From contig CAWFQB010000001.1 in assembly GCA_963817895.1 (NCBI GenBank), positions 832,001 through 896,000 on the forward strand: a stretch of DNA of 64,000 nt, read 5' to 3'. The stretch's first letter is position 1; the number at the start of each line of letters is the position of its first letter. A model generated the notes under the pieces. The model was not told where the DNA came from, did no database searches, and was given only the letters and a program-made list of their open reading frames with translations. Shown here piece by piece: positions 1-64,000 of this stretch. Made by a program: the position numbers and the translations under genes. This DNA is from an uncultured Chthonomonadaceae bacterium. Lineage in GTDB: Bacteria > Armatimonadota > Chthonomonadetes > Chthonomonadales > Chthonomonadaceae.

Positions 1-2
1 CG

Positions 3-3000
3 ACATATCAGGGTATCAACAACGGACAACGCGTACCCGCGTTCTTCATTCAGGATCGCAGCGCGCTGGCCCACAGCTACGGCCCGATACAAATCCGCGC
101 TCATGCCACGCCCCTGCACTGGAACGGAACGGATTCTTCGGTTATGAATCCCCTCCCGTTCGACGCCATGCCGGATGATCCGAGCGGGCAGCGCGCGGAC
201 TATCCCGACCTGGACCCGCGCTACGCCAGAATCATCGTCAACAATGACAAGGACGCCCTGCGCGGACTGGCGACCCTGCTCCCGCCCAAAGACAGCGCCA
301 CCAATCCAAACGACCTGTCGCAGCGGACGCCGCAGCCGACACCGATAATGATGTCCATGCAGATTCCCAAATACTTTCCGGGGAATGTGAACCGGGGACA
401 GGTGCGGTATAACTACCGGGGCGCGAACATTGACATCGGAGGCACGTACACCGACCAGGCCGGATTCATTCGCGGCGTCCTCAAAGGCACGGGTGGCCCC
501 GCCTATAACGACGAAAACCCGATTGTCGGGCCGTTGAACAATAACACCGGTTCTGCGGATGCCCTTTCTAATCCTAATGGACTGGTCGGCAGTTCCCCGG
601 CAGGCGGATACATGGGCAATATCGAGGTGGAACTGGTTCCGCCCGGGGGCGGTTCCGCCAATGGCATCGCGCCAATACGCCGCGCAACCTTCAATCAGGC
701 GGCGGGCATCACGGTCACGCGCCGGGGCAACACGGACGCCGCCGCGTATCGCAAGTTCGATACGGGCATCTGCGTCGCGCCCACCTTCCGCATGAAGGTG
801 CTGGAAAGCGCGCTGGACATGGGCAGCCAACCGCACGGCACGGGCTACAGCGACCTGGTCAGCAATACCACAGGCTATCCGGGAGCCGCGCAGTATCGGT
901 ATCCGTTCGCGCCCTCCGGGACCGGCCCGTATGCCGGCGGCCTGTCGCCCTGGGACATTAATGATCAGTTCTCCAGCCTGGCACTGAGCGCGGGCTTCCC
1001 GTCGCAGGGGCGTTTCTTCCGGCCCATGACGCTGATCAGCGACAGCAATGTCAACCTGGTCAACCTGCGCGTCGCCAAACTGCTGGGGATTCCGAGCGCG
1101 GACACAAGCGCGACGCCGAATATGTCCGGGGTTATCAACAACGGGTCGCTGTCGCAAAACCCGCTTCCGGGCATTGCGCGGGCGGCGCGACTGGTGAGCG
1201 ATCAGGTGAACAACCTGCTGTCGCCGCCCATGATCGCCGCGCCGTTCGGGATGCTTCCCTCCGGGGGGGCCACACCCAACTATCCTGGGCAACATCGGCA
1301 TCGTGTCGTCCTTCGACCATGACAGTTTCGCGCAAAGCATACTTGGCGAAAACAACCTGTATCCCATCGCAAATCCTGCCGTTGACGGGGTAGCGGCGGC
1401 GAAGTCGGTAGACCTGAATACCTACTATGGCTCCGCGCTGTTCGGGCCGAAGTGGGCGATAGGCACACAGGGCCGTCCCTCGCTGCACAAGCCCCGCGTG
1501 AACGACAGCAGCGGCAGCGTCGCCACCATACCGGACAAGCCGTATGACTTCGACTATCAGGCGAACGCGCAAAATCAACCGGCCAATCCGAATGGTCCGA
1601 CATATCTCCAGCAGCAGCTTGCGCTTGGGAAGTTCGGCCCGCCCTCTATCGCAATCGCGATTCCGCTTGGAACGCCGGTGGGAACCTATAGCTCGACCAT
1701 CTTCCCGTATGAGGACGCGCTGCCCATTCAGTGGCAGGAGTGGTTGAACAGCTCGACCGGCAATGTGAAACCGGCGAACATCCTGGGCAACAACGACGAC
1801 ATTCTGAATACCACGAATGCGGGCGCTCCCTCGGAACCCTACGCCAATCCCGCCCCAATCGTGAAAGTGACGGTTCGGGAAGGGCGTTTGACCGAAGGCA
1901 CGACAAGCGGCACGATGCCGCAGATTGATGTTCGCAACAATCAGGGCGGTTTTGATCCGATTGGCTTCAACCTGCAGCCGTCCGCGATCATGGTTCCCGA
2001 AGGTGGAAACGCCTCGAACGTTTATAACAAAATATTCCTGTACTGGGCCACAAACCGCCAGTATGACCCGGCGCGTAACAACGGCCAGTACCAGTCGAAC
2101 GGACTGCCCACGCCGTTCGCGCCGTACAACATCGCGTACTCGTCACTGAATACGCCCTACTCGAACCTGAACGGCTACTATCGGGGCGATGCGGACTTCG
2201 GCTACTACAAGGGTAACAATGCCCCCACGCAAAGCGGCGTTCAACTGCCGCAATGGTGGAGCGTGAACTACCCGAAAAACTCGCCGTTCGCGCTTCTGCC
2301 CGGTTTTGATGGCGCGGGGATGCCGCTGGATTACCTGAAGTTGTTCCCGCAGACCGCCGGTTCCCCGGATATGCCCAACGCGGCTTCGGTCCGGTACGGC
2401 AGTCCGGCAACCACGCTGGCAACGCAGTACAACGTTGCCACAGGCCAATTCGAACTGAGTTCGGAATCCTACCTGACGGTGCAGGGGAGCGTGGACAAGA
2501 GCAAGGGTACGGACGCGACGGGAAGGCCGCTTGCGCAGCAGACGGAAACCCGCACGTTTGTCGCCTCGTTGAGCAACCATCTGAACGCTTCGGAGCCGGG
2601 GGCGCCGGATTATGCGGGCGGCACAACGGACAACTGGTTCAAGTCGTTCCTGAATGACCCGAATCTGCCGAAACTCAGCCCGCGCCCCCTGCTCATCAAC
2701 CTGCGCAATGTGCCGGTTGCGGGCGGCGCGAAGGACATCAAGTTCCTGTACGTGTTCTGGTACGCGGGTTCGCAGGGCCGCACGAGCCTGTACTATAATG
2801 TCAACGTGCAGCCGAACGGCATAAACGTGAAGTTCGATGACACAGTCGGCGGGGCCAATCCCACAGGCTTCGGGGTGCTGGGCGACCAGAAACTGTCCAC
2901 GCCCGGTTCGCTGACCTGGCAAAGCGACCCGTACCCGGTGTTCCGCCGCGCATTCGACCCGACGGTAGGAAACGTGGTGGATGCCGTAGACGTGATGTTC

Positions 3001-4464
3001 ACGGGACAATTGAAAAATCGCCAGACGGTAGAGGTTCTGATGGGCCGCTACCGGATCGTGGAGCAGGCGGTTGCGGCAACATCCACAACGCCCGCGCTCG
3101 TAGTCGGGCAACTGGTTGCGATTCCGTTCCCGACAGTGCATCAGGAAACCCTGACGCCCGTTCCCGGAACCAACACCTACGCGGCGCGGGACGCGGCTTG
3201 GTTCCTGCCCAATGATCAGCAGACAGCCGATACCGCAGCCAATAGGTACATGCGGATTTACCTGCAACCGAAGGCCAGCAATTTGGTGTACCTGATCAAC
3301 GGTCAGGGTTATGTCAACGGAGCAACCAATACGTCCACCGGCACACAACGTGGGCGCATTGATCCGGCCTCCGGCCTGGTCTACTTCAACGCGGTCGCCA
3401 CGCTGAATAATCAGATCGCTCTGAATGGCGGCAGGCCCGTTTATGGCGGCGGGCAGATCGTGGTGGATGCGCGGTCAGGCACGGTTTCGTTCCCAAGCAT
3501 ACCGCCGGGTAAAAAAGACACGCTTTATGCGTCGTACACGCCGTACATTATGCGCGTCAATACCTCGCGCGACGAGTACAACATCGAGCGCGACAGCACG
3601 GATATTGCGGGTAATCCAAACCCTTATGGAGGCTTCAGTCTGGCAAACTTCCAAGCGTCGGCGGCGTCAACGTCACCGGGCCAGAACTACGCGCCGACGA
3701 TGGTGCTGGATCGCGCCGCGAACTATCGTGGCACGCTCCAATCGCCGCAGGTGTTGTTCGATGTCAATAACCAGCCTGCCACCGCGTTTAACAATCAGGG
3801 CGCGATAACCACGCCGTTCCTGCCGCCGGTAACTCGCATGTGGGCGCTGTACCGCAAAACGGATGCCGCCGGTTCTGTGAAGGCCAGCGTGTTCATGAAA
3901 TCGCTGCGCCTGATGGCCCGCCTGCCACTGCCTGTCGCCACTATCGCGACAAACGGCACGGCAACATCACCGCTTGCCGCGCAGCGCATCCAGTCCATGT
4001 CCGTCGTCAGTACAGACCCGAACTCGACCGATAAAGGGCTATGAAGTGGATTGGATACGCGGGCGCGTGTACTTCCAGGAGGAGGATGAAGGGAACCTCG
4101 TCAAGATCAACTACCGGTTCTACAATCCGGCAACGGGACAAACCGGAATTCGGGCAACCTGTACTACCGCGTGGCATGGGGCGATGAGATAAGCTCCACC
4201 GGCCATCCCTTTGACACTGCGGGCAAATGGGCGGGCGACCAGACAACGCCGGAAGCGCTGATGCCGACCTCCTCGGTTGTCAATGAGGGCCAGGTTGCCG
4301 CGTTCAAAGACCCGTTCATAGACAAACTGTGGGTGTTCTGGAGCAGCACGCGGGCGGGAACCAGCATTGGTCCTGCCAACAATCCGCTCTCACTCGGCCA
4401 GACGGACCTGTACTATGAGACGCTCGCGCCCCAGTTCTACTCGCCATCGAGCAATCAGTACTGA
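3..4464 (+). CDS. C-terminal part of a very large, probably secreted/surface beta-rich protein (5'-truncated by window; frameshifts near 1285, 4030, 4150)
   Basis: Frame is open from base 3 into ORF 144..1322. ORFs 1303..4044, 3974..4192 and 4171..4464 join by single-base shifts. N/T/G/P/Y-rich composition typical of extracellular proteins; no catalytic motif recognised. Confidence 0.65.
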
Positions 4465-4502
4465 GGAAGTAGACGGTAGACAGTAGAAATGCCGCGATGC
4501 TC

Positions 4503-4545
4503 AAAGCCTCTCCCTGTAATCACAAGTTGCGGGGAGAGGCTTTTG
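4503..4545 (+). terminator. Hairpin plus T-tract after the large gene
   Basis: AAAGCCTCTCCC...GGGAGAGGCTTTT inverted repeat about 40 nt after the stop codon. Confidence 0.5.
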
Positions 4546-4573
4546 TATGATATACCATCAAAGTCGAACATCA

Positions 4574-4620
4574 GTAGAGGCGCTGCTTGCCGCGCCCTCC
4601 TTACGCGGGGGAAGGAGGGC
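4574..4620. repeat. GTAG-type REP-like palindrome
   Basis: GTAGAGGCGC...GCGCCCTC overlapping a GCCCTCCTT/AAGGAGGGC hairpin. Confidence 0.3.
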
Positions 4621-4919
4621 CGCTTATTTTCATGCTCTCAGGAGAATGTAGTTTATGGAGGCCATCAGGAAAATAGGGGATTGTAAATAGCTGGCAACGA
4701 AACGGGCGTAAGGGGCGTAAATGGTATGAATACGGAACATGCGCGGGCAGCAAATTCCGCCCGTCGCGCTTCCAAACATTGCGCCTGAACTTAAGACTCT
4801 ATCTCTTAAACGGGCCAATTTAACAGTCTGAAGCGGGCCGACAGCAAGGATTTGTAGATCAGCGCGGATGCTGATTTGCGATCCTGCTGCGGTGAAACGC
4901 TTTGAAGGAGCTTGTGACC

Positions 4920-5539
4920 ATGCCGGAATTTACCCTGCCCCCCCTGCCTTACGATTATGCCGCGCTGGAACCGCATATTGATGCCCAGACCATGCAGATT
5001 CACCACGACAAGCACCACCAGACGTACGTGACCAATCTGAACGCCGCGCTCAAAGACACGCCCGAACATCTGGAAAAAACGCCCGAAGCAATCATTTCCA
5101 ACCTGAGCGCCCTGCCCGAAGGCGTCCGGACAGCCGTTCGCAACAACGGCGGCGGGCACGTCAATCATACCATGTTCTGGGAAATCATGACACCGGGCGG
5201 CAGCGCAACTCCGACCGGCGCACTGGCCGCAGCCATTACCAGCACATTCGGCGATTTGGACACCTTAAAAAAACAGGTCAACGAGGCGGCCGCAAAACGG
5301 TTCGGCAGCGGCTGGTCCTGGCTTGTGGCGGACAGCAGCGGCGCTTTAGCGTGGCCAGCACACCCAATCAGGACAACCCGCTGATGGACGGCAAAACCCC
5401 CATTCTCGGCGTAGACGTGTGGGAACACGCCTACTACCTGAAATACCAGAACAAGCGTCCCGATTATCTCGCCGCCTGGTGGAACACCGTCAACTGGGAC
5501 GAGGTTGGCAAGCGGTACGAGAACGCGAAGAAGGGGTAA
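4920..5539 (+). CDS. sodA: Superoxide dismutase, Mn-type signature (frameshift near 5350)
   Basis: [43 protein letters not shown] and DVWEHAYY across ORFs 4902..5384 and 5351..5539. GGGH and QD residues indicate Mn specificity; AAGGAG RBS. Confidence 0.93.
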
Positions 5540-5647
5540 GATACGAGATACGAGATACGAGTGGCTCATTACTCGCAAGAATACTTTCAAGAGAAGACAT
5601 GCCTTTCAACGCTGGTTCTCGTATCTCATATCTCGTATCTCCTATCT
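5539..5647. repeat. Inverted heptamer array (GATACGA)n...(TCGTATC)n
   Basis: About 3 units per arm around a ~55-nt spacer. Confidence 0.85.
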
Positions 5648-5652
5648 AAACT

Positions 5653-6471
5653 ATGCACTCCGAAGTAGAGATCACGCGCTGGCAGAGCGGCACAAATTGC
5701 GAATTGCAGGATTGTGTCGCTCTGGAAGCGCCGCTGGAAATTTTCGTCAATGGCGAAAGTCTGGCGGTAACAATGCGAACTCCCGGCCACGATTTTGAAC
5801 TGGCTGCCGGGTTTTTATATGCGGAAAGCGTGATTGCGAGTCGGTGGGACATCGCCACGATGGGCTACTGGGGACGAGCCGAAGACCCGGACTGGGGCAA
5901 TGTGCTGCACGTTGCTTTGCGCCCCGGCGTTCAGGCGGAGGACAAGCAGGCGCGATTGCAGCGGAATTTTCTCGCCACTTCCGCGTGTGGCGTGTGCGGC
6001 AAAGCCAGTCTGGACGCGATTCAGTGTCTGGCCGCGCCCCTGCCCGATGATGCGGTTGTGGTATCCGCTTCCACGATTTGCCGCCTGAGCGAACAGTTGC
6101 GCCACGCGCAGAAAACGTTCGACCGCACGGGCGGGCTTCATGCGGCGGGTCTGTTCGACCTGAACGGCGATCTGCTTGCCATCCGCGAAGATGTCGGGCG
6201 ACATAATGCGCTGGACAAACTCATCGGCGCGGAAGTGAACGCGGGCAAACTGCCCTTGAGTGAGCATATTCTGCTCGTCAGCGGGCGCGCCAGTTTCGAG
6301 ATACTGCAAAAAGCGGCTATGGCGCGAATACCGATTATATGCGCCGTATCCGCGCCATCATCCTTAGCCGTACAACTCGCCAATGACCTGAACATCACGC
6401 TCATCGGCTTTCTGCGTGGCGACACGTTCAACGTTTACGCGGCAGGCAAACGGCTTCGCGGCGCGGAATAG
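5653..6471 (+). CDS. fdhD: Formate dehydrogenase accessory sulfurtransferase FdhD
   Basis: MRTPG.D.ELA.GFL, SACGVCG, TGGLHAA, EDVGRHNALDK, SGRASFE, SAPSSLA. Confidence 0.95.
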   Translation: MHSEVEITRWQSGTNCELQDCVALEAPLEIFVNGESLAVTMRTPGHDFELAAGFLYAESVIASRWDIATMGYWGRAEDPDWGNVLHVALRPGVQAEDKQARLQRNFLATSACGVCGKASLDAIQCLAAPLPDDAVVVSASTICRLSEQLRHAQKTFDRTGGLHAAGLFDLNGDLLAIREDVGRHNALDKLIGAEVNAGKLPLSEHILLVSGRASFEILQKAAMARIPIICAVSAPSSLAVQLANDLNITLIGFLRGDTFNVYAAGKRLRGAE

Positions 6472-6513
6472 CCCTCACCCCAACCCCTCTCCCAAAAAAG
6501 CCTGGGAGAGGGG
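6471..6513. repeat. CCCTCACCCC...GGGAGAGGGG REP-like hairpin
   Basis: CCCTCACCCCAACCCCTCTCCC-AAAAAAGCCT-GGGAGAGGGG; same family recurs at 7377, 7519, 8952, 40004 and 40095. Confidence 0.8.
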
Positions 6514-6611
6514 CCAATGTAGAGATAGCCCCTTTCCACAAAACGTATTTCCAAAGCCAGGCAGAAATACAAAATATGAGGCAGGGGACTCTGGTAATTT
6601 ATGAGAGTGGT

Positions 6612-7007
6612 ATGAAAATAAGATGGACACACGATAGCGTCAGGCTGCGCATTACGCCCTCGGAACTGGAGGCGTTGGGGCGCAGCGAGATTGTCAAGGA
6701 ACGGCTGTGCTTTACCGGGGCGGTCAACGGCTGGGGCGCGGCGATTTTGCCCGGCGTGGCGGCAACCAGCGTACAGCTTGTCGGCGGCGATCTACTGGTA
6801 CGCCTGTCGGGAGAAGACTGTAAGCGGTTGAGCGAAGCGGATTGCGAGGGCGTGTACTTTCAGGTGGAGGAGGATACCGCCACCCGCTACTACATCGAAA
6901 AGGATTTCCCCTGCGTCCATCCCCGCGCCAGCGAAGCGATGGAGCCGCCAACGGAAACCTTTCCCGCGCCGGAGGGGTTTGAAGAAAGGAAGCAAGAAAA
7001 TGAGTGA
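6612..7007 (+). CDS. Conserved hypothetical protein (MKIR...VRLRI...E...YYIEKDFPC type)
   Basis: ORF directly after fdhD; stop overlaps the next ATG. Confidence 0.7.
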   Translation: MKIRWTHDSVRLRITPSELEALGRSEIVKERLCFTGAVNGWGAAILPGVAATSVQLVGGDLLVRLSGEDCKRLSEADCEGVYFQVEEDTATRYYIEKDFPCVHPRASEAMEPPTETFPAPEGFEERKQENE

Positions 7008-7377
7008 GGAAGTTCAGAAGCCGAATACGGACGATTCGGCAACGCATAACGATAGAACGCACAACGACAACCCGCAGACCGCCGCCAACGATGTGAACCG
7101 CACCATTGGCAGCGGCTATGCGGGCGCGGGCGGGACGCCGGAAGATTATCGTACAAGCAGCGACGGCGACGAGCCGAACGAACCGACCGGCGACACCAAC
7201 ATCGCCAACGCGGAGGGCGTATCGGGCAACGCGCCCATAGCAGGCGCAGCCGTTACGGATAACCGCGACCGTGAAAACCATCCCGTTCCCGGTTCCGGCG
7301 GCGATGTACACATCAACGCGACGGGCGGGCAGGCTTCAAGCATCTCCGGCAACACGACAACCGCAGGCGGAGATTGA
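7000..7377 (+). CDS. Hydrophilic low-complexity (D/N/T/G-rich) hypothetical protein
   Basis: ATG overlapping the upstream stop, AAGGA RBS, probably disordered. Confidence 0.6.
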   Translation: MSEEVQKPNTDDSATHNDRTHNDNPQTAANDVNRTIGSGYAGAGGTPEDYRTSSDGDEPNEPTGDTNIANAEGVSGNAPIAGAAVTDNRDRENHPVPGSGGDVHINATGGQASSISGNTTTAGGD

Positions 7378-7567
7378 CCTCACCCCAACCCCTCTCCTTG
7401 CCGCGCAACGCGCCAGGAGAGGGGCTATTTTAGTCATTCGTCTCCCGTTCACCTTTTGATTTAACGCGTTAAACGTGAAGTAATACGTCTCTTTTAACCA
7501 GAACAGGCAAGCATAAAAGCCCCTCTCCTGGCGCGTTGCGCGGCAAGGAGAGGGGTTGGGGTGAGGT
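7377..7567. repeat. Inverted pair of CCTCACCCC REP-like elements between convergent genes
   Basis: 7377-7424 and 7519-7567 are near-perfect reverse complements. Confidence 0.85.
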
Positions 7568-8746
7568 TCACTTTGCGGAGAAAATATACTCCGTTGTTTG
7601 ATGGTAGGTTTGACCGGGGCGAAGGACGACGGACGGGAAGTTGGGGTGGTTGATCGCGTCCGGGTAGTGCTGCGCTTCCAGACAGAACGCGCCGTGCTGA
7701 TTGTAGTTGACGCCGCCCGTGCCGGTCAGGGTTCCGTCGAGGAAGTTGGCTGTGTAAAACTGGACGCCGGGTTCCGTTGTGTACATCGTCAGCGTCCGGC
7801 CTGTTGTCGGCTCATGCGCTTTGGCGGCCAGGGTCAGGGAGTGTCCGCCGCCATTGATAACATAGTTGTGATCGTAGCCGGTCGGGTCGCTACCCACATC
7901 CAGAATATGATCGCCAATTTTATGCATCGTGGTAAAGTCCAGCGGCGTGCCTTTTACGGGCTTGATGGCCCCTGTAGGTATCAGCGTCTCATCGGAGGGC
8001 GTGTACGAAGCCGCGTTGAGCATCAATTCATGGTCAGAAACGTCGCCCGAACCCGCCAGATTAAAGTAGCTGTGATTGGTCAGATTGACGGGCGTAGCCT
8101 TGTCGGTTGTGGCCGTATAGTCAATCTTGATGCCGTTGTTGTTGGTCAGCGTGTACACGACAGCCACGCTCAAATTGCCGGGGTAGCCCTCTTCGCCGTC
8201 TTTGCTGGTATACGTGAACTTCACGGCGGAACCCTCGCCGCTTGTCATCGGAGTGGCCTTCCAAACCCGCTTATCGAACCCTTTCAGTCCGCCGTGCAGG
8301 GAGTTGGGGCCGTTGTTGACCGCCAGTTTGTACGCCTTGCCGTCCACTTTGAAGCGGCCTTTGGCGACGCGGTTGGCAACGCGCCCGACCGTCGCGCCGA
8401 AATACGCGGTGGCTTTGGTATAGGCTTCCAGATTGTCGAACCCGCACACCACATTGCCCATTTTGCCGCTCTTGTCCGGCACATATACTTGCGTGAGCGT
8501 CGCGCCGTACGTTGTGATGCGGGCTTTCACGCCATGCGCGTTTGTCAGCGTGTAAATCTCTACAGCCTCGCCACCCGGCATCTTGCCGAACGGCGAGCGC
8601 GTGATACCCGCCTTCATGCCCGATTTCGCGTCCATTTTGCCGTTCGGCTTTGCGGGCGGTTTGGCCCATCCGCCGGTCACAGCCAGTGCGTTCAGCATCA
8701 GAACCCCTGCCATCATTGCAGTTCGCTTCATTGGTTTGCTCTCCAT
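7568..8746 (-). CDS. galM: Aldose 1-epimerase (mutarotase) with N-terminal signal peptide
   Basis: GRVANR, LHGG, EEGYPG, NLTNHSYFNL, YDHNY, CLEAQHYPDA; N-terminus is basic then hydrophobic, ending GGWA. Confidence 0.93.
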   Translation of the reverse strand: MESKPMKRTAMMAGVLMLNALAVTGGWAKPPAKPNGKMDAKSGMKAGITRSPFGKMPGGEAVEIYTLTNAHGVKARITTYGATLTQVYVPDKSGKMGNVVCGFDNLEAYTKATAYFGATVGRVANRVAKGRFKVDGKAYKLAVNNGPNSLHGGLKGFDKRVWKATPMTSGEGSAVKFTYTSKDGEEGYPGNLSVAVVYTLTNNNGIKIDYTATTDKATPVNLTNHSYFNLAGSGDVSDHELMLNAASYTPSDETLIPTGAIKPVKGTPLDFTTMHKIGDHILDVGSDPTGYDHNYVINGGGHSLTLAAKAHEPTTGRTLTMYTTEPGVQFYTANFLDGTLTGTGGVNYNQHGAFCLEAQHYPDAINHPNFPSVVLRPGQTYHQTTEYIFSAK

Positions 8747-8840
8747 TGCTCTTCGTTAGATTGATAAACTCGAAGTAAGTTTGCAAAGGTTCCTTCTGCC
8801 TGCAAGCCCGCTTTTCCTGCTTGAAACTGTTCCCTGCATC

Positions 8841-8901
8841 GAAAACGTTGCCCGATAGCGCGAAAAGCGGTATTGACAACCGCTTTCCCGCGTGTTAAGA
8901 T
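8841..8901 (+). promoter_or_regulatory. Sigma70 promoter for uxaE with overlapping LacI-type operator-like palindromes
   Basis: TTGACA (8873-8878), 17 bp, TGtTAAGAT (8893-8901). AAAGCGGT/ACCGCTTT inverted repeat straddles -35; GAAAACGTTGCC at 8841. Confidence 0.65.
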
Positions 8902-8951
8902 AGCGCCACAAACAGTTTAGCAACACTACTCTACAAGTTTACTCCTTAAAA

Positions 8952-9002
8952 GCCCCTCTCCTAGCGACGCAGGAGCGACCAGGAGAGGGGTTGGGGTGAG
9001 GT
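8952..9002. repeat. REP-like GGAGAGGGGTTGGGGTGAGG element supplying the uxaE RBS
   Basis: Same family as 7519-7567; its GGGGTGAGG end lies just upstream of ATG 9008. Confidence 0.75.
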
Positions 9003-9007
9003 GAATT

Positions 9008-10276
9008 ATGCTCACACTCTCGAAATACTCGTTCGGCGTTGGAGATCGGTTCGCGCATCAGGCTGAAGCGCAATTACGCGCCTGCATGTTGGCGGCGGAA
9101 CAGGGCGCGGACGTGGTTCCCGTGTGGAACAAATCCAACCGCGAACATACCACGATTGGCTCACAGCCGGACAGCGTTCGCGCCGCAGCCGACGCCGCCG
9201 TTCAAGAACTACACTGGAACAAGCCGTACCACGTAGACGCCGACCATATCCGGCTGGAAACGGTAGACAATTTCCTCGCGTCCAGCGACTTCTATACCAT
9301 AGACGTAGCTGACAGCATCGGCAAACCTGCGGATGCGCAAGCGGTAACGGATTTCGCGTCACGTCACCCCGAACTGACCGGAACCGCGCAGATACCCGGC
9401 ATCGAAACGCCGTTTGAAATCACCCGCGCCGAAGTGGAGCGGATCGCGGACAAGTATCTGCTGGCTGTGCAGGAGGCCGGGCAGATTTATCGGCATATCG
9501 CAGCCGCCAAAGGAGAAGACGGCTTCATTACCGAAGTTTCGATGGACGAGACCGATAGCCCGCAAACCCCGCCCGAACTGCTTGTCATTCTTGCTGCCCT
9601 TGCCGACGAGCAAATACCCATTCAGACCATCGCGCCCAAGTTTACGGGCCGCTTCAACAAGGGCGTGGATTACGTTGGCGACGTGGTTCAGTTCGAGAAA
9701 GAGTTCAACGACGACCTTGCCGTCATCGCGTTCGCAATTTCTACATACGGCCTGCCCGCCGGTTTAAAACTCAGCGTCCATTCAGGCAGCGACAAGTTTT
9801 CCATCTACGCGCCCATTCGCCGCGCCCTCGCCCGCTTTGATGCCGGACTGCACATCAAAACGGCGGGAACGACATGGCTGGAAGAACTGATCGGACTTGC
9901 CGAAGCGGGTGGCGAAGGGCTGGAACTGGCGAAAGAGATTTATGGCAAGGCGCTGGAAAAACAGGACGCGCTGTGCGCCCCGTATGCCGCCGTGATTGAC
10001 ATTGACGCGGCCAAATTGCCGTCCGCCCAAACCGTCAACGGCTGGACGTCGGAACAGTACGTGTCCGCCCTGCGCCACGACCAGAGCAATCCCGCCTTCA
10101 ATCCCTCCCTGCGGCAACTGCTGCATGTCGGCTACAAAATCGCCGCGCAAATGGGCGGCCGCTATCTCAACGCCTTGAAAGCCAATGAACTGAGTGTGGC
10201 CCGCAACGTTACCGAAAATCTATACGACCGCCATTTGAAGCCGCTGTTCGTATCTAACGCCGGAGGGGTTAAATGA
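9008..10276 (+). CDS. uxaE: Tagaturonate/fructuronate epimerase
   Basis: SFGVGDR, DADH, EVSMDE, APKFTG.F.KGVDY, KLSVHSGSDKFS, HIKTAGT.WLE. Confidence 0.9.
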   Translation: MLTLSKYSFGVGDRFAHQAEAQLRACMLAAEQGADVVPVWNKSNREHTTIGSQPDSVRAAADAAVQELHWNKPYHVDADHIRLETVDNFLASSDFYTIDVADSIGKPADAQAVTDFASRHPELTGTAQIPGIETPFEITRAEVERIADKYLLAVQEAGQIYRHIAAAKGEDGFITEVSMDETDSPQTPPELLVILAALADEQIPIQTIAPKFTGRFNKGVDYVGDVVQFEKEFNDDLAVIAFAISTYGLPAGLKLSVHSGSDKFSIYAPIRRALARFDAGLHIKTAGTTWLEELIGLAEAGGEGLELAKEIYGKALEKQDALCAPYAAVIDIDAAKLPSAQTVNGWTSEQYVSALRHDQSNPAFNPSLRQLLHVGYKIAAQMGGRYLNALKANELSVARNVTENLYDRHLKPLFVSNAGGVK

Positions 10277-11098
10277 GCGGCGGTTTATACTCCAATCTGT
10301 TCGATCTGACGGGCGAAACGGCGGTTGTGCTGGGCGGCACGGGCGTATTGGGCGGCGCGATGGCGATGGCCTTAGCGGGCGCGGGAGCGCGCGTCGCCGA
10401 TTGTCGGGCGCAGCGCGGAGCGGGGGCAGGAGCGGGTTCGCGGCATTGAACAAGCGGGCGGGCAGGCCATGTTCCAATCGGCGGACGCGCTGAACGCCGA
10501 TTCGCTGACGCGGGCGCGGGATGCGATTATCGCCGCATGGGGAACGCCGACAATTCTGGTCAATGCGGCGGGCGGCAATCGCCCGGATGCTACCCTGCCA
10601 CCCGGCGCGGACTTTTGCAAACTGCCGCTCGAAGCGTGGCAGGGCGTGTTCGACCTGAATCTGGTGGGCGGCGTCTTGCTGCCGTGTCAGGTATTCGGCG
10701 AAAGCATGATTGGAGCGGGAAAAGGCAGCATCATCAATATCGCGTCCCTGTCGGGCATGACGCCGCTTTCCCGCGTGGTCGCGTATTCCGCCGCCAAAGC
10801 CGCCGTGCTGAACCTGACGCAGTTTCTGGCCCGCGAGTGGGCGCGGCAGGGCGTGCGCGTCAACGCCCTCAGTCCGGGCTTTTTCCCCGCCGAGCAGAAC
10901 CGCGCCCTGCTGTTCCAGCCGGACGGCAGCTATTCGGAGCGGGGCGGGCAGATCATCGGGCATACGCCGATGGCGCGTTTCGGCGATGCGCCCGAACTGG
11001 CGGGAGCGGTTGTCTGGCTGGCTTCGCATCGCGCAAGTTCGTTCGTCACCGGCCAGAACATCGTCGTGGACGGCGGCTTTTCCACCACCACCATTTGA
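10273..11098 (+). CDS. uxuB: SDR-family D-mannonate oxidoreductase / fructuronate reductase (frameshift near 10400)
   Basis: ATG overlaps uxaE stop; FDLTGETAVVLGGTGVLG, NAAGGN, YSAAK, PGFFPAEQNR, TPMARFG, VDGGF. Confidence 0.8.
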
Positions 11099-11107
11099 GG
11101 AGTAACC

Positions 11108-11602
11108 ATGATTTACAAAATGCGGCAGAAGTTCTTTGCGCTCGGACACGATTTCACGATTCAGGACAGCGAGGGGCGCGACGTGTACGAGGTGGACGGC
11201 AAGTTCCTGAGCCTGAGCAACAAACTGGCGTTTCGGGACATGGCGGGCAACGAACTCGCGTACATCGCGCAAAAACTGCTGGCGTGGGGGCCAACGTATG
11301 AAATCTCGCATAATGGCGAACTGAAAGCCGTCGTGAAGGAATCCCTCTTCACTCTGTTCAAGCACCGCTTCACCGTAGACGTGGAAGGCCCGGATGACCT
11401 GATTGCCCAGGGCAACTTTATGGATTACGAGTACACGTTTACGCGCGACAGCCAGACAATAGCGACAATATCCAAAAAGTGGTTTTCCATCACGGACACG
11501 TATGGCGTGGAAATGGCGGACAGCGAAGACGATATTCTCATTCTGGCAAGCGCGGTCGTAATTGATCTCGTCCGCGACGCCGCGCATCACCGCAAACAAT
11601 GA
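11108..11602 (+). CDS. LURP-one/scramblase-like (YxjI/DUF567) protein
   Basis: YKMRQKFF...F.I.D..G, ISKKWFSITDTYGVE, ILASAVVID. Confidence 0.85.
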   Translation: MIYKMRQKFFALGHDFTIQDSEGRDVYEVDGKFLSLSNKLAFRDMAGNELAYIAQKLLAWGPTYEISHNGELKAVVKESLFTLFKHRFTVDVEGPDDLIAQGNFMDYEYTFTRDSQTIATISKKWFSITDTYGVEMADSEDDILILASAVVIDLVRDAAHHRKQ

Positions 11603-11771
11603 ATAGCTTCCTGCTTGCAGTCGGATGCAGACAAGGGAGTTTACCGAAATAACGCATCTTGATAGCGCATCTTCAGAATATGCGCGAGACTTAGACAGTA
11701 CATTCGGGTGTATAATGAAGGGAAGCGCAGGTAACTGCCTTCCTTTCGTCGTTTGTTGCAGGAGGTGAAGC

Positions 11772-12038
11772 ATGAGTTTAACCGTCACCATAGATTTGCC
11801 GGATGAACTGGCATCGCGGTTTGTGGCTTTGCTGCCTGAAGAGGAGCGGAGCCAGTTCAGCGTAGATGCCATTGCTGAGGCTTTGCAGTTCCGTCAAGAA
11901 GAAGACTGCGCAAAGGCTGCGGAAGAGGCAAGACAACAGCGAATTGCAGAGATGGCCGCAGAGTCGTTACAACGTATGCAGGACTTCCCCAGCCGTGAGG
12001 AGCAGTTCATTGCCGCTATCCGAAAAAGCAAGAGTTGA
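11772..12038 (+). CDS. Small protein with RHH-like N-terminus (antitoxin-like)
   Basis: LTVTIDLPDELASRF...SQFSVDAIAEAL; AGGAGG RBS. Confidence 0.65.
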   Translation: MSLTVTIDLPDELASRFVALLPEEERSQFSVDAIAEALQFRQEEDCAKAAEEARQQRIAEMAAESLQRMQDFPSREEQFIAAIRKSKS

Positions 12039-12342
12039 AGTCTACCCGCCTGATCTACCGGACCAAACCTATCAAAATTTACTATCCGCGCTTGAACAGG
12101 AATTCACCTACACCTTCCGTGGCTGTACCGTCCTTCGTGGCCTGAGCGGTAACTACCTTGCACACTCTGGTTGGCCGATACAAGATCAAATCAATTTGCT
12201 TTATACGGATACGTTTTTCACTGTCGAAGACAATTTTGCGCTTCTATCGGAGTACACCGACCGTTTGCGAGTGGCCGCTTTAAAAGCGTTGAAAGAGGAA
12301 GCAATTCTCATTGTTGTGATCAAGGTTTACCACTCCGAGTGA
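12010..12342 (+). CDS. Hypothetical ~110-aa protein overlapping the upstream gene
   Basis: Probable TTG start at 12010 (PLSEKARVEVY...FTYTFRGCTV...EEAILI). Confidence 0.6.
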   Translation: MPLSEKARVEVYPPDLPDQTYQNLLSALEQEFTYTFRGCTVLRGLSGNYLAHSGWPIQDQINLLYTDTFFTVEDNFALLSEYTDRLRVAALKALKEEAILIVVIKVYHSE

Positions 12343-12411
12343 TGAGTTTCATTAGAACAAACAATATTCTGTGATTTTGCAGCCATGCGCGAAAGCGTGT
12401 AAGGAGCAGTT

Positions 12412-12591
12412 ATGCGGAGAGGGCTTCTGATCTGGTCAGGTACTTCTCTTGCTTACTTGTCGTGGCAATATGTCCTTGCCTACTTTTTCGGCTGGAAACA
12501 TCACAGTCCCTACTTTATAGATCAAGCGTTCATGGCTTCCCTGTTTGGCTGTTTTGTGACTCTGCTCTTTTTAGCGAATACGAAGAAATAG
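12412..12591 (+). CDS. 59-aa membrane protein (below ORF-track cutoff)
   Basis: AAGGAG RBS; MRRGLLIWSGTSLAYLSWQYVLAYFFGW...AFMASLFGCFVTLLFLANTKK has two hydrophobic segments. Confidence 0.55.
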   Translation: MRRGLLIWSGTSLAYLSWQYVLAYFFGWKHHSPYFIDQAFMASLFGCFVTLLFLANTKK

Positions 12592-12600
12592 GATGGCGCA

Positions 12601-15600
12601 ATGCCGCAAGATACGCCTGTTGACCACGCGAGGATGTCACTGGAACCGCCGCCCGCCTTTTTTGTGGCGGGGGGAACGCTGTCGCGAGACGCGGCCTGCT
12701 ATGTCGTTCGTAAAGCGGACGAAGAATTGCTCAACGGGCTGCGGCAGGGGCAGTTCTGCTATGTGCTGACCAGCCGGCAGATGGGCAAGTCCAGCCTGAT
12801 GGTGCGCGCGGCCACGCAACTGCGGCAGGAGGGCGTCGCGGTTGCCGTGCTGGATTTAACGGCGATTGGGCAGAACCTTACGCCCGAACAGTGGTACGAC
12901 GGCCTGCTCAACCGCGTCGGCAGGCAGCTCAACCTCGAAGACGAACTCGACGACTTCTGGACGGACAATGAGCGCGTCGGCCCCTTGCAGCGATTCCTGC
13001 GCGCGCTGCTGGAAGTGGTCCTCAAACAAACGCCGGGGCGCGTTGTCCTCTTTATTGACGAGATTGACGCCGTGCGTTCGCTGCCGTTCTCTACCGATGA
13101 GTTCTTTGCGGGCATCCGCGAATGTTACAACGGGCGCGGGGAAGAACCCGACCTGCGCCGCCTCACCTTCGCCCTGTTCGGCGTCGCTTCCCCCTCTGAT
13201 TTGATTCGCGATGTCCGCGTCACACCCTTCAACATCGGCGCGCGCATCGAACTGCGCGACTTTACGCCCGAAGAGGCCGCGCCCCTTGCCACCGGACTTG
13301 CAGCAAGAATATCTAACCACGGGGAACACGGAGGACACGGAGGGAGAAACGAGGGAAAAGAGCAGAGCGAGATTATGGATGACGATGCCGCTGCCGTCGT
13401 CAACGCCCACCTGATACCGGCTGCGTCGCCAGCCACCAACCACCAGTCACCAACCACCAACCACCTCCTTAACCGTATCCTGTACTGGACCAACGGGCAT
13501 CCCTATCTCACGCAAAGGCTGTGTCAGGCGCTGGCGGAGCAGGCGGGTTCCGCGTCGCAGGCCGGATCGGGACAAGCCGCGCTGTCGGCGCAAAAGGTAG
13601 ATGCGTTGTGCGAGGAGATGTTTTTGTCCCCCCGCGCCCGCGAGCGCGACGATAATCTGCTGTTCGTGCGGGAGCGCCTGCTGCGCAGTGACGTGGATAT
13701 TGCCGGCCTGCTCGATCTGTACGCGCATATCCGCGCCGGCCAGCGCATTCCGGATGAAGAGACCAATCGCTTTGTGGACGTGCTGCGGCTGTCCGGCATT
13801 GTACGCGCGGAACATGGCAGATTGCAGGTGCGCAACCGCATCTACGCGCATGTATTCGACCGCGCCTGGGTGCTTGCCAACATGCCGGACGCGGAAATGC
13901 GCCGCCAGCGGATCGCCTACCGCAAAGGATTGCTGCGCGCCCTTGCCCTGTCGTCCGTCGTGCTGCTGGTGATGACCGTTCTCACCGCGTATGCCGTGAC
14001 AAGCGCGAATACGGCCCACGCCCGCGAGATAGACGCCCAAAAAGCCGAAGCCCGCGCCAGCAAGGCCAGCGTGGAGGCCCGCAAGGCTGCTGTCAGTGAA
14101 CGCGCCGCCAGAGAGCAGGCGCAAAACGCCGCTATCGCCGCCGGCAACGCCAGCATAAAGGCGCAAAAATCCGCCGACAGCGAACGCGCCGCCAAAAACG
14201 AGGCCGTTCTCGCCCGCAACAAGCAAGAGGTGATTGCGCGAAAATACGCGATGGCCCTGAAAGACAAAGCGGCTTATGCCAGAGGCCAGGAGCAGGCCGC
14301 AGGGCAGGCGCGACAGCAAAAGCAAATCGCCATGAACTTCGGCATGAAGGCCAAACATAACGAGACGCAGGAGCGCCTGCAAAAAGAGCGCGTGGAGCGC
14401 CTGCTGTACCCCGACTCCATCAGCCATGCGCAAAAGGCTCTTTCGCAGCTCAACGTTGCCGAAGCGCAGGGCTTTCTGGAACGGTACGCCCATCCTGCTG
14501 ATGCCAGACACGACCTGCGCGGATTCGAGTGGCGCTATCTCAAGCGGCAGAGTATCGGCGACAGCCAGCGCACCCTGCAAGGGCATCAGGACAGCGTTTA
14601 CAGTATCGCCGTTTCCCCGGACGGGCAGATGCTCGCCAGTTCCGGCAATGACCGCATCGTTCAAGTGCGCAATCTTCAGACCGGGCAAATGCTTCCCGCG
14701 CCCCAGGTATTTCGCGGCACGGTTCCTGTTCTCGCGTTTTCGCCGGACAAACGCGCGCTGGCCGTAACCACCAGTGACAAGACGTATTTATGGGATGTGG
14801 CAACGGCAAGTCTGCGCGACACGCTGCTGTCAGTGACGCCGCAGGGCAAATCGCTGGCGATGTCCGCTCTGGCCTTTTCCCCGGACGGCAAATGGCTGGC
14901 GCTGGGAAGTTACAGCGGCAGCATTGATTTATGGGACATGACTACGCGGCAAAAAACGCGGCATCTACTGCACCATCCGAATGGGGATGAATGGAAGAAT
15001 ACGTATCAGATAGACTGCCTGGCCTTTTCCCCGGACGGCAAATGGCTGACAAGCTGCCTGTGGGATCATCACGGCCTGCAAAATTCCACCAAACTCTGGG
15101 ACGTGGCGACCGGGCGCGAAATGGCGACATTGGGCGGAACCGAGGCGGATCATCGCCACTGGAGCCGGGTTTACAGCCTTGCCTTTTCGCGGGACAGCCA
15201 GTTTCTCGCGACCGGCGGGCAGGATCACATCGCGCGAATATGGAACGTACAAAACATTTCCAGGCCTGTTGTCTCTCAAGAACTCGCTTCTCATGCCAAC
15301 GAAGTTACCGGCGTTGCCTACTCCCTGGACGGCAAGTGGCTGGCGACCGGCAGCAGCGATGGCGGCATCAAGCTCTGGGACGTGGGGGACAAAGCCACGC
15401 GGGGCAAGCCACGCGAAGTGACGACACTGCGCGGACACGTCAAAGCCGTTACCAGCGTGGCGTTCACGCCCGACAGCCGCAGCCTGGTCAGCGGCAGCCT
15501 GGACAAAACCCTCAAAATATGGGAACTGGCCCCGGCTCTTCCCCGCATCCTTGCCGCGCATCAGAGTCCCGTAGATACCTTGGTCTACTCCCGCGACGGC

Positions 15601-16584
15601 AAATGGCTGGCGACCGGCTGCACCTATCAGGGAGATGTCGTCCGCATCTGGGACGCCACAACCCTGCAGTTGCAAGCGAAAACCGATCCCCATCAAAACG
15701 GCGCGTGCGCCGCCTTTGCCCCGGATGGCAACACCCTTGTCGTGGCCGGGCAGGACAAAACGCTGACCCTTTGCGACACGCGGACCGGCAAGACCATCGC
15801 CGAATTCAAGGGGTTTCTGGAGCCGTTCAACGCCGTCGTCTTTTCGCCGGACGGCAAGACCATCGCAACCGGAGGGCAGAGGGGAACTTTCGCGCAGGGA
15901 GGCGACCATAACCCCTGGAACGGTTATCATCCGCGCCTGTGGGATGTGGCGACGCGGAGCGAAATACCGGAATTCGCGCAACATCAGGGGCATTACGGCT
16001 GGGTGCTGTGCCTCGCGTTTTCGCCGGACAGCAAAATTCTGGTATCAGGCGGCGGCGGCGGCGAACTGCGCTGGTGGGACGTGGCCGCGCGTAAAGAACT
16101 GGGCAGCCCGCCGCGCCAGAACAATGGCGTGACCGTTACGGCAGAGTTCGCGCATCAAAAAGACCTCTACGCTCTGGCCTTTTCCCCGGACGGCAAATGG
16201 CTGGCAACCGGCAGCGAGGACAACACCGCGCGCCTGTGGAACGTCCATACGCGCAAACCGGCTTATACGCTGCTGGGACACGGGGATATTGTATACGCCG
16301 CCTCGTTCTCGCCCGACGGCAAAACCCTCGCGACGGGAAGCCGTGATGGGCTTGTCAAATTGTGGTCGCTGGCAACCCTGCGCGACAATCAGGTGCTCGA
16401 AACCCTGACTCTGGCCTCGCATCAGGAGAGCATCCGCTCCCTGCAATTTTCGCCGGATGGCAATACGCTGACTGCCGGGTATCTTGGCGGCAATGTTCGT
16501 TTCTGGCGGGCGGACGCTCTTGCCCCCGCGCGGCCCGCGCCGGACAAGCGTAAACAGTTCGCTTCACGGCTGGCGCAGCCGTGA
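12601..16584 (+). CDS. AAA-like (AAA_35/STAND-type) NTPase - TM helix - coiled stalk - WD40 repeat protein
   Basis: GGTL...[14 protein letters not shown] (Walker A), VLFIDEID (Walker B), [17 protein letters not shown] segment [19 protein letters not shown], then about 14 AFSPDG...LWD repeats. Confidence 0.9.
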
Positions 16585-16620
16585 AGCAGCGCGTCCGCCC
16601 TATCAACTCTCAACTATCAA

Positions 16621-16848
16621 CTAATTTCCCAAATCCCTGCGCCCGCCCGCGCCCGTGCTGGGGTTGGAAACCACGCGCCCGTTGCCATCGGTTTTGGCTC
16701 CCGTGATGAACCCGTCTTTGGTTCCCTGATTACCCACAACGGCATCGGCGGTGTGCGGGGGATTGCAGCCGGAAAGCAGCGCGCCCCCGCACAGCAGGGC
16801 CACGCAGCAGAACCCCGACACAGCGCGGCGTTTGATGAATGAAAACAT
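16621..16848 (-). CDS. Small lipoprotein
   Basis: AGGAGAGG RBS; KRR plus hydrophobic stretch plus LSGC lipobox. Confidence 0.65.
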   Translation of the reverse strand: MFSFIKRRAVSGFCCVALLCGGALLSGCNPPHTADAVVGNQGTKDGFITGAKTDGNGRVVSNPSTGAGGRRDLGN

Positions 16849-16937
16849 GATGACCTCTCCTGAAGAAACGGTAAAACGATGAAACTCCCCTACAGCATAC
16901 CTGATTTGGCAATATCGGCGCGGCGGCAGGCGCGATA

Positions 16938-18056
16938 TTAACTGCCGCTTGCTTTCGGCGCGGCGCGACTGGAATCGCGCGCGGCCTGCGGATCGCTGCC
17001 GGAAATATGTCCGCCCTGAGAAATGGCCCAGCGCAGGGCAAAGCCGCCGGCCAATCCCGCAACTGCGCCCGCGATGCGCAACGCCCGCCGCGTTTTGGGG
17101 TTTTTCACCGGGATCGCGCCGAGCAGCGCGGAACCGGCCAGCCCCGCGCCCACTGCCCCACCCCAAAAGTGCGGCGCGTACTTACCTTTTGTAATCGGCG
17201 CGGCGAATTTGCCTGCTTCACTGAGATACCCGGCGAGGGCAACGGCTTCCGTTATTTTGGCGACGGTATCCATCTGCTTGAGCGGGCGATGCGAGGGCGC
17301 GGACTCAGCGTTTGCAGAGCGGGCTTGCAGCGCGAGTTCCAGCGCGGACGCTCCCGTACTGATCGCCGACGCGCTGAACAACGGACCGAGCCAGCGATTA
17401 CGCGCCCACAGGGGAGTCGCGGACGTACTCAGCAGAACGCCCGTATACCCCGCCAGCAACAGCGCCAGCGGCATCCCCGCCCCGTCCAGAGCGGCGTCTA
17501 CAAAGGATGAAGGATGAAGGATGAAGGATGAAGCCTCTCCCTCTCGTATCTCGTATCTCGTATCTCGTATCTTCTCTTCTCCTCTTCTCCTTTTCTCCTT
17601 TTCTCCCCCTCTTTGCCCTTTCCGCCACTCTTTCAGCGCGGTAAGCGTGAGGACGGCTCCGTAGCCGGTCAGGGTCCAGGTTCCCAGGTTCATGGGAGAG
17701 CGGGGTTTGAACACGCGCAGCATGTAGTGGAAGCGGGTCATGTCGCCCAAATCTCGAATCAGAAGCGGGGCGCACGGAACGAAGGCGGTGGCGGCAATGG
17801 CGGTTCCCGCCTGCGTGATGTCCTGATAGCGTTTGCCGCCGAAACGAGCCGCAGTTCGCGCCAGCAGGTATGCGCCCGCCGACAGCCCGCCCAGAAAGAA
17901 ATAGGTTGCAATCTCCCACTTCCAGACGGGCGGCTTGAGCATCGGCACATCGTAGTAACTTTTGGGTGTTTCGGATTCCGGTTTGCGGCGAGCAGGGGGC
18001 ATAGCAGGCGTACTCCTTCCCTTCCTTTTACGCTCTTGTCGCCGTGATGTTTCCAC
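16938..18056 (-). CDS. nrfD: NrfD/PsrC-family molybdoenzyme membrane anchor, with in-frame repeat insertion
   Basis: YY..P.LKPPVWKWEIATYFFLGGL, LI.DLG...RF, SPM..G.W, YTGVLL..SA.P.W, LRW. Confidence 0.85.
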   Translation of the reverse strand: METSRRQERKRKGRSTPAMPPARRKPESETPKSYYDVPMLKPPVWKWEIATYFFLGGLSAGAYLLARTAARFGGKRYQDITQAGTAIAATAFVPCAPLLIRDLGDMTRFHYMLRVFKPRSPMNLGTWTLTGYGAVLTLTALKEWRKGQRGGEKEKRRRGEEKIRDTRYEIREGEASSFILHPSSFVDAALDGAGMPLALLLAGYTGVLLSTSATPLWARNRWLGPLFSASAISTGASALELALQARSANAESAPSHRPLKQMDTVAKITEAVALAGYLSEAGKFAAPITKGKYAPHFWGGAVGAGLAGSALLGAIPVKNPKTRRALRIAGAVAGLAGGFALRWAISQGGHISGSDPQAARDSSRAAPKASGS

Positions 18057-18072
18057 AGTATTTCAGCAATGT

Positions 18073-19565
18073 CTAGGCCGCTTTCTGCAAATGTTTCATG
18101 CAGCGGTTGGCCCAACTTGCCTGACTTTCAAAAGGGAGGTCTGATCCGCTTGCCATTCTCGCTTCGAGAGCTTCCGCTGTCAGGGGCCGGTCGAAATAGT
18201 AGCCCTGCCCGATCTGGCAGCCCAACCCTTGCAAATGCGCGAGCTGCTCCTTTGTTTCGATGCCTTCGCCGGTGATGTTGAGGTTCAGCGCTTTCGACCG
18301 CGTTTTCCACAATGGCGCGATAGCGCTCTTCGGCCTGCGCCGCCCGCTCTTTCTCCTGCCGCGCCTGTTTCCACTCGCGGTGCAGGCGCGACGCGACCAG
18401 ATTAAAAGAACGCGCTACCTGCGCCAGTTCGTCGCGGCTTTCCAGAACCAGAAGGGCGCTGTGGCTCATATCGCCGCTGCTCATCTGCCGGGAAGCGGCT
18501 TCCAGAGTGGATACCGTCCGCATCACGGTCAGATAAAAGGCCGTATACAGATAGGCGACGAGCAGTAACATTCCCGTCGTGAAAACTTCGGCGCGGGTTT
18601 TGCGTTGCGCGAAAACTTCGGCGCGCCGCGTAAGCAAAATGTCCAGCGCGTCGGCTGCCGGGTTCCATAAATGGAGGTTTGCGAACCGGGCGCGTCGGCA
18701 GGACTGAACCATCAGAACCGCATCGTGCGGCGTAAAAATTCTGGAACTGCCGCAATCGGCCAGAATTCGGGCAAGCGCTTTGTGCGTCGTGGCGACCTGC
18801 GCGTACAAATCCAGCAGGCGCGGCTTGAGAATACCCGAAGGGTTGTTGCGGAAAGCAACATCCCCATCATGCGCGACGGCATCAATGCTCTGCTGTAGTT
18901 GCCCCGCCAGCACCAAAAAGCGCGCCTGTTGCGCGCTTGTCAGCGGCTGTCCCAAAGCGTTTTGTTCGCTCAAATTCTGCGTTTGCAGTATCAGGTCGGC
19001 GCAGGTGGGCAGGTCTACCACAAGGGCGTTCATTGTGTAGTAGCTGTCAAGATCGGGGTCTAAAATCAGCGTGGACGTATTGCCCACATGCGACATAAGC
19101 GCGACTGCTTCACCGCGCAGTTTGTCATGCAGGGCGCGAGATTGCGCGGAATTGCCAACCATTTCGCTTTGCGTACACGCTCGCCAGTCATCGCGAAGGG
19201 CGCGGCAGGCGCGAACGGTTTCCAGTTCCGCGCCATGCGCCCGCTCCTGCGCGTCAAGCGCCTGCAAATCGCTGCCGATTTCGCGTTTCCAGTTTCCCGT
19301 CTGATTTCGACATCCCGGCAGCGTCCGAGCGCAACTGTGGCGCGGGGATATGCGTCGCCAACGGTTCCAGCAAACGCCGCAGGGGACGCAAATACGCGGT
19401 TCCCGTCTGTTCGCGGGTGGCAAGCAGGATGCCGGCGTCCACTTCATGCAGAAATTGCTGCATGACATACATTAGCGGCAGAGCGAATAGCAGGCTGATA
19501 AGCCCGAACTTTTGCGGATATTTCAAGCGATTAAGCAGCATCGCCGCAGGCCGAAAAATAAGCAT
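18073..19565 (-). pseudogene. Internally deleted sensor-HAMP-(PAS)-EAL signalling gene
   Basis: TM, LILDPDLDSYY sensor, TM, HAMP (RDELAQVARSFN), then EERYRAIVENA joins out of frame to the EAL tail EGIETKEQL..L..LGC..GQGYYF.RP. Confidence 0.7.
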
Positions 19566-19753
19566 GGTGGTGTCCCCGTCACGAGCATCGGTCAAGCCAT
19601 GTAAGGGTATGCCTGCGGCGCTGCAAACAACCTCTTTTCGCACGCGTACTGAAAACGCACGCTTCCAAACGACTTTATCATTGGCAGGGAAACAATCTTT
19701 CAAGAGGGAAACGGGAAACGGCGAGACATCAAGCAGGTCAACAGCAATTCTGT

Positions 19754-20911
19754 TTACGCGCCTTCGATGATTTCGACGTTGGCGCGGGGAACGGTGACGT
19801 GGCTGCCATCCGCGAGTTGGGCGTGGAGGACGCGCACGAGGGTTTCGGATTCCACCTGAACCAGTTCGGAGGGCAGGGCAGTGACAGTGGCGAGCAGGCC
19901 AAAGTAGGGTTCGCGGATGATGCGAATGGACGTGCCGACGCTCAACTGCCCGGATGTGTCGTTTTCATTTGTGGAGGCGGAGGAGGGCGGGGGAACATCG
20001 AGAGGAACAATCACTTCGGGACGGATGACGCCCGCCCGTATTTGAGTCGCGCCGTTGATGGACGCGGTTTTGCCTTCGAGGGATTGGAACAGGGCGAAGG
20101 TGCGGGCGGCCATTTCAATCGCGCCGAAACCCTCCGTCACCATCAGGGTAAACGCGATGGGTTCCTGCCCCGTAATGGCGACGCCGATGTCGTAACCGGG
20201 CTGATTGAGCGCGAGGGCAAGGTAATCCATGAGTTCGCGGTCAATGATGCCGCCGCCCACAAGCCCGACCACGCCCAGTTCCGCCGCCCGCGCCAACGCG
20301 CTGCCCGTAATCTGCGCCCCGGCGACAACGATTTTGCCCCGATGCGCCGAAGTAAGCAGTTCCGGCGTCAGCGGCTGCTGCGGGTCGGAACTTGCCATGG
20401 CGATCTCGCCCAGACGTTCGCCGCCCACGCCGAAGATGCCCTGTACCAGCGCGCCATACGTGGAAACAACCACGCCCTCTTCCGGCAGAACCCGGCTGAC
20501 GGTTCCCCGGATGTAGGCTGTTCGCTCCACAGGCTCCGGCGCTTCACGGATGCCGACGTGTCCGGTTGTGGACGAAATCAGTTCGATATGCCCCGTGACC
20601 GGCGACACAAACCGCGTCCGAAAGTATTTGCCGAACACGCCCTTTGTTTCGGCCAGCACATCCCCGGTGGTTACGGCGTCCCCGATTTTCACCTGGAGCA
20701 GTCCCGGCACATCGGCGGCGTCAATGCCCAGTTTTTCGGCAATCCGCGCGGTCTGCATCAGTCCCGGCAGGAATGTGCGGGCCACAACCGTATCCGGCTG
20801 CACCGCATCCCCCTCTGCCACCAGCACCACGCCCTTCAGCGGCAATCGGCGCGCTTTCTCAACCGTTGTGCGGGCGCTCACTTTCAGCCCCGGCGTGTAC
20901 GCGCTTCCCAA
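19754..20911 (-). CDS. Uncharacterised protein: two barrel-sandwich-hybrid-like motifs, alpha/beta core, C-terminal KOW-like motif
   Basis: LVAEGDAVQPDTVVA; VKIGDAVTTGDVLAE...SPVTG; GVAITGQE; TEGFG; GATQIRAGVIRPE; VGTSIRIIREPYFG...VPRANVE. Confidence 0.75.
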   Translation of the reverse strand: MGSAYTPGLKVSARTTVEKARRLPLKGVVLVAEGDAVQPDTVVARTFLPGLMQTARIAEKLGIDAADVPGLLQVKIGDAVTTGDVLAETKGVFGKYFRTRFVSPVTGHIELISSTTGHVGIREAPEPVERTAYIRGTVSRVLPEEGVVVSTYGALVQGIFGVGGERLGEIAMASSDPQQPLTPELLTSAHRGKIVVAGAQITGSALARAAELGVVGLVGGGIIDRELMDYLALALNQPGYDIGVAITGQEPIAFTLMVTEGFGAIEMAARTFALFQSLEGKTASINGATQIRAGVIRPEVIVPLDVPPPSSASTNENDTSGQLSVGTSIRIIREPYFGLLATVTALPSELVQVESETLVRVLHAQLADGSHVTVPRANVEIIEGA

Positions 20912-20929
20912 GAAGTCTCCTTCGGAGAA

Positions 20930-21013
20930 GGTTGTTAGTTGTTAGGTTGTTAGTTGTTAGGTTATTAGGAAGTTGATACGCTTAACAACCTAACAACCTG
21001 ACAACTAACAACC
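20930..21013. repeat. Inverted (GTTGTTA/GTTAGGTT)n array
   Basis: Arms are reverse complements; same unit at 38592-38723. Confidence 0.8.
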
Positions 21014-21020
21014 CAACCGC

Positions 21021-21674
21021 CTACTTCTCCACATCTTTCCTCGTAATGCGTTCGGTGTTGCCATTCGCGTACAAAATTACCGTCGTGGCTTTGTTGGGGT
21101 CGTCGGCGTTGTGCGGGAACTTGAGCAGTTTGGAAAGCGCTTCTTCGCCTTCGGGCGTGTTGCGGGGCAGGATTCGCGCATGTGCGTTGCGGCCCTCCCC
21201 CGGCGCTTCCATCAGCAGAATCAGATGGCTCAGATCGTAGTTTTTGCCTTTCTGGTCGGGGTTGGCGGGATCAAGGCTCAGGTTGTCGGCAAGGTCGTTG
21301 TAAATATAATGGAGGGGGTGGCCGTACTCGTCCTCGCCATGCAGATAGGATAATCTGCCGCCGGCGGTATCGGGCGGGGCGGACAGATACCCCGCCACCT
21401 GATCCGTCCATTCCGCGGCGGTGGGCAGATGCTCGTCGTGATCCATCGCGTACCCGTGCATCGCCTGATGCAGCGTGTGCAGGTTCGCGTCCGCAATCGT
21501 GAGGTCGCGGGTGATTTTGAACTGAATGAACAGGGAATACATGCCGACGAACAGGCCGAGAACAATGACCACAATCACGGCCAGCGACATCATGCTGAGA
21601 TGCCGCTGTCCTAATCGCAGCGTGGCCTTGCGTTCCGGGCGCGGCAGGGGAGGGGTTTCGGTAATGTTGTTCAT
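21021..21674 (-). CDS. Membrane-anchored protein resembling DUF1559/H-X9-DG pilin-like family, no prepilin cleavage motif
   Basis: TM helix, then ANLHTLHQAMHGYAMDHDEHLP; C-terminal PH...ILYANG. Confidence 0.55.
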   Translation of the reverse strand: MNNITETPPLPRPERKATLRLGQRHLSMMSLAVIVVIVLGLFVGMYSLFIQFKITRDLTIADANLHTLHQAMHGYAMDHDEHLPTAAEWTDQVAGYLSAPPDTAGGRLSYLHGEDEYGHPLHYIYNDLADNLSLDPANPDQKGKNYDLSHLILLMEAPGEGRNAHARILPRNTPEGEEALSKLLKFPHNADDPNKATTVILYANGNTERITRKDVEK

Positions 21675-22129
21675 AATGTTTTCTGCAAGAAATACCGTTT
21701 ATGATCGTCAGGGAATCGGTCGAGCGTACCGAAAACGGCGTAGCCCAGTTTCTGATAAAAGGGCAGAGCCTGAAAATCGAACGTATCCAGATGGGCGTGG
21801 TGGCAGCCGCGCCGCAACGCCTCCTCTTCGGCCATCGCCATCAGGCGCGTGCCCCATCCCTGATTACGCGCTTTTTCGTGAATGGCAAGCACGTCCACAT
21901 ACAGCCAGCCCCAGTAGGTTTCGCCCCACAACCCGCCTACAACCTGCCCGCCCGCGTCGCGCAGCACGACGGCGAGATGCAGGTGGTCGTCCTCGCCGAT
22001 CTGTTCCCGGTTGTAGCGATTGAGAAGTTGTTTCACCGAGTGGACGGACTGAGGCGCGGGCCACTCCTCCACCTGAAAGGTGAAGGGTTCCACAAGCGCG
22101 GTCTGCCGTTTGGCCTCCGAGGTTTCCAA
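21671..22129 (-). CDS. GNAT acetyltransferase
   Basis: RNQGWGTRLM, LDTFDFQALPFYQKLGY. Confidence 0.9.
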   Translation of the reverse strand: METSEAKRQTALVEPFTFQVEEWPAPQSVHSVKQLLNRYNREQIGEDDHLHLAVVLRDAGGQVVGGLWGETYWGWLYVDVLAIHEKARNQGWGTRLMAMAEEEALRRGCHHAHLDTFDFQALPFYQKLGYAVFGTLDRFPDDHKRYFLQKTL

Positions 22130-22207
22130 TGCGATTTTCTCCTGTCAAGAAACCGGTGTTCGGTGTTCAGGTGTTCAGGTATTCAGGTATTCGGTGTTCT
22201 GGCATGT

Positions 22208-24149
22208 TCATGAAGCGGGGTTCTTTGCCTCTTCACTTACAGGAATGTCAAGCGCGCGCAGCCATTCGCGCAATTTGGCAACGCGGGCGCGATCTTCGCC
22301 CGGAAGCTGCAAGGGCCGTCCCCGCGCGTCAATCATCACGCCGACAACCCCGCTCTGCGCCTGCACGGTAACAGGCTTGCCCTTTCCCGCGCCCACGTCA
22401 AAGGCTTTTGTCGGCGTGATGGTAAGGGTGATTGGTGGTTGGTGGTTGGTGGTTGGTAATGGCACTGCTTCAGTCTTCTCTTCTTCCTTCTCTTCTTCCC
22501 CAAAGACGCGCAGGGTTCCAAACGGAACCACCTCCCGTTGCCCTTCCCATTCGATGGTTACGCAGGGTTCGCCCTCCTTAGCTACGCCAATCGGGGCGAT
22601 ACAGGTTCCCAGGATGATTAAACAATCGCGCTCAAAGACCTGCGTGGCGGCTTCGGGGTGAACAGTGGAGAGTATGCCTAATTGGGGCATCATAAAAATC
22701 GAGTCTACGGTAAGCAGGGTGATGCCTTCGGGCTGATACGCATCGAGCATCATCAGGGCGGATTGGGCGCGGCGGGGCGCGTGGGACAGGACGCCACCGG
22801 AACCGACAATCATATCGAGGGACAGCAGGTTGACAAGGGTTTGCCCCGTGCCCTTCTGGTCGAACATGTTGCCGACGTTTTTCTCGGTTGTCACGCCCGT
22901 CAGCCCGCGCGCAAGCGATTTATGATGGTCGAAGGCAAGGCGCAGGGCTTCGCGGCACACGGCCTGCTCGATTTGCAGGTCTTCCAATCGCTGGGGAATG
23001 GTGGTGGGGCGTATCATCTTGTTGCGCAGTTGGTTGCGCAGGTCGGCCTCGGACACATCGAAGGGCAGCCAGCGCCGGATGTTGGCGACGCCCGCTTCGG
23101 TCAGCACGTTGCAGATGGAATACGACATGCCTAAATTGGCCGAAACCGTCCGGTTGAACACGCCCCCGAAGACGGAAAACACGTCCGTTGTCGCGCCGCC
23201 AATATCCACGCCCAGAACATTGATGCCCCGTTGCGCGGCGATGGTTTCCATGATTTTGCCGACCGCGTTGGGCGTGGACATGATGCCCGTACTCGTCCAT
23301 GTGGAGAGTTTGCCGTAACCGGGAGCCTGCTGCATGACGTGTTCCAGAAACAGTTCGTGAATGGCTTCGCGGGCGGGAAGCAGATTTTCGCGCTCCATCG
23401 TGGGACGCAGATTGTCCACCTGCCGCAATGAGACGCGCTCCTCTAGTAGTTCCGCAACGGGCGCGTAGGCCTGTTTGTTGCCTGCATAAATGACAGGCAG
23501 GTTCAGGCCCAAGCCGAGACGCGGTTTGGGATCGGCGGAAACCAGCATTTCAGCCATTTCGACGAGGTGGCTGACCGTGCCGCCATCTGTGCCGCCTGCC
23601 ATCAAAATCATGTCGGGGCGCAGTTGGCGCAGGCGTTCCACGCGCTCATGCTCCTTGCGGCCATCATTGACGGCGACCACATCAATCACGATTGCGCCCG
23701 CGCCCAGTGCCGCCCGCTGCGCAGATTCCGCGCTCATGGCCTTGACGACGCCCGCAACCGACATTTGCAGCCCGCCGCCCGCGCTGGATGTGGACAGATA
23801 CAAATCCACGCCCGTTTGCGCGTCCTGCAGTCGGGGTCATGGGCCTGCCGCCATTGACTTCGGACGCGCCGAGAATGGTTTTGCCGCTGAGTTCTTCCAC
23901 TTCACGGACGGCGTTCACCACGCCTACAGTCACATCATCAAACGGCGCTTCTACGGTGGTGGGCGCTTCGCCCCTTGTAGTCAAACGATACTCGCCGTTC
24001 GCCTGCAATTCGATGAGAATGGCTTTGGTGGTCGTGCTGCCGCAGTCCGTCGCCAGTATGCTGCGAACCTGATGCGGGGCGGGAAGCGCGGCAGGAGTGG
24101 AAGTCGCATCCTGCGGCGCGGAGTGAGAAAGTGAGGATTCATTGGTCAT
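22208..24149 (-). CDS. glmL: GlmL (glutamate mutase L)-like ASKHA ATPase (frameshift near 23830)
   Basis: TDCGSTTTKA, PTTVE, SSAGGGL, AALGAGA, MAGGTDGG, DIGGATTDVFS, SANLGMSYS, GSGGVL. Confidence 0.8.
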
Positions 24150-24173
24150 AAGCGGCGTTTCTACCCAAACAAT

Positions 24174-24755
24174 TTAACGGGCTACAGCTTTGGGGTGAAC
24201 GCTGCGGAACTTCCAGGCTCCGAATGTCAGCAGCAGGCCCAGGGAGAGCAGCGTGGAGGCTTCGGGAACGGCCGAGGAGTTGACCGTGATCTGGAAGTTT
24301 TCCGTCACCTGATCGAGTACCACGCCGTTGGGATCCGTATTGCCCTGAATGGTGAAATAGCCCGCGTAGGTTCCCGGCGTGGCATTTTGTCCCACAAAAA
24401 TATTGGCGAGAGGGATGACGCGCTGCTCATTGGAAGCGAGCGGCGCGGGAAAATCAGGAGAGACAAACGGCGTATCATCCAGCGCAACCGTCAGGTTCGA
24501 GGTCGGCGGGCCGATCTCTGTTGGGCCTGCCATGCTGGTGAAGTTGGCGTTGTCGCCAAGAAAATAAAACGAACTGCTGAACAGGTTCTTCACCGCCGCG
24601 CTCAGGGACAATGTTTGCCCCTTTGTGGCCGTGAAGATGTTGGGATTGTTGGAGGTAATCACCAGTTGCGCGCGGGCGGAAGCCTGCCCGAAGAGGCTTA
24701 AAATTCCGACGAGCAGAAACAGACCTTTGCATTTTGAACAGTTGGGGAGCATCAT
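24174..24755 (-). CDS. PEP-CTERM-type surface protein
   Basis: Signal peptide (ARA); C-terminal AVPEASTLLSLGLLLTFGAWKFR. Confidence 0.85.
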   Translation of the reverse strand: MMLPNCSKCKGLFLLVGILSLFGQASARAQLVITSNNPNIFTATKGQTLSLSAAVKNLFSSSFYFLGDNANFTSMAGPTEIGPPTSNLTVALDDTPFVSPDFPAPLASNEQRVIPLANIFVGQNATPGTYAGYFTIQGNTDPNGVVLDQVTENFQITVNSSAVPEASTLLSLGLLLTFGAWKFRSVHPKAVAR

Positions 24756-24767
24756 CAGGTTTCCCTC

Positions 24768-27700
24768 CTATGGCAGCGTGATCTGTAGGGAGCCGCCGAA
24801 ACTGCCGAGCGAAGACGCTCCCGACAGGCGCAGCAGCACTTTGGAACCGCGCGCCCCGGCGGACACGGGATACGTCAGCGTGACGCTGCCCGCGCTTCCC
24901 GAAGCAAGCGTTCCCAGGCTGGCGGGCAAGGCAGGCGATGTGGGCGCGGCGACGGCTCCCAAAATGGCGCGCGTGATCTGCGTGTTGCCCGCGCTTGTTT
25001 TCGCGTTGTTGGCGCAGGTCACGGTGATCTGGTACGCGCCGCCGACAAAAGCCGCTGTCGTGGTGACGCGAACACCCGTTTGCGATAGCGTGAAACTCTG
25101 GCTTGTCTGGTTCGGCCCGATAGCAGCCGGAAGCGAATGTGGAATGAAATCAAAGCCTGCTTTGGCGGGCGTCAGCGTAAATGTGCCGGAACGCTGGTTG
25201 GCAAAGGAGTACGTTCCATCACTGCCGGTTGACGTTGACAGCGTGATGGGAACGCCGTTGGCAACCAGGGTCAGGCTGAACGAGTTCAGCGTACCCGTAA
25301 GTCCACTGTAGTAGTCCTGCACGTACAAATGCCAGTTGCCCGCAACCGGCTTGCCGACGAACGCGGACAGACTGCTGTACGGCACGGTCAGGTCCGGGTA
25401 ACTGGTGATCACATCCGCAGCAGGATCAGGTCCCGGAACCTGCAATATCACGTAGTCGTTGTCCGGGGCAAACAGGGCAATCAGGAGATCGCCGCGAAAC
25501 GGATGCGTGATGTTGACACCGACCTGCACACTGTTCACGGTTCCCGTCCCGGGAAACGTCAGGGGAGCGAATATGTAATCGCCGGGATTGTTTCCGCTAT
25601 CGTCCAGGCCATCGGGAATGGGAGTGTTTGGCGAAACCGTTTGCGTGGGCAGCGCGGCGATTCCTGTTCCGCTGGCGGTGAGACTGACGCCGCTGACGGG
25701 CGCGGCGTCCAATGTCGTCACCGTGCCACTGATAAGGTATAGATCGGTCACATTCAGCGTCGTGAAGCGCGCGCTGCCGCTGTATTTCGCGGCAACAAGA
25801 ACAGAAGCGTTCTCGGTTACTGCCGTTGTGGTAATCGGGAAATTCACGGTCGTCTTGCCTGCGGGAACGGTGACGCTGGCGGGAACCGACGCGATGCCGG
25901 CGGGAGAGGCCGACAGCGTGACGACGGCCCCTCCTGTGGAAGCCGGGTTGAGGAGCGTGACCGTCCCCTGAGCCGTCGCGCCGCCGGACACGCTGGCCGC
26001 CTTTAGCGTAAGCGAAGTCACCGCGCCGCCGGGAATGCCGTTGAGCGCGGCGGCGGCATCCAGAATTCCGAATCCGCTATCCCGGTCGTAGCCGGACGCC
26101 ATGATGTCAATGGTCGTGCTTTGCAGAGCGGTTCGCGTCTGCGCCGGCGTCATCATGGGATTATAGGATTTGAGCAGGCCGGCAATCGCGGCGGCATGGG
26201 GCGCGGCGGCGCTGGTTCCATAAAAGGGGTTGAAGCCATTGACGGAAGTGGATACCCCGTCGGCAGCCGTAATGTCGGGCTTGTTGCGGATCGCGCCGCC
26301 CGTAGACGAGAAGTTACCGGGCGTGATGGCCGTGCCGTCGGCGTTGAAAAACACGCGGCGCGGTCCGTCGCTGCTGAAGGTTTCGACAACATTTCTTCCA
26401 TTGAAGGGATCGGGATAGGAGGCCAGGGCAGGCGTGGCCGCAACCGCGAAAGCGTTCACCGCGCTGGAGTGTCCAAACGTCTGTCCTATCGTGCTGAAGG
26501 CCAGTGTCGAGGCGCCATCATCGGCAACTATGTTCACGCGCAGAAAGCGCGGCGCGGCATCGGCGCGCTTGACAATGACAAGCTGCTGCCCATCGCTGAC
26601 GCCGATGATCTCAAAGGGATCCTGTAAGCCGTTTTGCGTATCTGTGGAAGCGTCAACCACGCTGCTTCCCGTGTTGTCAAGAACGTACAGGTCATAGTCG
26701 TTGGAGGACGCCCCCAGAGGATCAGACCAGGTTAGAATTGCGGCCAGGAATTGGCCTCCAACCACGTTCGCGGTATTGAGGACGCTGGCCCCGAAACTGT
26801 GCAGGCGCGCGTCCGTTCCCCCGGTGGTTTCGATGGTGACGGGGCCGCCATCGTTAAAATCCCCCTGCCATACGGTAGCCGTATTATCGTCCTTGTTGCC
26901 CTGATTGCCCGCCGAGGAGAAATACAGCCCGCCATTCGCCGTGACATCGTTGACGGCCTGGGCGACCGGACCATCCTGAAAAGGAGATTCGTTGAGATAA
27001 AAGACGTCGTCCACAATAATATCGCAGCCCGCCGCGCGCAGATTGCGGATGTTGTCGGCAAAGACGGAGGGGCCGCCATCGGCAGTGGCAAAATATAAGC
27101 CCGCGCCCGGCGCAAGGTCATGCACGATTTCCAGCATCGCCGTGCCCTCGTCGCCGGAACCGGCCTGCCCCGGCAGCACGGTCACGGGACCAAGCTCGCC
27201 CGCGCTTTGCGAAGCGCCCAGGCTGTCCACGCCGCTGGAAAGGACGCCGATTGTGATTCCTGTTCCATCCACGCCGAAAATGCCGCGCGCAATATCGGCG
27301 CGGTGCGTGGCATCCCCTTCCGAAGTAACTGGCCCCGTTCTGGCGAGGAACTCGGAACCCAACACGGTCAGGCCGGTCAGCATCCCCATATTCAGGGTCG
27401 TGGCAGACAGCGCTCCAAAGCGGGCCGCGCGGTTCTGCGGCAGGCTGAAAGCGGCGGCAGGAAATTTCTGCATCCGCGCCACAAGTTCGGGCAGCGTTCG
27501 CCGCAGCCGCGCTTCCCGCGTCAGGGTCGGCGCGAACGCCGGCGACAGGAACCCGTCCAACGGGGAAGAGGGCGCAGGGAGGAATGTGTCGAATGGCGCC
27601 GGGGCAAACGGCAGGGACGCGAACGGCAAAGCCGGAGGAGATGGGGGCGCGTGTCTGGCCCGCCAGTCCGGCAGCGCGGAAATTTTGCGCCCCGACAACC

Positions 27701-28241
27701 GGTACGGAACGGCGGGACGAATAAACTTCACGTCCGGGTTTGCGGCAAGAGTCGGAATCAGCGTCAGCGGCACAGACGCGCGAATAGTATTCAGCCGGGG
27801 AAAGTTGTTGACAATCACGCCGTTACGCATGATTTGTTTCAGCAAGGGGACGGTATTGCGCGCGTCTATGTCAACCAGCGTCAGGCCGTTTTTGTCCTGC
27901 GTAATGGTAGTTTTCAGGGTGGTGACGCCGCGCGCGATGGCCTGATGCCGCGCCATTTTCCCGGCATACAGCAACTGCGAGTCAATTTTACGCTGCGAGG
28001 GCGTCCGCGCCTCTTTTTCCGCTTCCAGCGCCAGTATCTGCGCCCGAACGTTCGGGCTGAGAGGCGCCTTGTCGCCATTTCCAGGAAGAGGAACGGGAAT
28101 GAGAATAGGAGAACGCTGCGCCTGCGCCCGCGCCGCAATCATCGGGGCCGTAAGCAGCAGCGCGGCGGATAGGGCCAGCATTCCGCCGATGCGGCGACCG
28201 GCGGCAAGCAAAGCGGGGTCATGAGAATGATTCGTGTGCAT
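24768..28241 (-). CDS. Secreted S8 subtilase (Glu-for-His variant) with proprotein-convertase P domain and Ig-like domains
   Basis: GVLSSG, DEGTAM.EIVHDLAP, DIIVDD, SSAGN, KPDITA, GTSAAAP; P domain ITHPFRGDL...GNWHLYVQD. Confidence 0.88.
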   Translation of the reverse strand: MHTNHSHDPALLAAGRRIGGMLALSAALLLTAPMIAARAQAQRSPILIPVPLPGNGDKAPLSPNVRAQILALEAEKEARTPSQRKIDSQLLYAGKMARHQAIARGVTTLKTTITQDKNGLTLVDIDARNTVPLLKQIMRNGVIVNNFPRLNTIRASVPLTLIPTLAANPDVKFIRPAVPYRLSGRKISALPDWRARHAPPSPPALPFASLPFAPAPFDTFLPAPSSPLDGFLSPAFAPTLTREARLRRTLPELVARMQKFPAAAFSLPQNRAARFGALSATTLNMGMLTGLTVLGSEFLARTGPVTSEGDATHRADIARGIFGVDGTGITIGVLSSGVDSLGASQSAGELGPVTVLPGQAGSGDEGTAMLEIVHDLAPGAGLYFATADGGPSVFADNIRNLRAAGCDIIVDDVFYLNESPFQDGPVAQAVNDVTANGGLYFSSAGNQGNKDDNTATVWQGDFNDGGPVTIETTGGTDARLHSFGASVLNTANVVGGQFLAAILTWSDPLGASSNDYDLYVLDNTGSSVVDASTDTQNGLQDPFEIIGVSDGQQLVIVKRADAAPRFLRVNIVADDGASTLAFSTIGQTFGHSSAVNAFAVAATPALASYPDPFNGRNVVETFSSDGPRRVFFNADGTAITPGNFSSTGGAIRNKPDITAADGVSTSVNGFNPFYGTSAAAPHAAAIAGLLKSYNPMMTPAQTRTALQSTTIDIMASGYDRDSGFGILDAAAALNGIPGGAVTSLTLKAASVSGGATAQGTVTLLNPASTGGAVVTLSASPAGIASVPASVTVPAGKTTVNFPITTTAVTENASVLVAAKYSGSARFTTLNVTDLYLISGTVTTLDAAPVSGVSLTASGTGIAALPTQTVSPNTPIPDGLDDSGNNPGDYIFAPLTFPGTGTVNSVQVGVNITHPFRGDLLIALFAPDNDYVILQVPGPDPAADVITSYPDLTVPYSSLSAFVGKPVAGNWHLYVQDYYSGLTGTLNSFSLTLVANGVPITLSTSTGSDGTYSFANQRSGTFTLTPAKAGFDFIPHSLPAAIGPNQTSQSFTLSQTGVRVTTTAAFVGGAYQITVTCANNAKTSAGNTQITRAILGAVAAPTSPALPASLGTLASGSAGSVTLTYPVSAGARGSKVLLRLSGASSLGSFGGSLQITLP

Positions 28242-28581
28242 TGTTCTCTGTCCTCAATGAAAACTTGTCTGGAAACGCGAGAAACTTACAGCGTTATATG
28301 GAAAGTCCGCTTTGCGCGGAAGCGATTAGCAATATCAAACTTGCCGGAGGAGGCAATGCAGGGCGCAGACGCCTGGCGCTGCCGGAAAAGGAGAACAGGA
28401 ACCGAATGAAAAATGAACTGATGAAAGGAGTTGCCGGAAACTTACGCGACAGCGCGAATTCGGACAACAAATAGTAAAGTGGGTTTGGTCATTATACACT
28501 ATAAAGAGAGCGCTCTTCAATGGGACGCGACAAGATTATGCGGCTGATTGCCGCGCTGCACAGGCCTGATTCCTGCGGGAA

Positions 28582-29349
28582 TCAGGTAGACATCCACGAA
28601 CCGCCGGTGACAGGGAGGGTTACGCCGGTCAGGTAGTTGGCGGCGTCGGAGGCGAAAAAGACGGCTACGCCTGCCACGTCTTCCACGCTCGCGATGCGTC
28701 CGAGGGGGATTTGCGACAGAATATCCGCTGCCATGGTCGCCATGCCTTCCCGCGCCATTGCCGTTTCCACCCAACCCGGCGCGATGCAGTAGGATAGAAT
28801 GTTGTTGTGGGCTTCGGCGCGGGCGAGGCAGCGCGTCAGGTTCACCATGCCCGCTTTGCTCACGGCATACGCGGGCGCGTCGGTTTCCGCCCGAAATGCG
28901 GAACGGGACGCGATATTGATGACCTTGCCCCCGCCCTGCTGTTTCATCTGCGGCAGGGCGCAAAACGTGGCATTAACCGCGCTCATGAGATTGGTGTCCA
29001 GCGTTCGTTTCCAGCCGGCCTGCCAGTCGTCATAATCTGGCGTGTCAAAGGGAACCGTCTCGAAAATACCGGCGTTGTTGACCAGCACATCTAATCTGCC
29101 GAACGCGCTTACAGTTTGCTCCACCATGCGCCGCACATCATCGGGGTTGCTCACGTCCGCCTGTACCGGCAGATGTGAACCGGACGGCGGGGGCGGCAGT
29201 TCGGCCAGCAATTCACGCGCCGCATCCGCATTGGCGTTGTAATGAACGGCTACCCGCATCCCCCGCCGCGCGTATTGGCGCGCAATCGCCGCCCCGATAC
29301 CCCGTGAGGCTCCCGTAACCAGCGCCGTTCGCCCACTCAATTCTTCCAT
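28582..29349 (-). CDS. SDR oxidoreductase (FabG-like)
   Basis: TGASRGIG, NNAG, YAVSK, PGWVET. Confidence 0.9.
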   Translation of the reverse strand: MEELSGRTALVTGASRGIGAAIARQYARRGMRVAVHYNANADAARELLAELPPPPSGSHLPVQADVSNPDDVRRMVEQTVSAFGRLDVLVNNAGIFETVPFDTPDYDDWQAGWKRTLDTNLMSAVNATFCALPQMKQQGGGKVINIASRSAFRAETDAPAYAVSKAGMVNLTRCLARAEAHNNILSYCIAPGWVETAMAREGMATMAADILSQIPLGRIASVEDVAGVAVFFASDAANYLTGVTLPVTGGSWMST

Positions 29350-29406
29350 AATGTTCTTTTCTCCTCAAATTTGGCGCTTGTGTATTGCGGTCTTCCTCTT
29401 AACTGC

Positions 29407-30726
29407 TCAGGCCAGCGCCATAACATGCGAAGATTGTTTTGGAAACAGAGCGTTCAATAGCACAGTTGCCTCGTAGTTTCGCGCCCAACAATCCCGGTCC
29501 ATTTCGCGCAGGTCGTCCAGTGTCCGATGCCCGAAGAGCAGGGGCGTAAAAAGATTGCCAGTAAACCCCGCGTCCCCGTCACCCTCGTTTGCCGGTGTCC
29601 ATGCCTCCACTTCGGTGATACGTCCGTCCACGATGTTCAGCCGCAACCCCGAACGGTAAAAGTTCAGCCGCAGTTCGCCCGTGTGACCGGCAACGGGCGA
29701 AGCCGCCAATCGGTTATCAAGGGCTGAAGCGATGTGCCGTACGAAACCCGGCATGTCGGGAACGCGGATGCCCCACTCGCAATGCTGATCGTATAGTGGC
29801 GTCAGCCAACCCGCAGCCACCTCGAAAACCGGGTGTCCCGGCGCAAGGCTGAACGCGACGCCATTAAAGGTATCTTTGTTTTTCTCCGCGATACGGTCGC
29901 ACTCGGCGTACACAGCGCGTATCACGGAGGGAGTCACCGCCAGCCACGAAACGCCGTCCCGAACTTCATACAGCATCACGCGCCCACATCCCCACGGATC
30001 ATGGACAACGAACCCGACGGGCTGATTTTCCCGATCCCATATAACCCGCAGATCGTACCACCGGTTATACCCCGGTTCTCCGCCGCGCAGCAGAAACTCC
30101 CACACTGACGGGATTTCGACCACCGAAAGGCAGTACCGACTGCGGCTCCGGGTGAACAGGTCACGGACAAAGGCGAGATCGGAGGGCGTAGCAAGACGCG
30201 CTACAAATGGCTCCGGCTCGCCCCCGGCAAGACGGGGCAGGCAAGACCGCAACACGACGCGCCCGCCGGAGTTCATGCCGCCGTTGTTGTCCAGCGCGGG
30301 CTGGTAGCCGAAATCTCGGTACAGCCATGTCGCCCCCTCGACAATTTGCAGCCGTTGCCCCTGCGTCCCGGCCCACTGATGCAACTCCTCGAACTGCATC
30401 CGTACCAGTCCCCGGCGGCGGTAATCCGGGCGAGTCGCGACGGCCTCGGCGCGTCCTGCCGCGAAGAGGATGCCTGCATAAGTAAGTGTCTGTGGCAGGA
30501 GGCAGGCAGCGGAAACAATGTCCCCGCTCGTCGTCTCCTCAACCAGAGTGAAGCCGTCCAACGCGCTTGTCGGATGGTCGCCGCGCAGCCACTCCCGAAT
30601 GTGAAAACCCATTGGGAAGTGCATATTCTGTGTCTGAAAAGCGGCCAGTGGTTCGGTGTCGGCCTGCGTCACGCGCCGCAGGACTAGACTGTTGCCCAAA
30701 TCGCGCAAAACTGTTTTGGATGTCAT
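29407..30726 (-). CDS. Eis-like GNAT acetyltransferase
   Basis: VATRPDYRRRGL, YRDFGY, SCP2-like tail with LLFGHR. Confidence 0.8.
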   Translation of the reverse strand: MTSKTVLRDLGNSLVLRRVTQADTEPLAAFQTQNMHFPMGFHIREWLRGDHPTSALDGFTLVEETTSGDIVSAACLLPQTLTYAGILFAAGRAEAVATRPDYRRRGLVRMQFEELHQWAGTQGQRLQIVEGATWLYRDFGYQPALDNNGGMNSGGRVVLRSCLPRLAGGEPEPFVARLATPSDLAFVRDLFTRSRSRYCLSVVEIPSVWEFLLRGGEPGYNRWYDLRVIWDRENQPVGFVVHDPWGCGRVMLYEVRDGVSWLAVTPSVIRAVYAECDRIAEKNKDTFNGVAFSLAPGHPVFEVAAGWLTPLYDQHCEWGIRVPDMPGFVRHIASALDNRLAASPVAGHTGELRLNFYRSGLRLNIVDGRITEVEAWTPANEGDGDAGFTGNLFTPLLFGHRTLDDLREMDRDCWARNYEATVLLNALFPKQSSHVMALA

Positions 30727-30885
30727 TCTGAGTAGTCATGCCTCCCTGTGCTTTTGGTCCTTTATCTCCTCAGAAGGCTGGCTTGCTAATGTTCTCTCCT
30801 GGACATTTCCTGCGGTATAATAGCACGAAGACACAGGAAGTTGGCGCGAACAGCAAGAAACATTGAGAAAAAGGACGTTGCAAGG

Positions 30886-31110
30886 ATGATGAGCATCGTT
30901 GTGCGGCGGGCGTTGTGGCGGGCGGCGAATGACCCGGATTTTCGGCGGCGAACCCTGTTGAATCTGGGGATGGCGCTGGCCGAAGATGGGTTTATCCTGA
31001 CCAATGAAGAGATGGCTGTGATGCGCGACTGGTGGGAACCGTTATGCGGTTTGTCCGAGCGGGCGGCGTATGAGCGGCTTGCCGCCCTTGCCCGCTCCCA
31101 TCCGCGCTAG
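30886..31110 (+). CDS. Small NHLP-clan-like (Os1348-type) protein
   Basis: RA..DPDFRRR.L......L...G..LT.EE motif; start may be 30841 or 30886. Confidence 0.5.
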   Translation: MMSIVVRRALWRAANDPDFRRRTLLNLGMALAEDGFILTNEEMAVMRDWWEPLCGLSERAAYERLAALARSHPR

Positions 31111-31582
31111 AAGGGCAAGGTTCGTATTTTGCCGCTTCAGGCAAGGCAAATGCGCCCTATCGCAAGCCGAATCAATCATTTGTACACGCTATAGCCGCCC
31201 TTATGCCGTGTGCAAGCAAAATTTATGAAAATTTTTCATCGTTTGGGCGCAAAACGGAACTATTGGCACGTTTCTTGCAATAAGAGAAATGTGAGGAGAG
31301 CGTTGTAAAATCGCAAGCCCCTTTGAGCGCCGTGCTGCCGGACCGGGCAACTTTGAAGAGAGGTTCCGGACTTCTTCCGCCCCGCCCCGCCTATCGGCGC
31401 TTATTGACAGCAAGGACGGTCAGCCGTGTAATGGCGCCCTGACCGTCCCTCCTTCGGCCTTTTCCCCGTTTTGCCCCCTTATTTACGACGTTCTGCGATT
31501 CTTTTCGCCTGATTCGCTGTCACAAGCAGGTAAAATCAGTGTCAATAGCGAATAGAATTCCGCAGAAGGAGCCTCCACGTTT

Positions 31583-33742
31583 ATGCGCAAAATCTCCCTT
31601 GTTTCCACGTCCACGTTGTTCGTGTCCGATGCGGATTGCGCTCGTTCTCGACCCGAAAGCGCGAAGCGGCCAGTAAATAGGCGTGTCGCGCTGCCCCTTT
31701 CCGCGTTATGCCTTGTGGCGCTCGGCGTTCGGCCCTGTAGGGCGCAAAACGCCGCGCCCGCGTCCGCCGCCGCCGCCAAACCTGCCCCCGCCAAATCCGA
31801 CGCTTCCACTCCGGCCCCGATTGTGAAACCGGTTGCCGCGCCGGTTGCGGCAACGGAACCCGAACTGCCGCCGGACACGCCGCGAATCGGGCAGATTGTC
31901 GTTATCGGCAACAAAACGCTGTCGCAAACCGCCATTATACTTTTCAGCGGGCATAACGCGGGCGACGCCTGCATCGAAACGGTGCTGAGTGAAGATGCGG
32001 GCCAACATCTTCCAAAAAGGCTACTTCGGGATGCACAGCGCGTCCGTAGATGATGCCGTTCGGGTTCGCGTCGAGCCGATGGAGGACCGCAACCCCATTC
32101 TGGCCGCGATGGCAAACAGCGTGAAAGACCCCGACGACAAAGACAAGAGCGACAAGAGCAGCGACAAAACGGACGGGAACGCGAAAACAGCCAAACGGTA
32201 TAAAATCGTTATCGAAGTGGATGAAAACGATGTTGTGAAAAACGCGGTTGTCGAGGGCAACGGCCCGGTCAGGGAAGACGACATCATGCCCCTGCTGCAC
32301 ACGAAGCCGGGGATGGTGTACAACCCGTTTCAATTCCGCCGCGACTGCGCCGACATTCAGGATTTGTACAACAAGCGCGGTTATGCCGTCACGCCCGACG
32401 CGGACGCGGGCATAGACGGCAAGGGCAACTTGAACGTGAAACTGGTGGTGGCGCGCGTTTCCGAAATCAGGGTTGCCAAAAACCGCAAAACGCGCCCCGA
32501 AGTGGTCACGCGGGAACTGAAAACCAAAAAGGGCGATTACTACAACCGCGCGACTGTGCAGCGCGACCGCGTGGCCGTTTACAACACGGAGTTGTTTGAA
32601 GATGTAACCGTGGAAGAACGCAGCGCGGGAACGGGCAAAATTGCCCTTGTCTACAACGTGCCGGAAAAGAAATCGGGGCAGGTATTGGGCGGCCTGAGTT
32701 ACAGCGCCAGTTCCGGGCCGTTGGGAACCGCGTCCATTGTGGAGCATAATTTCCGGGGACGGGGCGAAACCCTGAGCCTGACCGGCGCGCTCGGAACCAG
32801 TTCCTTCAAGCAGCACACGGTTGACCTGGATTACCTGCGCCCCTGGGTGGACAAAAAAGGCACGAAAATGGACTTGTCGGTGTACGACAAGAACGTGACC
32901 CGGTTTGCGGATGGCCTGCAAAGCGGACTGCTCGGCACAGGAGGCGCCCTGCAAAACGGGCGCTTCAACCAGCAGCGGACGGGAGCCAGCGTCGCCTTTA
33001 CGCGCCCCCTGAGCGACACGCTGCACATCGGTCTGAACATCAAGGGCGAGGACACCCGCACCGACCCGCTTTCCGACCTGAGCGGCCTCAGTTCCAGCAT
33101 CATACAAAACGGGCCGATTTTTCAGGTGGGCGGCCTGCTGCAAAACGACACACGCGACTTTCCCGCCGATGCCGTCAAGGGCGGCTACCAATCCCTGACA
33201 ATGGCGCTGGACACGCGAACCTGCGGCCTGTGGGCAGCAGCGGCGCGAACATTCCGGGCGTATTCGGCAGTGGCAACTTCGGCAAATCGTCTTTGGAACT
33301 GCGCCAGTATTACAGTCTGACCGGGCCGCGCAACCCCAATAAACTGGATGAGGACAAGACCTCGCTGGCAATGCGCCTGATGGCGGGCAGCGCGGCGGGC
33401 AAACTGCCGTTCGCCGAACAGTTCTTTTTGGGCGGCATTGATACCCTGCGCGGCTACAAGGAAGACCGTTACTGGGGCAACTACATGATGGCGGGCACGC
33501 TGGAACTGCGGCAGCCGCTTGCCCGCAAGTTCAAGGGCGTTCTGTTCGTGGATGTCGGCAATACGTGGGGCGGAGATTACCGTACCGTAAACCTGAGCGG
33601 CTTCGCGCAGGGCGCGTTTCAGCCGCACATCGGCGCGGGCTTCGGCCTGCGCATCGGAACCCCCATCGGCCCCATCCGCCTCGACCTGGGATTTGGACAA
33701 GAGGGCGCGCGGGGCCATGTGGGAATCGGGAGATCGTTTTAG
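31583..33742 (+). CDS. bamA: Omp85/BamA-family outer membrane protein (frameshifts near 31990 and 33210)
   Basis: POTRA motifs (VVIGNK, YNKRGY, N.KT...V.REL), NFRGRGE, FFLGGIDTLRGY, GFGLR..TPIGPIRLD, terminal F. Confidence 0.85.
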
Positions 33743-33881
33743 GAGGTAGGTAGATGGGTAGGTAGGTAGATGGGTAGATAGGTAGTCAAAAGCGGCTTGC
33801 TCTTGTTGCATAAAAGCATAGAGCAAGCCGCTTGTTTCTCTACCTATCTACTCATCTACCTACCTACCCATCTACCTACCA
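33741..33881. repeat. Inverted (GGTAGATG/GGTAGGTA)n array with inner AAGCGGCTTGCTC hairpin
   Basis: Long palindrome between convergent genes. Confidence 0.85.
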
Positions 33882-34530
33882 ATAGTACGTCCCATACGGC
33901 GTTTCCTGGTTGCCGATGCGGGGCGTCCACTCGTACCAGGGGAACCAGCGGGGCGGGCCGATACGGAAAACCGGTGTTCGGCGCTGCTCGTAAGGCGTGT
34001 TCACATACTCGTCATCGTGTCCATTGCGGGACAGTCCCGCCGCCTGCGCCTGCGAACTCGTAGGCGTTTCCTTTGCCGTCGCGGGCGGTCAAGTCCATGC
34101 GCTTCAGCGTGAGCGGAAGAGTTTTGCCCTGATACGTCCACGCGCCCTTGATTTCGGTCATGGCGCGATTGGCCGTACCCTCGAACGCGCTGCCCGCCGT
34201 TTTGGAACTCAGGGATACGTGATTATCCTGTATAGTGAAGTTGTCCACCAGAACGCTGTATGGCGCTTGCGCGGACGTAACCATATTGCCCATCAAGCCT
34301 TCGCTGTTCGGACGCTTCGAGACCTCCAGAACCACGCGGCGCGACCCTTCCGAGGTGCGCAGCATCCCCTGCCACATCCCCTCGTAACTATTCGACAACC
34401 CCGCAGCGGAGCGATCCATCTTATTTTCTGTTTGCATCGTATCGGAATGAGACGCGGATTGCGCCTGCGTTGCCGTCGTTCCTACCGCGCCCAAGGCGCA
34501 CAGCAGCGAAGCCAGTATGATTTTTTTCAT
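33876..34530 (-). CDS. Secreted hypothetical protein (probable frameshift near 34020)
   Basis: MKKIILASLL...AQA signal; YEGMWQG, IKGAWT. An alternate frame continues DDDEYVNTPY...GTYYW to TAG at 33876. Confidence 0.6.
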
Positions 34531-34691
34531 GGGTGTTACCTCTTGGTAATGTTCGCGTAAATTGCCAGTGGAACAACGCCGTTTATCGCCGTCGTTCACT
34601 TACCTGTAAAGACTTCCTGACCCCTCCAATTGGTTCCAAAAAGATTCCGTCTGTAACCTGCGCTTCTGCATTAAAGCCTGTTGTATGGTAC

Positions 34692-34871
34692 TCAGGAGTG
34701 GAGAGTTTTCAGCCATACGATGATGACCAACACGGTGATAGAGGGAGAGATCATCATCAGGAATGGGATGGGCTGCCAGCCTGCCATAACACTGAATGGA
34801 AGGATAGCCAGGATCAGCGCGAACAAAACCGCTAACCGAATTGTCAGAATTTTACGCTGTTTGTGCGGCAT
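34692..34871 (-). CDS. 59-aa two-TM membrane protein
   Basis: AGGAG RBS; MPHKQRKILTIRLAVLFALILAIL...ITVLVIIVWLK. Confidence 0.55.
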   Translation of the reverse strand: MPHKQRKILTIRLAVLFALILAILPFSVMAGWQPIPFLMMISPSITVLVIIVWLKTLHS

Positions 34872-34900
34872 CGCGCTCCTGATGGCTTGCGCCTGCACTT

Positions 34901-35752
34901 TTACTTTGCGCCCGCCTGCTTTAGCAGCAAGACAATCCGGGCATTGGTATACCGTTTTGCGAAAACAAGAGCCGTTTCTCCGTCTTTGTCTTTTGCGTTC
35001 ACGTTCGCGCCGTGATGCAGCAGAACTTGCACCGTTTTGTAATCCGCATGAGTGTGTGAATAGCAGGCAGACATGAGCGCCGTGAAGCCATACTTGTTTC
35101 TGGCATTGACATCCAAACCCTGCTTCAACAACGATTGGATAAGACCATTGTTGCCCATATTGACTGCGCCCATCAGAGAGGTATTGGCGTAATCGTCTCT
35201 GGCAAACACATTCGCGTGACGCGCCAGCAGCAAAGGAACAATATCGCTGCGGTTGTCCCACATTGCCAGTAGCAAGGGAACCTTACCGATTCCTTGCGCG
35301 TTCACATCGGCTCCCGCTTCGATGAGCGCCTTAATCAGCGCGGTATGGCGCGGGGGAAGCCTGACATCTGAGGGACAATCCAGTGAGGTATTGAGCGCGA
35401 CATTCAGGGCGGAAACCGTTGTTTTGCTGCGCCGTTGTATGGCTTCGCTTTCCGTTTGCGGCGGGCCGAGGTTCATGTGTTTCGGTCGAAGGGGCCAGGT
35501 ATTTTGCGTATCCATAGAATACAATTCATCGCCCGTCATTGGCTTGTACCGCGCGTTCGGACTGGCTCCCTGCGCAAGCAGACGAACAACATCATTGGTT
35601 TTGTTGAATTTGATCGCGGTAATCAGCAGGGCGTCTTTTTGCTGCTGGCGGATGTCCTCCTGGGTAGCCCATGTTGTCGTTTCCAACAGCAACAGCAATA
35701 ACAGGATGCCTGCGATACCCGGGAGTTTGAACAAGCCTTTTGACATTTGCAT
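34901..35752 (-). CDS. Secreted ankyrin-repeat protein
   Basis: Signal peptide; GADVNA, TALMSA, GANVNAKDKDGETAL. Confidence 0.9.
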   Translation of the reverse strand: MQMSKGLFKLPGIAGILLLLLLLETTTWATQEDIRQQQKDALLITAIKFNKTNDVVRLLAQGASPNARYKPMTGDELYSMDTQNTWPLRPKHMNLGPPQTESEAIQRRSKTTVSALNVALNTSLDCPSDVRLPPRHTALIKALIEAGADVNAQGIGKVPLLLAMWDNRSDIVPLLLARHANVFARDDYANTSLMGAVNMGNNGLIQSLLKQGLDVNARNKYGFTALMSACYSHTHADYKTVQVLLHHGANVNAKDKDGETALVFAKRYTNARIVLLLKQAGAK

Positions 35753-35817
35753 ACCTCACAATCAGGTTGCCTGCTTCACGGTAAATGGCAGCGTCGGCAT
35801 TTACGCCTGCATCGTTG

Positions 35818-36432
35818 TCACATAATCAGGCCGGAAATGATGGCGGCGGCTCCCAGGATGATATGCGAAAGCGTGACGCCCCACCAGTTGGGGCAACGGG
35901 CGTAGATTGCGCCCCAGGCCAGCCCAATGAGCAGCGTTGCCACTGTGGTTACGGGCTGTCCGTACACGACGTGGACATACGCGAACGTGACAGCCGATAC
36001 CCACATAATTTCGCGGACATTTCGGATGTTTGCCGCCCGCATTTCCGCGATAATCAGGCTGCGAAACAAAAACTCCTGTACCGGGCTGGAGAAGAACACG
36101 TAGAAGGGATAAAACAGCCCCATTTCCCACGGATTGCGCGGATGAATCAGGCCCATCTTTACCAGAAGCAGCAGGACACTCAGGCCGATTGCCGTAACAA
36201 GACCATTGAGAAGCAGGGAAGCCCGCAGCGTGTCGCGCCGAAAACCGAGATCATGCGCGGATCGCTGCTGCTTGCGGACGTAAAGCAACATGCCGAGAAA
36301 AACCACGATCAGCGCGGGGTAACGCCATTCAAAGGGGATAATGCCCATCCAGATAAGCGTAATGGGCAGATAGTAGCCGAGCAAAAGTTTGCCGTAGAAA
36401 CTGAGGCGTCCATTTTGGGAATAGTCGGGCAT
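35818..36432 (-). CDS. CPBP/Abi (CAAX) intramembrane protease
   Basis: QEFLFR, FAYVH, SHII; multiple TM helices. Confidence 0.85.
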   Translation of the reverse strand: MPDYSQNGRLSFYGKLLLGYYLPITLIWMGIIPFEWRYPALIVVFLGMLLYVRKQQRSAHDLGFRRDTLRASLLLNGLVTAIGLSVLLLLVKMGLIHPRNPWEMGLFYPFYVFFSSPVQEFLFRSLIIAEMRAANIRNVREIMWVSAVTFAYVHVVYGQPVTTVATLLIGLAWGAIYARCPNWWGVTLSHIILGAAAIISGLIM

Positions 36433-36490
36433 GGTTCTGCCTCGTTCTTAGTTGGGCAAACACGGTTCGGGCAAACACGGAGGTTTGCCC

Positions 36491-37672
36491 CTACGGCGCG
36501 TCGGATACGCTGAGGGGATGTTCCTGCACCTGTACGGTGATACTACGCTCGTGTTTTTTGGCGGTTTCTTTGATTCCCACTTCGCCGGGGCGAACGATGC
36601 GCAAAACCACCTTGTCGCCGGGTTTGTGGCGGGCAATGGTTTCGGACACGTCGCGCTGATGCCGCATGTCGCGCCCGTCTATGGCGAGCAGAACGTCATC
36701 GGTTTGCAGTCCGGCAAGGCTGGCGGGGGTTTCCGGCAGAACGCGGGCGATGTGAACGCCCCGACCTTCCGGCAGGTTCAGCGACAGGCGCAGATAGGCG
36801 GGAACGGCATCCAGTTCCAGGCCGATCCAGGGCTTGCCGGGGGGACGCGGCGGCTTGCCCTCGGCGATCAGGGAACGCGCGATTTTGCGCACGCTGTTGA
36901 TGGGCAGCGCGAACCCCAGCCCGATACTGCCGCCGCTCGTGCCGGAACTCAATATCGCCGTGTTGATGCCGATTAACTGCCCGTTGACATTGGCAAGCGC
37001 GCCCCCGGAATTGCCCCGGTTGATGGCCGCGTCGGTTTGTATCGCGCCTTCGAGATTGTGCGCGTCGTCAATTTGCAGGTTGCGCCGGTTCAGCGCGGAG
37101 ATGATGCCCGCCGATACCGACGATCCCAATCCCATCGGGTTGCCGATAGCCACAACGGATTCGCCCACCTGCAATTTATCCGAGTCGGCCATTTCGGCGC
37201 AGGGCAGGTCGTGGGCGTCTACGCGCAGCACGGCAATGTCGCGCTCCGGGTCGCGGCCAATCATGCGGGCGTACTGCCAGTTGCCGCCCGCAAAGGTCAC
37301 GCGAACCCGGCTTGCGCCCTCGATGACATGCTCGTTGGTCACAATATAGCCGTCGGGCGTCAGGACGACACCCGACCCCTTGCCCCGGATTTCCTGATCC
37401 ATGTAGACGACATGCCCGCTGTCGTCCTGTTGCTTGATGCGCCCCACAATATCTATGTTGACTACGGCGGGAGCCAGTTTCCGAACCGCAAGGACAATCT
37501 TGTTATCCGTCACCGGCGTCAACATGGGAGGACGGTCCAGCAGGGCAAGGGCGCGCCGTTGCGCTTCACTCGTGGCAGGCGAACGGGACGGCAGGTAGTG
37601 CAGGGCCAGTCCCCCGACAACCGCCCCGCTCCCGAACACCCCCAGTAACGCCAGAAACCGCCGCCCTTTCAT
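36491..37672 (-). CDS. htrA: HtrA/DegP-family serine protease with one PDZ domain
   Basis: GSG, TNEHV, DIAV, IQTDAAINRGNSGG, GLGFALP, PDZ. Confidence 0.92.
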   Translation of the reverse strand: MKGRRFLALLGVFGSGAVVGGLALHYLPSRSPATSEAQRRALALLDRPPMLTPVTDNKIVLAVRKLAPAVVNIDIVGRIKQQDDSGHVVYMDQEIRGKGSGVVLTPDGYIVTNEHVIEGASRVRVTFAGGNWQYARMIGRDPERDIAVLRVDAHDLPCAEMADSDKLQVGESVVAIGNPMGLGSSVSAGIISALNRRNLQIDDAHNLEGAIQTDAAINRGNSGGALANVNGQLIGINTAILSSGTSGGSIGLGFALPINSVRKIARSLIAEGKPPRPPGKPWIGLELDAVPAYLRLSLNLPEGRGVHIARVLPETPASLAGLQTDDVLLAIDGRDMRHQRDVSETIARHKPGDKVVLRIVRPGEVGIKETAKKHERSITVQVQEHPLSVSDAP

Positions 37673-37703
37673 CCTGTCCTTACCTCCGAAAAATAGAAGA
37701 GAA

Positions 37704-38082
37704 TTTAGCCGCGAATACACGCGAATACACGCGAATGGCGTCAAAAACAATTCGTCAGGCAATAAACAACTGCTACCCCTCCGGCGTATCGAGAAGCTGC
37801 TGTAGGCGTTCCGACAATGCGGGAGGGAAGCGCGTTGTCCACGTCTGGTCAATCAGACCGACATCCAGCAGGTCGCGCAGGTGGATTTTGTCTTTGTCGC
37901 CAAAGGCCGTCAGATTGATGCGTGTCAATGCTTCCAGCGTAAGCGAAAACGGCTCCTATACTGCCGACATAGCGCAAGTCCTTACATTCACAATTGCCGC
38001 CCGTAAATGTCTTCTACAAGCAGAACAACAATCCTCATTTCCTATCCTCATTCGCGTGTATTCGCGTTCATTCGCGGCTAAA
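37704..38082. repeat. Inverted (CGCGAATACA)n arms enclosing a gene remnant
   Basis: TTAGCCGCGAATACACGCGAATACACGCGAAT ... ATTCGCGTGTATTCGCGTTCATTCGCGGCTAA. Confidence 0.8.
37773..37950 (-). pseudogene. C-terminal remnant of a nucleotidyltransferase-like protein
   Basis: LEALTRINLTAFGDKDKIHLRDLLDVGLIDQTW...LQQLLDTPEG*; no usable start or N-terminal domain. Confidence 0.5.
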
Positions 38083-38108
38083 CTCCTCTGCTAACTGTCC
38101 TGCCGCTT

Positions 38109-38582
38109 CTAACCTTTGATTTGTCGCAGCAGGTTCGCCATTTCCATCACGACAGTTGCGGCTTCCGCGCCCTTGTTGCCGGCTTTGCTGCCCGCCCGCT
38201 CAATTGCCTGCTCAATGCTTTCTACGGTAATCACCCCGAACGCGACGGGCAGGCCGGATTCCAGGGCGACGCTGTTCAGCCCGCTCGTCACCGCCCCGGC
38301 AATATGGTCGTAGTGCGAAGTCGCGCCCCGAATCACGCAGCCAAGCGCGACAATGCCGTCGTATTTTCCCGACACCGCCATTGCCTTTGCCGCAACGGGT
38401 ATCTCAAAACTGCCTGGAACCCAGGCAACCGTCACCTGTTCCTCATCGCCGCCGTGCCGCCGTATCGCGTCCAATGCGCCTTCCAGCAACGCTTTCGTGA
38501 TAAAGTCGTTCCACCGGCTGACCACAATGCCAAAGCGCAACCCGGTTGCGGTCAAGTTTCCTTCGATTATTTGAGGGGACAT
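38109..38582 (-). CDS. ribH: 6,7-dimethyl-8-ribityllumazine synthase
   Basis: SRWN, VPGSFEIP, LGCVIRGATSHYD, QAIERAG.K.GNKG. Confidence 0.97.
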   Translation of the reverse strand: MSPQIIEGNLTATGLRFGIVVSRWNDFITKALLEGALDAIRRHGGDEEQVTVAWVPGSFEIPVAAKAMAVSGKYDGIVALGCVIRGATSHYDHIAGAVTSGLNSVALESGLPVAFGVITVESIEQAIERAGSKAGNKGAEAATVVMEMANLLRQIKG

Positions 38583-38591
38583 AGAAAATCC

Positions 38592-38723
38592 TTAGGTTGT
38601 TAGGTTGTTGGTTGTCAGGTTGTTAGGCGTTCAGGACACTCCAAGATTGAACTCGTCTGTGTACCGGAAAGACTAACAGCCAAGCACCTGACAACCTAAC
38701 AACTAACAACTAATAACCTAACC
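38592..38723. repeat. Inverted (GTTGTTAG)n array
   Basis: Arms are reverse complements, between ribBA and ribH. Confidence 0.8.
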
Positions 38724-39970
38724 TACTCTTCTCCCTTGACTTCCGCTTTCCCTTCCGGCGTCAGGTCGTTGAGCGAGAAAATGTGGCCCATTTTTTCCTG
38801 TTTGGTTTGCAGGTAGCGGGCGTTGTGCGGGTTGGCCTCCACGGAAATCGGAACCCATTCCGTAATTTCCAGCCCGTAACCCTCTAAACCGGCCACTTTT
38901 TTGGGATTGTTGGTCATAAAGCGGATTTTTTTCAACCCTAAATCGGTCATGACCTGCGCCCCGATGCCATAGTCTCGCAGGTCAGGCTTGAAGCCGAGCA
39001 TTTCGTTTGCCGTGACGGTATCCGCGCCATTCTCCTGCAACTCATAGGCGCGGAGTTTGTTGATCAGGCCGATGCCCCGCCCCTCCTGTTCCATATAAAT
39101 CAATGCGCCCCGCCCCTCATCGGAAATTTTTTGCAGCGCGAGTTGCAGTTGGCTGCCGCAGTCGCATTTCAGCAAATCCAGCAGGTCGCCCGTCACGCAC
39201 GAGCTGTGGACGCGGACGAGAACGGGTTCCCCGTCCGTCACGTCGCCCTTGACAAACGCTACCACATGGTGCGGTTCCACGCTCGACTCGTAGGCGTATA
39301 CCTTGAAGTCGCCGTATTTTCCCGTCGGCAGGTTTGTCACCGCGACGCGCGTTATCAGGCGTTCCGTGCGCCGCCGATACGCGATTAAATCGGCCACCGT
39401 GATGATTTTCAGATCGAACTGTTGCGCCATCGTTTCCAGTTCGGGCATACGCGCCATTGTGCCATCCTCGCCTACGATTTCGCACAATACGCCCGTCGGC
39501 AGGAACCCGGCCAGTCGGCACAGGTCTACCGTCGCTTCCGTATGCCCCGCCCGGCGCAATACGCCGCCCTCCGCCGCGCGCAGGGGAATGATGTGTCCGG
39601 GCCGCGCCAGATGGTCGGGGTTAGCATGGGGGTCTACGAACACGGCAACGGTTTTCGCGCGGTCATACGCGGATATGCCCGTTGTCGTGCCGTGAATGGC
39701 GTCTACAGTGATGGTCATAGCCGTTCGGTGGCGGCTCGTATTCGTGCCTACCATCATCGGCAATTGTAGCGCTTCCAGTCTCGCCTCCGTAGTCGGCACA
39801 CAGGGGATGCCCCGCCCGTATTTAATAATGAAATTCATCACTTCGGGCGTACAGGCTTCCGCCGCCACAATGAAATCGCCCTCATTCTCGCGGTCTTCAT
39901 CGTCCACGACAATGACCACCTTGCCCTGCCGTATATCCTCAATCGCGGCCTCAATGCTGCTGAAACTCAT
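38723..39970 (-). CDS. ribBA: Bifunctional DHBP synthase / GTP cyclohydrolase II
   Basis: DDEDRENEGD, TGISA.DR, RPGH, GHTEA, RVHSSC.TGD, CDCG, QEGRGIGL, TNNP.K. Confidence 0.96.
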   Translation of the reverse strand: MSFSSIEAAIEDIRQGKVVIVVDDEDRENEGDFIVAAEACTPEVMNFIIKYGRGIPCVPTTEARLEALQLPMMVGTNTSRHRTAMTITVDAIHGTTTGISAYDRAKTVAVFVDPHANPDHLARPGHIIPLRAAEGGVLRRAGHTEATVDLCRLAGFLPTGVLCEIVGEDGTMARMPELETMAQQFDLKIITVADLIAYRRRTERLITRVAVTNLPTGKYGDFKVYAYESSVEPHHVVAFVKGDVTDGEPVLVRVHSSCVTGDLLDLLKCDCGSQLQLALQKISDEGRGALIYMEQEGRGIGLINKLRAYELQENGADTVTANEMLGFKPDLRDYGIGAQVMTDLGLKKIRFMTNNPKKVAGLEGYGLEITEWVPISVEANPHNARYLQTKQEKMGHIFSLNDLTPEGKAEVKGEE

Positions 39971-40003
39971 AACTTGGTTCCCCACGTTTCTATGCCTGTG
40001 CAA

Positions 40004-40139
40004 GCCCTCACCCCCGACCCCTCTCCCAACGTTGGGAGAGGGGAGTTTAATAGCCAACCCCTCTCCACTTTAGAAGAAGCATGTTTCAAGGGCCTCCCCT
40101 CTCCCAGGCTTTTTGGGAGAGGGGTCGGGGGTGAGGGCT
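40004..40139. repeat. Inverted pair of CCCTCACCCC REP-like elements
   Basis: 40004-40045 and 40095-40139. Confidence 0.85.
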
Positions 40140-40246
40140 ATTGTATCCTAATACGAACAGTCTACCCTACCTGTCACACCGCCGCGTGAAAGCTGCGCGA
40201 AACTTGCGGCCCGCTTCGTCCGTACCGTAATCAGAACCCAACACAA

Positions 40247-40336
40247 GGGAGTAGGGAGTAGGTTGTAGGGAGTAGGGCTATGCGCAAGTTGAGCAAAGAC
40301 TTTCCCTACTCCCTACTCCCTACAACCTACTCCCTA
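40247..40336. repeat. Inverted (GGGAGTA)n...(TACTCCC)n array
   Basis: Same unit and similar spacer at 61519-61609. Confidence 0.85.
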
Positions 40337-40350
40337 AATAGAGGATACTC

Positions 40351-41871
40351 ATGCCACAACCTACGCGAGCCAGTACCAAAACCAAAGCGGAACAGGAAGC
40401 GCAGCACAAAGCGCTACGCCGCGCTGAACAGGCCAATATTCTCGCGGGCATTCGCCCCATTCTGGAGGCGGAGGAACAACTGCTCGCCTTTGGACGCGCC
40501 CGCATCGCCGGGGGATGGCGCGGCAAGCTCAATGTCGGCCCGGAAGCCTTTTTCGCGCCCTTTGCCAATGTCGCGCTGACCGAACGCCGCTTCGTCGTGC
40601 AGCACGTCCATCATACCACCGGCAGGCCGAGCGAAATGCTGCCCCACTCCTACGCGCTTGGAACCATCTCCCGCGCCACCTTCACCGACATAGAAACGTT
40701 CGGGGGCGAGCCGGCCTGCCGTCTTATCCTGCATCTGCAAAACGGCCTGTACGTCCGCCTGCGCCTGCGCGGTCAACTGAACTTCGCTTCCGCGAAAAAC
40801 ATGGTGGAGTTGTTCGACTCACTCACACTCGCGCAGCGGGCCACAACCGTATCGCCCCTGCAAACTACCTGCGCCAACTGCCACCAGATTCTGGATCAGG
40901 ATTACAAATTTTGTCCCTTCTGTGGAACCGGTCAGGCCTCCGCTTCAGGCATCACGCTTGCAACAGGGGAAGAGGGGGAGACAAGGAGACAAGGAGAAGA
41001 GGAGACAGAAGCTCCCTTTACCTACCCGGCGCAGGAAATGGATTTCGCGTATGAGCGCGGGGACCAGCCTGCGGAATTCGGCATCGCTCTGCCCCTGCCG
41101 GAAGTAGAGCAGCCCGAGGCCGAGGCCGAGACAACGCCGGAGGAAGAAACCGCGCCCCCGGAAACCGGCATAACCACTGCGGAAGCGCCGGATGTGGAAG
41201 ACAACCCTGCGCCGGACGCGCCGGAAGAGATGCTGGATGGGGTTGCGCCGGAAAACTTTGCCGAGACAGGGTTGGCAACGCCCCAAAGCGACAACGCGCT
41301 CGGAGAACCGCAGCAACCCACAGCGGAAACACCGCAAACGGTTTCAGCCCAACTAGAAGGGCCGAGGGAAACGCTGGAACCAGATGATTTGACAACGATG
41401 GATTACCCGCTGGCTGCCGATTTCGACACCACAGAACCCATGCCCACTACGGCAACCGCAGCCGAAGTCGGGGCCAACATGGATTTCGGGCAGTACGAGG
41501 CGCAGGATTATGCCGAATTTCCGTTCAGCGAAGGGAACGCGGCGCAAAGGGACGCGGGGCAGGCAACAGCCCTGAATGTGGCCGACGACAATTCGGACAT
41601 TGTTCGCGATGACATAAGCGAAGCGTTCCTGCCCCATGCTTCCAGTGAAGAACAAGCAGGCAGTACAGCCGAAGCCTCTGCCGAACACGCGGACGAGCAT
41701 CACGACTTATTCACTGACGCGACGCCACACGCCACAGGTGACGAAAACATTGATTTCAATGTACCCATAACAGAAAACAGGGAACAGGGAACAAGCGAGA
41801 TGCGAGGAGGAGAGGATTCATCCCTCATCCCTCATCCTTCATCCTTACCTGATACGGAGAACCAGCCATGA
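40351..41871 (+). CDS. PH-like N-domain, zinc ribbon and long acidic disordered tail
   Basis: VALTERR beta motif; CANC...FCPFCG; E/D/P/T-rich C-terminal half. Confidence 0.7.
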   Translation: MPQPTRASTKTKAEQEAQHKALRRAEQANILAGIRPILEAEEQLLAFGRARIAGGWRGKLNVGPEAFFAPFANVALTERRFVVQHVHHTTGRPSEMLPHSYALGTISRATFTDIETFGGEPACRLILHLQNGLYVRLRLRGQLNFASAKNMVELFDSLTLAQRATTVSPLQTTCANCHQILDQDYKFCPFCGTGQASASGITLATGEEGETRRQGEEETEAPFTYPAQEMDFAYERGDQPAEFGIALPLPEVEQPEAEAETTPEEETAPPETGITTAEAPDVEDNPAPDAPEEMLDGVAPENFAETGLATPQSDNALGEPQQPTAETPQTVSAQLEGPRETLEPDDLTTMDYPLAADFDTTEPMPTTATAAEVGANMDFGQYEAQDYAEFPFSEGNAAQRDAGQATALNVADDNSDIVRDDISEAFLPHASSEEQAGSTAEASAEHADEHHDLFTDATPHATGDENIDFNVPITENREQGTSEMRGGEDSSLIPHPSSLPDTENQP

Positions 41872-42842
41872 CCGCCACGCCACCGCTTGCTATCCCGGCC
41901 CGCCTGCGCTTTCCCGGCCTGTCCAGTTCGGCCTTTGAGCATCCGGGCGACCGCGCCGCGCTGGAATCCCTGCGCCGCACACCCGGACTGGATCGCCTGA
42001 TAAAATCGCTGTCCGACATCGGCATCGAGCGTCTGGTCCGGCTGCAATACGCCGGGGACGCCATTCGCATCTCGCCGCGTCAGTGTTCGCGCCTGTACAA
42101 CGACCTGCGCGAAGCCTGCGCCATTCTGGACGTGCCGGAACCGGAATTCTATCTCAGCCAGAACCCGCAGCCCGGCGCAATCGCCTTCGGGATGCAGCGC
42201 CATACCATTGTGATGACCTCGGCAATGGTGGATATGCTCAATGAAGAGGAGCGATTACAGGCTATAGGACGCGAATTGGGACACATCAAAGCGGAACATA
42301 TGCTGTACCGCACGATGGCCCGCGTGATCGCCGATTCCCTGACGGAACTGACCCGCTTCACGCCGTTTCCCACTGCCGCGCTGTCGCAGGGCTTGCTGTA
42401 CGCCTTCTTCGCGTGGTTCCGCAAGTCGGAATTGACGGCAGACCGGGCCGGCGTCCTGACCGTTCAGGACCCCAATGTCAGCATCTCCGCGCTGCTCAAA
42501 CTCATCAGCGGTTCACAGAAAATGGCGGACGATCTGGACATCGAGGAGTTCACCAAACAGGCGGATTTGTTCGAGGATTTGGACGAAGACCTGCTCAGTA
42601 CCTACTATAAGTTCCGCCTGATCGCCACGCAGCCGTTTCCATTCCCCGCGTCGCGCGCCCGCGAAATGCGCGACTGGTCGCAATCCGAGCAGTACAAGAA
42701 ACTGCTGCGCGGCGACTATCCGCGCACGGACGTACTGGCCGGACGGCGAACCTGCGCCAAATGCAGCACAGTCGTAGACAACATCACCTTCCGCTTCTGC
42801 CCGGAATGTGGCGCGCCGCTCGGCCCGGTCACACCAGTATAA
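41868..42842 (+). CDS. M48-family peptidase homologue with C-terminal zinc ribbon; degenerate HExxH
   Basis: FEHP.DR.AL, RELGHIK, W.RKSELTADRAG, CAKC...FCPECG. Confidence 0.85.
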   Translation: MTATPPLAIPARLRFPGLSSSAFEHPGDRAALESLRRTPGLDRLIKSLSDIGIERLVRLQYAGDAIRISPRQCSRLYNDLREACAILDVPEPEFYLSQNPQPGAIAFGMQRHTIVMTSAMVDMLNEEERLQAIGRELGHIKAEHMLYRTMARVIADSLTELTRFTPFPTAALSQGLLYAFFAWFRKSELTADRAGVLTVQDPNVSISALLKLISGSQKMADDLDIEEFTKQADLFEDLDEDLLSTYYKFRLIATQPFPFPASRAREMRDWSQSEQYKKLLRGDYPRTDVLAGRRTCAKCSTVVDNITFRFCPECGAPLGPVTPV

Positions 42843-42914
42843 AATTAACCACCCGCTGCGCTAGAGACACAGAGCCACAGAGGAAAAGCTAATACGAGAG
42901 AAGAGGAGAAATTG

Positions 42915-43032
42915 AACCGCAAAGGGGCAAAGGGGCGCAAAGAAGAACCATAAGAACAGAAGAGTTTACGACAGGTTCAGTTATGCTCTAGTTGCTCCCT
43001 TCTCTTTGCGCCCCTTTGCCCCTTTGCGGTTC
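42915..43032. repeat. Inverted 9-mer array (GCAAAGGGG)n
   Basis: AACCGCAAAGGGGCAAAGGGGCGCAAAGA ... TCTTTGCGCCCCTTTGCCCCTTTGCGGTT. Confidence 0.85.
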
Positions 43033-43075
43033 GTTATTCCGTTGCTTCTTTTCTGTGTAAGGCGAGTGGTTAGTC

Positions 43076-43109
43076 AAAAAAAGTCCCGGCTTCGTCATTG
43101 AAGCCGGGA
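43076..43109 (-). terminator. Rho-independent terminator
   Basis: Minus strand TCCCGGCTTC-AATGAC-GAAGCCGGGA-C-TTTTTTT. Confidence 0.8.
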
Positions 43110-43178
43110 TTGACCACAAGTAGCCGAAACGACTTGAGGGCAAATTTAAATTAAGGACGAGAAAGAAGGATACCTTCC
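43076..43178 (-). ncRNA. Candidate ~100-nt small RNA
   Basis: Bounded by a near-consensus promoter and an intrinsic terminator; no ORF; CU-rich tract and UUCG-loop hairpin. Confidence 0.55.
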
Positions 43179-43183
43179 CTCAG

Positions 43184-43212
43184 AGTGTATCACATTCTAC
43201 ATTCTGTGTCAA
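43184..43212 (-). promoter_or_regulatory. Sigma70 promoter
   Basis: Minus strand TTGACA, 17 bp, TACACT with extended -10 TG. Confidence 0.7.
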
Positions 43213-43429
43213 TGGCAAATGCTCAAAATTGCGTATATTTGCGGACAAATCTCTGCAATTTGGATTAAAATATCTCTTTGTTAAGACATAGGAGTATATC
43301 GGTAGTAAATGGCAGACGCGCGAATACCTGATTTTCCAACCACGTATGCCAGAACATGCGATAATTGCGATTAACCTGCAAAAAAACCGCGTTTTTAATT
43401 GTATGCTTGCCCTGTCTATGGCTTGCATC

Positions 43430-43438
43430 TGCTATAAT
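43430..43438 (+). promoter_or_regulatory. Extended -10 promoter of the regulator gene
   Basis: TGcTATAAT about 50 nt before ATG 43489. Confidence 0.5.
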
Positions 43439-43488
43439 ATTCCGATGTACAAACTCCGCTCCGTTGGTTCTGAAAGGAATATAGCCAG

Positions 43489-44787
43489 ATGACGACAACA
43501 GGGGACAAGCGGCGCGGGCGAAGGCCTGCTCTGGATCCAACCGATAGAAGACGCCTTGCAGCGCGCATTGCGAAAATGGTGCTGGTGGATCGGCTCGAAC
43601 AAAAAGAAATTTTGCAACAATTAACCAGGACGGAGCCAGGGCTGTCGCATATTGATGCCAGTACAGTTTCGCGCCTGTACCGATTCGCGCTGGATACCGG
43701 AATCGTGCGCGTCCATATTGACGAAAATGCGCCCTTCAAGCCGCCGCGCTTGGAACATCTGGAGCGCGAACTGGTGGCCGCGTATGAATTGCAGTCCGCT
43801 ATTGTCGCGGATACCAGCGGACACGAGGAGACGCTGGAAAGCAGTCTCGCCGACGACCGCCTGCATCAGGCGTTGGGTCAACTCTGCGCCGATTATCTGG
43901 ACACGATTGTTCGGCAGAATGAGATTGTCGCCCTGTCTTCGGGGCGGGCCGTGTTTTACGCCTGTGAAAGCCTGTTCAACAAGCACATTTTCGACAAGCG
44001 CAACGTGCGCGGCGTGAAAGTGGTTTCGATGAACGGCAATATCGCGGCGGAAGTGTGGAGCATGGAAAGCCCTGACGCTCGCCGCGCAATGGACGCCGAC
44101 ATCAGCGGCGCGTGGCTGGCCCGCGCGTTTCCCGACGCGCAGCTTATTCGACTCAGTTTGCCGGTTGCCGTAAAGTCACCGGAAATGGTGCATGACTGGC
44201 TGGACGAGGGGCCGGGACGCTGGATTTCGCCGCAGGTGTGGCAGGAAAAGTCCAGTCAGAACATCTCTTCCAATGGCGCGACCATTGAGAATGACGAAGT
44301 ATTTGTTCCCACGCTGGCTCTTGTCGGCATCGGCGGCGTCCGTCCCAAGTCGGGACACCGCTTTATTGTCGGCCTGCATGAGCCAATGCTGGGCAACCTA
44401 CAGCCGGAACTGGGCAAGATGATTGATCTGGTGGAAAAACATTCCAGCAATGGCAAGCAGGGTGTCGGCTGTATCATCGGCGACCTGTGCAACCGCCTGT
44501 TCATCACGCTTGCCGCCCGCAAACAGCTTCCCGCCAATGTCCTGACCGAATTGGAAGGTTACGTCAAGGCCATTGACGAACGGCTGCTTTCCGTCACCTT
44601 CGAGCAGTTGTACCACGTCCCCAAAGTGGTGGTAGTGGCCGGCGGCGCGACCAAGATTGACGCCATCCGTTCGGTTTTGGAGTGGCAGGCAATGGGCTGG
44701 AAACAGCCGATTGTACATGACCTTTGCACCGACCGTGAAACCGCCATGCGCCTCCTCGAATCCAAGCGCAGCCCCCGCCGCGCCTAA
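43489..44787 (+). CDS. SorC/DeoR/LsrR-family sugar-binding transcriptional regulator
   Basis: HTH STVSRL...A.D.GIV.V.I, LE.EL...Y.L, ALVGIG, IGDLC, VAGG..K..AI, L.TD..TA..L. Confidence 0.85.
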   Translation: MTTTGDKRRGRRPALDPTDRRRLAARIAKMVLVDRLEQKEILQQLTRTEPGLSHIDASTVSRLYRFALDTGIVRVHIDENAPFKPPRLEHLERELVAAYELQSAIVADTSGHEETLESSLADDRLHQALGQLCADYLDTIVRQNEIVALSSGRAVFYACESLFNKHIFDKRNVRGVKVVSMNGNIAAEVWSMESPDARRAMDADISGAWLARAFPDAQLIRLSLPVAVKSPEMVHDWLDEGPGRWISPQVWQEKSSQNISSNGATIENDEVFVPTLALVGIGGVRPKSGHRFIVGLHEPMLGNLQPELGKMIDLVEKHSSNGKQGVGCIIGDLCNRLFITLAARKQLPANVLTELEGYVKAIDERLLSVTFEQLYHVPKVVVVAGGATKIDAIRSVLEWQAMGWKQPIVHDLCTDRETAMRLLESKRSPRRA

Positions 44788-44878
44788 AAGCATTCAGCAA
44801 ATTGAATACCGCGAACAGCGCCCCTTTTCAGCCGAAGAGCGGGCGCGTTTCGTATTCAGGGTACTCGCGCTGCCAGAA

Positions 44879-45001
44879 GTGCCGGGGATTGAAAATCCCC
44901 GGCACGACAAAGCAGGCGTCTTTCAGACGCAACCCTCTATCAAGATTCCCGCGTCCGCAGGACGCTTGCACTTTCCTGCCGGGTGTTTTCAACTCCCGGC
45001 A
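44879..45001. repeat. REPIN/MITE-like double-hairpin element, copy 1
   Basis: GCCGGGGATTGAAAATCCCCGGC, GCGTCTTTCAGACGC ... GCGTCCGCAGGACGC, GCCGGGTGTTTTCAACTCCCGGC. Confidence 0.7.
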
Positions 45002-45085
45002 TGTCGCAGCAGGAAACATCTGCCTACATCCCGAATATCAGCGGCAGACAGCACACCTACTTTAAGCATGATTGGAGAAGCAAAC

Positions 45086-46318
45086 ATGGAAGGTCATATT
45101 CTGCTTCATTCGTTGAAACTGCAAAATATCCTCTCCTATGGCAATGAAGGCATTGACATTGAACTTCAACCTCTGAATGTTCTTGTCGGTCCCAACGGTT
45201 CCGGCAAGTCTAACCTGATTGAAGCCCTGCGACTTCTACACGCATCTACATCGGATATAACACAGCCGATTGTACACGGAGGCGGCATCAACGAGTGGCT
45301 CTGGAAAGGGGAGTTTCGAGAGTACCAGCGTCCTAATGCCTTAATCCAATCAACCTTGAACGACATATACGATATTTTTAACGAGGACTTCTTGCTCCAC
45401 AACATAAACTTCAACATTAACTCCAACCGAATGCACATTATGTCGGAGGAAATATCGGATGTCCGCGAAGATGGACGTGCAGTAACTATGTACGGTAACA
45501 TAAATAGAATAATTCATATTAATACGTATGGCTACATAAGTGATGATGCTACAGGTGAAAAAGTGAGTAAGTGGACGAATGTTCAACTTGATGCGGCTAA
45601 ACTTAAAAGCGACCAATCTATTTTGGCTCAACGCAACGATCCTGATGCTTACCCATCGCTTGCATCATTACAGTACGCGTATCAAGAATTTCGTTTCTAC
45701 ACAGATGCGCCTTTTGGACGTGGTTCCGCGCCGCGCCAACCACAAAGCGCGGATGCGGACGCCTCGTTTCTTGCCGAGGATTACAGTAATCTGGCTCTGG
45801 TTTTGAACGAGATGCAGCTTAACGTTGGCGCGTTTCGACGGCTGCTTGAAAATCTGAAGTTGTTTTATGAGCGCGTCGAGAACATTGTGCCGCGCGTCAG
45901 TTACGGAACCGTGCAGTTGTACTTTCAGGAGCGGGGATTGCAGCAGCTTGTTCCAGCAACACGATTGTCGGACGGCACGTTGCGCTATTTGTGCCTGCTG
46001 GCGATTTTGTGTCATCCGTCGCCACCGTCTCTTATCTGTATTGAGGAGCCGGAATTGGGCATGCACCCCGATATTCTGCCCACGCTTGCCAAACTGCTGA
46101 TTGAGGCGTCGCAGCGTACCCAACTGATTATTACAACCCACTCCGATATTCTACTGTCGGCATTTTCGGATATTCCCGAAGCCGTGATTGTCTGTGAGCA
46201 TGATAATAACGGCACGTCGCTGAAACGGCTCAACAAGGAAGACCTGCAAATCTGGCTGAAAGATTTCGCGCTTGGGGAAGCGTGGCTCAAAGGCGCATTT
46301 GGAGGAACGCGATGGTAA
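45086..46318 (+). CDS. ABC-type ATPase (AAA_21/AAA_15-like)
   Basis: VGPNGSGKSN, LSDGT, ICIEEPE.GMHP, IITTHS. Confidence 0.9.
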   Translation: MEGHILLHSLKLQNILSYGNEGIDIELQPLNVLVGPNGSGKSNLIEALRLLHASTSDITQPIVHGGGINEWLWKGEFREYQRPNALIQSTLNDIYDIFNEDFLLHNINFNINSNRMHIMSEEISDVREDGRAVTMYGNINRIIHINTYGYISDDATGEKVSKWTNVQLDAAKLKSDQSILAQRNDPDAYPSLASLQYAYQEFRFYTDAPFGRGSAPRQPQSADADASFLAEDYSNLALVLNEMQLNVGAFRRLLENLKLFYERVENIVPRVSYGTVQLYFQERGLQQLVPATRLSDGTLRYLCLLAILCHPSPPSLICIEEPELGMHPDILPTLAKLLIEASQRTQLIITTHSDILLSAFSDIPEAVIVCEHDNNGTSLKRLNKEDLQIWLKDFALGEAWLKGAFGGTRW

Positions 46319-46941
46319 AGCAGATCGTGTTCTATATCGAAGGCGGGCGCGGCACGAAATACGACATTGAATTCCGGCAGGCGTTCCACACGTTCTTTGC
46401 GGAGATTGAAACGCTTGCGAAGCAGAAAGGCATTGGGTTGCGCCCCCGTCTTGTGGGTTCTCGCCGCAGCGCGTATGAACTGTTTTGCTACGAACTCAGC
46501 AAAAAATCCGATGCCCTGCACATTTTGCTTGTAGATTCAGAAGCGCCAGTTGCGGAATTCGGCAAGGTTTGGAAGCATTTGAAAGAGCGTTCCGGTGACG
46601 AGTGGAACTGTCCGCCGGGAGCGGGGGACGAACACTGTCACCTGATGGTGGAAGCGATGGAAGCGTGGTTCTTTGCCGACCCGGACGCGCTTGCAGGCTA
46701 CTACGGTCAGAAGTTCAACGCCAATGCGTTGCCCAAACGCCAGAATGTCGAGGACATCCCCAAAAGCGAACACATTTCCAGTTTGGAAGCGGCGACAAAG
46801 CCGACGCAAAAAGGGCGTTATGACAAGTTCGGTCACGCGCCCGAAATCCTCATGCAGCTTGATGTAGGCAAAGTACGCCAACGCGCTCCGCACTGTGAAC
46901 GTATCTTTACAACTCTTACCGCCCTCATTGCCGCTTTGTAA
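46312..46941 (+). CDS. DUF4276-like (TOPRIM-like) protein
   Basis: FYIEGGRG, LLVDSE, MVEAMEAWFFADP, Y.K..H; start overlaps ATPase stop. Confidence 0.75.
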   Translation: MVKQIVFYIEGGRGTKYDIEFRQAFHTFFAEIETLAKQKGIGLRPRLVGSRRSAYELFCYELSKKSDALHILLVDSEAPVAEFGKVWKHLKERSGDEWNCPPGAGDEHCHLMVEAMEAWFFADPDALAGYYGQKFNANALPKRQNVEDIPKSEHISSLEAATKPTQKGRYDKFGHAPEILMQLDVGKVRQRAPHCERIFTTLTALIAAL

Positions 46942-47183
46942 CGGCCCCTGAATCTTGTTTGCAAATCCTCCCTGCACAGCCGGAACCCTACTCTCTTCTA
47001 CAATTTTATAATGTCGGTCAGCAATTAAGAGCAACGCTTCTCGTAGCGCTTCTTAAACGGCTTATTATGTCATGGCTAAAGCAGTATATTGTCGCGCCTG
47101 TGGCGAATAGACTTCCTGAGATGATCTTTATGTTGACAGCCACACTCCTGACGGCTTGTTGCAGGGGTGACAGAGGAGAACTG

Positions 47184-48305
47184 ATGAGCGGAGAAAAGAA
47201 CGAAATGACACGGCGGGAACTGGTAGGCGCGGCGGGGTTGGGACTGGCGGCGACAGCGCTGGCGTTGCCCGAACTGGCTTTGGGGCAGGACACAAGTAAG
47301 CCTGTCGGCGTTGCTCTGGTGGGCGGGGCGCACATCCACACGCCGCAATATGTCCGCGCCCTGAAAACGCGCAAAAACGTTACGGTCAAATACGCCTGGG
47401 ACCATGACCCGGCGCGGGCGCAAAAGCGGGCGCAGGAGTTGGGCTGCAAAACTGCCGCCGACCTCAAAGACATCTGGAACGACCCCGATATTGCCGCCGT
47501 CGTGATTTGCTCGGAAACCACCCGCCACCACGATCTTGTCATGGCGGCAGTGCAGGCGAAAAAACACATGTTCGTGGAAAAGCCGATGGGCATCACGGCC
47601 AAAGAGAGTTTCGCGATGGCTGAAGCCATTGAACGCGCCAACTTGCTGTTTACGACAGGCTATTTCATGCGGACGGCCCGCGAACATCTATTTCTCAAAG
47701 AGCAGGTGGAAAAAGGCAGTTTCGGCAAAATTACGCGGGTTCGGGGTTCCAACTGCCACAACGGGGCATTGGGCGGCTGGTTCGATGGCGAGTACCGCTG
47801 GATGGCCGATCCCAAAATCGCGGGCGTGGGCGCATTCGGCGATCTTGGCACTCACGCGCTCGACATTCTGATGTGGATGCTCGGCCCAATCGCAAGCGTG
47901 ACAGCCGACATCAAGGGCGTTATCAATCGCTATCCCGGCTGTGACGAGAGCGGCGAAGCCCTGCTCAAATTCCAGAGCGGCGTAACGGGAACGCTTGCGG
48001 CGGGCTGGGTGGATACGGAAAATCCGGTCACATTCGAGATCAGCGGCACTGAAGGCCATGCCGTGATTTCGCAGGGATTGGTGTACTTCCAGAGCGGCAA
48101 AGTCGCCAAAGCGGACGGACGCGAACCCTGGGGCGATTTGCCGCATGGGATGCCCCCGCCCATCACGCAGTTCCTCGACGCGCTGGAGGGCAAGCCGCAT
48201 GAGCATCTGGTGAAGCCCATGGAAGCCGCCATGCGCGTGGCCGTCATGGAGGCCGCGTACAGGGGCGCGAAGACGCAAACATGGGCCAAAGTGACGCAAG
48301 GTTAG
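47184..48305 (+). CDS. Gfo/Idh/MocA oxidoreductase with Tat signal
   Basis: TRRELV signal; VEKPM; GAFGDLGTH. Confidence 0.88.
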   Translation: MSGEKNEMTRRELVGAAGLGLAATALALPELALGQDTSKPVGVALVGGAHIHTPQYVRALKTRKNVTVKYAWDHDPARAQKRAQELGCKTAADLKDIWNDPDIAAVVICSETTRHHDLVMAAVQAKKHMFVEKPMGITAKESFAMAEAIERANLLFTTGYFMRTAREHLFLKEQVEKGSFGKITRVRGSNCHNGALGGWFDGEYRWMADPKIAGVGAFGDLGTHALDILMWMLGPIASVTADIKGVINRYPGCDESGEALLKFQSGVTGTLAAGWVDTENPVTFEISGTEGHAVISQGLVYFQSGKVAKADGREPWGDLPHGMPPPITQFLDALEGKPHEHLVKPMEAAMRVAVMEAAYRGAKTQTWAKVTQG

Positions 48306-48419
48306 CATTGCATTAAGGCGAACGTTGAGGTACACGCGTTGCTTGCTGCGCCTTGTTATCTGAGGGTTCCGCTTGGGGAGGGTTCACCAAGCGGAACCCC
48401 GGCAATGTATCCCTGCCTT

Positions 48420-48980
48420 CTATTCAAGCATGTATCGCCTCCGACCATCTGCTGACAAGTCAATCTCAGCCAGACGCAGCACGTCGGCAATGTTTTGCGG
48501 TAGGTTGTGGCGGTCATAATAGCGAGTGGTCCAGCCGCTGTCCGCGCGGCGGCTGACAATCAGCAGACGGTCACAGGTAACATCATATGGGCCGGATATC
48601 CCCGGCGGCAGGGAAGTCAACTGCTGCATGGCGCAAAAGGCATCGGAATTTTCCCGCTCTCCTGTGCTTCCCTGCGTGGCATAACTATACAAAACGCGAA
48701 AATGGTCTGCGCTACCGTTGTCATAAGCCTTGTAGCAGTATGCCCGCTTGGGATGCCCGCCCGGAAACCATGATAAAAACAGGAATGGCTGTTTGTTGTG
48801 AAAACGCTTCAATCTGCCCGCAGTGTGCATTTGCAGAATTCCTGCAAACGCGCGGCGATTATCGAACAGATACGGGTCAACCCACGGGTAAAAAAATAAC
48901 AGCAGCAAGAACAGCAACACACAACCGCGAAACAGGAATGCCAGCGTCCGCGATACTCGTAACTGGGATAGCCTGCGCAT
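48420..48980 (-). CDS. Membrane-anchored hypothetical protein
   Basis: AGGAG RBS; hydrophobic segment VLLFLLLLFFY. Confidence 0.55.
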   Translation of the reverse strand: MRRLSQLRVSRTLAFLFRGCVLLFLLLLFFYPWVDPYLFDNRRAFAGILQMHTAGRLKRFHNKQPFLFLSWFPGGHPKRAYCYKAYDNGSADHFRVLYSYATQGSTGERENSDAFCAMQQLTSLPPGISGPYDVTCDRLLIVSRRADSGWTTRYYDRHNLPQNIADVLRLAEIDLSADGRRRYMLE

Positions 48981-49360
48981 ATCGCTCCTGCCTTTCTGCG
49001 CCCTACAGCGCCTCAACACTCATATCTGTTGCCAGTAGCCACTGCCTGCGCAATCGTCGCAGGCAATACTCCTATACGCTTCCCGGTTTTTCCGCTATTT
49101 TCCTGCCACTGTGAATATTTTATTTTCCTTTGTGCGTCGCTATTTCTTTCCTGTCAAACCTTTAGCTATGTTCCTCTGTAACAGCGCTGCACAATCGTCT
49201 TCTCACGCGCGCAGGCGTTGGCCTATCCCGCAAATGGGCCATTAAGCCGAATTGCGGCAAATCATGTATAATATAGTAGCGGAAGCCTGTCTTCTTTCGT
49301 CTTAATGTGTATAAGCGTGGCTTGAGTGACAGCCGCCGGAGAAAGCGCGGGAAACCAACG

Positions 49361-50020
49361 ATGTCCATCTTCCTGATACTGATGATTGCCGGATTGTTCG
49401 GCATGGCGCTGCTGTCCATCCCCGCGCTTGGACATCATGGGCATGGGGGCGCGGGACTGCACGGGCATGTCGGTCACGCGCTGCCGCCCGCCACTCACGC
49501 GGCTTTAGGACACGCGCCCGCAGCGGGACACGCATTGCCGTCAGGCGCGAACCATGCGGCGCACAACACGCCAGGCAAGGCCGAAAGCGCAAACAATGGC
49601 GGCAGCGCGCGGTTTATACCCACGCCGCGTATCGTGTTCAGTATCATCGCCGCATTTGGCGCGTTCGGCTATATGGGCGTGGAAGTGTTTCACTTAGCGC
49701 CGGTTCTTGCCGCCATTGTGGCCCTTGTTCCTGCCATTCTGGTGGAACGTTTGGCTTTAACGCCGCTGTGGAATCTATTGCTCGGCTTCCGGGGCGAACC
49801 CTGCACCCCGGTCACGCATCTGATTATGGCCGAAGCCGAGGCCGTAACCCCGTTTCGCAACGGGAAGGGCATCGTGCGGGTTGTCCACGACGGGCGCGAC
49901 GTGCAATTCAGCGCGCAACTGACGGGCGACCACGCCAACATGCCCGTACAGGTGGGCGACAAACTGCGCGTCGAGGAAGTAGAACCCGATGGCGAACGCG
50001 TGAAAGTTTCTGTAGGATGA
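49361..50020 (+). CDS. NfeD-like membrane protein with His/Gly-rich loop
   Basis: TM helices, C-terminal OB-fold-like AVTPF..GKG.V.V..DG...GD.L.V; upstream of an SPFH gene. Confidence 0.7.
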   Translation: MSIFLILMIAGLFGMALLSIPALGHHGHGGAGLHGHVGHALPPATHAALGHAPAAGHALPSGANHAAHNTPGKAESANNGGSARFIPTPRIVFSIIAAFGAFGYMGVEVFHLAPVLAAIVALVPAILVERLALTPLWNLLLGFRGEPCTPVTHLIMAEAEAVTPFRNGKGIVRVVHDGRDVQFSAQLTGDHANMPVQVGDKLRVEEVEPDGERVKVSVG

Positions 50021-50128
50021 TTTCACCACCAAGACGCCAAGAACACCAAGGGGTAAGAGTAGAATCAGGCTTGGATTTGGTTTTTGTTCTTTGCATTTCC
50101 TGGTGTACTTGGCGTCTTGGTGGTGAAT
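50021..50128. repeat. Inverted 9-mer array (CACCAAGAA-type)
   Basis: TTCACCACCAAGACGCCAAGAACACCAAGG ... CCTGGTGTACTTGGCGTCTTGGTGGTGAA. Confidence 0.85.
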
Positions 50129-50159
50129 ACCCCGTATTGTGAGTTTGAGGAGGTGCGCG

Positions 50160-51644
50160 ATGGCATTGGTAATTGCGTTGGGGGCGATTTTCGCCCTGTT
50201 TATATTCACGATTGCGATGGTAACGGCGTTTTTGCGCAGCGTTGCCGCAGGACAAATTCTGTTGGTGAAAGGCTGGAAAGGGAGCGGCCTGCACATTTTT
50301 CGCGGGCCGACCAAAGCGTTTGTCGTGCCGGTCTTCAACGAAGTGCGTTCGATTCCCGCGCAGGCGATCAACGTAGATATTGAGATCACCGACCAGACGG
50401 CGGATGTGGACGCGAACGGCCGGCCCGCGCCCGTCAAGGTCACGGTCAAGGCGTCCGCGATTGTCAGCGTGGGCGAAAGCGACGCGATGGTGAACACCGC
50501 CGCCAACAAGTTCTTTTCCAAGCCGCCCGGGGATCAGCTCTCCACACTGACGGACGTGCTTTCGTCGGCGGGACGCCGCGCCATCAACCTGCTCAAGCAC
50601 GATCAGCTGTTCAATGCCCGCCCCGCGTCGGCACAGGCGCCGACGGGAAGCGCGTTGATTGTGCCGCCGGTAGACGCGCTCACGGTTCGGCAGCCCGGCT
50701 CGGATTGCGCTGGTACGCGACGATGACGAACTGGCGGTGATTATCAAGGACGCCTGTTCGCGCGAACTGCTGGATCTGGGCCTGTCGTTCAACAGTCTGA
50801 ACATCAAGGCGGTTTTGAGCGAAGTGGCCGAAGCGCGACGCCGCGAATCCGCCGCCCGCGCCAAAGCCAGCGCGGATGTCGTGCAGGCGCAGGAAGAGCA
50901 GCGCTCCCGCATCGCGCAACTGGAAGCGCAGCAGAAAGTCAACGATCAGGAACGTGCCCTGAACATGCAGATCGCCTCCAACGGCGCGTCCATCGCCCGC
51001 GCCGAGGCCGAAAAGCAGGCGGCGGTGCGCGAACAGCGTTCGGCGGAACTGGCCGCGAGCCAGATCACGCAGGCCCGCGCCGACGCCGAGCAGAACGTGA
51101 TTCAGCAGGAGGCGGAAGGCCGGGCGCAGGCGGCGCGCATCCGCGCCATTGCCGAAGCGGAAGCCGACGCCATCCGCATGAAGGCGCGAGGCGCTTGACG
51201 CAGGCGGGCGGGCGTACCTGGATCTGCGGCGGCTGGAAATGGCCCCGGCGCTGACCCGCGAAGTCGCCAACGCGCTTGCCAACGGCCAGTTCGTCAACTT
51301 CGGCACGATCCGGCGAAGGCGGGCACAGCGCGGCCGCCTCCGGCTCCGACGACGTGATGCGCGTGGTGCAAACCCTGATGGCCGCGCAGGTGATCACAGG
51401 CGGCAACGGCATGAACGGCAACAATAACAATAACGGCGGCAATGGCAACGGCAATGGCACGCGGCGCGAGATGCTTCCCGCGATCCCCGTAACCACTACG
51501 ATGGACATGGAACCGCCCATCGTGACGCGCCCCGCGTCGGTACACAAACCCACCGCCTGCGCGTCCGCCGCAGACGAGGAGATAGGGAACCGCAAAGTAC
51601 GCGAAACACACGAAAAGACGGACAAAAGAACAAAAAGAGCATAG
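50160..51644 (+). CDS. Flotillin-like SPFH protein (several frameshifts; true stop may be 51585)
   Basis: N-terminal TM, FVVPVF, SPFH core, AEA/EA-rich coil (AIAEAEADAIR). Confidence 0.75.
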
Positions 51645-51702
51645 ACAGGATCAATCTTGTATCCTTTGTTCTTTTTTCGTGTGTTTCGCGTATTTTGCGG
51701 TT
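51588..51702. repeat. Inverted 9-mer array (CGCGAAACA-type)
   Basis: AACCGCAAAGTACGCGAAACACACGAAAA ... TTTTCGTGTGTTTCGCGTATTTTGCGGTT. Confidence 0.8.
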
Positions 51703-51724
51703 TGAAAAGAATTTTGGTGGTTTT

Positions 51725-52823
51725 ATGAAATCTTTGATTGGATTGACAACAGAAGAATTGGGAGCGGTCGCGCAGGAAGCGGGGCAGCCCGCGTATCGGG
51801 GCAAGCAGATCGCCGCATGGCTGTATAAGCGCGGCGCCGAAACGCTGGACGACATGACCGATCTGCCGCGCGACTTGCGGGCGCGTCTGGCGGAAATCGT
51901 ATACGGTCGGACTGCCCGACTGTGGCGCATAAGGATGTATCGCCGGATGAGACGGTCAAGTACCTGATGCGGCAGGCGGACGGCCTGACGATTGAAAGCG
52001 TGTATCTGCCCTACCCGGAGCGCGTTTCCGTCTGTCTGTCCACGCAGGTCGGCTGCGCCGGCGGGCTGCACGTTTTGCGCCACCGCGCAGGGCGGACTGG
52101 CGCGTAATCTGACGGCGGGCGAAATCGTCGGGCAGTTTTTGCGGATGCAGAAGGAGAGCGAACGCCGCATCTCGCATGCGGTCTACATGGGCATGGGCGA
52201 GCCGCTGTGGAACTACGAAAACGTCATCAAGAGCCTGCGACTGTTGGGCAACGAAGTCGGCGTGTCGCTGCGCAACCTGACGGTTTCCACGGTCGGCGTC
52301 GTGCCGGGTATTCGCGCGCTTGCGAAGGAAGAGTTGCCGATCACGCTGGCCCTGTCGCTTCACGCGCCCAACGACGAACTGCGCGCCCAACTGATCCCCA
52401 CCGCCCGCAAATGGAAACTGGACGAGATTCTGGACGCCTGCGGCGAGTACGCGCGGAACACGCACCGCAATCTGACGTTCGAATACCTGCTCATCGGCGG
52501 CGTCAACGACAAGCCGGAACACGCCCGCGAACTGGCCACATCTGCTCAAAGCGAAAAAACTGCCGGGCAACGTCAACCTGATCCCGTTCAACTATGTGGA
52601 AACCTCGCAGGGCTTTCAGCGTCCGACCAGAGAAAGCGTGACACGCTTCCGGCAGGAGTTGGAAAAGGCGGGACGCGTCGCCACGCAGCGCATGACGCGC
52701 GGCCATGCCATCGCCGCCGCCTGCGGCCAACTGCGCCGCAATGTAGAACAAAATGGCGTCAATGCCCTGCCCGTTCATCCCCGTAAAGGCGTTGAAAACA
52801 TTATCGCTCTGGCATCTCAATGA
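51725..52823 (+). CDS. rlmN: Dual-specificity RNA methyltransferase RlmN (frameshifted)
   Basis: CLSTQVGC...CTFCAT, MGMGEP, TVSTVG, SLHAPND, TFEYLL, NLIPFN, AACGQL. Confidence 0.92.
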
Positions 52824-52861
52824 TGCTGCTCACACGTAGAGACTCGTGAAAGAATAAGCCG

Positions 52862-54271
52862 ATGAGCCTGACTGTCGAATTCAAGCCGCCGGTAGCCGAG
52901 CGTTTCCACATATGGGCGGAAGGATTGGAAATTCCCGTTGAATTGTATGTCGGGATGTTGTTTATGGAGTTGTTCGGGTTGGACTGGCAGTGCCCCGATA
53001 GTCCGTACCATCTGCCAATGCCCGAAGTAGAGTTTCCTACGGAGGCCGAACGCATGACCGATGATTTTGTCAATAGTTTCAGGAAAGTATGTGAACAAAA
53101 CCGGAATGCAGTCACTGAAGCAGTTGCTCATAAGCACAATCTTATGGCAGACGTGGACCGGCTGGAGCGACAATCGGCTCACCTGCAACATGAAGCCACA
53201 GATGCCCTGCGAGATGGCGACCGTGAAAACGCGAAACATCAACTCAAACAAAAAGCCTCCTGCGACAACGAACTACTTGCGCGCCGGGAAGAACTTTCTG
53301 CCGCTGAAACTGCCGTTGAAGACCTCAAGCGGCACATTCGACAGGCCGCAGAACAAATTAAAGCAAGAGCAATGGAACTTGCAGCGCGCCATCCTGAAAA
53401 CATGAGTGCGGAGGAACGTCCCGCGTTTGCCGCCGAATTGCTTGCCAAATTGGATTCTCTGTCGTTAGACGCCGAAAGAACGCTGTCAGGAACCGGAACC
53501 AACAATATCGAGGCCAGTGCGATAGAAGCGGCAACAGAGGAAGCGGAAGCGGCAAACGCCGCGCCGCAAATTAGCGTACAATCACCTGTACCTGTTCAGC
53601 CAACCAGTCTTACACTGGAAATTTCGCCCGCAGCGGAAACCTTGCTTGAGACGGAAGCACAGGCGCGGGGTTTCTCATCTTCGGAGTATCTGAACGCGGT
53701 TGCGGAACAGTTGGTCAATCTGGCGGATTTGGTGACTCCGGCAGGCATGACGCCAAAACGCGACCCGAATGATTATCAGAATATTCCAATTGAGGAAGTC
53801 CTCAATCAGGCAGTGCAGGAAATGAAGGAAAGCCAAATTCGAAACCGTGAGTATGCGGTTCAAGCGATTACGCAAAAGAACAATTTACAGGCCGAGGTAG
53901 ATAAAGAAGAACGCATGTTGGCCGAGTTTAAGCGCAAAGCGTTGAAAACGCTGGATGAGGGCAACCGCCCTCTGGCGGAACAGTTTTATAAAGAGCGACA
54001 GCGGCACGAGCAAACCTGCGAGATCATGCGCGGATTGCTGACGCAAGCGACGGAGATTGCCGAAAAGGTCAAAGAACGTATCAAACAGGAGGAAGAGCGC
54101 ATTCGTGTGCGTACTTCAAAAGCCCTGTTGCTTAAAGCCAACCTTGCCGCGTCCGTCATTGCCTTCCGCCTTGATATGCTTCAGGAGGAGATGCCAGCGC
54201 CGGACGACAAACAGTTCCAGCAGGATTTTGATGATTGGGTTCAGGCGCAGAAACCGCCATATGCCGATTAA
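52862..54271 (+). CDS. Tandem [RHH-like + PspA/IM30 hairpin] x2 protein
   Basis: Two units: LT.E......L...A...G.....Y module followed by PspA-like LNQAVQEMKE...AVQAITQKNNL...AL..G.R.LA. Confidence 0.75.
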   Translation: MSLTVEFKPPVAERFHIWAEGLEIPVELYVGMLFMELFGLDWQCPDSPYHLPMPEVEFPTEAERMTDDFVNSFRKVCEQNRNAVTEAVAHKHNLMADVDRLERQSAHLQHEATDALRDGDRENAKHQLKQKASCDNELLARREELSAAETAVEDLKRHIRQAAEQIKARAMELAARHPENMSAEERPAFAAELLAKLDSLSLDAERTLSGTGTNNIEASAIEAATEEAEAANAAPQISVQSPVPVQPTSLTLEISPAAETLLETEAQARGFSSSEYLNAVAEQLVNLADLVTPAGMTPKRDPNDYQNIPIEEVLNQAVQEMKESQIRNREYAVQAITQKNNLQAEVDKEERMLAEFKRKALKTLDEGNRPLAEQFYKERQRHEQTCEIMRGLLTQATEIAEKVKERIKQEEERIRVRTSKALLLKANLAASVIAFRLDMLQEEMPAPDDKQFQQDFDDWVQAQKPPYAD

Positions 54272-54985
54272 CCGCAGCCATTTTGCTATACGTACTTTTA
54301 TTCGCTGTCGCGCTACGAACAGGTTTCTCTCCTCTAACTAATGAAGCGCGTCCGCTTCGCTAAGACGCGCTCATTGAAGTTGCACAGCAAGGAGAGGGGC
54401 CGTGTCCACAAGTGGACGCCCGGTGAGGTATGCTCACGCTGGATTTGCCGCCGGAAGTGGAAACGCGCCTTGTGGAAGAAGCCATGCGGCGGGGTTTGCC
54501 AGTCTCCGAAGTCGTCACGTTGCTGGTGCAGGGATATTTTTGGCCTGCCGAGTCGTCTCTTCTAACGGAGTGGTATCGACAGGAGAGTCGGCGCGGACTG
54601 TTCCTCATCAAATCCAAAGAAACGCAGATCGAATTGCGCGAAAGGCTTGTCGAGCCATTAACGCAAGTCAAGAATTTAGAATCAGAAATCGGGCGGCAGG
54701 AACGCGAGGTTGCTCGCTGTGAACGGGAAGCGATTCTGGCGGCGCAAAAGGGTGAACGCGCCGAGTCGCTGCAAGCGTATCAGAAGCGGGTTCTGCACGA
54801 ACAGCGACGCGGCGAACTCCAACTGAAATTACCCGATGCGACAGCGGAATCGGAAAAGCTGCGTAAGGAACTTATCCGCAGTGAAGCAAACGTATCAACA
54901 GGTGTAACTGTTCCCCTGCCTAAAGGCGAGGGCTTTAACGTTCCAATTCTCTACCTTACGATAGAGCGGACATTTAGAGGCTGAG

Positions 54986-56065
54986 TTACAAAGCAGCCCG
55001 TGTTTCCAGTCCTTTATAGGCAATGTTGCAAGCCGCATTGACATCTGCATTGGATTGGAAACCACATTGGAGACACAGGAAACTGGCTTGACTTTTCCGG
55101 TTGGCTTTGTCACAGTGACCACATTGCGAACAAGTACGAGAGGTGTTACGCGGGTCAACGAGTACCACGCGGATACCTGCCTCTGCCGCTTTGTATTCGA
55201 TGAACTGCCGCAACTGATGAAAAGCCCAACCGCCTAAGAGCCAGCGCATGTTCGCAGAATAACCGTCTGCCCGTTGCCTGATGTGGGTCAGGTTTTCCAG
55301 AGCAATTGCCTTCCTTGCGTTCCATGCGGTACTGACGATAGATTTACTGATGTTGTGGTTAGCCCAACGCACAAACCGAGATTGCTTCTTGCGAATCTTG
55401 CACAGACGCCGTTTTGCGCCTTTCTTGCCACACGACTGCAAACCGCGTCGGAACTCCCGGTAACGCCTGCGACATGCTTTGACAGGTTCGCCGCTGTACT
55501 GGTTGCCCTCACTGTCGGTGGCGACTTCCGTAATACCGAGGTCAACGCCCAACATACCGTTAGAAGTATCGGCAGACGGCGGTTCTGGCTTACGAACCGA
55601 GATAGCAAGCATAAAGACGCCGTTCTCGTAAAGAAGGTCAACCTGCCCGATGTTCGGTTTACCTGCAAGCCAACGGCGTTGATACGAGCCGCAATCCAGC
55701 CGTATCTTTTCGCGCCCGTGCAGGGTTGTCATTGAGGCATAGGTAACGCCAGTAAGACGAAAAACCCGTTCATCATAAATAACGGCAGAGTAGTCGCCGA
55801 AGACAGGCTGGATAGATTTATCGCGGCGATAAGTTTCCAACACCTTGCCGATAGCGCGGACGGTCAACTGAGACGGCAAGCCAAAACGTTCCCGCGCTTC
55901 ATGGTAACAGGCCGCATGAAGGGGAACCTGACGAAATACCTGTTGTTCAAACGCAACCTGACTAATCCAATTACAGGCGGCATTGAACTGCCGAAAGACT
56001 TCTAAAAATTCTTTCTTTTGTTCGTCAGTAGGTAACATTTTGACTTTGATTACTCTCACTAGCAT
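54986..56065 (-). CDS. tnpB: RNA-guided endonuclease TnpB
   Basis: RuvC GVDLG, ALENL, NADVNAACNI; zinc finger CSQC/CLQC; intact 359-aa frame. Confidence 0.95.
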   Translation of the reverse strand: MLVRVIKVKMLPTDEQKKEFLEVFRQFNAACNWISQVAFEQQVFRQVPLHAACYHEARERFGLPSQLTVRAIGKVLETYRRDKSIQPVFGDYSAVIYDERVFRLTGVTYASMTTLHGREKIRLDCGSYQRRWLAGKPNIGQVDLLYENGVFMLAISVRKPEPPSADTSNGMLGVDLGITEVATDSEGNQYSGEPVKACRRRYREFRRGLQSCGKKGAKRRLCKIRKKQSRFVRWANHNISKSIVSTAWNARKAIALENLTHIRQRADGYSANMRWLLGGWAFHQLRQFIEYKAAEAGIRVVLVDPRNTSRTCSQCGHCDKANRKSQASFLCLQCGFQSNADVNAACNIAYKGLETRAAL

Positions 56066-56100
56066 GGTATAATTATACCCTGTTTTCAAGGAAGGTACAA
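56046..56100. promoter_or_regulatory. Back-to-back promoters sharing palindrome GGTATAATTATACC
   Basis: Minus: TTGTAC-17-TATAAT-6 nt-ATG (leaderless tnpB). Plus: TTGATT-16-TATAAT with extended TG. Confidence 0.6.
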
Positions 56101-56580
56101 GGGGATTGGAAAGCCCGTTCCTGAGAGAACGGTTTCGCAACAGGAAATCCATTCGGGCGTCCACGCGAAGGGAAGGACACCCGGCTAAAGCGCGCGTGTC
56201 TCTTGGATTTGTCTTATGATCGAACTGCTGCGCATGAAATTGCAGCGTAACCGCGCCGACATTTATCTGGCCCGCCCCACATTTGATCGTAGCGTCGAGT
56301 ACGAACTGGAAACCAACATTCGTAATTACGCCTCGGAAACCGTATGGAACGCGAAGTACGAGGAGTGGATTGCGGCGCATCAGGATACCGTTCCCGAAGA
56401 AGTTCCCTCTGAGGCAGCGGCAATGAAGCAGCTTGGCGAACAAACGCAACAGCAGATTGACAAACTAATTCAACGACTTGATGAACTGCATAACACAGAC
56501 AAGCCCGCGAAACAGGAACCATCCGAATAAAATTGTTCAAACACAATCGCATAGCGAGTCCCCCTGTATACCGCGCTTCC

Positions 56581-57327
56581 ATGTCGCAGACAGTGTCTTC
56601 GTTCGCAGGACGGTTGGCCGCAGGCGTATCTAACCGGCAAAGAAATTTAAATGGTATATGCCGGTTCAGTAGCCGGTTGTCTCTGGTCTATCTTGTTTTT
56701 GGCCTTGCATTTACAGGGGGTTGCGGCAAACAGAAACCAACCCCGACGCAGGGCGCAACGGCTAAATCAGAAGTGGCAACGCCGCGCACAAACGGCAAGG
56801 CCGCAGAAGACAAAAAGGCGGAACTGCCGGGAGCGGTACGGGGAACCGGCTGGCATATCCCGTGGTACGCGCCCGACCCGAAACACCCGAATGGGCCTGT
56901 GCAGCGCGTGCTGGTGGCGGACGCGAAACAGGGCGCAATGGACAGCGACAAAAATTTTGCCCGCGTTCGGCTGACCGACGTACACGCCACGCTGTATCAC
57001 GAGGGCAAGCCGTCCGCAACGCTTGACGCGCCCCATGTCACCACCAACGAGCATGACCGCGTGATTGTGGCGACAGGCGGCGTTACCATTCACGCGCTGA
57101 TTAGCCCGCGCGCTTCGCAAAAGCGTGTTGTCGTGCCGCCCGATTCGACCGTCACGGCGGATAAAGTTGTCTGGGATTCGCATAGACCCGAAGTGGTTTG
57201 CACCGGACACGCGCGGCTGACCAGCAAACAGCCCGGTTCGCCCGCGATTGAAAGTTACTCGGAAAAGATTATTTACAACACGGAAACCGGCGATATGGAT
57301 TTCCGCTATAACCCGTTGGGAAAGTAA
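56581..57327 (+). CDS. lptC: LptC-like periplasmic jellyroll (lipo)protein
   Basis: Hydrophobic anchor ending GGC; ATLY..G, ATGGV, TADKVVWD, CTG; first gene of the lpt cluster; start codon uncertain. Confidence 0.6.
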   Translation: MSQTVSSFAGRLAAGVSNRQRNLNGICRFSSRLSLVYLVFGLAFTGGCGKQKPTPTQGATAKSEVATPRTNGKAAEDKKAELPGAVRGTGWHIPWYAPDPKHPNGPVQRVLVADAKQGAMDSDKNFARVRLTDVHATLYHEGKPSATLDAPHVTTNEHDRVIVATGGVTIHALISPRASQKRVVVPPDSTVTADKVVWDSHRPEVVCTGHARLTSKQPGSPAIESYSEKIIYNTETGDMDFRYNPLGK

Positions 57328-57331
57328 ATCC

Positions 57332-59230
57332 ATGCGTATGTTTTTCTGCTATCGTCCTGTCGCTATGCTGCTTGCCGGATTGTGCGCGTGTTCGGCGTAT
57401 GCCGCGCCGCAATCCGTTGCCGGTCAGTCCGGGCCTGCCAACGCCAACAGCAAACCGCAACCGACCTTCAAACCCGCGCCGAAAACGCCGCAACAGCAGC
57501 AGGGCATAAAAATCGGAGAGAACATTCAGCTTACTCACATGCAGAGTACGCATTTTGGACAGCAGGCAGGCGAACTGGTCTTTGATGGGCCGGATATGCA
57601 GTTAGAAAGCATCAACAAAACGCGCGGCACGAATATTGTTGTGATTGTGGATCATGCCGTTGTGCATCAACGCCCCAATAATCGGTCTACCGCCGACCTG
57701 ACCGGAAACGCGCGTTATACGCTGACGGAGCAGACGCAAGACGGCAAACAGCGCATCATCAAGGGAACGGCGCAGCGGGCGTACTACACGGAAGCCAACA
57801 AGGGTTTGCGGCTGCTCGGTGGCGTCAATGCCACGCTTACCGACCCCTCGCGTTTCGACGCGCCGGCAACCCTGCGCGTCACAACCCTGAACATGCCGGG
57901 TGAGGGGCGCTTTGAATTAACGGGCGATCCTACCACTACCGATGTTCGCTTCACGCCCCATACCGCTCCCCCGAAAATCGCGCCGAAGCCTGACGCCACA
58001 AACACTACTGCCAATTTGAGAACTTTGTCGCGGGTTGGCGTTGTGCATGTCACCGGGTTCCGCACGGGCAATCTCAACAAGAATGAGAACGCCGATTTTA
58101 CAGGCCCGCTTGTCACCGTAGAAACCAACAACCCGCAGGCCAAAACGCGGAATACATTCAAAGCGCCGCATATCACGGCCATTCTGGAAGAAGCGAAACA
58201 GCGTATTGACGCGCAGGGCGGAATCCAGTTCGATACGCAGGCCACAGACGCGAAGGGGAACACGCAGCGGTTGGAAGGGACGGCAGGCACAGCCTTCTGG
58301 GAGGAGGCAAGCGCGGTTCTGGAAGCGGATGGCAACATCACGGCCAAACTCACCAACCCCGTCACCCTGAAAGAACCTGCGACCCTTATTGCCGGGCATC
58401 TCACGGCAACGCTGGGCGATGAACCCCGCTACGTCCTTACGGGCGCGCCAGAGCGCAATCGCCTCGCGCTCAATCCACGTCCGAACCCGGCAAAAGCCAA
58501 AAAGGACAAGAGCAAAGCAGCGAACCCGGCAACGCCACAAGCCACGCCCGTTACGCTTATTGCGCCCGCGCAGCAGGATGCCAAATCCACCCCAAAAGGC
58601 GTGGTAATTGAACAACCGGGATCAGAACTCGACCCGCCGGACTTGTCGGCAACAGACCCAACACCCAACGCCCAGCGCCCAACGTCCAATGCGCCCTTTG
58701 CCTTCGGCAGCCTCGTGGTTTCCGGGTTTAAGTCGGCTACGTATGCGCCGGGGGAAAACATGGTTGTCGAGGGGCCAAAAATACACTTTACGTCCACCAA
58801 CCCGGACACCCGGAATTTCGCCGAACTGTACTCGCCCTATCTAACAGCCGAATTCGATGAGGACAACACCATCACGTCAGCCAAAGCGACCGGGGGCGTC
58901 ACCTACAAGTTTGAACTGCCGCTCAAAGAACACAAAGAACTGCAATGGATTTCGGGCGATGGGCAGGATGTGGCGTTCACCAACACGGAGCAGGCCCGGA
59001 ACATACAGGTGGAGGGCGGCAAGACCCTCGCCTACTACAACCCGGTCTACTTTCCCGATGTCACCCATACCATTTTCCACGAAAACGACGGTGTGGGAAC
59101 CTACAATCTGGTCACGGGCGAAGTGCTTATCGAAAGCAAAAGCAAAAGTTACGAGATGACTTTCACAACCTACGCCCCGCCACAGACAAAACACACTGTA
59201 GACCCTAAGAAGAAACCGAAGCGCAAGTAG
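57332..59230 (+). CDS. Long LptA/OstA-like protein with repeated jellyroll segments
   Basis: Signal peptide (AYA); repeated unit TGNA/QGG/ATGGV...G.A..A.Y/W...L.G.V.A...P....PA.L; position between lptC and lptB. Confidence 0.55.
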   Translation: MRMFFCYRPVAMLLAGLCACSAYAAPQSVAGQSGPANANSKPQPTFKPAPKTPQQQQGIKIGENIQLTHMQSTHFGQQAGELVFDGPDMQLESINKTRGTNIVVIVDHAVVHQRPNNRSTADLTGNARYTLTEQTQDGKQRIIKGTAQRAYYTEANKGLRLLGGVNATLTDPSRFDAPATLRVTTLNMPGEGRFELTGDPTTTDVRFTPHTAPPKIAPKPDATNTTANLRTLSRVGVVHVTGFRTGNLNKNENADFTGPLVTVETNNPQAKTRNTFKAPHITAILEEAKQRIDAQGGIQFDTQATDAKGNTQRLEGTAGTAFWEEASAVLEADGNITAKLTNPVTLKEPATLIAGHLTATLGDEPRYVLTGAPERNRLALNPRPNPAKAKKDKSKAANPATPQATPVTLIAPAQQDAKSTPKGVVIEQPGSELDPPDLSATDPTPNAQRPTSNAPFAFGSLVVSGFKSATYAPGENMVVEGPKIHFTSTNPDTRNFAELYSPYLTAEFDEDNTITSAKATGGVTYKFELPLKEHKELQWISGDGQDVAFTNTEQARNIQVEGGKTLAYYNPVYFPDVTHTIFHENDGVGTYNLVTGEVLIESKSKSYEMTFTTYAPPQTKHTVDPKKKPKRK

Positions 59231-59271
59231 ATATGAGATATTAGGATAAGCCAGATACCCGATAGTTTTTC

Positions 59272-59400
59272 CGGGTATTGAAAATACCCGTCTGAGTGGC
59301 GTTCCGCCAAGCGTCCTTCGGACGCAGAACTCTGTAAACAAAGGATGGCGTCCGTAGGACGCTTGGCCGCAGGCCATACAGACAGGGGTTTTCAACCCTT
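59272..59400. repeat. REPIN/MITE-like double-hairpin element, copy 2
   Basis: CGGGTATTGAAAATACCCG, GCGTCCTTCGGACGC ... GCGTCCGTAGGACGC, GGGGTTTTCAACCC. Confidence 0.7.
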
Positions 59401-59445
59401 GGCAAGAATGTATCCGATAGTGAAACAACTAATAACCTAACCAAC

Positions 59446-60370
59446 ATGCCTGAACAACTACTTGAAATAACCGCCATAAATTTGATTAAGAAGTATCGCG
59501 GGAGGCCGGTCGTCAACGACATCAGCCTTGACGTGCGGCAGGGCGAAGTCGTCGGCCTGCTCGGTCCCAACGGCGCGGGCAAAACCACGACCTTCTATAT
59601 GATTGTCGGGCTGGTCAAGCCGCATCGCGGGCAAGGTGCTGCTGGACGGGCAGGACATTACGCGCCGCCCGATGTACAAACGCGCCCGCGCGGGTATCAG
59701 TTATCTGCCGCAGGAAGCGTCGGTTTTCCGCAACCTGTCCGTGCAGGAGAACATTCACCTTGTCCTGCAAATGCAGCGCATGGGCCGAAAGCAGCGGAAC
59801 GAACGCGCCGATGAACTGATGGAACAACTGCGCGTCACGGAGCAGCGGCATCAGGTGGCGCGGACACTTTCGGGTGGGCAGCGGCGGCGCGTGGAAATCG
59901 CCCGCGCCCTCGCGTCCAACCCGAAATTCATTCTGCTGGACGAGCCGTTTACGGGCGTAGACCCCAAAGCCATTGAGGACATCGAAGATATTATCGTCAG
60001 CCTGACCCGATCTCAGGAGCGCATCGGCATCTTAATCACCGACCACAACGTCGAGGCCATGCTGCGCATCACGGAGCGCGCGTACATTGTGGCGGACGGC
60101 CAAATTCGCGTGGCCGGCAAATCCAGCGAATTGATGTACGACCCGGAAGCCCGCCGCGCATATTTCGGCGAGCGTTTCGGCCAGCCCCGCGATACCGCCC
60201 GCGAACAGGCGGAAGAAGCCGCCCGCCGCGCTGCCGAAGAGGAACTCCGCCGCGCCAGTGGCGAGTGGGACGATGAGGAAGAAAAGGAAAAGGAAGAGGA
60301 GAAACCGAATTCCCCACAACCTGATCCTCAAGACTCCAACCCGCCTCCCGACAAGGACACACCAGAATGA
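59446..60370 (+). CDS. lptB: LPS export ABC transporter ATPase (frameshift near 59630)
   Basis: [56 protein letters not shown]. Confidence 0.93.
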
Positions 60371-61522
60371 AATTGATAGACAAGGTCGTCCTGAAAGACC
60401 TGATCGGGCCATTTATCAACGGCATGTTTATGTTCATCCTGCTTGTGTTTACGGCAGGGTTTCTGTTTCAGGCGACCACGCTGCTGGTGCAGGGCGTGCC
60501 GCTGGTGATGGTGCTGAAATTTATTTTGTACGTGCTGCCGAGCATCGTCACGCAGACGTTTCCGATGGCGATGCTGCTGGCCGCGCTGATGGCGTTCGGG
60601 CGGCTGTCCTCGGATCGGGAAGCGGTTGCCATTTTCGCGGCGGGGATTTCGTTTCCGCGCATGGCGCGACCCGTGATTCTCATGGGCGTGGTGGTGAGCG
60701 GGATGGCGTTCGCGTGGAATGAACTGGTTGTGCCGCCCGCCAGTACCGCCGCCGCGAAACTCAAGCGCGAAGCCGTTGCGGGCCTGACCAAAATCAGACA
60801 AACAACTCTCGTTTCCGCTCATGTCCGCCGACAACAAAGTTATCGAAGGGTTCATCAAGATAGATCACGGCTTTGATGAGCGCACCAATACAGTTCGCGG
60901 CGTAACCGTCACCCATTACAGCCAAGACCCGGCGCACAAGGGCGAAGTGGAAGTGGAAGTGCATTGCGACCATGCGGTCGTGAGCGGGCAAAGTGGGCTG
61001 GACTGGAAATATTACGACGGCTACGCGAAAATGCCCGAATGGGACAAGAACACCGGGCGGCTTGAAAGCGTCCATATCCTTGACTTTACAGAATTGCAGG
61101 CATTGCCCAAAGGCGCGACAATGGGCAAGTCGTTCAACGAGATTCTCAACACGCAGCGCGTGGACGCCGATACCCGCAGTTTCCGCGAACTGCGCGACGA
61201 AATCCGTTCCGACTACAAAAAACAGCATATCTCCGATGCGCGCGGCAAAGAGGTAGACCTGTATGGTAAAATTGCTCTGCCGCTTGCCAGCATCATCTTC
61301 GGGCTTGTGGGCGCGGCGTTGGGCATCAGCACCCAGCGCGGAGCCAGCCGCACGGTCGGCTTCGGCATGGCCCTGTTCATCGTGTTTGTCTACTGGGTGT
61401 TTTATCGCGCTATGTGGGTCGCCGGTCAAAGCGGCAGCGTGTCCCCCATTCTCGCCGCGTTCGCGGCAGACATCGTAGGCCTGGCCGTCGGACTTATGCT
61501 GGCGGTGCGGGCGTCGAGGTAG
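60367..61522 (+). CDS. lptF: LPS export permease LptF/LptG (frameshift near 60800)
   Basis: PMAMLLA.L..FGRLS.D.E..A..A.GIS, NELVVP, KIALPLA, GFG. Confidence 0.88.
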
Positions 61523-61609
61523 GAAGTAGGGAGTAGGGAGTAGGGAGTAGGAAAAGCCTTGTTCAACCTGGGCAGTGTCCTACTCCCTGCAACCTACTCC
61601 CTACTCCCC
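61519..61609. repeat. Inverted (GGGAGTA)n array
   Basis: Same family as 40247-40336. Confidence 0.85.
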
Positions 61610-61620
61610 GGAGTTTCCCC

Positions 61621-63267
61621 ATGTTCTGGACGATACTCGCTCTGCTGCTGATGGTGGTATTGAGCGGGTTTATTTCCTATTACGGCGATTTACAGGGCAG
61701 GCGCTGGGGCAAACGGCGCGTGTCCTGGTTCGGCTTGCGTCCCAAATACACGGCGATCATCATTACCAGTCTGACGGGCGCGGCGATTGCGCTGTTGAGC
61801 ATCATCACGGTATTGATTGCGTTTCCCACCGTGCGCGAAGTGCTTCTCAATGGCGAACGCCTGATTCGGGACAACCGGCGCACACTGGAAGAGAACAGGC
61901 AGCTCAACATCAGCCTCGCGGTCGAGCGTAAAGTGACCACGCGGGAACTGGAAATACTGCGAGCTTCGGCAAAAAAATCCGGGGATGAACTCAAAATCCG
62001 GCAACTGGAATTGACGCTGGCGCGCCGGGACGTGGCGGAAGCGCGGCAGAAACTTACGCCGGTGCAGGCAGAAGTAGCGCAATTGCAGGCGAAGCAGGCG
62101 CGATTGGAAACCACTCTGAAGCGGGAGCAGAACGACATCCGGCAGAAATCTGCAGAGTTGCAGGCGAAAATTGAAGAGAACAAAACCGCTGCGGAAATCA
62201 ACGCCAGTTTTGTTCACCAGATCCAAGACAAGACACAACAACAAACCCGCCTTACAACCGAAAACCGGGAACTGGCACAGGCCAACAAAGAACTACAACA
62301 GAAAAAAGAGGATTACGAGCAGCGGATTACGAAACTTTCGCGCAATCTGGCGGAGAACACGCATAACAACAACGCGATTATGGAGGTCAACAAAAACCTG
62401 TTGGCTGATAACAGCAAACTGGAAGGCGATAGCCAAACCGGTAGATTAGCATTGGAAAACCAGAAACGCGAACTGAAGCAGGTTCAGGACCAGTTTGCCA
62501 GATCCAGAACGGAGTTGGATCAGGCGTACACGGATATTGCCGGGACGCGGCAGACGTTTACGCAAAGTTACCACGCGCTGCGGCAGGGGGAAATCAACCT
62601 TCGGACGGGCGCGGAACTGGCGCGGCGGGTTGTAAACGGCAAACAAAGCAGCGAAGCCGTCCGCAAACAACTTGTGCAATTATTGGAAGCGGCCAGCGAT
62701 ACGGCCAGCGTGTACGGGGCGACGCGGGGCGACAACAATCGCGCGGTGCGGATTATCAGCAAAAAACTGGTTTCGCAATTCGACACGCGGGACGCCGACG
62801 AGAGCGCCAGCCTGAACGCCCTTTCGGAAGTCATTTCCGGCAGTTCCACACCCGTACTGGTTGTCGCGACCTCGCTCAACAACAGTCTGCGTGGGGAACA
62901 GGCCGTCATCGAACTGCGCCAGTTCCCGGTCAGCCGCGTTTTCGATAAAGAGGAAGTGGTGGCGTCGCGCGTCATTGACGCCAACCAATCCGCGCAGCGC
63001 GTCAAGGAAGCCATTGCCGAGTTTTTACAGCAGAACGTGAAGAACGCGGCGGTGCGGGCAGGCAGCATCCCGCATGTCAACCCGGAAACGGGCCGCAAGG
63101 AGATCGGCGTGTACGACAGCATCGCGCTCGGCCAGTTAGCCGACCGGGTAAAGCGCATGGGCGGCAATGTCCTGCTCAAAGCCGTCGCGTCCGAAGCCAT
63201 CACCTCCGCCGACCCCCTGGATGACGAACACCTGCGCTTCGAAGTCGCGCGCTCCCCGCAAGGGTAA
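61621..63267 (+). CDS. DUF3084-family membrane-anchored coiled-coil protein
   Basis: GD..GR..GK.R.S.FGLRPKYTA.....TG, then a long coiled coil. Confidence 0.88.
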   Translation: MFWTILALLLMVVLSGFISYYGDLQGRRWGKRRVSWFGLRPKYTAIIITSLTGAAIALLSIITVLIAFPTVREVLLNGERLIRDNRRTLEENRQLNISLAVERKVTTRELEILRASAKKSGDELKIRQLELTLARRDVAEARQKLTPVQAEVAQLQAKQARLETTLKREQNDIRQKSAELQAKIEENKTAAEINASFVHQIQDKTQQQTRLTTENRELAQANKELQQKKEDYEQRITKLSRNLAENTHNNNAIMEVNKNLLADNSKLEGDSQTGRLALENQKRELKQVQDQFARSRTELDQAYTDIAGTRQTFTQSYHALRQGEINLRTGAELARRVVNGKQSSEAVRKQLVQLLEAASDTASVYGATRGDNNRAVRIISKKLVSQFDTRDADESASLNALSEVISGSSTPVLVVATSLNNSLRGEQAVIELRQFPVSRVFDKEEVVASRVIDANQSAQRVKEAIAEFLQQNVKNAAVRAGSIPHVNPETGRKEIGVYDSIALGQLADRVKRMGGNVLLKAVASEAITSADPLDDEHLRFEVARSPQG

Positions 63268-63394
63268 GGATGAAGGATGAAGGATGAAGACAGGGAAGAG
63301 GGAAGAGGGAAAAGGGAAGAGGAGAGTTCCTCTCAACTCTCGACTCTCAACTCTCAACTAGCGACTCATCCTTCATCCTTCATCCTTCATCCTT
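63267..63394. repeat. Composite heptamer array (GGATGAA)n / (CTCTCAA)n / (TTCATCC)n
   Basis: Directly visible tandem units; outer arms inverted. Confidence 0.85.
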
Positions 63395-63819
63395 TGCTCG
63401 CGATTGATCCCGGCACGGCGAAATGCGGCGTAGCCGTCGTTGGCTCGGACGGCCACATTCTGCATCGGGCGATTGTGCCGACGGGGGCGATTGTGGAACA
63501 GGCGCAAAGGCTGATTGCCGCGTATCATCCGTTCCTCGTGATATGCGGCAATGGCACGGGCGCGAAGCCAATTTTGCAGGCGCTGCAAGCGGCGCAACTC
63601 GCCATTCCCATTCAGCCCGTAGACGAAGCGCATACGTCGGAAGCCGCTCGCGTTCGCTTTGTTCGTGAAAACCGTCCTCCGCTGCTGCAACGCCTGCTTC
63701 CCCGCAACCTGCGTACTCCCTGGCTTCAGTATGACGATTATGTAGCCGTAATCTTAGCCGAACGCTACTGGCAAGCCGCTTCCGAACGCAACAATTCACC
63801 CTCCAATCCAGTCAAGTAG
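63277..63819 (+). CDS. YqgF/RuvX-like RNase H-fold protein; first ~40 codons are repeat-derived
   Basis: LAIDPG..KCG.A, GNGT, VDE..TS..AR, DD..A.ILA. Confidence 0.8.
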   Translation: MKDEDREEGRGKREEESSSQLSTLNSQLATHPSSFILHPLLAIDPGTAKCGVAVVGSDGHILHRAIVPTGAIVEQAQRLIAAYHPFLVICGNGTGAKPILQALQAAQLAIPIQPVDEAHTSEAARVRFVRENRPPLLQRLLPRNLRTPWLQYDDYVAVILAERYWQAASERNNSPSNPVK

Positions 63820-63848
63820 AGAAACCATTCTACAACTACAATCATACT

Positions 63849-64000
63849 ATGAGCAACGAAGCGGACGAACCACAAAAGGTTGAATTCAAGACGCCATTGG
63901 AAGCGTATCAGGCGTACATTGACAGCCTGCCCGACTGGCTGCATACGTCCGTTAAAGCGCGGTGGGTGCGCGAGTGGGATAACAAGCCTGCTTCCAGCGT
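63849..64000 (+). CDS. Hypothetical protein, 3'-truncated by window
   Basis: Open frame MSNEADEPQKVEFKTPLEAY... to the window end. Confidence 0.5.
   Translation, partial: MSNEADEPQKVEFKTPLEAYQAYIDSLPDWLHTSVKARWVREWDNKPASS

Follow-up and report, generated by a model that had tools for sequence, protein, structure and literature searches.

In polymers of Vipp1, a member of the PspA/Vipp1/IM30 family (PF04012) of bacterial ESCRT-III proteins, helix α5 binds the hairpin tip (PMC8281802, PMC11919738), and Vipp1 lacking α5 forms neither rings nor filaments (PMC8281802); removal of the first helix from Synechocystis IM30 does not prevent ring formation (PMC6374351). A soluble hairpin fragment, PspA(1–144), is reported to be capable of controlling transcription by way of PspF (PMC6003685). 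In the PspA–PspF, LiaRS and ClgR systems the DNA-binding protein is separate, and some pspA operons contain an RHH protein as a separate gene. Fusions make up less than 2% of PspA homologues in a survey of PSP systems, which gives only tandem, NlpC/P60 and PspAA types. RHH proteins are described as always carrying Lys or Arg at strand position 2 or 6 (PMC6547453), and in AvtR, F TraY and the WYL1 NTD two RHH motifs of one chain form a pseudo-dimer (PMC6547453; 10.1101/2024.12.19.629322). Here we analyze a 64,000-nucleotide stretch of Chthonomonadaceae DNA (hereafter designated the window), in which RHH module and PspA hairpin are almost certainly joined in one chain, unlinked to pspA.

Two RHH–PspA units in one open reading frame

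The initial annotation had read two such units in ORF A and a third in the adjacent, IS-split gene B, and these ORFs are indeed present with the quoted motifs. The features of the locus, all given for the window, are as follows.

51713..52823, + strand: rlmN-type radical SAM gene, frameshifted in the assembly; borders the insertion site upstream
52862..54271, + strand: ORF A, 469 aa; RHH1, hairpin 1, acidic linker, RHH2, hairpin 2, helix of the W-x3-F-x2-W type
52862..52972, + strand: RHH module 1, aa 1–37, diverged; E2–7, H9–22 and H26–37 in the AlphaFold model
53042..53389, + strand: PspA α1–α2/3 hairpin 1, aa 61–176; PF04012 E 3.5e-8, aligned with Vipp1 8qfv residues 21–140
53603..53734, + strand: RHH module 2, aa 248–291; E248–253, H256–268 and H273–291 in the AlphaFold model
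53789..54190, + strand: PspA hairpin 2, aa 310–443; 56–61% identity to the canonical PspA of the genome
54206..54250, + strand: α4 remnant with a family-specific Phe/Trp motif; ORF A stops 6 residues on, without α5
54430..54903, + strand: gene B 5' part, RHH module 3 followed by hairpin 3 (ORF 54430–54984)
54904..56215, − strand: IS200/IS605-type element with tnpB only (ORF 54986–56065); NF040570, 159 bits against a cut-off of 100
56216..56530, + strand: gene B 3' part, end of α3, Trp-motif helix and short C-terminal helix (ORF 56216–56530)
56533..57327, + strand: lptC-like gene, downstream boundary; directly after rlmN in most family genomes

ORF A matches the Pfam profile PspA_IM30 (PF04012) with 73.6 bits against a cut-off of 33.9; the units aligning to this profile are unit 2 (E 4.5e-14, profile 25–144), unit 1 (E 3.5e-8, profile 23–130; 33.8 bits, just below the 33.9 cut-off) and, more distantly, unit 3 (E 0.0023, profile 36–127; 18 bits, below the cut-off). 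Vipp1 and PspA were also the top structural matches, with hairpin 2 superposing on residues 21–147 of Vipp1 8qbw at an rmsd of 1.2 over 127 residues. The profile and structural matches confirm the PspA identity proposed for the helical segments and rule out a generic coiled coil.

ORF A as modelled by AlphaFold has just two strands, residues 2–7 and 248–253, which pair into one RHH pseudo-dimer; with unit 2 modelled alone, no strand is formed at the position of module 2. Structure comparison aligned the paired modules of the model with AvtR 4hv0 (Z 10.3, rmsd 2.8, 85/91 aligned) and with the F-relaxosome chain 9f0x_E (Z 9.8, rmsd 3.3, 88 aligned), and TacA2 was among the Foldseek matches; the ESM Atlas matches, all under 0.9, serve as leads only. 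The predicted fold is a β-α-α motif with a two-stranded ribbon dimer, in agreement with the RHH-like module suggested originally. Unlike AvtR, F TraY and the WYL1 NTD, ORF A has its two motifs 210 residues apart with a PspA hairpin between them, and most members of the fusion family are single-unit. As judged from the models, ORF A can close an RHH within one chain, and single-unit members would need to homodimerize. An assembly artefact was considered on account of frameshifts in neighbouring genes and was ruled out, since ORF A is a single open frame with three independent two-unit homologues (P0009, P0010 and P0156).

By sequence, none of the N-terminal modules of the window reaches a Pfam cut-off, the best match being RHH_5 for unit 3 (E 0.056). 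Against a profile of stand-alone modules, for which the null maximum was 10.5 bits, module 2 scored 27.7 bits and module 1, the most diverged, 7.9 bits, which is within the null range. The N-terminal positions of the family profile matched MazE7 in the PDB (E 0.013), followed by a CopG-family regulator, Arc, CopG and NikA at E 0.1–0.6, and weak matches at E ≤ 0.1 were to ParD (6/42 members), FitA-like (3) and NikA-like (2) domains and also to RHH_1 and CopG_antitoxin. An RHH-only profile of 8 sequences retrieved mostly designed repeat proteins from the PDB, with Arc at E 1.1, and one stand-alone module retrieved ParD 2an7 at E 1.5.

Helices lost and residues kept

The initial annotation had helix 0 replaced by the RHH module. 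This holds for the three units of the window, which represent a window-type subgroup: units 1 and 2 have acidic linkers, with an amphipathicity no higher than that of shuffled sequences, and unit 3 has a short and acidic one. A second subgroup (group 2) keeps a basic segment at the α0 position (positive in 19/19, significantly amphipathic in 6/19). A derivation of RHH helix B from α0, as its relic, was considered and rejected, because the pattern of helix B also occurs in stand-alone modules.

The suspected truncation of the C-terminal polymer helices was confirmed, as both ORF A units end before α5. Across 48 fused units, 0–6 of the 26 residues at PspA positions 197–222 were matched, against a median of 16 in canonical PspA; the tail helix of gene B may be a partial exception, and a few other members carry a C-terminal helix possibly mimicking α5C. 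In place of a full α4, the units have a new aromatic motif, with Trp at PspA position 176 in 39/48 and Phe at position 173 in 32/48. Canonical residues are kept in the window-type hairpins (R45 in 28/29, T53 in 26/29, A88 in 27/29, L87 in 22/29 and F91 in 18/29), and in group 2 the hairpin tip is altered, L87 being Gln in 12/19; the retained residues may reflect only descent or coiled-coil packing. The fusion proteins are small and predicted to be soluble. Neither ORF A unit has α5, so that these units would at most cap a PspA polymer or be sequestered, which is more plausible than the co-assembly originally proposed.

Gene B and its insertion

The IS split of gene B (54430–56530) is borne out by an intact orthologue of 263 aa at the same site in a related genome (G002), to which both halves align contiguously, the 3' part with 63% identity to its C-terminal part, and by the TnpB match above the NCBIfam cut-off. 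The element has subterminal hairpins at both ends and no inverted repeats, and the ORF list of the window gave no tnpA within the insert. The ribosome-binding site and start of gene B sit at the end of a repeat element. A promoter-like site at 56046–56073 (+) inside the IS element faces the lpt genes; it is a consensus match only, because four such sites were found against 3.7 expected.

A genus-specific insertion of a family-restricted fusion

The position between nfeD–flotillin and the lpt operon had been taken as fitting a role in envelope stress. An lptC-like gene does lie downstream, but rlmN separates flotillin from ORF A, and the label nfeD rests on resemblance, with no Pfam or NCBIfam match. 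Moreover, in 27/29 other family genomes lptC is the immediate neighbour of rlmN, with no fusion between them, so that the locus is a genus-specific insertion and the argument from its position is weakened. The suggested search for the same architecture did identify a family, with at least 45 among the 150 listed 50%-identity representatives carrying the RHH–PspA fusion; it occurs in 7/68 genomes of the class, all Chthonomonadaceae (7/42 within the family). The other copies lie in unrelated surroundings, two of them adjoining toxin–antitoxin genes (in one case a ParE pair, in the other a truncated PIN pair), and the fusion family showed no conserved neighbour and no candidate partner gene travelling with it.

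The hairpins descend from the PspA of the lineage itself, with 40/47 units closest to family PspA, and a possible single origin received a support of 86 in quick LG+G4 trees of 127 columns with long branches. Purifying selection acts on RHH and hairpin alike (dN/dS 0.08–0.29 in two orthologue pairs), and in the G001 orthologue module 1 is lost and module 2 is drifting (26% identity, dN/dS 0.43). Canonical pspA was found in 6/7 fusion-bearing genomes, the seventh being 67% complete, and no PspF or two-component genes were seen by eye among the ORFs beside the pspA of this genome. In the same lineage, PspA helices are also fused to an oxidoreductase, and two hairpins are inserted into Pnkp.

Strand residues of the RHH modules

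Lys or Arg at strand position 2 or 6 was present in 4/46 modules and in 0/3 of the window; position 6 is Asp or Glu in 35/46, and all 46/46 modules are net acidic (charge −1 to −6). DNA binding is uncertain, as the canonical basic strand residue is missing in 42/46 modules and every module is acidic. No motif was common to the upstream regions of 11 fusion genes, in a weak test by motif search; pspA promoters of 5 fusion-bearing and 20 other genomes showed no distinguishing motif, and the only element shared by these 25 upstream regions was a σ70-type promoter (17/25). The residue counts, together with the lack of a shared operator in these searches, weaken the DNA binding attributed to the fusion in the initial annotation.

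Other signatures are preserved. Strand position 4 is Thr in 29, Ser in 3 and Gln in 3 of 46 modules (Thr in 3/3 of the window), and the helix-B cap is Ser or Thr in 35/46. A small residue at position 2 is compatible with Met removal and is found in 27/35 N-terminal modules. Lys or Arg at strand position 1, 2 or 6 was found in 3/7 internal against 2/35 N-terminal modules, a post hoc comparison in which the three are related. Stand-alone antitoxin-like ORFs of the same genome (n = 13) share the non-basic strand, which points to a trait of the RHH subfamily rather than a loss after fusion.

Discussion

In the sequences and models, the fusion has an RHH module in place of α0, keeps α1–α3, reduces α4 to an aromatic motif and has lost α5. 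Unlike the PspA/Vipp1/IM30 proteins from which it descends, it is fast evolving and patchy. With the N-domains of RHH antitoxins (ParD, FitA, MazE7, TacA and VapB type) it shares the β-α-α fold, with weak matches, and the same module heads stand-alone ORFs beside PIN or HNH genes, but it has a PspA hairpin for the toxin-neutralizing tail, no cognate toxin and usually no basic strand residue. No RHH–PspA fusion was found in the literature searched. Collectively, the fusion is real and, as initially supposed, apparently undescribed, and it forms a family of proteins within the Chthonomonadaceae.

We tentatively propose that the fusion is a soluble, non-polymerizing PspA derivative acting as an RHH regulator titrated by opened PspA. 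The RHH would bind DNA, perhaps weakly or unusually, with the free N-terminal amine taking the role of the basic residue that is missing. Both hairpins would retain the surface that accepts α5 of a neighbouring PspA, so that opened or growing PspA assemblies could take up the dimer as an end cap, removing it from DNA under envelope stress. In more general terms, the fusion would be a one-component regulator with an ESCRT-III hairpin, whose RHH dimer binds DNA and whose hairpins read the assembly state of PspA via α5, the hairpin being a reusable PspA-docking tag; this too is possible rather than probable.

A doubtful but serious alternative is that the RHH serves dimerization only and that the protein, with no role in transcription, is a PspA decoy or end cap with two arms, restricting the length of PspA polymers or holding PspA off membranes. 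This would explain the acidic modules without a basic strand residue, the finding of no operator in the 11 fusion and 25 pspA upstream regions and the retention of both hairpins in G001 despite the loss of RHH1, and the oxidoreductase fusion and Pnkp insertions suggest use of the hairpin as a PspA-binding tag. Against it, the non-basic strand of the 13 stand-alone ORFs is a subfamily trait, and Thr4 and the helix-B cap are conserved.

It is unlikely that the protein is an RHH transcription factor whose hairpin, co-opted as a coiled coil for binding an effector or partner, has nothing to do with PspA polymers. The long branches, the new conserved aromatic motif, the unrelated gene neighbourhoods and, in group 2, a conserved surface of its own with a basic linker (19/19 positive) are consistent with such co-option, but unit 2 and its subgroup stay near canonical PspA (63% over the hairpin), and no gene accompanies the family as a candidate partner.

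Less probable again is an accessory gene, either an antitoxin-like orphan or nearly neutral, in which a pspA fragment was caught by a toxin–antitoxin-type RHH gene, spreading and decaying. In favour of this, small ORFs that precede PIN or HNH genes in this genome begin with the same module, copies adjoin the ParE and truncated PIN pairs, a BrnT-like ORF (name read by eye) lies at the same rlmN–lptC site in G023, a frameshifted copy occurs in 1/7 genomes, and in the window gene B is broken by the IS. Purifying selection acts on all parts, however, at least 45 representatives below 50% identity share a common architecture and motif, and no cognate toxin gene directly follows the fusion at either G001 locus or in G002, G003 and the window; the toxin beside the fusion in G067 and G016 comes with an antitoxin-like ORF of its own.

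Very unlikely is the version of the initial annotation, co-polymerization with canonical PspA that switches DNA binding: the hairpins of subunits j and j+1 do lie packed against each other, side by side, the C-terminal helix of gene B and a few members could mimic α5C, and IM30 rings form without the first helix (PMC6374351), but α5, so poorly matched in the fused units, is essential for rings and filaments (PMC8281802), and a dimeric RHH would occupy the lumen site where α0 stacks.

A natural PspA lacking α0 and α5 on an RHH dimer would either connect a bacterial ESCRT-III polymer directly to DNA or act as a natural cap or decoy for the polymer; no description of either was found in the literature searched. 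Interest is tempered by the patchy confinement of the fusion to one little-studied family and by sequence signs against ordinary DNA binding; its relevance lies in Psp regulation outside the PspF, LiaRS and ClgR lineages. If the regulator proposed here is true, it would provide direct polymer-to-promoter signalling in a lineage without a known Psp regulator, and the Chthonomonadaceae would carry a PspA-docking tag also on an oxidoreductase and an RNA-repair enzyme.

Genes and PspA hairpins

Three units, each consisting of a ribbon-helix-helix (RHH) module followed by the α1–α3 hairpin of PspA, are encoded by ORF A (units 1 and 2) and gene B (unit 3) as follows.

52862–54271, ORF A, 469 aa
From 54430, 5′ part of gene B
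54904–56215, IS-type element interrupting gene B, placed by alignment to the intact orthologue of genome G002
56216–56530, 3′ part of gene B
C1:493773–494627 (contig C1 of the same genome), canonical pspA, a separate gene

The insert codes for TnpB, above the NCBIfam cut-off, and the G002 orthologue at the same site encodes 263 aa. The initial assignment of the helical segments to PspA was confirmed by Pfam PspA_IM30 matches in both ORF A halves (E 3.5e-8 and 4.5e-14) and gene B (E 0.0023), every match beginning at profile position 23–36 and ending at 127–144, that is, the hairpin without helix 0 (α0, the membrane helix). Unit 2 shares 56–61% identity with the canonical PspA hairpin of the genome.

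A 27-base repeat (30 copies in the genome with ≤3 substitutions; window sites 56154–56180 and 54402–54422) is nested within other palindromic repeats and also within the left end of the gene B IS, and a variant immediately precedes the gene B start. The window genes for flotillin (50139–51644), rlmN (51713–52823), lptB (59446–60370) and the following permease (60367–61522) are split over frames; each is whole in the related genome G001, which suggests assembly errors.

RHH fold of the N-terminal module

No Pfam model matched the N-terminal module at its cut-off; the sub-cut-off matches were concordant (RHH_5, NikA-like, FitA-like and ParD), with ParD matching 6, FitA-like 3 and NikA-like 2 of 42 family members at E≤0.1. 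Against solved structures, the first 56–67 positions of the family profile matched MazE7 (E 0.013), a CopG-family regulator, Arc, CopG and NikA, and the same search also matched designed repeat proteins and CasDinG. The AlphaFold model of unit 2 alone (pLDDT 91) runs from an extended segment through two helices and the hairpin to a short final helix. In the full ORF A model (pLDDT 86–94 across the modules; pTM 0.38 overall), residues 2–7 and 248–253 form the only strands, so that the two modules are modelled as one pair. Among 48,161 chains searched, this pair aligned with AvtR (Z 10.3, rmsd 2.8, 85 residues, model range 4–288) and with F-relaxosome chain 9f0x_E (Z 9.8, 88 residues, range 1–292), which we infer to be TraY. 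AvtR and F TraY are described as tandem RHH in a single chain (PMC6547453; 10.1101/2024.12.19.629322).

Moreover, 13 small ORFs of the genome start with the same module; of the 11 whose gene neighbours were inspected, two immediately precede Pfam PIN genes, and two pairs were confirmed upstream of HNH genes. With a profile of ten stand-alone modules, 41 of 46 fused modules outscored all 966 shuffled or reversed controls, in a partly circular test, as the ORFs were first found using the window modules; module 1 scored within the null range. The module is, as modelled, an RHH fold, in line with the RHH-like character first ascribed to it.

Distribution and origin

The RHH-PspA fusion is a lineage-restricted family. 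When 1.84 billion representatives were searched with a profile, 400 matched at E≤0.001; among the best 150 of these, module plus hairpin occurred in 45, chosen by coverage and by reading. These 45 count the gene B fragment of the window itself and two rows cut at the N-terminus. Single-unit proteins of 210–310 aa predominate, and P0009, P0010 and P0156 repeat the two-unit layout of ORF A. The search of related genomes, proposed initially, recovered the full architecture in 7 of 68 class genomes (G000, G001, G002, G003, G016, G067 and, frameshifted, G021), all among the 42 of the window's family and in 0 of the other 26. Across 401 phylum genomes, no out-of-family match covered the module among the matches listed (67 unlisted; six candidates per genome scored). 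Scanning 185,579 species genomes with the pattern of a 21-member subgroup gave four loci, titled Chthonomonadaceae or Chthonomonadales. Ten proteins looked up were named 'phage shock protein A' (five) or unnamed (five). Tandem or partial PspA hairpins also occur in P0046, P0052, P0060, P0068 and P0111, two with a hydrophobic C-terminal segment.

In a 127-column tree of 47 fused units (one short row dropped) with PspAs from the family (15 of 32), the same order (12) and elsewhere (8), a branch with support 86 sets the fused units apart, by which a single origin is neither shown nor rejected; the family's PspA is closest for 40 of the 47. In the derived α4 motif that the units share, PspA position 173 is Phe in 32 of 48 and position 176 is Trp in 39. 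Comparing gene B with G002 gave a dN/dS of 0.29 for the RHH and 0.17 for the hairpin; the corresponding values in a metagenome pair were 0.08 and 0.09. Against the G001 orthologue, which has lost module 1, module 2 gave 0.43, and synonymous sites were saturated in hairpin 2.

Genomic context

The position between flotillin and the lpt operon, initially taken as functional support, is a genus-level insertion and offers little functional evidence. rlmN lies between flotillin and ORF A. Matches to rlmN occurred in 40 genomes, and 30 loci were fetched, one of them from G001. Of the other 29, 27 have lptC or lptA no more than 1.5 kb downstream and no fusion gene, and two end at contig edges; flotillin is upstream in 14. 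Three genomes of the window's genus differ at the rlmN-lptC site: one has both A and B, one an A-like gene, and one only B. The neighbourhood is not shared by the other fusion copies, which lie beside unrelated genes, two adjoining toxin-antitoxin pairs. Band-7/flotillin and YuaF-type genes are reported as pspA neighbours in other lineages (PSP survey).

The rlmN-lptC gap, apparently receptive to small inserted genes, contains a BrnT-like toxin ORF (named by eye) downstream of rlmN in G023 (L106). In metagenome loci L126–L129 (near relatives of one another) and L132, the fusion gene is directly 3′ of a HEAT-repeat-like ORF that shares its strand. Within the 260 bases preceding pspA, 17 of 25 family genomes (L004–L021 and related loci) share a conserved near-consensus sigma70-type promoter.

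Other PspA-hairpin fusions were also seen.

L027:5231–8896 (G023), P0061 and P0075, Pnkp RNA-repair enzyme (kinase, phosphoesterase, ligase) with two PspA hairpins between the phosphoesterase and ligase domains
L028–L034, L036–L038, L040 (G000:C4:847807–850083) and L041, 12 full-length ORFs with an α0-less PspA-like region, apparently including α4–α5, fused to a Gfo/Idh/MocA oxidoreductase, conserved family-wide; fragment in L035

Assembly and possible DNA binding

The replacement of helix 0 by the RHH module, as first suggested, holds in the window but not throughout the family. None of 25 window-type linkers is positively charged (4 of 29 were too short for the test), and their amphipathicity is no greater than that of shuffles, whereas group 2 linkers are basic in 19 of 19 and significantly amphipathic in 6, compared with 24 of 32 canonical α0 segments. 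Group 2 (P0008, P0012–P0022 and relatives; monophyletic, support 99) has a conserved hairpin surface of its own and this basic, partly amphipathic linker at the α0 position; its proteins may bind anionic membranes.

α5 is absent from the fused units (0–6 of 26 residues match, against a median of 16 in canonical PspA); gene B and a few others retain a short tail helix whose origin is uncertain. In Vipp1 polymers, as described, the hairpin tip of one subunit receives α5 from another, α0 helices stack in the lumen (PMC11919738), and α5 removal leaves no rings or filaments (PMC8281802; PMC6374351). Thus, ORF A units could presumably accept α5 and could not donate one, and would act as a cap or sequestered client rather than a co-polymer. 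The co-assembly with a canonical PspA polymer initially envisaged is accordingly disfavoured. Window-type hairpins retain many canonical residues, and the group 2 tip is altered.

DNA binding is the weak link of the proposed mechanism. Of 46 modules, 4 carry the basic residue described at strand position 2 or 6 of canonical RHH (PMC6547453), 35 have Asp/Glu at position 6, and all are net acidic; a motif search of upstream regions found no operator. Loss of function is nevertheless opposed by conservation of Thr4 and the helix-B cap in fused modules and by the same strand in the 13 stand-alone modules. The strand usually starts at Met1, and the residue after it is small in 27 of 35 cases, so that the free N-terminal amine could provide the missing charge; Arg is commoner in internal modules (3 of 7 versus 2 of 35, a post hoc comparison that is not independent).

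We tentatively read the fusion as a regulator titrated by PspA, a reading that is itself uncertain. A decoy or cap independent of DNA is nearly as likely; a regulator whose hairpin was co-opted is less likely, and an orphan or neutral gene is unlikely. Co-polymerization with PspA is very improbable, ORF A units having lost α5.

In the PSP survey as consulted (PMC11237479), tandem or fused domains (NlpC/P60, PspAA) occur in <2% of ~2,500 PspA homologues, RHH appears only as a separate gene, and Armatimonadota are not mentioned. The initial statement that no such protein was described agrees with the full-text literature searched, subscription journals being largely outside its scope, where no RHH-PspA fusion was found. 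The architecture is real and, apparently, undescribed; it is confined to one lineage, and the fusion is a PspA variant rather than a demonstrated new system.
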